Assembly: GCA_964016885.1 (NCBI GenBank)
Contig: OZ024743.1
Location: 202,058,001 to 202,122,000, forward strand
Reading direction: 5' to 3'
Source of the DNA: Eledone cirrhosa
Lineage: Eukaryota
Length of the DNA stretch: 64,000 nucleotides
Below, piece after piece: positions 1-64,000 of this stretch (position 1 is its first letter; every line of letters begins with the position of its first letter). The notes beneath the pieces were generated by a model that did not search any database, was not told the origin of the DNA, and saw only the letters and a list, made by a program, of their open reading frames with translations. A program made the translations under genes and the position numbers.

Positions 1-174
1 TGATTTTTCATCGCATACATTCTTCTACGTCATAAGGAAAATTAGCCCATTCTCTAGCACCGTTTGGAGTGTTTTTTTTTTGTTTTTTATTTGTTTCTTA
101 TTATTTACTTGTAGACTCATGTCTACTGAATCTGTAAGTATAAAGGTGAAACTCCAGGGTAACAAGCCTCATCA

Positions 175-303
<129 letters not shown>

Positions 304-385
304 TGTTACCCTAATATAGAGATATCGTGTCAACATGGAAAAAACAGGAGGAAAAAATCTAAAATAATTTGTGCCAAACTCCGGA

Positions 386-458
386 TGCCGAAACCCGGGA
401 TTAAACCAGGGACCTTTAGATCTTCAGTCTAACGCTCTCCCAACTGAGCTATTTCAGC
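386..458 (-). tRNA. tRNA-Phe(GAA), probably decayed copy/pseudogene
   Basis: Reverse complement GCTGAAATAGCTCAGTTGGGAGAGCGTTAGACTGAAGATCTAAAGGTCCCTGGTTTAATCCCGGGTTTCGGCA matches canonical metazoan tRNA-Phe except GCCG>GCTG and T-loop TTCGA>TTTAA; T-runs follow on the minus strand. Confidence 0.9.
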
Positions 459-794
459 TGATGTTTATATATGATATATGCATTACTGTTGTATTATCAA
501 CTTCCATAATTATATATATAAGTATATATGTATCATTATATATTTATTTGTATTGTGTGTATATTTATTGTATACATACGTATGTACATGTACGTATGAT
601 AATATTCATTTGGTCAGGCATGATCATAGATATATATATGTAAACAAAATAAGCCAGCTATTCGAAACTACTAATTATTATGTTTACAAATTCTATTATA
701 TCTCGAAATGAATCGATTCATAATCCACTTGTGTTGGTGAATTATATTTCCATTATATCATCGTTCGACTCTTAAAACACACATATACATACAT

Positions 795-851
<57 letters not shown>

Positions 852-989
852 TATACATATGCATATATGTATATACCCGCATACACACACACGCATATAC
901 ACATCACACACACGCAAAAACTCTCGTACACACACACGCATACATATCACACACACACATACACACACACAGACACTATTATATATATC

Positions 990-2070
990 GGTGTTAATCT
1001 CTTATAACCACTTTAACCAACTTCAGTAGTAGTTTAGAGCACTCTAACCATGGCTACTAAATAAACCATGACCTGTGAAGTAATGATTATCAAGCTTTAT
1101 TATTAATAGACTTATTTTCAACCTCTACTAAATATAGGAAGCATCCGCATGACCGCACGACGTGTGTGCACACTTGAAAGGGTGACCACCTGACCCAGCT
1201 ACACTGACCCATAGTTGGTTTTAAGCGAAATCGAACGAAATTCCAATACTCAAGTTTCTGATCACTTTTTCTTCACCCTACATTTGTTTTAAGTCAAAGG
1301 TTTCTTCACATTGAACAATAGATTGATGTATATTCCTGAAATACGAAATCTACTAAAGTAATAGCTAAATTCAATTATGAAGATGTTATCTGTAATTAAA
1401 AATATAACAGGAATGTTTCTACCTCGTTTCATATTGAAATATGTATAGTATGTATAGTTGTATAAGTTATAATGCATGTAAAATATTTGGCTGGAGAATA
1501 GGTCATAAGATGTTTGCGTCTGTGTTAACACATCATGGTGACAATGTATGGTTATGAGTTGATGGCAAGACAGGGAGGAAGTATTGTGCTCTGGGAATAG
1601 TAGGAAGAAAGAGCTGAGTATAGAGAGGAGAGAAGAACTGGGACTAGAGAGGAGGGAAACGTGGAAGATAGTGGAGGTCGTAGAGTAAATTACTATAATA
1701 GTACGGGTAAAGCGTATACAAACAATGATTCATGGTTTGTTTCAATACCTGGCATCATAATAACCGTCTGGTTGGAAGACGTTCGAATATATACAACAGA
1801 TTGGACTTTTCTGAAAGTACTTTAGAACCAGAGCTTGGTGTTAAACGGCTCGACGGAATACGCGTACCTATTTCGAACAGGTATAGAGAGATGCGTTTCC
1901 TCGTATTCAAGTTAACTAACGAATCTTGTTTTGAACGCGTCATTTCTAGAACAGACCAATGTGACGAAGACATACCTGTGCGTATTGTTGTAGTCTATAA
2001 CGTAATCAAGACTCAATCACACAGTAATGTTGGCCTCTTATGAAATACGATAACCTTGATATGGTTTATG
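990..2070 (-). mobile_element. Highly decayed Penelope-like 3' fragment (GIY-YIG entry motif remnant)
   Basis: ORF 1755..1973 contains LTPSSGSKVLSEKSNLLYIFE, resembling the PLE K-S-N-V-V-Y-x-F-x-C motif; flanked by microsatellites. Confidence 0.35.
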
Positions 2071-2118
2071 ACCTGTATCTCTGTATGTTTGTATATATAT
2101 ATATATATATATATATAT

Positions 2119-2275
2119 ACGTAGGTCCCGGGTTGAGTCGGGGATAACCACAGTAAGTAAGGTACTCAATACATGGCAGAGTAACAATTTTTTATTTTAT
2201 AGAAGGAGCTTCTACAGGACTAGTACTGTTTCATTCAGATGAATGAAACAGTACTAGTCCTGTAGAAGCTCCTTC

Positions 2276-2278
<3 letters not shown>
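2119..2278. mobile_element. Short PLE/retrozyme 3'-end insertion with perfect hairpin (2198-2278)
   Basis: ATAGAAGGAGCTTCTACAGGACTAGTACTGTTTCATTC-agat-exact reverse complement; arms carry the GAAA-stem III-UA half of a hammerhead; homologue at 15286-15475. Confidence 0.7.
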
Positions 2279-2320
<42 letters not shown>

Positions 2321-2329
2321 TTATTTATT

Positions 2330-2545
2330 TATTAAAATAACAGATTAAAGTTTAAGCAAAGAATCGCTGCTTTCACCTTAACGCGATATTCAGCAGATCC
2401 CGTTAAGGGTGAAAGCAGCGATTCTTTGCTTAAACATTAATCTGTTATTTTAATAAATATTTGCTCTATGGTTCTTATATATTGATATATATTTATCATT
2501 AACGAGCCCTCTTTGGATTTCAGTCTTCAAATTTATTATTATTAA
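2330..2545. mobile_element. 'CAGA-core' HHR family insertion, head-to-head fold-back
   Basis: 2330-2383 is the inverted repeat of 2401-2452; same family at 13621, 28265, 29305, 32953 and 48604. Confidence 0.75.
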
Positions 2546-2883
2546 TATATATATATACATATCCATCAATACATACATACATTCGTACATACACACATCT
2601 TACATACATGAAGACATGCATGGATGCATATATAGACATATATATGTATACAAACATACGCATACATGTATGTGTGTGTGTATATATATATATAGAGAGA
2701 TAATTTAATATATCTACTAACATAAGCGCACAGATGTACGCTAATGCCAGCAAATACACAGGTTATGTCATAGTACCTAGGTGGTTCGATGCAGGAGGAT
2801 GCAGAACAATAATATAAAAGACGTAAAACAAGAAAATTTTTAAAAAAGGTTTTTTAAAAAAATTTTAACTTACTTAAATTTTC

Positions 2884-2965
2884 ACTCCAACTAATTAGTT
2901 TCTGCAATGGGATAAAGACAGTTACGTAATCCAACTGTCGAGAATTCATTGCGTCATCAGGGAGT
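2884..2965 (-). ncRNA. Type I hammerhead ribozyme, branched stem II
   Basis: ACUCC-CUGAUGA-CGCAAUG..CAUUGCA-GAAA-CUAAUUAG-UU-GGAGU. Confidence 0.8.
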
Positions 2966-3816
2966 CTATTCTCAGCTAAGTCTCCAGGCAATGCGCGGAC
3001 ACCGGGGACTCATATAAAAATAATAATAATTCGGTAGATGGAACAGCTAGCGGGGGCTGAATTCCATGCACTGAAATCCTCGCTGCCTCTGGTCAAATAG
3101 CCGATTCTAAAGAATCAATCACGTGACACAGAGACTAGTCAGTAGGAATGGGATGGTAAGATGACAGACGCCTACTAACACCCCCAAACAAATTTAGAAG
3201 TGGTTTTGGCAGGTTTGCTCGACAAATCAGTGATTTGGAGATAAATATAGATAATTTAATATATCTACTAACATAAGCGCACAGATGTACGCTAATGCCA
3301 GCAAATACACAGGTTATGTCATAGTACCTAGGTGGTTCGATGCAGGAGGATGCAGAACAATAATATAAAAGACGTAAATTAAGAAAATTTTTAAAATTTT
3401 TTTTATATTATTTTTATATTATTGTTCTGCATCCTCCTGCATCGAACCACCTAGGTACTATGACATAACCTGTGTATTTGCTGGCATTAGCGTACATCTG
3501 TGCGCTTATGTTAGTAGATATATTAAATTATCTATCTTTATCTCCAAATCACTGATTTGTCGAGCAAACCTGCCAAAACCACTTCTAAATTTTTTTGGGG
3601 GTGTTAGTAGGCGTCTGTCATCTTACCATCCCATTCCTACTGACTAGCCTCTGTGTCACGCGATTGATTCTTTAGAATCGGCCATTTGACCAGAGGCAGC
3701 GAGGATTTCAGTGCATGGAAATCAGCCCCCGCTAGCTGTTCCATCTACCGAATTATTATTATTTTTATATGAGTCCCCGGTGTCCGCGCATTGCCTGGAG
3801 ACTTAGCTGAGAATAG

Positions 3817-3898
3817 ACTCCCTGATGACGCAATGAATTCTCGACAGTTGGATTACGTAACTGTCTTTATCCCATTGCAGAAACTAATTCGTTGGAGT
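3817..3898 (+). ncRNA. Type I hammerhead ribozyme (inverted-arm copy)
   Basis: actcc ctgatga cgcaatg...cattgca gaaa ctaattcg tt ggagt. Confidence 0.8.
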
Positions 3899-3964
3899 GA
3901 ACATTTAAGTAAGTAAGTTAACATTTTTTTAAAAAACTTTTTTTTTTTATTTTCTTATTTTACG

Positions 3965-3995
<31 letters not shown>

Positions 3996-4132
3996 GTAGA
4001 AAGTGAGGTTTTTTTTACAAAATGAAAAATAACCGAGGTGTCCTACACGAGTGAAAGTATGAAGAAAAAGAGATGAAATCGAAAATGCAACTGAAGTCTT
4101 ATTTTGTTTTTAATATATATATTTATTTGGTT

Positions 4133-4170
4133 CCTTTACCGGTTTCGCAGTTCTTCTGCTTTTCAAAAGG
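4133..4170 (-). ncRNA. Minimal hammerhead with C3U/G8A core
   Basis: CCUU-UUGAAAA-GCAG(AAGAA)CUGC-GAAA-CCGG-UA-AAGG; perfect stems I and II. Confidence 0.75.
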
Positions 4171-4204
4171 TGAGTTGAGATGGAGGGTCTGTGGTTTTTC
4201 TCAC

Positions 4205-4242
<38 letters not shown>

Positions 4243-5899
4243 ATGCATATATATGTGTATGTGTCTGTTTGTGCATATGTGTGAGAGTGGATGGGTCTGT
4301 GTGTCTGTTTGTCGGTGTATGCAGGGTGCATTAAGCAGCCAAAATATACGATAAATAAATATCTGTACAAATACAGTATATGATTAACCAAAACTATATG
4401 GTTTTGTTTTGTATATAAATATAGACATTGCCTATCGAGACATGTAGATACGTCAAATCCATATATTAAATGCGAACTGAAATAATTAAGAAGTAGGTAA
4501 ATAATAACGTGAACGCCTTGAAGGTGGTACCATAGCAAAGCCGCACTGCCATGACGAAAACCAATATAGGAATATAGATATTTATATAGATAGTGGCATT
4601 ATATTTTTGCAGTAACACACTTTGACTCTCGTTAAATCTCGGTTTGTAAACAGGTTTAGTTTTCGTATGTAATCCATTGTCTGCAGTATCAAATACACTT
4701 TATAAATATAACTTTTCCACAATCAAACATCACAATAAATGAACATGGAAAATCAAAATGTTCCTTAACAATTAATGCTATGAAAAATAACAAAACGAAA
4801 TAAAATATCAAAAATATTAAATAGAAATCAGTGACAGCCTAATCATTGGATGCGTGTTTATTTATGCTTTTTGTTTTAGCTTAAAGAGATTCTGATATAA
4901 CATCGGTCAGTGAAGCAAGCATTCCCCCAAAACAACGAAACAAACCATGGATAGAAATTAAACATCTAATGATATAATTGGTACGGAGTGAAGGCGCCTA
5001 TATACTGGTTGGGCTGTTCGGCTCACGTTTACAGGTTTAAGAATTCGATTTGCATGTCTTTTTTTTCTGTCCTTGAAAAAGATATTTTATTTCATCTGCG
5101 CCTCTCAACTTACTTGTCAAAAATAATTTGCTTCTGCAATTCAAAAAGAAAGCTTTGTCACATACGTTAAACTTGCACGTGCCGGTGGAATGCTGAGCTA
5201 TATGCACGTTTATTTTAGGAGCAGACAGGTTCGTTGTTCGAACAACTGGATCACTCGCTAGAACAGACGGAGGTCCAGCATACACACAATGGATACAAAA
5301 ATGATAGTGATGATTTCCCTGCCACAAACACACACACACACACGCACACACGCACACACAAACAGAGACGGGTATATGCAGAGAAGTTAGAGGGAAGAAG
5401 AAAACGAACAATAAAAAAGAAGTTAGCAAGAAAAGGACGAGTATTTAGTCAAGCTGATTTAAATTATCCACTTAGTTGTCCAGGGTCTAGGATTCTGAAA
5501 TAACAATCATAAGATCGTGAATTCAATTCTTGGACAGAGATTTGCTCCGGTCAACTCAGCCGGAAAAAAAATGAATAACACCAATCGGGGTTTAAACCTC
5601 ACAGTAAACAAATATTTGGTTTAGGGGAATGCCTTTCAGGACAAGAATGGAAACACAATAATAGTATGCAATCTTTAGAGAGACTGGCTAAACCTACATA
5701 AGCGTGAGTTGCAACAGCAATAACAAAGAATATTATTGGTACTTTGATTATGCTTTTTCCCAGTTTACAGGGGAGAAAGCAAATAGAAACAGCCTAACCT
5801 CATGTCGTAGGATAGCAAATAAAAACGGACTCACTTGCAAACAAAAGACTCTCTCTTATATATACAAACCCCAAACATATATATATATATTTATTTATA

Positions 5900-5955
<56 letters not shown>

Positions 5956-5978
5956 TATACGCACGCACACATACATAT

Positions 5979-6010
<32 letters not shown>

Positions 6011-6740
6011 GTGTACATGTATGTGTGTGTGCCTATATACTGACAAACGCACACAAACAGACCCCGACGCATGCATACTTATTTTTGAACTCGAGTGCAC
6101 AAATTAAATATTGTTATCGAAACCTATCATATCACAGCGGGCAAGCTTATATTGTGCAAATATCATAAACTCCAGACTTCTTCTAAACAACTATTTTTGG
6201 TGAATAGAAAATTAAAGACAAGAATTGGAAAAAAAGTCTCTTAGTACAGAACAAATTTGATGGAATTACAAAATTCGAGTCTATTAGATATAACTAACCA
6301 TTCTTTCGGACTTGACTACAAAAGGAGCAATTTCTGTAAGCAAATAGTATTGATCCTGTTTACATAAACAATGTACTAACACAACTAAAGTCTATCTATC
6401 GATGTTTATAAATAATCTTCCATTTTTTGATCGATTCTGTATAGATAATATTCAAGTTTGATTGTATTTGTTTGGGTTGATTATTTGGTTTTGTTTGTGT
6501 CTACATTTCTGCTTACATATATGCATATACGCAGAATACTTATAATTAATTACAACACATAGACACACACACACGTACGCTCACACATACACACACACTC
6601 ACACACACGTACGCTATCTCACACACACATTTACACACACACACCCCCACACACACACATATATATGCTTATATATATATATACATATATACATATATAT
6701 ATATATACATACATGTATATATAAGTATATATATATATAT

Positions 6741-6885
<145 letters not shown>

Positions 6886-9800
6886 AGGGGGGGGGGGATA
6901 AAGAAAGAAATACGAAAGAGAAATAACATCTAAATGCAGAGATTAATTGTTTATGCCGAATAGAGCGCATTTATAGAAGCAGTAAATATTGTTGTCATTG
7001 AAATGAAATATACTCTTTATTGAGTATTATATTAACGTTATAGAGGTTTATAATATAAGGACAAAGGGGTTTGGAAGTTTATGACAGAATTGATAGAACA
7101 TCAGTCTAATTTATGTTCAAAGTTTAGTTACATCAACTTAAATTCTGGATTAAAATTCTGACGTGGCAAAAATTACGTTATGTAAATAAATTAAATAGAT
7201 ATAGAATTAAATTAATTAATTTTACTCATTCGCCTCAAAAAAATCCTTGTTTTTTTTTCAGAAATCTTTATTGATAATAACAATAAGAGCGGCGAATGAT
7301 ATAATATGTAGTATATATGGACCTGTAAAACTTGATGGAATTGTGGAGGCCCTGTGGTGACATACTGCGTGTCTTGGACATTTTAAACTTAGTGAACAAC
7401 ATAGCATCACCAGATCTAAGCACACCCGAATTCCTCTAAAGAAGGGGCGAAAGAAGGGGATAAGGAGAAAGACATATACCAGAATAATTGACCCCAGTAA
7501 TGGACTGGTACATTATTTATCGACCTGAATAAAATGAAGGGCAACAGTGACTTAGCTAGTACTTAAACACAGACTGCAGAAAACTGGAATGAATACCGTA
7601 AAGTATTCTAACGCTTTAACGACTTTGCCATTACACCACTGTAGAATGTGTTGAACTGAGAATAAAATAAGGAACCCATTACTTGGTTATGTTTTTATGT
7701 TCCTTCTCTGTACATTCTGAGTTCAAATCCTACCTCCTTCTGGCAAGAGCTGCGACCGGTAAATGGAAAAACAACACGAAAATAAAACAAGGGAAATATT
7801 TTCTTTATCCGATTTAACTATTGGCACATGACTTTCCTTAATGCTTTGTGAGCAGAATCCCATCTAATTCGATTTTGTCCTTCATCCTTGTGAGGTTAAA
7901 TATAAAGATAATGGTTTACATTGCTAGTAGCTTAGCAAAAATTTTACTTTTGTTCTTTTTACTTTCTGTGTGGAATGTAATGCTGAGTGGATAATATTAG
8001 TGATCTCATAACACCTGTCTTGTGCCTTTGGAGAAGGCACTTAACTTTCTGTCGCCAAAATCGCCTGCATGTTTAACACATTGTGGTATACTTAAACAAA
8101 AGAGGCGTATTGACAGACTCATTTAAGAAGAGCGTTGGAGGGAATCCTCGTGACATGCGTCGCTGCTCTCTGTGCAGTGAATAAAAATCATGACGTGGTT
8201 AATTTACTGTTTAAAATTTCTTTCTTTCTTTCTGTTTTCTTTTATTTTTCTTCCTTTCTTATTTTCTTCACCTCCCCTCTCTCTCTGGTTGTGCCTCTAA
8301 TTCCATGGTCCAACCGCAACATTTTGTGCAATCTCGATTCAGCTTGAGAAATATTTGAAAGAACATATGTCAGTGGTTATCTCAGCCACTTCCACGATAA
8401 TTTCACCAATATAAATTCAGTATATCGAATAATTGAATTTTCATTGCTGAGGTTGACCGAATAGTCCCCATACTTTTCTACTGAAAATGACGACGTCACT
8501 GTGAAACATGTTGAGTGAATATATTAAGTTACTATGCCGAGTTCAAATATTTTACAACCATTTATTTTTTCTCCCTACACATAATATTTCTATAAAGATG
8601 TTTCCAGCAACATAAAATGGTTATATAACTTTCCAACAAAATGTCAGCTTCGATTCTGGTGGGTTAAACGTTACATTGTATGTTTTCCTGCATATATAAA
8701 TTAAGTTTCAGAAATATAATGTGAGCTATTTGATGAATTATACAACTTCTCAAATATATATCTTGCATCAATGTAATATTAATCATCAATGTAATATTAA
8801 TCATAGCAGGCTATCTAACATATTTTATCCAAACGTTGTGCTGTAATATCTCAATAAAAAAATTACATTATCTCTGTAACATCACGATATCACTATCAAT
8901 AAGCATAACATATATAATAAAATAATAATAACATAAATAACTAAATATTGTAGAACCGTTTAAATATATTTCGAATTGAATGTCTATTTGATAGGCGTAT
9001 ATCAGATAAAATAACCGCATATATCCCAAGGTATTACAGTATGTTGTTATTGACTAAGAGATATTTGTTCGTGGCATACGTCACGAGTAAACTATTTAAC
9101 CAATCTGCCAACCAATCTAATTCTTCCGTGTTTAGTTTAGTTAGAGAATGGCGACATTTTGAAAGGATGAGATGGAAATTTCGGACAGTATGAATATTAT
9201 TAGGCGATGTAGTGCTGTGATCTGCAGGTAATTGGTTTTGTCTTAGATATTTAAATCCAAATCTTTCGGTCAACGCCACCACATAGAGTCAGGTTGCAGT
9301 AATGATATAATGACATGAAAGTCTCTCAGGTTATGGTAATTAAAGAAATAAACTTAGTATTTATTTCGCATTATACATGAGTGACCAGAATGTGGTCGAA
9401 CTTTTAAGAAGTTAGCTTCATAACTATAAGGAGCCGGGTTATATCCCATTGCATAGCATCATAAGCAAGTGGCATTACCATAGCCTCGAGTCGACGTACG
9501 ATTTCTGAGTAACACACATATATATATATATATATATATATGGACACACACATGCATATGAAATTCAAAACATTCATTATTATCTTTAAGAATTAAATTC
9601 TGTGGCTTGTTGGTTAAGGGTGTTGAATTAAAGAACATAAAATGGACTGTACTTCAGTGTCAGTCTTGTCACACATTGTATAAAATTAAATTTCCCTGAA
9701 AATTATTTGATTTCTTTGGAATATTCAGGTTTTTACACGTTAATTTCATGATCAAGCCGTTTCGTTGTTCGACCAAATGAAACATACATCCTCAAAACTG

Positions 9801-10812
9801 CCCGTAGTCCCATTCCATTCAAGAAACGTATTGAATAGAAGCTTAGTAGATAATCTCAAAAGGGAGTCCCTACACCCTTGCATTCACATCGGACATTCAC
9901 ATCGGGCATTCACAAATAAATCTTAGAATATTACTACGGAAATATATACCAATAACGCCGGCAACGGTAAGCCACATCTGGAATAATTTTTTTCCTGGGG
10001 CTACAAGCTGGGAGGGGATCCGCGGTTAAACAGTGACAACAACGAAATATTAAACAAACCGTGAAAAAGCAAAGGGATCGCTGATAAGTTAAAAATAGTA
10101 GTCACATGGCTGACAAATCTTAATGAATGATGCAGTCCTAGACAATGCTTGGAATGAACACCGTGATGTATCTCAACTGAACCACATTTGTTAATAAGAG
10201 CCCAACAAAATCTAAGCACAACAACCATTACCACCATCAACTACAACAAAAGCAATAACAATTCGCTCACACTCACAACACACGTATAAAAAAACACACC
10301 AGGGATGACGTATATTATCTCTAGGCAAAAACTTTTTCTACATTTAGCATTACATCTTTATCACGAAGAATCTCTTCATAACCGTTAATGTTGTTGAAGC
10401 TACGTAATTGAATCTTGTTTCAAAACATGCATTAATTAAGTTTTTTATTCTAAGGCGATTTGAAACACCGGAGGATATTGTGTGTTTTCAATTTATATGT
10501 TCTTAATACTTACTTACTCGTTATGTTTATAGCTCAGGGTTTTAGAGAATTAAAGAGCTAGTCGATGATATAGAATATGAAACCAGAGTGAAGTGAGCTG
10601 TTTATGTAGTTTTCGAAACCAATGCATATATATATATATGTGTGTCGGACGGAAAATGGTTGATGAACCGTGTGACAGCAGATAGTGACCAGAACTTGTG
10701 ATGACGTGGAGTAAAAACAGCCAATGGCATGACAAGAGTGGAAATAGGGTTTTTTGAGGGTGTTTTTTGATGATAACACCACAATGATAAAATTAGCCCC
10801 GGACGTAACACC

Positions 10813-10903
10813 CGTGTCTGAAAGAACCCGCAGAAGTAGAATCAGCCAGATCCATACAAGGACCATGACTCGAGCTACATGCCGGTAAAACATTTGTAAC
10901 ACG
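10813..10903 (+). ncRNA. Degenerate hammerhead in a PLE-like 3' end
   Basis: cgtgt ctgaaaga ...tgccggt aaaa catttg ta acacg; stem I intact, core has an extra A and G12>A. Confidence 0.45.
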
Positions 10904-11032
10904 AAATAAAGTAAGTCCGGATGCATCACTGATTTTTCGTTTCCTTTATACTATCTACACTCTACTCTGATGAATATCCAGTTCTAATTTTAGCATATCG
11001 CCTATGGAAACACCATAGCTAGAACTATACAC

Positions 11033-11147
<115 letters not shown>

Positions 11148-11154
11148 CATATAT

Positions 11155-11785
<631 letters not shown>

Positions 11786-12585
11786 TATACATACATACTT
11801 ACATTTATATATATATATTTATATACAAATATGCTCCAACACTCATATGCATACACACACATACAAGCACGTACGCACACTGATACACACGATCACACGC
11901 ACATGAACGAGCGCACATACAGGCGCATGAACACATGCACATACATATGCATAATCGCACACACACATATAGACAGGTTAACCCCCTCAAAATGTACACA
12001 AATATTTATTAGAATGCTGTTGAAGTGCGTATACATTTTTGGGGGACACTCTGTATATATATATATTATATGTATATATGAGAATACGACTACTTGTTTG
12101 CGCAATTTCCTTCCTTTTCAGTGATGCTAGATGTATTATGCATTGGCATATGTCCGTTATATTTCTTAATTAGAATTTTCTCTTGTATGATTTTTATTAT
12201 TCATTCATTTTGATTTCTAATAAATACGTGTTTGCAGGGATATATTTTGTAATATGAGAACCATTGATGAGCTTTGCAGAGGTGGCTTCCATATATATAT
12301 ATATATACATATATATATAAACGGAAAAAATGAAACGAAATTTCATTTCCCACTCTTAGTACGGCTGTTACATAAATATAAGTATGTACACGTACATACA
12401 TATATGTATACCGACGTACAGTAGTGTGTATATATATATACATACATGCACACATATATATATGTACGTATGGATTCACCGAACATTTATTATAATGCTC
12501 GCTCTGTATGTAAACAAACATCCCGTATTAACGCCGTAGTGTCTAGCATCCATCTTTGCTCGCTTGTTCAACACTGACAAAGGAA

Positions 12586-12626
12586 CGCTTTACTAGTTTC
12601 TAGCTTATTAGCTATCGTCAGCAACG
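12586..12626 (-). ncRNA. Type I hammerhead ribozyme (unit 1)
   Basis: CGUUG-CUGACGA-UAGCU(AAUA)AGCUA-GAAA-CUAG-UA-AAGCG. Confidence 0.85.
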
Positions 12627-13010
12627 TATACCTTCCTGTCAGATTGTTGAACTTATATACTTACCTTATGCATATTAACGGCTGAGTAGCCCAATTTGCA
12701 TATCGAGTGGGTTAATCGGCCGGGTGCACCGAAAACGATAAACGGAAAAAATGAAACGAAATTTCATTTCCCACTCTTAGTACGGCTGTTACTTAAATAT
12801 AAGTATGTACACGTACATACATATATGTATACAGACGTACAAACGTGTGTATATATATATATATACATACATACACACATATATATATGTACGTATGAAT
12901 TCGCCGAACATTTATTATAATGCTCGGTGTGTTTGTAAACAAACATCCCGTATTAACGCCGTAGTGTCTAGCATCCATCTTTGCTCGCTTGTTCAACACT
13001 GACAAAGGAA

Positions 13011-13051
13011 CGCTTTACTAGTTTCTAGCTTATTAGCTATCGTCAGCAACG
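13011..13051 (-). ncRNA. Type I hammerhead ribozyme (unit 2)
   Basis: Same motif as 12586-12626. Confidence 0.85.
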
Positions 13052-13432
13052 TATACCTTCCTGTCAGATTGTTGAACTTATATTCTTACCTTATGCATAT
13101 TAACGGGTGAGTAGCCCAATTTGCATATCGAGTGGGTTAATCGGCCGGGTGCACCGAAAACGATAAACGGAAAAAATGAAACGAAATTTCATTTCCCACT
13201 CATAGTACAGCTGTTACTTAAATATAAGTATGTACACGTACATACATATATGTATACAGACGTACAGTAGTGTGTATATATATATACATACATGCACACA
13301 TATATATATATGTACGTATTGATTCACCGTACATTTATTATAATGCTCGGTGTGTTTGTAAACAAACATCCCGTATTAAGCCGTAGTGTCCAACAACCAT
13401 CGTTGCTCGCTTGTTCAACACTGACAAAGGAA

Positions 13433-13473
13433 CGCTGTACTAGTTTCAAGCTTATTAGCTATCGTCAGCAACG
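13433..13473 (-). ncRNA. Type I hammerhead ribozyme (unit 3)
   Basis: CGUUG-CUGACGA-UAGCU(AAUA)AGCUU-GAAA-CUAG-UA-CAGCG; full stem I. Confidence 0.88.
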
Positions 13474-13594
13474 TATACCTTCCTGTCAGATTGTTGAACG
13501 TATATACTTACCTTATGCATATTAACGGGTGAGTAGCCCAATTTGCATATCGAGTGTGTTAATCGGCCGGGTGCACCGAAAACGATAAACGGAA

Positions 13595-13627
<33 letters not shown>

Positions 13628-13638
13628 GAGCAGATTAA

Positions 13639-13689
13639 AGTTTAAGCAAATAATCGCTGCTTTCTCTCTTAACGGAATCATCTGAAACT
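13639..13689 (-). ncRNA. Hammerhead-like motif with U4A core (CAGAUGA)
   Basis: AGUUU-CAGAUGA-UUCC(GUUAA)GAGA-GAAA-GCA..UGC-UU-AAACU. Confidence 0.6.
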
Positions 13690-13784
13690 ACCCCCCCCCC
13701 CCCACATATATATATATATATATATTTGAGGTCAAATACCATCAACACTATACACACAGAGCTGGCATATCTAAGAACTGACTA

Positions 13785-13840
13785 ACTGCCTGATGAGGTC
13801 ATAGCCATTCAATGGCTATCATCGAAATATATATAGCAGT
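13785..13840 (+). ncRNA. Type I hammerhead ribozyme
   Basis: actgc ctgatga ggtcatagcca(ttcaa)tggctatcatc gaaa tatata ta gcagt. Confidence 0.8.
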
Positions 13841-13863
13841 AAATAAAGGATTTTGAGTTTCGT

Positions 13864-13904
<41 letters not shown>

Positions 13905-14910
13905 GAGAGAGAGAGAGAGAGATACTAGCAATGCAGTGCACCAAATATAAATGACTATATTAATATTCGGTCAGTACAAAAAAAATACTGGAAAAATAGG
14001 CAAAAGTAACCATGGAGTCGGAAAAAAAGTGGACCATGGAGCCTACGAGAAATTGATCCTTGTATCTCTTAGCTGTCAGTTGATTGCATTAACCATTACG
14101 CTATAGTATACTTGACCAATCATTTCCGTCTTTTAGAAGATTTTTAAAACAATGTGTAGAAATGTGGACATCCGGCCAATTTACGAAACATTGGGAAAAT
14201 ACGTAACTTGAAAAATTGTCGTCGCAACATAAATCACTATAATAATAGTCGATTGTTATAAATAATAGTTGAGAAAATCGAGAAATAGCATATAGAGTTT
14301 TTCTGCGTAAATGGCACATTTCTATATAATGACATAGAATACAATGGAATGATTCCAAAGTAAAATGAGATATATACAATGATACACTAACATTATATGT
14401 GATCGATATACATTGCATTGTGTTCTGTGAATTATTTTAAATGGAAGTTTGAGATTTGAGAGTTATTTGGCTGGTATTTCTACCAAGTTGTCCCATATGT
14501 ATGTGTACACTTAACGATACGTTAGAAATTTCAAAATGAAAAATATCGACATAATAGATAAAAAAAGATTAAGTAAAACAGGTGTTCTTTTTATCATTGT
14601 CCCTGAAACAAAAAAGACATTTATAACGCCTTATATACAAAAAAATAAATAAATAAAATGTTATGGCACTTATAAGAAATTTTAAGAATCTTACAAATAG
14701 CAATGTAAAGATAGTATGGAACACGCACAAAACACCGACACGAAAGAACGAAATAGTCACCTGATAGGAGAGAAGTATTGTTGCGGTAAAATAGCACAAC
14801 TCAACAGGGGAAGTGGAGAGGTAGATGCGTGCATAATCTTGCAAAATTAGCAACTGGTAAAAATCACCGGGGTCATCATATATATATATGAATAATATAT
14901 GTATATTATA

Positions 14911-15016
<106 letters not shown>

Positions 15017-15022
15017 TGTATA

Positions 15023-15254
<232 letters not shown>

Positions 15255-15285
15255 GAAATATATATATACATACATATATATATAA

Positions 15286-15472
15286 TATAGAAATGGCTTC
15301 AACAGGACTAGAACTGTTTCATTCGGGAGAGATCATCAGGGCATTCTGGTGATTTCTCCCCAATAAAAGAGTTCTAGTCCAGTAGAAGCTATTTCTATAT
15401 TAAATATTTATATTCTGTTCTGTGTTGAGTACTTTACTTACTGTGGGTACCCCCGATTGAACCCGGGATAAG

Positions 15473-15475
<3 letters not shown>
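15286..15475. mobile_element. Fold-back insertion with degenerate HHRs, same family as 2119-2278
   Basis: Minus arm reads CUGAUGA..GAAA-CAG..CUG-UU-GAAG; plus arm is a diverged inverted copy. Confidence 0.6.
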
Positions 15476-15510
<35 letters not shown>

Positions 15511-15511
<1 letters not shown>

Positions 15512-16910
15512 TAGACCTGAAAAATGCGCAAGCTCAAAAGAGCCACATAATGTTATAATAAACCTTCAAAAGTGTAGGACTAGAGTTTTTGCTCAAAAAT
15601 ATTGTAATCATTATCTATCGTACACCCTGTGGCATCCTTTTATAAAAAAAGAGACTCATAACTAACTCGAGACGACACGATAATTATTTAAGCTAATGTT
15701 CAATATCTCATATTAGATGTTTAGTAATGATTTATACGAAATCTATATTATAAATTCTATATCATAAATTCACTTAAATAATTATCGTGTCGTCTTGTGG
15801 TCGTTATGAGTCTCTTCTTTTATAAAAGGATGCTACAGAGTATACGATAGATAATGATTGACAATATTTTTGAGCAACAACTCTAGTCCCACTCTTTTGA
15901 AGGTTTATTATCACAATCTGTGGCTCTTTTGAGCTTGCGCATTTTTCAGGTCTAGTTTAATATTTTCTTAAGGCAACGCTTGTAATAACTCTAGTTAAAC
16001 ATGATATATATTAATAAAAAAATATCGTTGTAATGTAATTAGATTATATAATTGTTATTTTATAAATGATCTTATAAATATTATTGTAAGATGTATAAAA
16101 ATATTTTCAGACTTTTAATATAAACAACCACAAAAGACACTCAATATTAAATAAATATTTTACATAATAATTGTTATAGTTGAATTAATAAAAATTAAAT
16201 ATTACATACAAATAGTCTAACATAATATTAATAAAATAATCTAACATAATACGAACAATAATATCATTATAAATAGGATACAACCAATATTATAAGCATG
16301 TTATAACGAAGTGAAAAGAAAAAGTTAATATAAATTTAAAAAATCATATATTAATTAACAATATAACTTACCAAAACGAGAAAAATATTTTGATGAAGAT
16401 TCGAAAGCGAAACGTTAAATAAACGTGCAAACAAAATGGCGGATGTTTTTGAGCAACAATTACTATATTTTGTTGATTAGCCAATAAGACGATGAAATTA
16501 GCCAATAAGACGATACATTACAAAATATGTTTTCAGCGATAACCACGGCCAGCGACACCCCTTGAATATTTTATTCACAAGCTACGCATATATGTCAGAC
16601 CCGCAGACTTAAAACATTCTGTTGTTAGTCACTGCGTGTCTAACAGATACATATTAAAACAAGGTAAAGAATGACTTCACTTGTAGCTCTAAACAATTTA
16701 ATTTAATTTTATAATGTTATAATTTGGTTTTGTAGATCTAGTAAGTTCTTTGTTAACGTCGCTGGAGAGATTTTTCAAAAATTCCTGGTTAACTTTCCTG
16801 GAGAACTTTCTCGCATTCATCACCGACGAATTAAATTGTTTAGAACTACAAATGAAGTCATTCTTTTCCTTTTTTTTAAAATATACCTAACTGTACCAAG
16901 GATTTCACAC
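15511..16910. mobile_element. PLE-like non-coding insertion with inverted arms
   Basis: 15511-15700 is inverted at 15778-15955; a second inverted pair at about 16655-16708 / 16828-16880; (TA)n flanks. Confidence 0.6.
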
Positions 16911-17027
16911 ATTATGTATATATATATATATATATATATACATTATTTAAATATGTGTGCGTGTGTCATATAGAAATATACTAGATTGAATTGTATTAAT
17001 CATCTCTCTCTCTTTCTCTCTCTCTCT

Positions 17028-17120
<93 letters not shown>

Positions 17121-17912
17121 CATTTCTCTATTTGCATTTTGTAACAAATATTACCATTACTGTTACATTTTGTGGAGCGTAATCAATATCTCTATTCATT
17201 GTTAAGTAATATCTGATATAGAATAATGGTCGAATATACAAATACTTGAGCAAGAGTTAACAACACAGATATAATTAATTTTATACTGAATCATAATAGT
17301 TATATTTTTCCATCATCCGTTTCCTAATTACATGAATATATTGTATATTAATGGGTTAAACTAAAAAATTACATAGATACGATACGATTATCATTATGAT
17401 ACAGGAAATAAATATATACCAAAATAAAGTATAAAATCTATAAGAGAGAGGAATAATAAGTAAATGTGTAATAAATAATAATAAGATTATAGAAATAAAT
17501 CATTATATATTATTCATATTATCATCATTCAGCGCATACGCCCGCGCGAACACACACACAATGTTGTGTGTGTAAATGTTTGTATGTATATATGTGTAAA
17601 TGTATGTGCGTGTACTTAAATATACATACAATGTTCTCTACTTATCCCTCTCGCTATCTATCAATCCATCTCTCTTTATCTATCTAACTATCTCTATCTC
17701 TCTATATAAATATATATATATATATATATATACAAACACCCCCACCCCCACCCCCCACACAAATATATATATATATATATATATATGTAGGAGGTGAGTT
17801 TTATTGTAGTACAATAAAGCAATGCAGATATCGGATAAGAAGCACTCTACAGTTTGTGGGACTGGAGTATGCATAATATAAGATCAAAAGATGGTTAAAG
17901 GAGTTCAATATA

Positions 17913-17979
17913 TTTTATTATGCGCATTTCAAAAACAAACATCATCAAACAATAATATTTGTGTTTTCATCAGATAAAA
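17913..17979 (-). ncRNA. Type I hammerhead ribozyme
   Basis: Reverse complement of 18109-18175. Confidence 0.8.
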
Positions 17980-18108
17980 CAGGAGAACATGATATGAAGG
18001 CTAAAAAAAACACTTGTTGATAGTGCAGTTTTAAATCAATATAAATATGTTGATTTAAAACTGCACTATCAACAAGTGTTTTTTTAGCCTTCATATCATG
18101 TTCTCCTG

Positions 18109-18175
18109 TTTTATCTGATGAAAACACAAATATTATTGTTTGATGATGTTTGTTTTTGAAATGCGCATAATAAAA
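18109..18175 (+). ncRNA. Type I hammerhead ribozyme
   Basis: ttttat ctgatga [long AU/GU stem II] gaaa tgcgca ta ataaaa. Confidence 0.8.
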
Positions 18176-18207
18176 TATATTGAACTCCTTTAACCATCTT
18201 TTGATCT

Positions 18208-18292
<85 letters not shown>

Positions 18293-18450
18293 TGTATGTG
18301 CGTATGTGTGTGTGAATCTGTGTCCGCATACGAAGGATACTAATATATAAAATACAGATTAGTTATAGTAATGTAGAAAAATATAGTTTTGTCATTTATG
18401 TACGTACAGGCAAATAGTTTAAGTATGGTAAGATACACATGAATAACAAT

Positions 18451-18543
<93 letters not shown>

Positions 18544-19404
18544 TATACATATATATATATGCACATATACATATATTCATATACAAATGACTCATTGAAA
18601 ATAACAGAATAGCATTGGGTAGAGTTGCTTGTTCGGGATAAACTGTAAAGCAAGGTAGTACTGGATCGACTATCATTCAAACTAGATGATCAAACCGCTC
18701 CTTGAAATAAACATTGGTCTCGTGACCGTGCTGATTTGCAGGTTTATATCGAACAAATGTCATCACGTATGAGACTAATCCGACTGATCCGACTACAACT
18801 GAAGCTACTGTGATGGTTGGAACAATATCTTCCTTTGACAACAAAGCGTATTTTGTTCCACTCTCTGGTGGTTAGGGTGGAGGAAGTAGAATGGTAGATA
18901 AATTGTAACGTTTTAAGTGTAAAGCCCTTTCTCCTAGGACAAGCCTTCAACATTTTCTCTTAATACCAATTGAGGACAAAATTGTGAATAGAAATGGAAG
19001 TGCAGCCCTAACATTAAATATTATGAAATATTGGGGAGAATGTTGAAAATGTATAGCTAAATTGGCCCACATTTACAATGTTTCTGTCTGGTAGTGTCAG
19101 CAATTGGGAGAAGGCGTTGTTATTGGTTGACCGGGAGTATTATGGTTGAGTTTGGAATGGCGCAATTCACCATGTTTGCGTTCTGCATCATTTTGGGGAT
19201 TCTTTTCATGAAATCTACATTGTTCTATACTGGAAGTTCTATTTAGCAATACTTCATTATTGTTATTGTAAAATCCAATATTTTGATCACTGTACAGTCT
19301 CAACTGTTTATTGTTTGGTATTTTCTTATGTATTCTTGTTTGTACAGTCATCAGGGTCTTTGATATTTTTTGTCTAATAAATCATAAACAATTATTATTA
19401 TTGT

Positions 19405-19553
19405 TGGATTGGCAGTATCAGTAGAGCGTCGGACAATATGCTTTGTGGCACTCACGGGGTGGATAAAATAAAGCACCAGTAAGGCACTGGAGTCGATTTA
19501 ATCGACCTTCCCCCACCTTTCTAAATTGCTGGCCTTGTGCGTAAAGTAGAAAC

Positions 19554-19627
<74 letters not shown>
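19405..19627 (+). mobile_element. tRNA-derived SINE (Nin-domain type), internally deleted, with (ATT)n tail
   Basis: ggattggcagtatc...gataaaataaagcaccagt...tgctggccttgtgc then (ATT)n; many homologues in the window. Confidence 0.7.
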
Positions 19628-19628
<1 letters not shown>

Positions 19629-19887
19629 AGTTGCATTTATCTTGCTTTATGTTCATACGAGTTATCACCAAGTCACAACCAGTGACCTCAAGAGACAACA
19701 AGGTCCGCCATGTTCAAGAAAGAACATACATATTCACACATGCATCTTCAGTGTTTAGACTTGTGATGTACTTATATTGACAGGATTTATGATGAAATAA
19801 ATTACCAGTAACGCACTGGGGTCAATTTAATTGACTGTTCCCTCCGTCCTCAAAATTGCTGACTGTGTGTCTATACCAGAAAACATT

Positions 19888-20020
19888 ATACGGTCCTTTA
19901 TGGTCTGAGTTCAAATCCCGCCGAGGTTAACTTTGACTTTCATCCTTACGGGGTCGATAAAATAAAGTACCAGTAATACAGTGGGGTAATTGTTGGCCTT
20001 GTGCCAAAAGTAGAAATAAT
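19888..20020 (+). mobile_element. tRNA-derived SINE fragment (Nin-domain type)
   Basis: ctgagttcaaatcccgccgaggtt..ctttcatccttacggggtcgataaaataaagtaccagt (B-box plus Nin-like domain). Confidence 0.75.
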
Positions 20021-20267
20021 TATTATTCTTATTACTATAATCATCGTTGTTGACGTTATCATCGCAACGTTTATCTTAACGTCAAAGTTCCTGAAGCATT
20101 CAATTATGGATATAAATGAATCAATAAATGAAGCATGAAACATTATTATAAACATAAACGTAATTTCGTTGAGAATACTTCCATTATTGTTACTATTATT
20201 ATGAACTTGCAATAACAGATAATGAAATAAATATAGTGCATACACACACAGACAAACACTCACACAC

Positions 20268-20362
<95 letters not shown>

Positions 20363-20441
20363 TAAATATAGATATATACATCTATATACATATATATATA
20401 TATACATATATATATACGTACACATATATATATGTATATAT

Positions 20442-20536
<95 letters not shown>

Positions 20537-20647
20537 CGGTGTTGGGTGTTTAAAGCGTCCGTATGCGGTAGGCCGTATTGTGAGCACTCAGTGCCTTCGT
20601 AGAGCAGAGTATGATATCACATAGGAGAATCTGCTTCGTAGAATCAA

Positions 20648-20743
20648 GACGTATCTGACGACCGTGTTGATTTCAGAGTCAGGTGTGATCACCATATTGA
20701 TCGTGCCTCGAGCTGGTCACCCGAGATATATGTGTAATATGTC
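20648..20743 (+). ncRNA. Degenerate hammerhead
   Basis: gacgtat ctgacga ... gaga tatatgtg ta atatgtc; 7-bp stem I, GAAA>GAGA. Confidence 0.5.
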
Positions 20744-20814
20744 CAATAAATTCCTTTCGTCGCAACACTGATTCTCTTTTTTCCGTGATATAAATATATA
20801 TATATATATATATA

Positions 20815-22250
20815 TATTTAATACAATAACAGAGATAGTTTAAAGCTAAACTCTGACTGGTAACCATCTCACTCAACAAACATTAGGTTATATTGAAATA
20901 TAAACCCAATTTAAGTGTTTGGGGTGCTAACAATATGTATAATGTAGAAAAACCAGTTGTATTATTTTATGAGATATAATTAAAGTTAAAGTATATCTCT
21001 CTTTCCAAACAATTGTTTCATTATAAGTTTTCTACAAGTTTGGGAGAATGTTTCCAGTTTATGTAGAAGCCTAATATATATTCATGTAAGAATATATTTA
21101 GGTGGGCACTTATAAATCATCAGTGAAAGCCCATTAAACATTGATATAAGAAAACAATTTCTTACCGCTGTCAAAAATCATGTCCGTAAAGTTGGTCTCT
21201 CTCACCTCGAATGACCGCTAAATTTGAAATTCCAGCAGCTTTTGGCTGAGGAAGTATCATAGCGACACGAAGTGGGAAGGGGAGACAACTCACGAAATGA
21301 GGAAAAAAAAAAATAATATACACGCGGGTTAATTAGTTTTTTTGAAAACATTATCAATCCAACGTGTTTAAGAACTCAATTGAAAATAAAAAAATAAATG
21401 TATGCTTGTGTAAATTACACACACATATAGATATTTTCTTAGGCTAAATCAGAAGTTGTACCCGAATAAGAACCGCTTCTCATAACCGCAGTAAATGCAG
21501 AAAGTTATGCTATAAAGGGCAAATGGGAATATAATTCTCCGGCCGAATTATTAAGAGTAAAATATAAAACACACGCGGTTTAATTAGTTATTTCATAACC
21601 AATATTAATTCCTCGTGTAAAGAACTCAATTAATAAAAGAAAATAAATACATATATGCATGTAATTATATACGTAGGCATATATATATATGTTCCTAGGC
21701 AAAAAAAAAAAAAAAAAAAAAAAGCCACAATATTTCACAACAGTAATAAATACGGAAAGTCAAATTCATAAAGTACCTGCAAATAAACACCTCTGGCCAT
21801 TCTAGAGTAAATATTTAATACAATAACAGAGATAGTTTAAAGCTAAACTCTGACTGGTAACCATCTCACTCAACAAACATTAGGTTATATTAAAATATAA
21901 ACCCAATTTAAGTGTTTGGGGTGCTAACAATATGTATAATGTGGAAAAACCAGTTGTATTATTTTATGAGATATAATTAAAGTTAAAGTATATCTCTCTT
22001 TCCAAACAATTGTTTCATTATAAGTTTTCTACAAGTTTGGGAGAATGTTTCCAGTTTATGTAGAAGCCTAATATATATTCATGTAAGAATATATTTAGGT
22101 GGGCACTTATAAATCATCAGTGGAAGCCCATTAAACATTGATATAAGAAAACAATTTCTTACCGCTGTCAAAAATCAAGTCCCTAAAGTTGGTCTCTCTC
22201 ACCTCGAATGACCGCTAAATTTGAAATTCCAGCAGTTTTTGGCTGAGGAA
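20815..22250. repeat. ~997-bp tandem unit, about 1.4 copies (pLTR/retrozyme-like)
   Basis: 20815-21252 is nearly identical to 21812-22250; starts at a (TA)n tract. Confidence 0.85.
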
Positions 22251-23076
22251 ATATATGTCTGTATATGTACATACATATTGTATAATAATATATACTATTA
22301 TGTGTGTGTGGGTTCATAATATTTATGAAATAATAAATAAGTAAATAAAGCTGAAGGCACCGATCATCACATCGTTCCAAGGATTACATGTCTATTTATT
22401 CGAACGCTTCACTACATTCTGCGTTGAAATACGTCAGGTTACCTTTTACTTTCACCCTTTTGGGGTCAATAAATAAAATATACGTACATGTGGTGGGGCA
22501 TAGCGGAATTGTTCAATGGTCAGACTGGATGATTTGTGGTATCTAATCAAGCTCTATGCTTTCTTAGTTTAGATCCTGATTCCTTCTTTCAACTTTCAAG
22601 AGCGGGGAACGACAGATAGTATCTAGAAAGGAATGATACACAGAGCCACAGTTTTCATGATCGAATTTGAACATCTCCTGCTTTCATTTTGTAATGGATA
22701 GACGTATAAAATTCATAATTGTTTCTAGATTTAGTAAGAAGACAACAATTTGAAGGAAGGGAAATGTCAATTAAATAACGCCAATGACTTACTGGTACTT
22801 TATCAACCGGAAATGATGAAAGGCAAAGCTAACGTCGACGAATTTTGAAGTTAGAACACAAAGGGCTTTAACTATTCGCCACAAAGAATGTTGTCTACCA
22901 CACTCTGTTCATGAAATGATAACAAGATTGAAGTAGCAAAGCATTTAGAGCATATGAGGGTGAAGTTAAAACTGAATAACAAACTCTGGTCAGAGTTTAC
23001 ATGATTACAGAGATACACATTTGGTGATTACATTGGTGTGTGATTGGTGGAAAGAGAATATAAATGTGAATCAACA

Positions 23077-23117
<41 letters not shown>

Positions 23118-23127
23118 CTCTCTCTAT

Positions 23128-24465
23128 TCTACCCGAAAACCAGTCCAATTGTCACAGAAAGATATTGAACTGGTTTTCAAAGATTCAATGAATGATATTG
23201 CATTCATTCAAAGAAGCAAACTTTTTGGGAGTATTTCGGTACTGATGAAGGATCAATTGACGGCCCAAAATTACTCTGTGTCGCCAATTGTATCCAACCT
23301 GTACACCTTTTTCCCTACATACATGGGAAAAAGGACACAAAAGATCAGAATCACAAGTGTCACACCAAAGGTGAACATATGGTGGATACTGTGCGGCTTC
23401 ATCAATTTTGATGAAGACAGAATACTGTCAGTAGGCAAGTCCCCCAGAGATGTATTCAATGGGACTAGCATTGAAGTTCTGGTGCAAATGAGCCCAGAGC
23501 GAATAGCTATGATCCCACAGCGTGTACTCCTGGACGGACTTACCTACATAAACCTTTCGGTTGAGGGTAGGCGGCCTTCATGTTACCATTGCTTTAGCAG
23601 GGGTCACCTGAGGGCTTCCTGTCCTAAACTAATGAACCAAAAAAAGGCTCTTCTGCCAACACCCATCAAAACAACACAACCACCAACACCACCACTACAA
23701 CAACAACACCAACACACAAAAATAACCACAACAAACACAGTCCCACCCAACCTCACTCCACCTAAAACCACTGCAAAATCACATACAGACACAACAGCTC
23801 CCCAAGACATACCCCTCCCCAATCACACAGACGATACAACAGATGAGGCTATCTCGCCATCACCCAGTGAAGACGAGGGAGAACCCCATCGCTCGAAAAG
23901 AAAGAAAAGACATCACAAAAGCAAAAAACCAGCAAACACTACCACAAACATACAACCACCAACACAAACAACAAAAATATCACAAACAAAACCCCCACCT
24001 CCTGAAAACAAAATACCTACAACAAAACGAAAGCACACACAAGAACTACAGACAAAAACAAACACAACACAAGAAAATTACACTTACACTTACATAAACA
24101 CTGAAAACAAAACACTAATGGAGACCATTACGAACGACCCTTCGGTTTTCACCGAAGGGAAAACTTTCGCCCACTCTATAAAAAATAGCAAAAAAATGAA
24201 CCTAAAACTGATTAGGGTCCCTATACAAACTTATAGGTCCCTAAAAGAAACATTTGAGAAGGATGTGGGGAATTCCTGCGTGAAACCACTCAACCGCGTC
24301 CTTCTCAAATGCCTCCCCACCCCAGACACCCCCATTCCACCAGACCCCACCCCACCAAACATCTGCGTCCCCACCCCGCCGGAAACCACCACCCATCCAG
24401 ACAACCCCTCCAACACCCCCATGGAAATCGTGCGGCCTGGTCCCCAGGAGGCGAAGGGTGCGTGA
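23128..24465 (+). CDS. ORF1 gag-like nucleic-acid-binding protein (true start not seen)
   Basis: VEGRRPSCYHCFSRGHLRASCP = CX2CX4HX4C knuckle, then a P/T/K-rich region; the track start at 23044 merely reads through the microsatellite. Confidence 0.8.
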   Translation, partial: STRKPVQLSQKDIELVFKDSMNDIAFIQRSKLFGSISVLMKDQLTAQNYSVSPIVSNLYTFFPTYMGKRTQKIRITSVTPKVNIWWILCGFINFDEDRILSVGKSPRDVFNGTSIEVLVQMSPERIAMIPQRVLLDGLTYINLSVEGRRPSCYHCFSRGHLRASCPKLMNQKKALLPTPIKTTQPPTPPLQQQHQHTKITTTNTVPPNLTPPKTTAKSHTDTTAPQDIPLPNHTDDTTDEAISPSPSEDEGEPHRSKRKKRHHKSKKPANTTTNIQPPTQTTKISQTKPPPPENKIPTTKRKHTQELQTKTNTTQENYTYTYINTENKTLMETITNDPSVFTEGKTFAHSIKNSKKMNLKLIRVPIQTYRSLKETFEKDVGNSCVKPLNRVLLKCLPTPDTPIPPDPTPPNICVPTPPETTTHPDNPSNTPMEIVRPGPQEAKGA

Positions 24466-24498
24466 TCTCTTTTCCTCTTTTAACTTTTCAGCACCAAC

Positions 24499-27400
24499 AT
24501 GGCCAATATAAGAGTTGGATGTGTGAACGTACGCGGCCTGGGGATGCCCTGGAAACAGGGCAAACTCTTAAACGACCTCAGGTCGCACAGTTTGGATGTG
24601 GTAGCCATTTGCGAGTCCAGGATCCACGGCGAGCGACAGCTGGCCCCCATCTTCGATGACTTTGAGATCTACGCATCTCTCTGTCAACCGGGGGGTGGGG
24701 GCGGAGTTGCCGTTTTGCTGCGGAAACACCTGGGCCTCGTAACACAGACGGTACATCTGGACCCGGAGGGTCGACTGGTGGTCCTAGACGTTGACGGTAG
24801 TGAAGGTGGAGCGTTCAGGCTGGTGGCCGCATATGCCCCATCCGGGACACCGCGGCCAGACTTCTTCAAACGTCTAGAGACTTTTCTGGGAACGTCCCGC
24901 TCCTTGCTTTTAGTGGGGGACTGGAATGGAATCCTAGATGCACGTTGGGACTATGTGGGAGCATGTCCCGATAAAGGGGGGTGTAACAGCCTCAAACAGT
25001 TAATCGACCGATTTGACCTGGCCGATAGATATCGACTAGATTTTCCGACTGCGCCACTGTGGACGTGGAGTAATCGTAGCGGAACATCTAGATCGTACCT
25101 AGATAGGGTTCTAGTTAGAAATAAGGATAGGGACATGTTAAGCTGTCCACAAATGTTCATGGTTGCCTATTCAGATCACAAACTAGTGACCTGCATGGCC
25201 AACCTTGATAGAACCCATAGACAAGGACCCGGCTACTGGAAGCTGAACTTGTCGTTACCGACAAGCAAAGCCTACAGTAGACGGATTAGCACTTTAGTTA
25301 AACAGCACTTGACAGGGGCCATTGTCAACAACAGATGGTGGTACTCTCTCAAGAGGGCAGTTAGATTAGACTCGATAGTTTTTAGTAAAGAATTAGCGTT
25401 AGATAGAAATAGAACCGAGAAGGAACTGGTAGATAAAGTAGAAGAGGCTATTAGAAGTGGCAACGTAGCCAGCGTGCTAGCAACGAGAACGGCCTTGGAC
25501 CAGTTCTTCGACGCAAAGCACGAGGGCTGCGTTGTCAGAAGCAAAATACGTGCTCTGGGAAACGAGGGAGCCAAAGCTGTTAGCTGGGCCCGAGTGACGG
25601 AGGCAAAAAGTGGCAACAAGTCCACGATTCGGTCTTTGAAGGACCAAAACGGACGCGTGATACGTGAGCCGAAGCAGATGTGTGCGGCTTTTCAGCGGCA
25701 CTTTGCTCGGCTGTTCGGGGGGAGCGGCGCGCCGGGAGAGGCTATGGATTTCGGTCCATACCTCGACGGCCTACCGCGACTCTCGGACAGCGAGGCGAAG
25801 TTCTGCGAAAAGCCGATTTCAGCCACTGAGATAGGGGACGCGCTGAGCCAATGCGGCAAACGCAAATCTCCAGGTCTCGACGGTCTACCCTACGAATTTT
25901 ACGTAGCAATGCCGGACTTATTCTCCGGTCTCCTGGAAGCGGTCTACTGCAACTGGCAACAGAACGGGAGAATTCCCAATTCTGTAACCGGGGGCGTGGT
26001 CACACTAATCAGGAAGGACGAGAATAAGGGGGATGACATAGGCAACTTCCGGCCCATAACTCTGCTAAACACAGAGTTACAGATTTTGGCCAAGGTGTTG
26101 GCAAAGAGGCTGGCGCTTGTCGTCGAGAACCTGGTGGGAGAAGCGCAGACATGCGCGATCCCGACCAGGTCCATACACGACAACCTCCACCTCATGCGAT
26201 ACATCATAGAGAGGGTAGGGTGTAAACCCGGCTTCGGTGGGGCCCTGATCAACTTGGATCAGTCTAAGGCTTTCGATAGGGTTGACCATCGTTACCTGGA
26301 TGCGGTGCTCGAGGCGGCAGGCTTCGGACCCGTGTTCAGGGGCTGGATTGCTGCAATGCACAACAGCAACATCTGCTCAAGGGTCAAGGTGAACGGTTAC
26401 CTCTCGGAGCCGTTCCATATTACGCGATCCATTCGAGAGAGATGCCCTCTCTCCTCCCTTCTGTACGTACTGACTCTCGAGCCACTACTGCGGAAGCTGG
26501 AGCTATTGCAGGGCATCCCTCTGGAACCGGGACTGCGGAAAGCGGCGTCGGCCTACGCCGACGACGTGACAGTAATGGTGTCGAGCGCCTCGCAAATCGA
26601 GGAAGTCGGCACCTTACTAAAGGAATACGAAAGTCTCACAGGAGCGAAGCTGAACCGGGACAAGTCCATCGGTTTGCAACTCGGATCGTGGAGAGGCAGA
26701 CCGATGCCTTCCGATGGCGTCGTCGGACGCTGGACGGAAGGACCGGTAAAGCTGCTCGGGGTCTGGTTTGGTCCGGACCTCCAGGTGGAGAAGAACTGGA
26801 ACGAAGTGACGGCCAAGGTGTTTGCACTCACCCAGAAGTGGGCCGAGTGCAAACTATCCTTGAAAGGTCGAGCGGAGGTGGCGAACACTTTTATAGCGTC
26901 CGCCATCTACTACCGCTTGACCGTCGTGCCTTGTCCAGCCAAAACGCTCGCCAAAATGGAGCGCGCCCTCTTCCGATTCGTTTGGAAGAGGCGGGCTCCT
27001 TTGGTAAGAAGATCCATCTGCTGCCAACACCCTTCTAACGGAGGGCTGGGGATGCCGTGGTTGACGATGCGCAAACACGCGCTCAGGCTGCGGCATCTCT
27101 ACGTATTCCTCACCGGACAACCGGTGTGGGCCCCGTTCGTGAGGCGAGCCTTCCCACGACTCGTCTCGCTGACCGAGCTGCAGTCCTGGGTCAAGCAGAG
27201 ACCGAGGAAAATGGGCGACTGGCACATCGAATGTGCTCAGGCGCTCACAGCCCTCTGGCAGGCGGACCCGGCGATCAGTGGAGACTCCACTTCGTCATTC
27301 TATAGAGGGTTGGTCCGCAGCAAGTGCGACGACGCGCTCGGTGAAACTCTAGGCGTGGAGGAAGATGAACTGGCCAGTCTGTTCGGTAGGACCTTCCGCC

Positions 27401-27936
27401 CGGGACCGATGGACAACTTCCAAAAGTCCCTGGCCTGGCAGTGCTACCGAGGAGCTCTACCAGTTCGAGACAAGCTCTACAGACATGGGCGCCCGGGCAG
27501 GGACCCTGCAAAAAAGATCTGTCCGAGGTGCGTGCGAGACGAAGAAACCGTCGCGCACGCATTCATACACTGCCCGGGCGTCACTGACCTGTGGGGCTAT
27601 GTGGAACGACTATTGTCGCGGGTGGGACCAATCCAGTTGACCACCGAGTCCATTGTCATGATCAAACCGCCACCCTCCTTCAAAAACGAAGGAGAGGCGG
27701 TTTTCCTTTGTGTGATAGCTATGGCGAAAGAGGTTGTATGGTGGACAAGGTTGAAAGGGCTGAGGTCAGACACCTTTCTCTCCGGCCAACAACTGATTCT
27801 TTTTTTCAAATACCACTTTGGAAGAAGAATCAGGATGGAGAGAGAGGTGCTGTACCCCAGCAAGTTTTATGAAAGGTGGGTGAAAGTGGCGAGAATGGCC
27901 CGAGTGAATGGGCCTTCTCTCTATATCAGCCTGTAG
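24499..27936 (+). CDS. ORF2 polyprotein: AP endonuclease + reverse transcriptase + C-terminal zinc finger
   Basis: NVRGL, GDWN, SYLDR and SDH (APE); KSPGLDG, FRPITLLN, DQSKAFDRV and AYADD (RT); CPRC..ETVAHAFIHC; 1145 aa open. Confidence 0.95.
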   Translation: MANIRVGCVNVRGLGMPWKQGKLLNDLRSHSLDVVAICESRIHGERQLAPIFDDFEIYASLCQPGGGGGVAVLLRKHLGLVTQTVHLDPEGRLVVLDVDGSEGGAFRLVAAYAPSGTPRPDFFKRLETFLGTSRSLLLVGDWNGILDARWDYVGACPDKGGCNSLKQLIDRFDLADRYRLDFPTAPLWTWSNRSGTSRSYLDRVLVRNKDRDMLSCPQMFMVAYSDHKLVTCMANLDRTHRQGPGYWKLNLSLPTSKAYSRRISTLVKQHLTGAIVNNRWWYSLKRAVRLDSIVFSKELALDRNRTEKELVDKVEEAIRSGNVASVLATRTALDQFFDAKHEGCVVRSKIRALGNEGAKAVSWARVTEAKSGNKSTIRSLKDQNGRVIREPKQMCAAFQRHFARLFGGSGAPGEAMDFGPYLDGLPRLSDSEAKFCEKPISATEIGDALSQCGKRKSPGLDGLPYEFYVAMPDLFSGLLEAVYCNWQQNGRIPNSVTGGVVTLIRKDENKGDDIGNFRPITLLNTELQILAKVLAKRLALVVENLVGEAQTCAIPTRSIHDNLHLMRYIIERVGCKPGFGGALINLDQSKAFDRVDHRYLDAVLEAAGFGPVFRGWIAAMHNSNICSRVKVNGYLSEPFHITRSIRERCPLSSLLYVLTLEPLLRKLELLQGIPLEPGLRKAASAYADDVTVMVSSASQIEEVGTLLKEYESLTGAKLNRDKSIGLQLGSWRGRPMPSDGVVGRWTEGPVKLLGVWFGPDLQVEKNWNEVTAKVFALTQKWAECKLSLKGRAEVANTFIASAIYYRLTVVPCPAKTLAKMERALFRFVWKRRAPLVRRSICCQHPSNGGLGMPWLTMRKHALRLRHLYVFLTGQPVWAPFVRRAFPRLVSLTELQSWVKQRPRKMGDWHIECAQALTALWQADPAISGDSTSSFYRGLVRSKCDDALGETLGVEEDELASLFGRTFRPGPMDNFQKSLAWQCYRGALPVRDKLYRHGRPGRDPAKKICPRCVRDEETVAHAFIHCPGVTDLWGYVERLLSRVGPIQLTTESIVMIKPPPSFKNEGEAVFLCVIAMAKEVVWWTRLKGLRSDTFLSGQQLILFFKYHFGRRIRMEREVLYPSKFYERWVKVARMARVNGPSLYISL

Positions 27937-28175
27937 GTTGAGGAAAAGGAGGAGGAGAGGAAAGGAGTACAAGCTCTTCGTACTCCTGGAGATGAGGGTT
28001 GCACATTTTTTTCGGGGGTCTGTGTTACCCATATAAACTGTCTCCCTCTATTGGGGAAAATCGACTAACTTTTAAATTCCATCTGTGATAACATTTTACA
28101 CGTTTTTATTGTATGTAAACTTCCCCCTTTGTATTTGTCCCCTTCTTTTGTGCCCCTGTGGCTAATAAAGAAATA

Positions 28176-28246
<71 letters not shown>

Positions 28247-28264
28247 ATATATACATAGAATATC

Positions 28265-28410
28265 TCGTTAAGGGTGAAAACAGCGATTATTTGCTTAAAC
28301 TTTAATCCGTTATTTTAATAAAAATTTGCTCTACGGTTTTTATATATATTTATATATATAATCCTTATCGAGCTCTCTTGGGATGTTAGTTTTTACATTT
28401 ATTACTATTA
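28265..28410 (+). mobile_element. 'CAGA-core' family 3' fragment beginning in HHR stem II
   Basis: cgttaagggtgaaaacagcgattatttgcttaaactttaatc... matches 2401-2545. Confidence 0.7.
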
Positions 28411-28431
28411 CTATATATAAATATATGCATG

Positions 28432-28497
<66 letters not shown>

Positions 28498-28498
28498 A

Positions 28499-28575
<77 letters not shown>

Positions 28576-28594
28576 AATCATATATATAAATCAT

Positions 28595-29290
28595 ATCTTA
28601 GAATTATTAGATAAAATATATACATTTTCCTCTCCCAATTAGCATAATTAACCATATAAAAAATCAATTAGACCAGGCTATAAGAATAAAAGCTCCTATG
28701 AAGAAATATTTGATAAATACCCGAAAGCAGCCTCTTCGCGGTTGACCACAATAGAGTATTTACCCAACATTTCAACAGCATGTAGAAACCGACCAAATAT
28801 ATCGTCAACCATACACAATTAGGTATAAATTTAAAGTTAGAAGAAATGTGTACATACCGTAATTATATCTCTACCTTGGTTTCGTTCGTATTTTGAGATA
28901 TCCCATTAAAGATAAATCTCGAGTATCGAACTCATCAGGAGACAAACTCAATAGGACAGTTACTTTTCCAAAGTGATCCCGCCAGAAATAGATTTTTAAA
29001 ATCACTAAGAATCGTGACGTGGCAGTGGTCAAGTTAGAAAGAATGAGATTAGTTGCTTACGGCGAGTAGGCTGTTTGCTAGAAAGCGCAGCCCAATATCC
29101 CCCAAATTGCATCTCAACCCAACGGGAGATTATTAAATATAAAGATTTACATATACATTAAGTCACTTATATATATATATGTGGCAATATATTGCTCTGA
29201 TTATTTAATTTATTAATTCTTCATTGAGCCACATCGTGAACGGTTGCCACATATATATCTGTGACTTTATGTATATGTACATCTTTATAT
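28595..29290. mobile_element. HHR-bearing non-coding element (minus) with short inverted arm; same family as 58750-59485
   Basis: Shared blocks ctcccaattagcataa, gaccaggctataagaata and ttccaaagtgatc; inverted repeat 29139-29187 / 29244-29288. Confidence 0.75.
28868..28942 (-). ncRNA. Type I hammerhead ribozyme
   Basis: UCUC-CUGAUGA-GUUCG...CGAAC-GAAA-CCAAGG-UA-GAGA. Confidence 0.85.
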
Positions 29291-29334
29291 ATATATATAT
29301 ATATCCACTTCTGCGTTTACAATTTGACTTTGTT

Positions 29335-29385
29335 AGTTTCAGAAGATCCCGTTAAGGGTGAAAGCAGCGATTCTTTTCTTAAACT
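29335..29385 (+). ncRNA. Hammerhead-like motif with U4A core (CAGAAGA)
   Basis: agttt cagaaga tccc(gttaa)gggt gaaa gca..ttc tt aaact. Confidence 0.6.
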
Positions 29386-29401
29386 TTAATCTGTTATTTT
29401 A

Positions 29402-29442
<41 letters not shown>

Positions 29443-29496
29443 TGTAAGTATGTATGTATACGTACATACATATTTGTATACAGACGTACAGTAGCA

Positions 29497-29598
<102 letters not shown>

Positions 29599-29833
29599 TA
29601 CACATGCATACAGCTACACATACATATATGCACGCATCAGTTTAGCCGACGTTTATTATAACTCCTGCTTTGTTCGTTTGTTTGTCAACAAATCGAACAG
29701 CCTGAATTTATGCCATACGGTGTTAAGGCAACCACGTCACCTTTTTGTTCAACACTGACACAGGAACGATGTACTAGTTTCAAGCTTGTTAGTATATACT
29801 TTCGAACGTTCAACTATCTGGCAGATGGGTAAA

Positions 29834-29874
29834 CGGTGCTGATGATAGCTAACAAGCTTGAAACTAGTACATAG
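29834..29874 (+). ncRNA. Type I hammerhead ribozyme
   Basis: cggtg ctgatga tagct(aaca)agctt gaaa ctag ta catag. Confidence 0.85.
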
Positions 29875-30044
29875 TTCCTGTGTCAGTGTTGAACAAAAAG
29901 GTGACGTGGTTGCCTTAACACCGTATGGCATAAATTCAGTCTGTTCGATTTGTTGACAAACAAACGAACAAAGCAGGCGTTATAATAAACGTCGGTTAAA
30001 CTGATGCGTGCATATATGTATGTGTACCTGTATGCATATGTGTA

Positions 30045-30112
<68 letters not shown>

Positions 30113-30349
30113 TGCTACTGTACGTCTGTATACATATATGTATGTACGTATACATACATACTTACATTTAAGTAAGTGCCATACTAAGAGTGAGAAATGA
30201 AATTTCGTTTTCATTTTTTTTCAACTTATCGTTTTCGGTATGCCTGACCGATTTAACTCACTCAATATGCAAATTAGGCTGCTCAGCCGTTAATTTTCAT
30301 AAGGAAAGTATATACTTTCGAACGTTCAACTATCTGGCAGATGGGTAAA

Positions 30350-30390
30350 CGGTGCTGATGATAGCTAACAAGCTTGAAACTAGTACATCG
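30350..30390 (+). ncRNA. Type I hammerhead ribozyme
   Basis: cggtg ctgatga tagct(aaca)agctt gaaa ctag ta catcg. Confidence 0.88.
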
Positions 30391-30707
30391 TTCCTGTGTC
30401 AGTGTTGAACAAAAAGGTGACGTGGTTGCCTTAACACCGTATGGCATAAATTCAGGCTGTTCGATTTGTTGACAAACAAACGAACAAAGCAGGCGTTATA
30501 ATAAACGTCGGCTAAACTGATGCGTGCATATATGTATGTGTACCTGTATGCATATGTGTATATATGTGTATATATATATATATATATATGTGCATGCTAC
30601 TGTACGTCTGTATACATATATGTATGTACGTATACATACATACTTACATTTAAGTAAGCGCCATACTAAGAGTGAGAAATGAAATTTCGTTTTCATTTTT
30701 TTTTCAA

Positions 30708-30762
<55 letters not shown>

Positions 30763-30765
<3 letters not shown>

Positions 30766-32950
30766 TGGTTACACAACAGTTAGTTCACCATACCGAGAAC
30801 AATTGTTTCACCTTAGCGGATCCTCAGCTCTTAATGGACATGGTTATACGGAACAGGAAGGACAACCGTATGAACGCGCATGCGCAGAAACCGGTCACTT
30901 CACACAGGCATTACTAAAATGCGTGCGAGAGGTGTAAGGGAGATAACTGCGAAAGTCCGAACAGTTTTTAGTTGGTAAGAAAAAATATTGATGTTGTAAC
31001 AATAATTCATTGAATCTGGAGCTTTGTAGTTATTCAATAGGTGTTTCGAGACGTGTGGACAAGGTGTGAAAAATTCATATCTCGTGTTTAGGCAATCACT
31101 ATTGCATACTTTCTTTAGAATATTTATTCGTTCGTCAATACACAGTCTACACGACGGATTTCCCCTTGCGTATGGCTGGGACTTAGGGATGGCTTTCCAT
31201 TGAATGGAGTAGTCTATACTTGATTCCTTGAGGGACTATACGTGGCTCGCTAGTTTTGTGGATGAACGTCTGTCCAGGTACCTAAAGGTCGACTGATGGT
31301 TCAGGAAACGTTCCCTAAATCAGCCTCCGCCATGCCCACATAGGATTTGACATCCTGTGGTTGGTTTGGTCGGTTAGAAGTGACCACAGCTTCATAAATT
31401 ACAGCTGGTGTGTTGCATTGCTGTTGAAGGGGGAAAACGTCGGGCTTACGGCAAGAACACCCTGGTTGGGTGTTGCTCCTAGGGCTGCTGGTGATGTGGC
31501 TTTCATGTTCTTAGCGCAGGCGTATCCTAGTTTTACTTTGTGTCGGTTAAAGATGGAGCGGTATTTATGACCTACGGGAAAGTGTCTATCTAAGAGGGCT
31601 AAAAATTATTTGCCTACATTGGTTTTAACGTTGAGTTGGAAGGGAGGAGAGAACCAGATAGTTTGTCTATTGTTGCGCTTTCTTTTCTTATTGCTGTTGT
31701 TGACAGTGGGAGAGTAAGTGATAGGTTATGAGAAGCCGCTGTTAGCTAACACCGTGTTATAGTAGGGTGCCGCCCTGTCAAAGATAGTCTTATTAGAGGA
31801 GAGGTTTGAGATACTAGTGCTGATATTATTTACGAAGTTTCTAAAAGCAGTGGGAGGGTGGCATGAGTCCTTGTGAATGTAATTGAGTTTTTCGTTTAGC
31901 TTATGGAAGGGTCAGTGGATGTGGGTGCGAAGGTCTAAATTAATGTCTAAGAAATCTACGCTAGAGAGGTTGGTGGCTACTGTTATCCTAAGTCCTAACT
32001 CATTGAAGGTAGAAGCTAATTCTTTTTTAAACCGGTCGAGGTCGTGACCACTTTTATGGCTCGATAAGTTCAGTCCATTCTCGTGGTATATTCCCGTGTG
32101 GAAGTCCGGGAATCTAACAAGTAATATGTCTAAAATAAATAGGAGGCCAACCAAATCACATACGTCAGCACTGTGAAACGATCCCGTGGAGACGTCGAAG
32201 AGGTCTGAAGAGGAGGGTTTTCTCCGTCGTTGAAGAGGAGGGTTTTCCGGCAGTGAGCGATGATTTCCCTGTCTAAACCATCAACGGTGGTCTAAGTGGT
32301 AGCGAAGTCCAACACTTTGTTTAACAGGGTCTCTGAAATCGACGGGTAAAAATCGACAATGTCAAACTGTGTGAACTTTGCTTTTTGGATATTAAGGAGT
32401 TAAACCAATTAATTACGGAGTCGCTGTTCTCCAAGTGGGGCAGATTGGACTTGGTCCTAATGGTCTTAACTATGTTTCTAAGTATGGCCTTACTGACTAG
32501 TCCCATATCTGTGCGTGCCGGGTTTATTAGTCTACATGTGGGGTTAGAAGTAAAGTATACCTTGTGAACTTTCAGGGTGAGGAACGCCTCCCGCTTAGCT
32601 AGAGATTGTAGCTTCTTATCTACCTTAATGGCTTCTGTATTAATGTCGTGGTAGGCCATAGGGTTAGCTTTCTTATATTTGGAAGTAATAGCGTTATGGG
32701 CCAGGTGGCGGAAAGTGGTGTTGTCGACTTCGTAAATAATAGGTTTGTCGGAAAGAACGAAGGTGTTATTAGAAGAACTAAATTTCTTAATATCATTTCT
32801 TAGTTTAGTTTGAAAGGTGTTAGTGTGGCTGCGAAAGGAAATGTTAGCGACTAAGTCAAGAAGGTCCGCCTCGAAAGGAGCAAGTTCAGTTACCTTAGGA
32901 GGGTAGGCTCTCGATTTCAGGTTGAAGGTGTTATTCGTGCCTGTAATTTT
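30763..32950 (-). mobile_element. Naiad-type Penelope-like element, 5'-truncated and frameshifted
   Basis: AFLTLKVHK..NPTCRLINPARTDMGLVSK (32321-32659); VDFLDINLDL (31912-32154); CSCR..PLQQQC and YVGMAE GIY-YIG motifs; HHR at the 3' end. Confidence 0.88.
30795..30830 (-). ncRNA. Minimal hammerhead at Naiad 3' end
   Basis: GAG-CUGAGGA-UCC(GCUAA)GGU-GAAA-CAAUUG-UU-CUC. Confidence 0.8.
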
Positions 32951-33058
32951 GCCGTTAAAAGCGATTCTTTGCTTTTCTTTAAGCGATTCTTTAATCTGTT
33001 ATTTTAATAAATATATATATATAAAATCAAAAGATGGTTAAAAGAGTTCCATGTATTT

Positions 33059-33119
33059 TATTATGCGCATTTCAAAAACAAATATCATCATGGGATGATA
33101 TTTGCGTTCTCATCAGATA
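33059..33119 (-). ncRNA. Type I hammerhead, same family as 18109-18175
   Basis: UAU-CUGAUGA-..CAAAUAUCAUC(CCAU)GAUGAUAUUUG..-GAAA-UGCGCA-UA-AUA. Confidence 0.8.
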
Positions 33120-33135
33120 TTTATTATGAGCATTT

Positions 33136-33176
<41 letters not shown>

Positions 33177-33183
<7 letters not shown>

Positions 33184-35913
33184 ATATATTATTTACTGTA
33201 GTTAAACATAGCAACAGTGAACTAAATAGGGTTAAGAAAACAATTATAGAATTCTTTAAAAATTATGACCTGAAATTAGAAGTAGAAAGTAACAGTAAAG
33301 TAGTTAACTTCCTTGATCTCACCCTTAATTTAAATTCAGGACTATATTACCCCTTCCATAAACCCAATGAAAACCTAAATTATGTTAGTTTTCATTCTAA
33401 TCATCCGAAATCTGTTAAAAATGCAATAGTCAATAGTGTTCAAGAACGTCTAACTAGATTATCTGCTAACAAATCCATTTTTGATACCAAAACTGGATAT
33501 TATAATGAAGCGTTGCATAAGGCAGTATATAAAAATAATATTGAATATCTAGATAATAGTAATTCTAATTATAAACTAAATAATAATAGGAATAATATAA
33601 ATAAAGCTGACTCTAAAAATAAAAATAATTTAAATATAAATAAAAATTCTAATTTCGTGAATAAATCGGGGAAAAAAATCAGAACTAAATCAGTTATTTG
33701 GTATGCACCACCAGCATCTTTAGCTATTAAAACACCCATAGCACAATTATTTTTTAAGGCATTAGATAAATGTTTCCCTAGAACACAAATACTATTCTAT
33801 CAACAATAGACACACAGTTAAGCTATCTTACTCTACAACTATGAATATGGCTCAAAACATTGCAAAAATAAATAGCAGAATTCTTAGTTATAACCAACAG
33901 ATAATTAGTGATAATGACAATATTAATATTAACAATAATATTGATACAGAGAATAACAATAACATTACTTTAAGCACTTACAGTAGAACACCTATAAATA
34001 TTAGCAATGATAACGCGAACAGTTTAGATTATAGTAATAACAGAAAATCGAACTGTAACTGTAGAAATAGATCTGATTGCCCTTTTCAAAATAACTGCCT
34101 AAGAACTTAGTATATAAATGTACCGTTAAAGCAAATAACATTACCTACAACTAGATAGGTGCAACTTCATCGAGCTTTAAACTGAGATTTTCCAATCATA
34201 AGCATTCTTTTTCTAATCCGGATAAGAAATTTTCTACTTTTTTATCACAACTAATATGGTCTTTGAAAGAGAAAAATTTTAAATACTCAATATTTTGGTC
34301 CAAGCTTCGCACTTGTCAAGTCTACCAAAATCGCTCTATTTATCCTAACTGCAATCTTTGCAATACCGAGACTCTATAAATAATTGCTAATTATGGTAAC
34401 TTAATTAACAAAAAAAGTGAATTATTCTCAAACTGCCTGCACAAATCTGCATCTACATTTCAAGCATCATATAACATTAGGAAAAAACATTGACTAAGTG
34501 TGAAATGATTTTGATCTTATTAATAATTGCGAGTGTGAAAAGATATTGACTCTGAATAATAATTCTTGTAATGCTTTTATCATTATTGCTATTATTAATA
34601 TTGGATATAAGGTTTCTACCTAACCATAGAAACTGTTTACCTGCTCTCTTATAGAATATGTTAATCTCTAGATTGTTTAAATACACTTAGTTTTGATTTT
34701 GTATTTTTTAAACCTAGTATCTTATAAATTTGATACCTGTAATGTCTTCAGACTCGTAAACCGTTTAATAGCTTTAAATGTTTGTTTACGTCGTACGAAG
34801 ATATTGTTTACATTTATCGTATAAAAGTTTCGTTTTATTTAAATTGGTTAATAATCTGTACTTAACTTGATGTATAATTTTGAATACAGTAAAATCTAGT
34901 TAAATCAAAATTATAACACTCTTAAGTGTAATTATAACTAATAATTAATATGATATATAATTGACAAATATCGATTTAAATTTTATAGGTTATATAAGAA
35001 CTATACAAATGCTTATATCTAAATAAATCTGATTTAATAATATGACATTTACTACATTTATAAGCTTTATGGTTAGTTAATAACATTTTTAATTTTGATC
35101 TTTCTAACTAAATTATTGACTATATTTAATAATTTAAATATACTCTTATGTTAAATTATCTTTTTCACTATATATTTGTTTTAATTTCGATATAATACAA
35201 TAATATAGGTTCTTTCAAATATTATAGTCTAAAAATTTCAAGTTATTTAATTAATTGAGTATTTCTAATTAACTTAATATTTGAAAAAAAAAAAACGGTC
35301 ACGCATCATATACATTGATTCTCCTTCTCCTTTGTAATTATATGTTACCACACATATCTCCCTTTCTTTGTTTTCGTATCCTCTCTCTTTTCTTTTCTTT
35401 CTCTCCTCTAGTTAACTCTCTCGCTCTCTCTTTTACTCCTTCTATAATACGGAGGTATACATATTTTATTATTTAAATTTTTAATAGTTATGTAGTTATA
35501 TGTTAATATTTTTTACTTGCCTTTATATATACTTATTATATTTATTATTATATATATTTGATACACTTTTTTCTAAGTACCCTCTCTATTATATGTAGAT
35601 TTTCATGTTACAACTTATGGTATATAAATATTGAGTTTTGTCAAAACTAATCACTGCCAAGACTGGAATTGGACCATCAGCACAGTTGAGGTATGTCAGA
35701 CATCAATTTATTTTATCTGATGAGGATGTACTGATGAAATAGCTCAGTACCTCTGAAATATGTATAATAAAATATATTTGATCACATGAACGTCTATATT
35801 TATTAATATTTTGAAGTAATATTAATAACTCCAGAAAACAATCAGTTGAGTGCTTCTAATCTATTGTAAAATTGTATTCATTGATTAATCAATGAACCTT
35901 GTTAAACTTTTGG

Positions 35914-35915
<2 letters not shown>
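33177..35915 (+). mobile_element. Naiad-type PLE, 5'-truncated (RT C-terminus + GIY-YIG pseudogene, long 3'UTR)
   Basis: VNFLDLTLNL..PFHKPNE..SNHP; VIWYAPP; CNCR..CPFQNNCL; IGAT..FKLRFSNHKHSF; frameshifts and stops. Confidence 0.88.
35709..35774 (+). ncRNA. Type I hammerhead at Naiad 3' end
   Basis: tattttat ctgatga ggatgtactga..tcagtacctct gaaa tatgta ta ataaaata. Confidence 0.8.
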
Positions 35916-35966
<51 letters not shown>

Positions 35967-36176
35967 CATATATATATATATAGAGATAAATCTACCAAAA
36001 TAACCGGTAGTGTCCAATCCGTATGAAGGACTCAATGTACTCCAAATATAGAAGATATCATGAAAAGAGAAAATGCATTCGAAAATTAACGATAAAAATC
36101 ATAGGAAAACAGAGTCAAGATAAATTAATAAAAACAATGAAATAAAAACAAAGAACAGGTTCCTTATATTGAAAAA

Positions 36177-36315
36177 TTCATCATTTTACGATCGTTTCTG
36201 GGATATATGTGTGTTGGTATGTATATCATGTTAAAGATCTATGTAAAACATATTACATATATCAGAGGAGATATACATACCTTCACCTATACATGCCATC
36301 TTTAGATATGATGAA
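36177..36315 (-). ncRNA. Hammerhead with ~100-nt stem II domain (5' core mutated to CUAAAGA)
   Basis: 3' core GAAA-CGAUCG-UA-AAAUGAUGAA is intact. Confidence 0.6.
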
Positions 36316-39300
36316 TTATGTTTATTGAAAGAAAGAAAGTATTAATATAAAAGGACTGTTTAGGAACAGGTTTTGAATTGACCAATAGAAAAGAGTTATA
36401 GGTCAAGTTGACTTGATCAAACACCTCAGATTTAAAGAATATAAATCCAATTTTCAAAAGGATCTCGATTCTACCCTATTGGAGCTAAAAATATATAGTA
36501 AAATCCATATCCACTCTGACAAAACTGGAAATCTATACCACATGGATATTGTTAAATTATAATGAGTTCATTTATAAAGAACTCAGGAAAAATTATAAAA
36601 AATTTAAATAATGCGGCTCTTACCAATATCAACAAAAAAACATATAACATAGTAAATAAACTCAATATTGAAGACCGAACTGAACCCTTGGCACTGAAAA
36701 AATCGCATTTTAATCTGAAGGATCACAAATCTAATTTCAACTCTAATCCTTCTATAAGACTTATATGCCCTTCCAAATTTGACATTGGCATCATTAGCAA
36801 AAAAAGAATTCTGGATACAATTATCCCACAATTATGAAAACACGTCAACTTACCACTCTGGGAAAACACATCCCAAGTAATTACTTGGTTTACTAATATT
36901 GAAAATAAATCCTCTGCTTCATTTCTACAATTCGATATAGATGCATATTATTCCTCTATATCACTCATACTCCTAAACAAAGCATTGATATTTGCCAAAA
37001 ATAGATCAGACTTAACTATGGAAGACATCAATATTATCACGCACGCTAGACAAATACTACTTGAATTTCAGAAGGAGTATTGGACCAGAAATACATATAG
37101 TAATCTCTTCGACATAACTATGGGCTATAGTGATTCTGCAGAAATTACCGATCCTGTGGTCCTTCTTCTTCTATTTAACATTAATTCATCTTTTCCCCAC
37201 CTTAAAGGTGGTTTATATCGTGATGACTGTCTTCTTCTATCCAATAATCTTAGCCTATCAGAAATTGAAATAAATAAACTTATTAGAACTTTCCTCAAAG
37301 ACTATTATAATCTCACTATTACATTTGAAAACACCAGTAAAATAGTCAATTTCCTAGATATAACTATGCATCTATCTACGGGTATCTACCAACCTTACCA
37401 TAAACCTAACCAAAACTTATATTACATACACTCACATCTATCTTTAAAAACCTAGCATATAATATCTCACTCAGAATCTCTAACCTTTCATCAAATCATG
37501 ATGTATTCGATAAAAACGCGCCCTTTTATAATGAAGCTTTAGCTAGAAGCGGCCACAAGAACAAATTAGTCTATATACCTTGCACCAATAATATTACAAA
37601 CATACAACCTAATATTACCAACAAACACCAAATGAAAAACCCACACCTAAATGCCACTCATACTACAGCTTACAACATCAACATAAAACTTAATTTCTCT
37701 ACCTCTTCTCACATAAAAGATAATGACTTTCAAAAACTATTCACCCTAATACTCTAACATATGTCAACAACAAAACTAACAAAATTCCTAGTAATCACAC
37801 CAAAACATCTAAATCAATTAATCTAACTAAACCTATATATAATAGAATCACTAATAGTAACTCTCTCAGTAAACTCCCGATACATCATATAAATATAAGA
37901 AACAATGTCGAAACCGTAATAGACGAGTTACTTGGTATAATGCTCCATTTAATCTACAGATTAAAGACCATATCCCTAAAAAATTCTTTGCTATCCTAAA
38001 GAAAAACTTCCCACCAAACTATAAATACCATCACATTTTAAATGGATCTACTGTCAAATTTTCCTACTCCACTACCAAGAATATACAACAGAATATAAGT
38101 GCTTACAACACATATAAGTGTAAAAGAAACCATTAATATACCACAAACACATCAAACCAATCATAATAATACTAAAATAAACTAAAACAAACCACCTTCT
38201 GCTTCACCTATAATAGGTCCCATAAACGCCACACCAATTTTGATTAATGATCTCTAAAACAAACAGATCTCTACTAGCTCCACATCGCCTAAACTATCAC
38301 CCACCAACAACCTGTCTAACCATGCTAATCTAATTACAACCCATTCTAAACCATACATTAATGAAAATAGTAACACTAATACCACTATAGATAACACCAT
38401 TAACTCTCCTGATACAATATTTACGAATGGTTGTAACTGTAGAATCAAAATAAATTGCCCATTAAAGGGAAATTGTCTTATTAATAACATAATCTATAAA
38501 TGTGTAATTAGTACTAAGGACTCCACTCAATCCTATATAGGAGCTACGTCTAACCAATTTAAAGTAAGATTTAATACCCACAAACATAGTTTTAAAAATG
38601 CCGCATTAGCTAATACAATCTCCTTGGCTGAAGCAATTAATAATTATAGAAATAGGGATATTGATTACAACTTGACCTGGTGCGTGCCCAAAAGGGCCAC
38701 CCCTTATCAAAATAGGAGATATGAGTGTAGGTTATGCTCCCAAGAACCTTTTGAAATCATGAAATCTAATGATATCCTATTAAATAAGCGACATGACTTA
38801 ATTATATCATGCGATCATAGAATTAGAAAAAACCTTCAAATATTATAAACTTAATTAGTATATACATCACTCTTATATTTTACAAATCATTATGATTAAT
38901 TTTAAAGGTTTTTTTTATTTAGTTACCCTATAATTAGAAATCTACTACAGAGAATTTCATAATTTTATTTCCCCCTTACAATTCACTTTACCTAAAGTTA
39001 GCTTTAACCTCACTACTTCTTTTAACCGCATCCCCTATTTATCACATTTAATACCTAGGTTTATTAAAAATAATTAATATCTTTAATATTATGGATGTTT
39101 ACATAGATACACTACTTTTTATAAAATTTTATCTATTTCAGTTTTTCTATATATATTTTTATTTTTTTTATTTTTTACTTCTTTATTTATCACATTCATA
39201 AGAATTAATATAGTTTTAACTCTGTAAGTATACCTATCAATTAATTTAATTTCCTTTTATGTATCTAGGTTCCTTTAAATTTAAATAAGATTAGTATTTC

Positions 39301-39606
39301 TCACTAACACTCTCATCCCATAAATTCCTTTCCCTTCGCTTTTAACACCATTTTTTAATAACATCAACAATTTTTGGGACTCCTTCACTATCTCGTTGAT
39401 TTAACCTCATTTAAACCCCTATCTTTCTCTTGCCCATTGTATTATTTTCATTCAAAGCATAAATTTACATTCCTCCCCTCCACTCCTAGCATAAAGTTAT
39501 ATTACTGTAATTCTATCAACTTGACCTCTAACTCTATAGGTCAATTCAAAACCGGTTCCCAAACAGATCTTTTAAATTTATACTTTGTTTCTTTCAATAA
39601 ACATAC

Positions 39607-39743
39607 TTCATCATTTCTGAAGATGGCATGTATAGGTGAAGGTATGTATATCTCCTCTGATAATTTGTAATATTTTTTTACATAGATCTTTAACATGATA
39701 TACATACCAACATATATCCCAGGATCGATCGTAAAATGATGAA
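39607..39743 (+). ncRNA. Hammerhead with ~100-nt stem II domain (3' core mutated to GGAU)
   Basis: ttcatcattt ctgaaga ... ggat cgatcg ta aaatgatgaa; 10-bp stem I. Confidence 0.65.
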
Positions 39744-39795
39744 CTTTTCAATATATTGTTTTTATTAATTTATCATATATATATATGTATGTATG

Positions 39796-39858
<63 letters not shown>

Positions 39859-40074
39859 GTTAAAGTGTACATCTACATATGTATACGGAAGTACTAGTAT
39901 GCATATAAATACACACATGTATACATATGTACATGTACCGAGTTTTTCACTAGACACTTTACAGTGAGTGTCCAGCTAGTCTGTATGTAAACAAACAGAC
40001 GAACCGGGTTTTAAAGTCATACGAGTTTTCAAGGAAACACACTTCCTCCATTCTCCAGAGAGCCAGACAGGAAC

Positions 40075-40113
40075 ATTGGACTAGTTTCGATGTTATTACA
40101 TCTCATCAGCAAT
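40075..40113 (-). ncRNA. Type I hammerhead ribozyme (GUC site)
   Basis: AUUG-CUGAUGA-GAUGU(AAUA)ACAUC-GAAA-CUAG-UC-CAAU. Confidence 0.9.
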
Positions 40114-40818
40114 AATTACCTATCTTCCGGCTTCTCTGGAGAATTGTACAAGCACATATCGTTATATGCTTTTTCTATGAAAATCAGAAGTGGGCAGACT
40201 AATTTGCATAGAACGTGAGTCATTGTACGCGCAGGTTCAGCGGAAACGATAAAAACAAATAACGAAACGAAATTAAATTTCGTTTCGCTTCTAACTCACT
40301 TTTGTATGACTGACGCTTAAACAATTAAGTTAAAGTGTACATCTACATATGTATACGGAAGTACTAGTATGCATATAAATACACACATGTATACATATGT
40401 ACATGTACCGAGTTTTTCACTAGACACTTTAGAGTGAGTGTCCAGCTAGTCTGTATGTAAACAAACATACGAACCGGGTTTTAAAGTCATACACTCACTG
40501 TAAAGTGTCTAGTGAAAAACTCGGTACATGTACATATGTATACATGTGTGTATTTATATGCATACTAGTACTTCCGTATACATATGTAGATGTACACTTT
40601 AACTTAATTGTTTAAGCGTCAGTCATACAAAAGTGAGTTAGAAGCGAAACGAAATTTAATTTCGTTTCGTTATTTGTTTTTATCGTTTCCGCTGAACCTG
40701 CGCGTACAATGACTCACGTTCTATGCAAATTAGTCTGCCCACTACTGATTTTCATAGAAAAAGCATATAACGATATGTGCTTTTACAATTCTCCAGAGAA
40801 GCCGGAAGATAGGTAATT

Positions 40819-40857
40819 ATTGCTGATGAGATGTAATAACATCGAAACTAGTCCAAT
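40819..40857 (+). ncRNA. Type I hammerhead ribozyme (GUC site)
   Basis: attg ctgatga gatgt(aata)acatc gaaa ctag tc caat. Confidence 0.9.
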
Positions 40858-41145
40858 GTTCCTGTCTGGCTCTCTGGAGAATGGAGGAAGTGTGTTTCCT
40901 TGAAAACTCGTATGACTTTAAAACCCGGTTCGTCTGTTTGTTTACATACAGACTAGCTGGACACTCACTGTAAAGTGTCTAGTGAAAAACTCGGTACATG
41001 TACATATGTATACCTGTGTGTATTTATATGCATACTAGTACTTCCGTATACATATGTAGATGTACACTTTAACTTAATTGTTTAAGCGTTAGTCATACAA
41101 AAGTGAGTTAGAAGCGAAACGAAATTTAATTTCGTTTCGTTGTTT

Positions 41146-41214
<69 letters not shown>

Positions 41215-41216
<2 letters not shown>

Positions 41217-41330
41217 GGCGTATAGCTGAGTGGTTAGAGAATTGGATTCGCAATCATGAGGTTGTGAGTTCGATTCCTGGACCAGGCGATGCGTTATGTC
41301 ATTGAGCAAGACACTTTATTTCACGTTGCA
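41215..41330 (+). mobile_element. tRNA-derived SINE head with CORE-like segment
   Basis: A-box tagctgagtgg, B-box gttcgattcc, then ttgagcaagacactt. Confidence 0.7.
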
Positions 41331-41428
41331 CCCTCTACCTGGAGTTGCGACCGATAGATAGTACTAGCAATTGGAAAGACCAACGGAAACATAGTTTCCT
41401 CGGTCCGATTTGACGAAACTTGATCGTT

Positions 41429-41475
<47 letters not shown>

Positions 41476-42665
41476 GTATGTATATATATATATATATATA
41501 TATATAGTTACTATCTTGACAGATTACCCTCACAATTACTACGTAGCGGTTCTTGCACGTGACTGCTAGACCCGGATGAAACGAAGACGGAGAATTTCCT
41601 TGCGTACCGTTTTGTACCACAGATGCAATCTCACTCTGCCTCGTTAATGTTCAATCGACACCAAAGTTCTACGTTCGGGGCAATAGAATTGAATCCAACC
41701 ACCGACAACATAGTTGGATGACCGATAATCACACCAAACAGGAGTACTGTCATCCTTGTGATTTCGAGATATACAACCACTGACACTGTTACGAAGACCA
41801 CAAAACCATACTCCATAATATTGAACCATGTGATTGATTTGTGCGACCAAAATAACACCACACACATATTGAACTAGGAATATTGGATCCTCCGTCAATG
41901 TCTGGGTGAGCAAAAATAGATTTCTATCTGCATTGGAATTTACGAACTTGTGCATCTGCTGTGGTTTTAAAAACAAACGCACATGACCGCACAGATGAAC
42001 AATGGACTATGCCACGTGGGTTTAACCTGCAAGTGAATTGAAGGATGTGTAACTCTGATATACATATTATTTATTATTAAGATGTATAAACTTGACATAA
42101 CTATTATCATCTTATATTCTCTAAACTAATAACATTTGATTATATTTCTCTATCCCGTTTTCTCCCCCCATATTTTATAATATTTTTATTCTAATACTTG
42201 CTTATATTTCTTTATATATTCTCTATATATATTTTTATATATATATTTTTTTATCTTTATTCTTATTTTCACTTTTATCCTCCTTTATATTTTACCTTAT
42301 TCTTACTTGTATACCTTATTATAGTGTAATCTTCCCCATGCCTTATTATACATTATTAATTATAGATTTCTAATTACCTCATGTACTTTCTCCTCCGTTA
42401 TATATATATTGTATGCCCTTTGTGTGTGTGTAGCCTCTGCACACGCTCTGCACCCTACTATCGACGCCACCCCATCTATGGCTCAACTAAGCACTCGACA
42501 CCCGGGAATGAATATGACCACAGCTAGTAAACAAGGACCCACACCCCACCCTCCCGCACCAAAATTAGACTTATAGTCGCCTGCTTTTGCTCTTTATTCT
42601 CTTTACTCTTTGTTCTTGAATGTTTGGTTGGTAGAGTCCATAACACCAATCAAACCCCTTTTATA

Positions 42666-42710
42666 GCTCTGACGAATCCTACGGTTACGTAAGGAAGAAA
42701 CATTGTAAGC
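42666..42710 (+). ncRNA. Type I hammerhead at the 3' end of a decayed insert (about 41506-42755)
   Basis: gct ctgacga atcctacg(gtta)cgtaaggaa gaaa cattg ta agc. Confidence 0.78.
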
Positions 42711-42752
42711 CAATAAAAATCTTTTGATGTTGTAGACGCTCTTGTGTTCTTT

Positions 42753-42828
<76 letters not shown>

Positions 42829-42873
42829 CAATTGATATTATATAAAAGGAAACTATATTTATAAAACCATAAT

Positions 42874-42935
42874 TATTCAATTATGTATATTTCAAGGGTA
42901 CCACAAATTTTGGTGCGCTATCATCAGATAAAATA
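42874..42935 (-). ncRNA. Type I hammerhead ribozyme
   Basis: UAUUUUAU-CUGAUGA-..GCACC..GGUAC..-GAAA-UAUACA-UA-AUUGAAUA. Confidence 0.68.
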
Positions 42936-43884
42936 CAAAATGTTTCATAAATATTTGACATGACCAAGGATGATATACCTTAACGGTTTAAGTTATCCCT
43001 CGAAAATGAAGGTGAAAATTCAGATATTTAAAATTATTAATATGAGTATGCAAATGAAGTGTATATTAAAGGGCTGAAAAAACGTTATATTAGACGCTAT
43101 GGAAAATTTAAATATTTATGATAAGGAAAGAAGAGAAAAAGAAAAGAATAACATGAATTCGGAGGAAAAGATTTTTGTTACCTATATTATGAGTTATAAA
43201 ATTATATGAAGAATTATCTTTGTAAGTATTTTTATATTATTACATTAGGATAGGTTATATGTATATAAATATCTCTCTATATATTTATATTAATAAATTG
43301 CATATGCATTGATTGTTTATATAAAAAAACAATATGAGTTACGAAGGATGTTGAACATTTTATTTTCAAGTTGTGTGATTAGAATAATTTGTGGATTCAA
43401 AATTGTTCAACATTGAGAATGTTTTCAGAATATTGTTAATTTAACGAGGCTATATAAATTATCAAACTAAAATTTATTATATACATATATACTAGTACAA
43501 GTACCCAGCGGTGGCCGGAAAACAGATCACTCTGACAATAGTCAATTTCTTGAAAAGTAATTGCGAATATATATAAATATATTTTGTGAAAGATGTTCAT
43601 ATTCTCGGTATTTGTGTTGTGTGTGTGTGTTGTTAATTTTGGCCAGTAACAGTAATTTGGCAAAGAAAGATCAATAATAAGTAAAAGATTTTAATGTGTA
43701 TTAGAAAAAGCAAATGATAATGAATGCGAATAAGTAGTGAGAAGAGAGATGAACAATGAAAAGGGGGTAGAACAAAATATTGTTTCATAAAAATGAAAGA
43801 GGGGAGATGAATGGACACGTATACAAAACACATTAGAAACACACACACACACACACATATGTATATATATAAACTTACTATTCA

Positions 43885-46868
<2,984 letters not shown>

Positions 46869-48595
46869 TTTGCTCTTAATCAGTGAACAAGAACAACAAA
46901 TCCTGCAGCTACCAGCAAAATTTGCCATCTACAAAAAGATTAACCCTATTGAGTGCAAAACGGAGTTGGAAAAGTGTTTCACAAAAATACGTTGGAATGC
47001 AAAAGTAAACAACAACAACAACTATACGGACAACTACAACAATAATAACGGTAGTAATAATATAAACAATAACTCTGAGTATAGAAATAACAACCATAAC
47101 AATAACAATAGCAGGAGAGTGAGAAATAGTAATAGTGGTAATAATACTAACGATAGACAGAACAACAACAACAACCACAATAAGCAACGACCACAGTAGT
47201 AATAACGGTAACAATACGAACAACAACAACAACAACCACAGTGGTAATAATGGAAATAATACATGTAGCAACATTAATGATAGAAACAACAAAAACAAGA
47301 AACATAATAAAAGTAACAACCACAATGGTAGAAATAACAGTAACAACAACAATAACGGTGAAGTAAATAACAATCACAGCAACAATACATCTAGCAATCA
47401 TAACAACAATACATCTAACAATCACATCAACAATACATCTAGCAATCATAACAACAATACATCTAACAATCACAGCAACAATACACCTAGCAATCATAAC
47501 AACAATACATCTAACAATCACAGCAACAATACATCTAGCAATCATAACAATAATAATAATGCTAATGATAGGAACAACAACAACCACCATAATAACAATA
47601 ATAGCAACACACACAACTATGACGATAGATATAATGTCAACCACTTAGAGAATCTATTTTTCAACCCAGCTGACAAAATATATAAGATGGGTAATATCTA
47701 TCCTACGAGGTTACCCTTTAATAAAAGAGTTTGTATACCACAACAAATAGATGACGAGACAGAGGCACAGTTCACAATAGCTAGAAATAACATTAGACAA
47801 ATAGTAGACCGGTATACTAAGAGACAGAGCAGACCAGAGGCCCAACAACTTGGGAGGAAACCTGTAGAAGGCTTGGTTAGCCTCAAGCAGCGCACAAGGG
47901 ATGGTGAGGTAGTATGTCTACCCACGGATAAGTCTGGTAGGATGTCAATATATATCATGCCGAACTAGATCAAGGCTATGCAACCCCACATCACCAACAC
48001 GAGCGAAATTGCACAGCAAAAACATGATGGGAGAGAGAACATCCTCAACGCTCACATGATGATGTGGACCGACATCCTAAAGCCAAGCAGACGAACTGCC
48101 AACAACTTCCAGGCGTCTAACAATGGCATACCACCCTTGTATGGGCTCCGCAAAGACCACAAGCCAGTCGACGACCCGACAACAGGACCACCAACAAGAC
48201 CCGTATGCGGAGCTAATATAGCTAGCAACTACAGGATCTCCTACTTCCTCTCAATGGTTATACGCCCCATAATGAAGATGTCCCCAGGTGTATGTGACAG
48301 TACAGAGGGCCTCCTCAGCAGAATCAGTGAGTGCAACAAAAACAGGAACCTATCCAACTGCATAATAGGCAGCATGGATGTGGTATCACTGTACCCATCC
48401 ATTAACATTGATTTTGCTGTGGAAAAATGTGTGGATATGATTATTGAGAGTGAGGTAGAATTCTGCGACGTCGACACAGACGAACTGGGCCTCCTACTTA
48501 GACTTACCTACGACACTGACTACCTAGACAGCCATGACCTTAGACGTTTCTGCTCCAGTAGACCCATAAGATGTAGACCCCACACCATAACCTAT
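46869..48595 (+). mobile_element. Penelope-like element N-terminal and RT 5' half (pseudogene) with Asn-rich expansion
   Basis: PAKFAIY..ELEKCFTKIRW; PTDKSGRM; PPLYGLRKDHK..TRPVCGA; SMDVVSLYPSI; interrupted near 48595. Confidence 0.88.
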
Positions 48596-48603
48596 ATATA
48601 TTC

Positions 48604-49257
48604 ATTAAAATAACAGATTAAAGTTTAAGCAAAGAATCGCTGCGTTCACCCTTAACGGATCTTCTGAAACTAAAAAAATCAATCTGTGAGTGAGCGCAGA
48701 AGTAAATATTTCGAAAAACGTTGCAACCGAAGGAAGACAGGAAGACGATACTTTGGTTCGTGGAAACGTTCCCTGGCAAAGAACGAAAAAAAAAGAAGAT
48801 AATACGTCATTATTCGGAGCGGTGAAAACAATTACACGCAAAGACAAAACCACGTTTGTGGTATAAATGAAGTCGTAGACTAATATTCTATTAGGTGGTT
48901 CGTGGAGACGTTCTCTGGCAATGAACGGAAAAAATGAAGATAATACGTCATTATGTGGTGCGTTGAGAACAATTACACGCAAAGACAAAACCACGTTTAT
49001 GGCATAACTGGAGTCGTAGACTAAAATTCTATTTAGGAAACCGAATGATTCTCGGCTTCAGAGTTAAGAATAATGTAAATAAATTACAGAGGTTATTGAA
49101 ATCAACAAGAATATAAATATATACATACACGCATCCATATACGTACATACACATGCATACGCAAAAACAGCCGCCATGGGTACTTAAATACGGTTCTTAT
49201 ATATTTGATATATATTTACCTCTCTTTGGGTTTTAGTCTTCAAATTTATTATTACTA
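48604..49257. mobile_element. Longest 'CAGA-core' family copy (minus) with short plus-strand 3' arm
   Basis: HHR-like motif at 48622-48671; internal ~140-nt duplication (about 48755-49033); 49189-49257 matches 2467-2545. Confidence 0.7.
48622..48671 (-). ncRNA. Hammerhead-like motif with U4A core (CAGAAGA)
   Basis: AGUUU-CAGAAGA-UCC(GUUAA)GGGU-GAAC-GCA..UGC-UU-AAACU. Confidence 0.55.
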
Positions 49258-49287
49258 TATATATATATATATGGGTGGGGATACGTG

Positions 49288-49340
<53 letters not shown>

Positions 49341-49929
49341 ATGTGTGTGTTGTGTATAATCTATTGATAAACCCATTAGCAAATTACATTTTTAAATTAT
49401 TAATATGTATATATTGAGTAATTGAAGTTGAACTGATCGTATATGAAGATTCATGTTTTTAAATGATGTCCTCCGTTATTAAACAGCGAAAGAAGTATAT
49501 AAGTCATGAATTGTAGAATAGTATATGTATCGAAATATTCGAAGAGAAAGCGAGGAAAGGATTTTGACCGTGAGACTTGGTGAGAGAAATTTATAGGGAA
49601 GATTGAGTATAGTGTATCGATAATAGTGTGTACAGGAGAAAATAAAACGTAAATATAAAAATGTAGGTGAACCAGGTTAATAAGGATTAGAACATATATG
49701 GAAATAGAAAATATAATATAGTAGGAGATTTATTACGCAAGAAGCCGAACAGTAGACGGAAATATAAATAAATACGTTCAATAATTTCCTGTAATGGTTA
49801 GCGAATTTGGGTGTATTTCACTCGATTTTCTAAGCTTTTATTTATAACAATCGAGTGTGGTTACAGAGAATATCTATGTGTATATGTATGTATGTTCTCT
49901 TTCTATTAATTTAGTGTGTAATTTTGACC

Positions 49930-50740
49930 GGCCACATTCCTGGTGGCAAGGTTGTTAAAGAAAAGAAATTGTCATCCCTTGAATCACAAGAATATTCTGC
50001 AAATTTTGAAGGTGCCAAATGTCGCAGCCATTTGTTGTCTTTTAATTAGGGAGCTGCGCTCTTTGTACATAAATCCAAATTCAGTCATACTTTGGTCCAA
50101 GCGGGTTGGTATATACATTGTTGCTCCAAAAATAATGGGTATGCAGTGTATCTTAGATACTGGATCTGCAAAGTCCTCATCAATGGTCTGTAGATGTCCT
50201 CCTTCTCCTGTATTTTTATTACAACGTTGACATCAAGTTGGCAGCTAATCTCCACAACAGAGAACGTTTTCAATATATGGTCCCAAAGAATAATATCTGG
50301 CCAGTTCTGCTTTAATTTAGTGGCAGTTTTATTTTCAGGTTCCACCAGGATTTCTTAGGGCCATCCATCTCAGCATATTCCTCCTCATGTGTCTTTAATT
50401 TTATTTTCCTTAGTGTGTTCCAGAGGGTTCTAGCTATCACATCGAGTCTCATAGGGAGGTAGTAATGAGATTATATTCTTTCACAGTTGGCATTGATGTG
50501 GTTAACATCTTCGATCTTCGTTTTACATAGGCTACATTTATTGTCGACTGATGACCCTCCACTTTTCTGCAGTATATATATTTGGTCGGGATTTTATGCT
50601 CCTGTATTGCAGGAGGGTGTTATAAACTTGTCGCAACTCCATGCCAGGCGTTTTGAATGATTTATCCACTCTATGGTCTGTGTTTTTTTATCTCAGATGC
50701 CCATGCACAACTTTCTCTGTGGATTAGTTCATTTTTTCAT
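49930..50740 (-). mobile_element. RLE-type non-LTR retrotransposon 3' fragment (R4/NeSL-like), decayed
   Basis: CSLCKTKIEDVNHINANC zinc finger, YYLPMR, then PDIILWD..VVEISC..DVN..EKEDIY (PD-D/ExK nuclease). Confidence 0.8.
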
Positions 50741-51227
50741 CTTGTTTGGGCATTGACTAGGATCCACCAATCTTGCTGGGAGAGAGAATTATATCTGGCC
50801 TTATTCCATGTTTCTCCCCCAGAGAGACGATGAATAAGGCCTGATATAAATGTATGTATGTATATACATATGTATGTATATACACATGATGGTATCCAAT
50901 GATGTTGACTTGTTCTTCTTTTTGGTAAATATCATCTTGGTTAAGAGAGTGGGACTGGCTTTGTGCAGTGCCTTTGCTCACTATAAAAGCTTCACGGCAC
51001 AGGCATTGCTTTATATCTGGAGATCTCTCTGCACTTGTCGTCACATGGTACCATGGGCCCAGCACTATGTGTCAATAATTGTCACAAGTGTAGTGTTTGT
51101 ACCAGAGTTTTCAAGTCGCTGGCTGGACTAAAAAGTCACACTCGTTCAGCGCATCGGTAGGGGTTCTCCTACATGGATATAAAGTAGTGGCTGTACTCGA
51201 AAACGAGTTGGCAGCCAGCATATACAC

Positions 51228-51303
<76 letters not shown>

Positions 51304-52039
51304 TTATATATATATATATATTGAAAATACTGCTAGGATTGGTATTTCTCACAAAGGGCAGCGGGTTACGAACATGTAGGAATATAGAAATTATCAACGG
51401 TCCTATACCTGTAATGTTTGACTTATTTGTATTTTACTATATAAGAACTCTTGTTATTTGTGTGAATATATGTATGTATGTTTTTAAATCTTCCTTTCCT
51501 AGTAAATTACTATTTTGTCAGTGTTCTTTTGTCTTGTGTATTTGTATAACCACACTGGCACACAAAAAGCATATGTAGATATAAATACACATCTATATAA
51601 ACTTTCTCTTAAACTCTATTACTGTCTCTCTTCTCCTCTCTCTCACTCTCACCATCTTTGTCTGTCAACGCACACACACTCATACACATTTTTCTCTCAC
51701 TATTTCTATTCATATAACTTTTATTTTCTTTTGATTTAATATATCATGATACGACACGTTCAGACAATATCCCTTAAATAAAACAAAAAGAATGCAATAC
51801 AGCAACAAAAGAATTAACAAATATATGACTGTATCAATAACAACAATAACAATAATATCATAAATAGATAAAATGAAAAGAATTAGCGCGATAACTAAAG
51901 GTAAATCTATTTAACAGTAATAATCATATGAGATAACGTATGTGGATACTGTTACAACGAATATCTCTATCGATTGCTCTAAGGTTAAATATGCAATGTA
52001 GTTGTGTATTGTTTTTTTTTGTAGGGAGGTACTTTTCTA

Positions 52040-52712
52040 AAGCGAACTGGTAGAATCATTAGATTTTCGTAGAAAATGCTTTACTGCATTTAGTTACTGC
52101 CCGTTACATTGTGGTTTCAAATCAGACCGAGGCATTTTTTTTATTTCATCCTTCGGACGACGTTCAAAAAATGATAGTTAATACTGGAATCGATATAATC
52201 GAATTTCCCATTTCATCATATTGTTAGCCTTGTTAGAAAGTATCATTATTATTATCATATGCGGTGGATTGGCAGTATCGGTAGAGGGTCGGACGCCATG
52301 CTTTCACGCATAGAGTTACGGCCCTTGCCATTCTGAGTTCAAATCCCGCCGAGGTTGACTTTGCCTTTCATCCTTACGGGTTCGATAAAATAAAGTACCA
52401 GTAATGCACTGGGTAATTTGCTGGCCTTGTGCCAAAAAGTAGAAACAATTATTATTATATGCTTTGTTTCTAAAGTAGAAATTATTATTATTATTATATT
52501 GCTGGCCTTGTGCTAAACGTAGAAACAATTATTATATGATTTTTGGCATAGAATTACGGCCCTTTACGGTCTGAGTTCAAATCCCGCCGAGGTTAGCTTT
52601 GTCCTTCATCCTTACGGTGTCGATAAAATAAGTACCAGTCACGCACTGGTTTCGATTTAATCGACTTTCCCCTCCCCTTTATATTTCAAGCCTTGTATCT
52701 ATAGTAGAAATA
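52040..52712 (+). mobile_element. Cluster of about three tRNA-derived Nin-type SINE copies
   Basis: Best copy at 52261-52445: ggattggcagtatcgg..ctgagttcaaatcccgccgaggttgactttgcctttcatcctt..gataaaataaagtaccag. Confidence 0.8.
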
Positions 52713-52737
52713 ATTATTATACGATTTGCGGCATAGA

Positions 52738-53005
52738 GCCTGCTGACGTAACCAAGTTCATGCAGATCTGTTTCAACACTTGATTTGGATATCTGGAGAA
52801 TATCTGCGATCTCCCTGGTTGTAAGATGGGTTTGATGTTAACTAACTCCTTCACTCGGTTGCTGTTAATCACAGTTCGCGGTCCAGAGTGAGGTGCAGCT
52901 TGAATCGAAAAATTGTTTGATCGAAATCTTGAAAATCCCTTCTAGCATACACGTTCTGTAACAACACCCCCTCCGTACCGTGTATATGTTCCTGCAATTT
53001 TCGAA
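52738..53005 (-). pseudogene. Mariner transposase N-terminal (HTH) fragment
   Basis: Minus-strand translation: GVVTERVC*KGFSRFR..APHSGPR..LTTREIADILQISKSSVETDLHELGYVSR. Confidence 0.78.
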
Positions 53006-53407
53006 CGCTTTCTTAACTTTTTTGTAAATAAAGAAACATAATGTGTCGATAATGGTTCTCCATTTAGGGGGTTAAGATAAACGCTCAAAATACAACCAAT
53101 CTCGTCAGAGTTTTGCTACGAACTACTTTGAAGTATCAAGTATAGCAACTATGAATGCGCCTGAAGTTTACTATTAGCAAAAGCCTAAGAGATATTTTGG
53201 CTAACACAATATTTTGTAACCAAACTCGGGCGTAAACATGTATCTTTGAAGGCTTTTTAGTTTACATTTAACAGAACATTTCAACGAAAGATAGAAGGGA
53301 ATCTCCCGTAAAAGAAAAGAAAACATAAATAATTATATAGAAAATAAGAATAGAATAGATGTAGGTAAATAAACCCCTGAACAAAGTGAACCATAATGAT
53401 TTCTTAT

Positions 53408-53607
53408 GTAGGCACAAGGCCAGTAATTTGGGAGGAGGGGAAAGTCGATTAAATCGATCCTCAGTACGTTACTGGTTTTTTATTTTACCGACCCCGTAAC
53501 GATCAAAGGCAAAGTTAACCTCAGCGGGATGTGAACTCAGACTGTAAAGGGCTATAACTCTATGATACAAAGCATAGTGTCTGACGCTCTACCGATACTG
53601 CCAATCC
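53408..53607 (-). mobile_element. tRNA-derived Nin-type SINE
   Basis: Reverse complement of the 52261-type consensus. Confidence 0.8.
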
Positions 53608-54486
53608 TAAGGAATTTAATGGTAGCGATACAGTTGACTGTTTTGTCATCGGTTTAGCATAAACATTTTTTATCACATTTTTTTATTTCATGTATTAAAT
53701 TATAAACATCTCCGCTGTTTCTGCTTTCTCTTCACAATTCTCTGTTAGTTCAGCCTCTACTTTATGTGTTTTAGTTCCTTTCGAGGCAGATAGTAGATTT
53801 TTATTTTGTACTTCTTTGTAGCTATTCCTAATACTTTTACATGGTTATTTACTAGATATTTAATTCATTTTGTGGACAGAAGAAAAGGGAACTTGTCAAA
53901 TTATGAAGACCAATTGACGAGGTACTATATAGGCATTCACTTACTTTCTTCGACATTAAACTATCTCCGATTTCCTGATAAATTTTGTTGTGAATACATA
54001 TTTAATAGGCAGACACGTATATTGTAAATATCCTATATGCTATAGATAATATTGTGAATATATACATACATTTATATTTATATATAAGAATATAATATAA
54101 AAATCAGAGAACTTGCTTCACAGAGGTGATTTATTATACATTCGCTGTTTCTACTGAACCCTCAACCATTCCTTTACGGAATTATTGAAATATTATACTA
54201 ACACGTCATCTTACACACAGGCCTGCTAGTTTATTGTTGTTACATTTTATTCCATATCAGTAAATCTCCGTTTCAAAAAATGTCTTCTTTCCGTTCTTAG
54301 TCGTGAGTGCTTCCTTCCTGAAATTTTAGGAAATTGTGTATGTGAGACTATATTATCGCAAGCGCCTTTAATTATTAACATTTCAATGAAAATAATTACC
54401 CAGACAAAACTAAGAAGGACCAACAAACAGTAAAATATATTTCTGCTTTTGTTTACGGCTTACTAGTTAATAATTGTTTATACTTT

Positions 54487-54686
54487 AGGCACAAGACCGG
54501 CAATTTGAAGGGGAAGAAAAGTCGATTAAATCGACACCAGTACTTACTGCTGCTTTTATTTTATCGACCCTGTAAGGATGAAAAGTAAAACTAACATTGG
54601 CGGGATTTGAACTCATAACGTAAAGGGCCGTAGCTCTCTGCTGCGAAGCAGGGTGTTCGACGCTCTACAGATTCTGCCAATCCAGC
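54487..54686 (-). mobile_element. tRNA-derived Nin-type SINE
   Basis: Reverse complement of the 52261-type consensus. Confidence 0.8.
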
Positions 54687-55252
54687 TGCAGCTATATTGA
54701 GCGGCATTGGGCAAAATTTTAGCTACTATATTTCGTATGAAGATACGGCGTACGATATTAGAATCACTTTGAGATTTAATCAAGAATTTCGCGGAATTTG
54801 AAATATAAATAACTTTCTCATTATTAAACTGGTGACCACTAAACCACTCGACTTCATGAAAATAGCAACAGTACAAGATTGAAGCAGACATTTCTTATAT
54901 ATTATTCAAACGTTCCATCAAAATGTTCCATGTAAACACGAGTATATCCAACATTTGTTATCAATCTATTTACTGTTATATTCTTCATCCTTTATATACG
55001 GCAGTGCTTTCTGCATCATTTGTTCTTCTCTTTCACATTTAACATTTCAAAGAATGTTTTAATTGTTTTATTTCCACCTTACCTTTCGCTTCCCCTGCCC
55101 CTTGTTTTACCTCTTCTTTATTTTTATCATCATCATCATCATTATCATTAATCGTCTCCTTGTATATATATATATAATGATATTTCACAACCAGTATATA
55201 TATATCTATAATGACATTTCACAACAAAAACGTGACGCACCATACCGTGTCT

Positions 55253-55300
<48 letters not shown>

Positions 55301-56194
55301 CTATATACGTGTATTTGATTATGCGTGGGTGTATGTGTGTGTGGACATCTATCATAGTTTGATAGAGCTATTATGATTTAGTAGATATCTTTCAAACTAC
55401 AATATGCTAACCCATTTAGAGACAAAACACAATAACAAGAATGAAAGATCATAAAAGTAAATTTTAATAAAATTCAATGACGATTTCTGAGCCAGGAAAA
55501 CATTGTATTTAATAGTAGTCAACTGTTTACGAGTATCCTAGGAGATTTCGATGATAACTGAAAAAACTGGCAACCAAATAATAGTGGTGTTACCATTAAC
55601 TTTTGCCTGTGTTGTGTGCTATGCTTTCAACTGGCAGGAAGCAGAGTGCACATAAAAAAGCCAAAGTAACAAAGCATTATCACATTTTCAATAAAAAATA
55701 CATTTATATTGATGCTTCCTGTGTTAGAAAACATCTGGAGCTAGAGGCTGTCGTAATCAGCGTATCTTAGCTACCATCATAGCAAGAGAATGGAATAGTA
55801 GATATATGATGTTCAAAGAGACCATTTAAACCAATGCTTCCCGTGTTAGAAAGCATCTGGAGAGATGAAATGTCGTAATCGTGATATTGGAGTCACCATC
55901 ATAGAATCAAATAATGAAGAAATACGAGGTTTAAGGAGGTTAGTTTTATTTTTAAAATACATACACCGATCAGCAATAAAGAAGTGTTGCGCGAAGTGGA
56001 ATGGCTAATAGTTTATTACTAATCTACACATGCCGCGTGAAGATGAGCGATTTAATTTCTAAGGTGTTCGTCCCATGATTTTACGACTATGTTTTCGATC
56101 AACGGAGGCAAATTGTACTTTTGAGTAACATAATTTATATCGTATCATTCCACGCTAGTCCACATGAAAATTCATTTCACATGAAATTCAAATG

Positions 56195-56352
56195 TCCAGC
56201 CTTGTCCCACACTATGACATGATATAGTTGCAGGGAACTATGTTAAAGGTACACGTGCCTGTGGAGTTCTCAGTCACTCGCCCTGTATGTTGTGTGTAGC
56301 TCGCTCCGTAGATTAAATCAACTGGAAAACTCATCGTCACAACCGAAGGAGA
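56195..56352 (+). mobile_element. SINE 3' body fragment (second family)
   Basis: gtacacgtgcctgtggagttctcag..tcaactgga.. is shared with 5165-5280 and weakly with 8370-8460 and 9660-9780. Confidence 0.55.
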
Positions 56353-57043
56353 TTTCCCAACAACAAACAACACATGACGCACCATACCGTGTCTCAAAAT
56401 ATATGTGACGATTTAAGCTGAGGCCAACAGCTTCTAAATATAAAAATGCAATGTAAAAGTGAGATCTAAAATGTTGTCTTACTTTGGTGTCCTTCATATC
56501 CACACGGCCACACATACGTACGCATACGCATTCAGGTGAAGGAAACTGTGTGTGTGTGAGTATATCCATGTGTGTGTGTTTTTGGCTGCATATGTCCGTT
56601 ATATGTGCTTGTACTAGTCCCATTACTTCTCCCCTTGCTTCTTTTCCTTTTCCCGTAAAATGTTCCAGTTTTCATTGAAATATGTAATAGGTGATATTAC
56701 ACAACATTTAGTTATGATTTCCGTACAACACATCTGCGGAAAACTTTATACCTAAAATGTCTGTGTTTAGAATTTGTATGCTTGAATATTTCAACTAATA
56801 ACGAACAGTACGATGAAGTAATTGATCAAACACAATAGCTGTGCTATGTGGTTGATAATCAATATATTAGTGTCTACTAATGTTCCACATATTCACAGAT
56901 TTTCTGTAATGCATGTTGTAATTTCTGCGACAAGTAATTTATCATATGACAACTTGTTAACAATGTGAATATGTAGATCCTTTTCGATAGCATTCAGATA
57001 GATTTTGAGACTGATGCAGCAACGAACATGGGGGTAATTATTT

Positions 57044-57094
<51 letters not shown>

Positions 57095-57096
<2 letters not shown>

Positions 57097-57455
57097 CGGC
57101 GATGAATTAGTTTTGCGAGGTTTTTTATATGAAATCGTGTGTCGAAACAAATATTGTTATACTTGGGGAGGGTCATATTTGTGTAATATTGCCAGCATTA
57201 ATAACAGAACACACTCACTGTTTGGTTGGTTTTCGCTTCTTGCTTCTGTGTCTTTTATATCGGTAATCTAACTTACTCGGTCCTCAATGTTGCCATTGAC
57301 TGACCGACGATCAGTCAATGGCAACATTGTGGACCGAGTAAGTTAGATTACCGATATAACAGACACAGAAGTGAGAAGCGAAAACCAACCAAACAGTGAG
57401 TGTGTTCTGTTATTAATTCTGGCAATATTACACAAATATGACGCTCCCCAAGTAT

Positions 57456-57461
<6 letters not shown>
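57095..57461. mobile_element. Head-to-head fold-back of the 45645-family 3' end
   Basis: 57152-57304 is inverted at 57311-57461; the left terminus is at the same position as in the 45645 copy. Confidence 0.85.
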
Positions 57462-57492
<31 letters not shown>

Positions 57493-57962
57493 TATATACA
57501 TATATATATATATATTTATATACTAGACATATTTATACATATATATACTATATACTATATATATATATATATATTCATATATAACGAAGGGAGTGTGGTA
57601 AGTAACCACGTGGACCATAACGCACCAAAGTACTGGATACTGGGTAGTAGAGTGGGTAATAGCCGTTTCAAAACAGGCTAGGTCTGAACTAGCTGTTCGG
57701 ACCTATATATATAATAATGATACTATTTATAGTTATGTATATACTATAAACAACTAAAAACAGGAAATGTCAGTAATTTATTACTACCTTATTACCAGTA
57801 AGAGAAATACCTCAATGTAAGAACATCAGGTGTTTTACAGAGCAGCAATATAAATTACACAATTATTAAAGTTATGTTCAAATCATTTTATTGCTGACAA
57901 TCGTTTCTTCCAAACTTTTGTTTAAAGTAATTGGAGCATTAGCAATGTTACAACATTGCTAA

Positions 57963-58009
57963 TGCTCCGATGATTCCAAACGAAAGTTTGGAATAAACGT
58001 ATGTCAGCA
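57963..58009 (+). ncRNA. Hammerhead with U4C core in a fold-back (57867-58036)
   Basis: tgct ccgatga ttccaaac(gaaa)gtttggaa taaa cgtatg tc agca; the other arm keeps GAAA. Confidence 0.58.
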
Positions 58010-58062
58010 ATAACATGATTTGAACTTAACTTTTATAATTGTGTAATTTATATATATATAAA

Positions 58063-58184
<122 letters not shown>

Positions 58185-58323
58185 AAGAGAGAGGGGATAC
58201 CACAACAATGACGCACCAGTAAAATGGCTCATTGTCATAATATTTAAATATTTGTTATCTGTGTAATGTGTGGTAAATACTCATGTATTGATGATTAGAG
58301 TGGTGTTTGGCTTTTACGCAACC

Positions 58324-58363
<40 letters not shown>

Positions 58364-58515
58364 TCACCTTTCTAAAAAATAAATCATACTCAAAACGGCA
58401 GCACTAACAGTTTTGCAAGAGATGTCGACATAAATGGACCTGTTATTTTTATCTAAGGACATTTTTTCCAATTCCATCCAGCGCATCCCCTCAATCTATC
58501 TTATTTCTCATTCTT

Positions 58516-58551
58516 TTTTCTGATGAAGGACTAGCGTCCGAAATGTTAAGA
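58516..58551 (+). ncRNA. Minimal Penelope-type hammerhead
   Basis: tttt ctgatga a ggac(tagc)gtcc gaaa tg tt aaga. Confidence 0.72.
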
Positions 58552-58689
58552 CCCTCTTCCTGCTATATCAAGCGTTAACCGAATATATCCTTCCATATAT
58601 GTACCGATTGTGTTGTTATTACTGTTTACCTTTTACATACATATTTATATATATATCTATATACATATTTAAATATATATCTATATATA

Positions 58690-58749
<60 letters not shown>

Positions 58750-58750
<1 letters not shown>

Positions 58751-59485
58751 TAAAAGATGTCTATAGAATCGCCAGATAAAATATATACCATTTCCCCTCC
58801 CAATTAGCATAATCAACTATATAAAAGATCGTATAGACCAGGCTCTAGAAATCGAATAGACCAAGCTATAAGAATAAGGCTTCTATGAAGAAATCCCCAA
58901 CAAATAACCGAAACTAGCCCTTCGCGTCGGCTGCGACGGAATATTTATCGAATATTTCGACAGCGTAATCGCCCAGATATACAGTTAATTAAACAGAATT
59001 AGGTGTAAAATAAACTAGGAGAAAAGAGAATACATTTATTTACCTCTACCATGGTTTCGTCCGCATTTTGAGATTTCCAATATATTCGGAACTCCGAGCA
59101 TCGGACTCTTCAGGAGTTTGCTCTAATCTTGACATTAAATTTTCCAAAGTGATCGCGCCGAGAACACATTCGAAATGGCTAGGAATCGTGACGTAGGAGC
59201 GGTCAGGTTGGAAGTGGTGTGATAGTTGCTTACGGCTAGGTTTCAGTTATTTGTTGGGGATTTCTTCATAGAAGCCTTATTTTTATAGCCTGGTCTATTC
59301 GATTTTTTATATAGTTGATTATGCTAATTGGGAGAGGAAATGGTATATATTTTATCTGGCGATTCTATAGACATGTTTTATGTTATATAGCTCTTATTAT
59401 TTAATTTATTAACTTTTCATTGAGCCACAATGTGACCCGTTGCAAAACACGTATATGTATGTATATATATATATGTAAACCTTTA
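58750..59485. mobile_element. Head-to-head insertion of the 28595 family
   Basis: 58750-58908 is inverted at 59246-59381; HHR in the minus arm. Confidence 0.8.
59044..59116 (-). ncRNA. Type I hammerhead ribozyme
   Basis: CUC-CUGAAGA-GUCCG...CGGAC-GAAA-CCAUGG-UA-GAG. Confidence 0.9.
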
Positions 59486-59767
59486 TATATATATAGAGAG
59501 AGATAGATATAGATATATATATACATATATACATATAATATATATATATATACAAGTGGAAAGTTAGTAAAATCGAAGTTGTGGGAGCCGGCCACCATCC
59601 GCGGAAAAACAATTCGGTGCTTGCACCAAGCACTCAATATGAATATATCAATACATCGATAGGTTACACCTTAGAGTAATAAACATACCTTAAATAGCGT
59701 GACAAATTGAGAACTGTGGTTAAGGGCACAAAGCTGCAGATGCCACCACAACATGAAAATACAATCA

Positions 59768-59818
<51 letters not shown>

Positions 59819-59844
59819 CACACATACACATACACACACATACC

Positions 59845-59875
<31 letters not shown>

Positions 59876-60001
59876 GGATGTATATATAATGTATTTTGCA
59901 ATACACTTTATGCTTAATTAAAATAATTTTGTAGACCGTATGCTATTGCTTTAGAGTAGTGACAAATTCACTTACTTTAATCTCAGCAAACAGGGGAGAT
60001 A

Positions 60002-60046
60002 AGCCGACAAGACCTTGTTTCACATTTATTGATGCTTATCAAGGCT
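60002..60046 (-). ncRNA. Hammerhead with C3U/G8A core
   Basis: AGCC-UUGAUAA-GCAU(CAAUAA)AUGU-GAAA-CAA(GGUC)UUG-UC-GGCU. Confidence 0.8.
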
Positions 60047-60322
60047 AACTACTCCCTCCTGTCTGCCGAGATTACTGATGTTATATTCTTATAGAATTCT
60101 AGTAAATAATCAGGAACTGATTATACAGAGCGGTTGTTGGTCAGGCAGAAATTAAAAATTAGAATTGGAGCTCTGAAATAGCAATATATATATGGATGTA
60201 TATATAATGTATTTTGCAATACACTTTATGCTTAATTAAAAGCATTTTGAAGACCGTATGCTACTGTTTTAGAGTAGGGACAAATTCACTTACTTTAATC
60301 TCAGCAAACAGGGGGAGTAGTT

Positions 60323-60367
60323 AGCCCTGATAAGCATCAATAAATGCGAAACAAGGTATTGTCGGCT
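60323..60367 (+). ncRNA. Hammerhead, C3/A8 arm copy
   Basis: agcc ctgataa gcat(caataa)atgc gaaa caa(ggta)ttg tc ggct. Confidence 0.75.
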
Positions 60368-60534
60368 TATCTCCCCTGTTTGCTGAGATTAAAGTAAGTG
60401 AAATTGTCACTACTCTAAAACAATAGCCTACGGTCTTCAAAATGCTTTTAATTAAGCATAAAGTGTATTGTAAAATACATTATATATACATCCATATATA
60501 TATTGCTATTTCAGAGCTCCAATTCTAATACATA

Positions 60535-60582
<48 letters not shown>

Positions 60583-60829
60583 CATATATATATATATATA
60601 TTTGTATTTATATATATATAGTTGTCCTGTGCACCCCCTATTTTGAATATATATACAATTTACGGTCGTATAGCTTTTATAGTTATATAATATACACATA
60701 CAGTGCAGTCAAAACAATGAACTCACAGATAAACAAGAGCTTAATCAAACATTAATCCTGTGTATCATTTAATTCTGTTTTGCACTATAACGTGCTTAGC
60801 TGGGATATCAAACTTTGACTGCAGGTAGG

Positions 60830-61234
60830 GCCGCTACTTCTCCGAATTGAGAGATCACTACTCTGATACTATGGGCATGTGGCAAAACTAACAGGTAGGA
60901 GGCCTAGAGGTAGACTCCGAGCAGGTCGTTTGGATAGTATCCATGATCTTGACTGGTCATGCTTGGGGATTCAGTCGGAACAGTTGGAGGTGGTTGCTTC
61001 TGGCAGGACCAGCTAGAAGGAGTGTTTGAGGACTCTCCCCATGACCTGTTCAAGAAGAAGAAGAAGAAGAAGAAGAAGAAGAAGAAGAAGAAGAAGAAGA
61101 AGAAGAAAGAAGAAGAAGAAGAAGAAGAAGAAGAAGAAGAAGAAGAAGAAGAAAAGATAAGAAAGAAGAAGAAGAAGAAGACGAAGACGAAGAAGAAGAA
61201 GAAGAAGAAGAAGAAGAAGAAGAAGAAGAAGAAG
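60830..61234 (+). mobile_element. RTE-type LINE 3' end with (GAA)n tail
   Basis: GRPRGRLRAGRLDSIHDLDWSCLGIQSEQLEVVASGR resembles the RTE C-terminus (GRPRxRWxD..VAxDRxxW); (GAA)n at 61052-61234. Confidence 0.65.
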
Positions 61235-61831
61235 GAGGAGATGATTGCTCAGGGCTTTATCTTTGATCTTTTTAAATTGTCCCTTCGTTTGTATAAAAAA
61301 TGTACGACATGTTGAAATCTATATGAGTATGATCGAGCTGATTAACAAAGAAGGACCGTGTAATTTTTTCTTAAAACAGCAAAATGTGATTTTAGGTTGA
61401 TTTGGCTGCTTCAAGCATTGCGTGCAAACCTGTAGAGGTGCCTAATAATAGTTTTGTTAGGTAATCATTTGTCTTTCATTTGCAATGGATAGGATGCGAT
61501 TACAGGATGAATTGACGTCATTGAAGTTGTTTTTGAATGAATTAAATTATGCTAAGGGCAGTTAAGGAAGGCGATCAATGTCAATGAGCCCAGAGAGAAA
61601 TTCTCAGTGCAGGCTCAAACTAAATATCTTAATACTTCAGCTAAACTAATTAGATCATCTCAACTGAATTGCATCTCAGCTCACGGCAATAATTATATAA
61701 GCAAACTTCCCTAGATTATCTACCTCTGTCTTTACACACACACACATACATACACGCACATACATACACACACACATACACACACATATACACGCACATA
61801 CACACTCATACACACACACACATACACACAA

Positions 61832-61862
<31 letters not shown>

Positions 61863-61922
61863 CATATACACACGCACACACACGTACGCACACACACACA
61901 CACATATATATACATATACACT

Positions 61923-61970
<48 letters not shown>

Positions 61971-61983
61971 CATATACACTCAA

Positions 61984-62050
<67 letters not shown>

Positions 62051-62796
62051 CATTCTGTTCGTGTGATATACAGTAGTTAGTGTTTGTGATTTGAGGAGGA
62101 TTTCGTTTTTATTTCTATCATAGAAGGGCTTCATGAGCCCCTCATTGCCGTTTGTTGTTATTTGATGCAAATTGATATTGTTGAAGGTGTTTCTAAATGT
62201 GTTGCCAGACAATGATTATGCCCCTACATACAAGGTTGTAACGGCAGAGAGAGAGAGAGAGAAAGAGAGAGAGAGGGCAGGAAGAAAGAGAGAGAAACAG
62301 AGAGTGAGAGAGGGTGAGAGAGAGAAACACTAGTGTAACTACTGTTGTGTATTTCAGAATATTCCAATGTTTTTGACAAATGCAAGGGCATAATTGTGCA
62401 TTATGATATGTTTTGAACTAAGATGTTGATGCATTTATTTCCCATATTTATATATAACCAGATATATCGTCATAGATATTATATACATTAAAAAAAAAGT
62501 ATTGTTCAGATCGCTGCAAAATTTTCCTTTTTTTCGTGATTTTGTAAAGAGATTATTCAGCTTGAATGAAAAAAATAATGTGTTACAGCATGCACACACG
62601 GACATATTTACACATTGAGAAACATCAATTCAAAGCGTTCAAAAGGAATATTATGTAACAGTTTCTCTTGCTTATACATTTCATAATACTCCAAGCTTTG
62701 TTACAAATATAGGAGAACAATTTTGCATTTTGCCATACTTTTAACTGATATGGTTTCATTCTGATTTCTTTACATTTATTTTACAAAATGACGCAC

Positions 62797-62894
<98 letters not shown>

Positions 62895-63106
62895 CATCAG
62901 TGATTTGCCAACGATCATTGGTATTTCATCGCATTAAAAATCATATACCTCACGTTGGTGCGACAATAACTAAAATAAGTTATTGGGACAATTGAAACGC
63001 GTAAAGCGAGTGAGACAAGTTAATGCGATGAAATACCAATGATGAGGGACTCATTTTATAACAGTGTAATCCATGTGCAACCATGCAGTATTCTTCTCCC
63101 CATATT

Positions 63107-63197
<91 letters not shown>

Positions 63198-63219
63198 TTT
63201 ATATACATAAACATTTATA

Positions 63220-63266
<47 letters not shown>

Positions 63267-63699
63267 ACCTTAATGTGACAAGGGTTTACAATTCCTAACT
63301 CCTATTAACCTAAGTATATATATATATGTAAGTATGTATATACAAATGGAAGTTTAGTAAAATCGAAGCTTCGGCTGTAGGCAAGCCAACGAGATACAAT
63401 CATGAATTATGCAGCCAAACACTCCATGAGGAATCTCAGAGTAATAACATTCGTTATACGGCATGACAAATTGAAAACTGTGGCAGGCAAGACCAGCCGC
63501 GACACCGAAGCAACAAATAAACACCAACAATTTAATAAACAAACGTGGACCATCTCGGAGGCAGATCGTCGTTTCTCCGATAGGTTTCTATGAATTCAAA
63601 ATCAACAATCCTACTTGCGCAAGTATGCAAATTTTTGGTGTTTGAAGACCGAACTGAGGATTCTTGTTATCAACGGGTTTCCGTTCTTGACTCGGTGTG

Positions 63700-64000
63700 G
63701 TATGAAGTAGTAAGCCATTGTTGTTAGCAGCGGTTAATGCCTCAACTATCACGTGCTTTTTTCCAATAAGGAAAATATCCCCGGGTTTTTGGCGGGTAAA
63801 TTCAAAATGTGAACAAAATGTGAACAGTCCACTACAAAATAGATGCCTGGAATCAAGTATAGTGTACGTGTGTACGATCAAATCAGGCAACGTAGCATGG
63901 CACTACTCAGGTTCTACTGCTGAGGAATTAAAAAAAGATGGTATGTAGATAGACATTCTATAAAAAAAACCGTAGACTAGAGAACTCCACGACCCTGGCC
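63700..64000 (+). mobile_element. Decayed Naiad-type GIY-YIG fragment running off the window
   Basis: PLQNRCLESSIVYVCTIKS..HYSGSTAEELKK parallels CPLKGNCLINNIIYKCVIS..SYIGAT near 38455. Confidence 0.7.

Follow-up and report, generated by a model that had tools for sequence, protein, structure and literature searches.

A Penelope-like element (PLE) in the Eledone cirrhosa genome carries in its pseudo-LTRs a type I hammerhead motif that is fixed for A at position 4 of the core (A4), the position of U in the CUGA turn. On the comparisons of genomic copies given below, we tentatively favour the reading that it is an attenuated ribozyme, which would spare the capped RNA or template of the element and whose fold would still be selected. 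Attenuation fits these comparisons better than a naturally active ribozyme does.

Motif copies in the window

The window (the whole 64-kb stretch of DNA analysed) holds seven fragments of this U4A family, four of them core-bearing. As a first-pass annotation had claimed, A4 is present in every window copy that retains the 5' core: CAGAAGA at 29340 (+) and 48666 (-), CAGATGA at 13684 (-) and CAGCAGA at 2391 (+). The copy at 2391 falls outside the CAGANGA pattern to which it had been assigned because its change is A6C. The family is multicopy as described, but the six copies reported are seven fragments with only four cores, and its rank as the most frequent hammerhead family is about a tie with the canonical CTGAYGA-TAGCTAA family, which has five core-bearing window copies. 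None of the four core-bearing copies is intact (0/4). The 29340 copy carries G16.3>T at 29377 and its stem I extension is damaged, the 48666 copy has A15.1C and a deletion in stem II, stem II is altered in the 13684 copy, and the 2391 copy, one arm of an inverted junction, is without the 5' strand of stem I. The features are as follows.

29305..29408 (+), 5'-truncated solo pseudo-LTR copy (3' end), subfamily A type, between (TA)n runs
29319..29327 (+), 5' strand of the 9-bp stem I extension, partner 29386-29394, with two mismatches in the 29340 copy
29333..29339 (+), Initiator-like TTAGTT with the putative transcription start at A 29335, where stem I begins; site of the insertion 5'-end pile-up with preceding G
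29335-29339 (+), 5' strand of stem I
29340..29346 (+), 5' strand of the hammerhead core, C3 A4 G5 A6 A7 G8 A9, with A4 at 29341
29347..29359 (+), U10.1, stem II CCC/GGG with loop GTTAA (29348-29358), U11.1
29360..29380 (+), G12 A13 A14 (GAAA 29360-29363), then stem III with 9-nt loop, to 29379 and broken at 29377, and U17 at 29380
29380/29381 (+), cleavage site between these positions, predicted solely from homology
29381..29394 (+), 3' strands of stem I and of the stem I extension
48593..49166 (-), longer 3' UTR copy, subfamily B type, core 48666-48660 with A15.1C
13616..13690 (-), older short copy with 5' end at the putative start site, core CAGATGA at 13684
2326..2545 (right end approximate), inverted pair: minus arm 2326-2391, plus arm from 2389 with CAGCAGA core and tail
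28257..28410 (right end approximate) (+), decayed copy with tail, core lost
32956..33013 (left end approximate) (+), rearranged 3' fragment

Fold architecture

As in type I hammerheads, three helices surround C3 N4 G5 A6 N7 G8 A9, G12 A13 A14, the A15.1-U16.1 pair and H17; the departure is at U4 of the CUGA turn, which is A in 20,081 genomic copies and T in 94. Stem II consists of 3 bp (CCC/GGG) with U10.1.U11.1 as its closure, positions 15.2 and 16.2 form a G-C pair and the triplet is CUU, stem I has five AU-rich base pairs prolonged by a further 9-bp helix, and stem III is a true hairpin with a 9-nt loop. To call the motif textbook apart from position 4, as had been done, was therefore an overstatement, and the extra 9-bp helix had been overlooked. 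All helices are invariant over the three subfamilies described below and no compensatory change was seen.

In a minimal subfamily A fragment the hammerhead form has a free energy of -12.8 kcal/mol vs -15.6 for the minimum free energy (MFE) structure, a difference of 2.8. With 50 nt of upstream sequence it lies 3.5-9 kcal/mol above the MFE. Stem I is weakly populated in folding (pairing probability <0.1). These energies count against the attenuated reading.

Fixation of A4 in the genome

An exact 29-mer search of the 3.0-Gb genome returned 20,081 matches with A4 and 94 (0.47%) with T4, and the reversed-pattern control gave 0. Since 94 is close to the numbers for two control single changes in the same genome (A6T 67, A15.1C 86), T4 stands at about the level of post-insertion mutation. 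We also drew a motif-independent sample of 664 kb, made up of the window, 200 kb beside it and 40 spaced 10-kb stretches of the four largest contigs. It contained 42 matches, of which about 30, counted by eye, have an A4 core and none a sense T4 core. The genome-wide base at position 4, proposed earlier as a check, is thus A, and a U4 consensus is refuted. The same counts, together with the presence of A4 in three subfamilies and in 16/16 near-full elements, bear out the suggestion that the change arose in the master element and not by later decay.

A U4 subfamily was considered and rejected: the 94 T4 copies are near the control of 67 (binomial p 0.04), and arms of single insertions account for some of them. 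A GAAC subfamily was likewise dropped, its 86 copies being background and its earlier apparent frequency stemming from the query. CTGAAGA at some junctions is the reverse complement of the other arm. Searching with a pattern that allowed either U4 or A4 in the core and had locus L134's variant loop II gave 0 matches. In one insertion (L057, G000:C9:23473500-23481000) all three pseudo-LTR copies are T4, so that at least one event must have involved a U4 template or conversion between the arms.

That standard descriptors miss the motif, as had been predicted, is supported twice: hammerheads were absent among the best 150 of 190 matches of an Rfam scan, and the core descriptor quoted in PMC8557442 demands cuganga.

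The host element

Many copies form inverted pairs, and we examined 20 stretches around such pairs and around clusters, finding a frame with reverse transcriptase (RT) and GIY-YIG between the arms. A protein search with this ORF gave 150 scored matches at 95-100% identity, of which the 16 with the longest open frames (698-747 aa open) were taken as near-full ORFs; in 16/16 of these CAGAAGA lies 914-1128 nt past the stop codon. Ten frames of 713 codons share 97.5-98.9% identity. The single ORF encodes 709 aa from its ATG, with RT plus a C-terminal GIY-YIG (YRDD at 346, VY..YIG at 584), and carries RWR at 37, DKT at 115, CNCRNRADC at 564, CDLC at 662, LNKKSE at 680 and CKH at 690. The unit is about 3.26 kb long with a 3' UTR of about 1 kb, targets (TA)n, and has pseudo-LTRs in direct and inverted arrangement and, optionally, a tail of about 85 nt; a direct upstream repeat is present in at least 7/16 near-full elements and an inverted arm in 6/16.

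Craig et al. (PMC8557442) give as Hydra-clade criteria RWK, DKT, no GxKF, a CxCx5C linker, and CxxC and CxH around conserved N and E. The element protein, which has no GxKF, agrees with them, and it matches visibly the Hydra proteins of the published supplement. These motifs and the element architecture identify the host as a young autonomous PLE of the Hydra clade. A separate search found 476 protein relatives; the best is 56% identical, followed by 38-50% among the best 120 listed, nearly all unnamed. A Pfam scan of a 501-aa piece of the protein returned no family. Measured against a canonical pseudo-LTR hammerhead, position and helices are as expected and the core is A4. The motif is the Hydra-clade hammerhead in its normal location, altered at a single core position and with a G15.2-C16.2 pair that is unusual.

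Four other hosts were rejected. A non-LTR retrozyme would consist of short non-coding tandem units each with a hammerhead, and the unit here measures about 3.26 kb and contains an intact ORF. The inverted pairs represent inverted arms of the PLE and not the terminal repeats of a MITE or DNA transposon. The Naiad clade does not fit an element whose endonuclease is C-terminal. As for a Helitron origin, the ends of some motif-carrying elements are what we take to be Helitron-like, and the copies inside such elements are passengers. A pseudo-LTR piece with the U4A motif sits inside a Helitron-like element in L005, L013, L023, L024 and L027 (near 1500), so part of the copy number comes from passenger spread. 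One composite repeat recurs in six further loci (L385, L393, L394, L403, L404 and L406, near 1500), where sequence of unrelated origin joins the core at A4-G5.

Origin of A4 and conservation of the fold

A relaxed hammerhead scan of the fetched loci found many other families, nearly all with CTGA. Every CAGA hit that it printed belongs to the U4A family; hits with the usual loop II had been filtered out as family. The nearest sister family (51% protein identity) has a hammerhead TTGAGAA, covariant at U3-A8, that keeps U4. It has 2,090 exact matches genome-wide, with T4 in 100/100 of the best 100 listed. The hammerheads of this sister Hydra-type family at L154:3756-5050 and L118:1100-2450 (+) have a long stem II and a hairpin stem III. 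A remoter relative in the window (frames 32220-31053 on the minus strand, ~40%) has a canonical CTGAGGA with a similar U.U-closed stem II at 30827. This region, 30790-32220 (-), a decayed Hydra-type ORF followed by a canonical hammerhead, amounts to a natural control. A4 is derived, because the sister family, the window relative and 26/26 published Hydra rows keep U4.

The copies form subfamilies A (n=60, 3.2% from consensus), B (n=49), an intermediate group (n=18) and an older subfamily C (n=28, 9.0%). A4 is common to the three successive subfamilies; the only exceptions are six T4 copies, which come from loci picked for T4. Between the consensus sequences of A and C, the youngest and the oldest, 0/55 stem and core positions changed, compared with 7/21 in loops and 27/124 in flanks (p 9e-6). 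B and C differ by 0 stem or core, 5 loop and 24 flank changes. When only positions outside the pattern used to find C are counted, the A-C comparison is 0/35 vs 27/124 in flanks (p 7.5e-4). The unchanged A-C set spans strands upstream of the start site and 40-60 nt downstream, as the fold predicts. This conservation is invariance only, with no compensatory pair, in copies found by similarity to the same region and with a heterogeneous subfamily C.

A neutral relic, in which U4A killed the ribozyme in one master lineage and spread along with it, leaving the fold now unselected, would explain fixation by single-master descent and would agree with the lack of covariation and with ascertainment on the same region. 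We consider it very unlikely in view of the 0/55 changes (0/35 unascertained) against 22% in flanks and 33% in loops.

At 29338-29344 of the window the core lies in a quasi-palindrome, TTC-A-GAA, whose reverse complement is TTC-T-GAA, a point on which inverted junctions are often centred. U4A could arise at this quasi-palindrome in one step, by micro-inversion or template switch.

The putative transcript start

Counting junctions where the element begins with the first A of stem I and three non-T letters precede it gives 805. Applied 16 nt upstream, this test finds 29, an undercount since the control pattern spans a variable loop. Copies starting 5-7 nt before C3 number 4/19 in the unbiased set and 5/36 in the incidental set, against 0 and 3 at the next 23 positions. 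A G directly precedes the stem I start in 458/805 junctions (57%) vs 5/29 in the control (p 3e-5). Reverse-transcribed caps are marked by an extra G; microhomology with inverted arms may account for part of the excess. The start site is TTAGTT in subfamilies A and B, and TCAGTT in subfamily C, and we take TYAGTT at the stem I start to be an Initiator-like word. The first ATG past this start, at +203, is the start of the ORF. From the junction pile-up, the preceding G, the Initiator-like word and the position of the first ATG we infer a start at stem I; taken together they suggest a capped transcript that begins 46 nt before the cleavage site. An internal promoter has been described for the Penelope of D. 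virilis (PMC2377424). The core and stem II would occupy +6 to +29 from this start, and the core would also lie within the core promoter of the element, a point absent from the earlier reading. An RNA starting at stem I would be without the 5' strand of the 9-bp extension, which is present only in read-through and 3' copies. More generally, a cap-like 5'-end signature allows PLE start sites to be mapped with nothing but genomic copies.

C3-A4-G5 could also belong to a pseudo-LTR intron as the CAG of its 3' splice acceptor, with splicing holding A4. A TTGAY resembling a branch point and a tract rich in T come before TTTCAG, the 3' UTR contains strong donors upstream, and the D. virilis Penelope intron ends at helix I (PMC4209133). 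We give this the least credence of all readings: an RNA beginning 8 nt before the core AG would be unable to use that AG, and the upstream sense donor continuation is present in 0/30 copies joined after the core AG and 0/30 joined after an AG six nt upstream, that is, spliced genomic forms in 0/60 junction copies, a weak test because PLEs usually retain introns.

Is the site cut?

If cleavage made the 5' ends, junctions should pile up at position 1.1. Junction patterns with a two-letter exclusion gave 118 at the cleavage site, 76 four nt upstream and 330 seven nt downstream; 27, 15 and 30 of 30 loci checked at each were true junctions, which corrects the numbers to about 106, 38 and 330. Around the cleavage site these numbers are governed by microhomology. 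A unique 5'-junction peak at the site is absent genome-wide, about 1% or less of copies begin there, and nearly all copies read through it. With no such peak, the genome shows no trace of cleaved templates. We rejected as a cleavage mark the 64 vs 4 excess of fold-back junctions in stem I over those in its extension: stem III gives 33, and the long arm ends at the putative start. The absent peak cannot tell a weak core from a dead one, because in the RNA reads described in PMC11167929 a canonical PLE hammerhead likewise has no ends at its site.

Expectations for an A4 core come from other hammerheads. U4 contacts the A6-N7 phosphate, and a viroid's U4C variant, though strongly weakened, remains viable (PMC3088659). 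One-base changes in the CUGA turn leave low activity, and in the mutagenesis of PMC9901934 no second change rescues them except a C3-G8 swap. A PLE hammerhead cleaves only with the protein of its element, and cleavage is unneeded for insertion in vitro (PMC11167929).

A fully active natural variant, with A4 rescued by contacts between loop II and the internal loop of stem I or by the element protein, appears improbable. All other core bases are strictly retained, the extended stem I has a bulge and is open to loop contacts, distal contacts can keep natural core variants active (PMC3088659), and the sister family has a compensated U3-A8 core. Against full activity, the site is read through, loop II and the internal loop differ among subfamilies, an RNA started at stem I would have no extension, and the pairwise mutagenesis just cited rescued no CUGA mutant other than the C3-G8 swap.

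A close rival of attenuation, and a distinctly possible one, is a catalytically dead core whose sequence is kept as a downstream core promoter and as a folded leader recognised by the element protein, with A4 tolerated or favoured. Core and stem II fall at +6 to +29, and promoter function alone could hold positions +1 to about +35. The genomic junctions bear no trace of cleavage, three sub-optimal features coincide, cleavage is dispensable for insertion in vitro as cited above, and Naiads spread with no canonical hammerheads (PMC8557442). In each of the three subfamilies, moreover, an upstream (N)UUCUG strand is able to base-pair with the A4 core (shuffle p 0.02-0.04, a post hoc test that is not independent); its pairing with the 3' core was no better than in shuffles. 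On the other side, G5, A6, G8, A9, G12-A14, A15.1-U16.1, U17 and the four helices are unchanged as each loop changed, and U17 and the 3' strands lie beyond the usual core promoter. The consensus of the downstream promoter element DPE is RGWYV, and it is absent at +28 to +32.

Under attenuation, the element would work as follows. An internal Initiator-type promoter would launch a capped RNA from the first A in stem I, and the first AUG, 203 nt on, would open the ORF. A fully active hammerhead would cut this RNA 46 nt from the cap and strip the cap off; U4A, the CUU triplet, the U.U closure and the 5-bp AU-rich stem I would together slow cleavage. The RT-endonuclease would start reverse transcription at two sites downstream of the fold and copy through the uncut site into (TA)n targets, often up to the cap. 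Selection on the fold would probably come from low, possibly protein-assisted cleavage or from a useful step as a folded RNP. The first-pass annotation had offered a ribozyme tuned to leave multimers uncleaved. The sparing survives in this scheme, more likely of a capped 5' leader or RT template; the multimers do not, the host being a protein-coding PLE and not a multimeric retrozyme.

Relation to known hammerheads

Hammerheads in PLE pseudo-LTRs (PMC4209133) and natural hammerhead core variants (PMC3088659) are already known. With the Hydra-clade elements of Craig et al. 2021 (PMC8557442) the U4A element shares a C-terminal GIY-YIG, the DKT, RWK-like, CxCx5C, CxxC and CxH motifs, (TA)n targets and a sense-strand pseudo-LTR hammerhead. 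U10.1.U11.1 occurs in 14/26 and U17 in 10/26 of the published Hydra rows (PMC8557442 File S2), as in the U4A family. All 26/26 rows have ctga and C15.2-G16.2, whereas the U4A family has caga and G15.2-C16.2, and it differs from the listed rows also in its 9-nt loop III, 9-bp stem I extension and 3' UTR of about 1 kb. It is distinct from Hydra-1_Obim: the hammerhead differs, and CAGAAGATCC is absent from the supplement text.

The Poseidon element PAc (Frangieh et al. 2024, PMC11167929) likewise has a hammerhead near the 5' end of an ORF-bearing RNA, two RT start sites that yield an optional tail, and uncut RNA as template. It differs in its canonical core, its measured protein-assisted cleavage and its PLE clade. 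The natural variants of Perreault et al. 2011 (PMC3088659), U4C in a viroid, A6C, U3-A8 and U15.1-A16.1, are also single departures in a complete fold, but they are rare isolates, while U4A is the fixed state of a family of >20,000 copies; U4A is absent from the main text of that paper. The minimal dimeric PLE hammerheads (Cervera and de la Pena 2014, PMC4209133) share the pseudo-LTR location and an expected low activity, and have a palindromic stem III stub where the U4A family has a real hairpin and a changed core. A literature search that covered few subscription papers found no natural U4A hammerhead or CAGANGA core, nor did U4A appear in passages of PMC11014351, PMC3376415, PMC6765202 and PMC3846280 or in the portions consulted of bioRxiv 10.64898/2026.07.22.740005.

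In PLEs cleavage seems dispensable in vitro, yet the motif is near-universal. The U4A family is a natural experiment on why hammerheads are kept: a CUGA-turn change expected to be crippling was fixed in a lineage that went on amplifying, with the other core bases and the helices kept. If the A4 form cleaves, the hammerhead consensus and search descriptors need widening.

Other elements in the window

Decayed PLE ORF fragments at 33183-34460 (+), 36407-38878 (+) and 32375-32926 (-) are 31-54% identical to the family protein. The near-perfect hairpin at 3299-3484, with arms of about 50 bp, is likely an inverted repeat-element junction; its matches to miRNA families are below threshold. A tRNA match at 386-458 (-) scores 64 bits, above the Rfam gathering score. 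Canonical minimal hammerheads occur at 35717 (+), 33116 (-), 17973 (-), 18115 (+) and 42927 (-), as an inverted pair at 40109 (-) and 40823 (+), and at 13790 (+). Five further ones, at 29839 (+), 30355 (+), 13468 (-), 13046 (-) and 12621 (-), have a U.U closure and a palindromic ACTAGT stem III. This ACTAGT family lies in tandem units of about 420-520 nt, a retrozyme-like arrangement.
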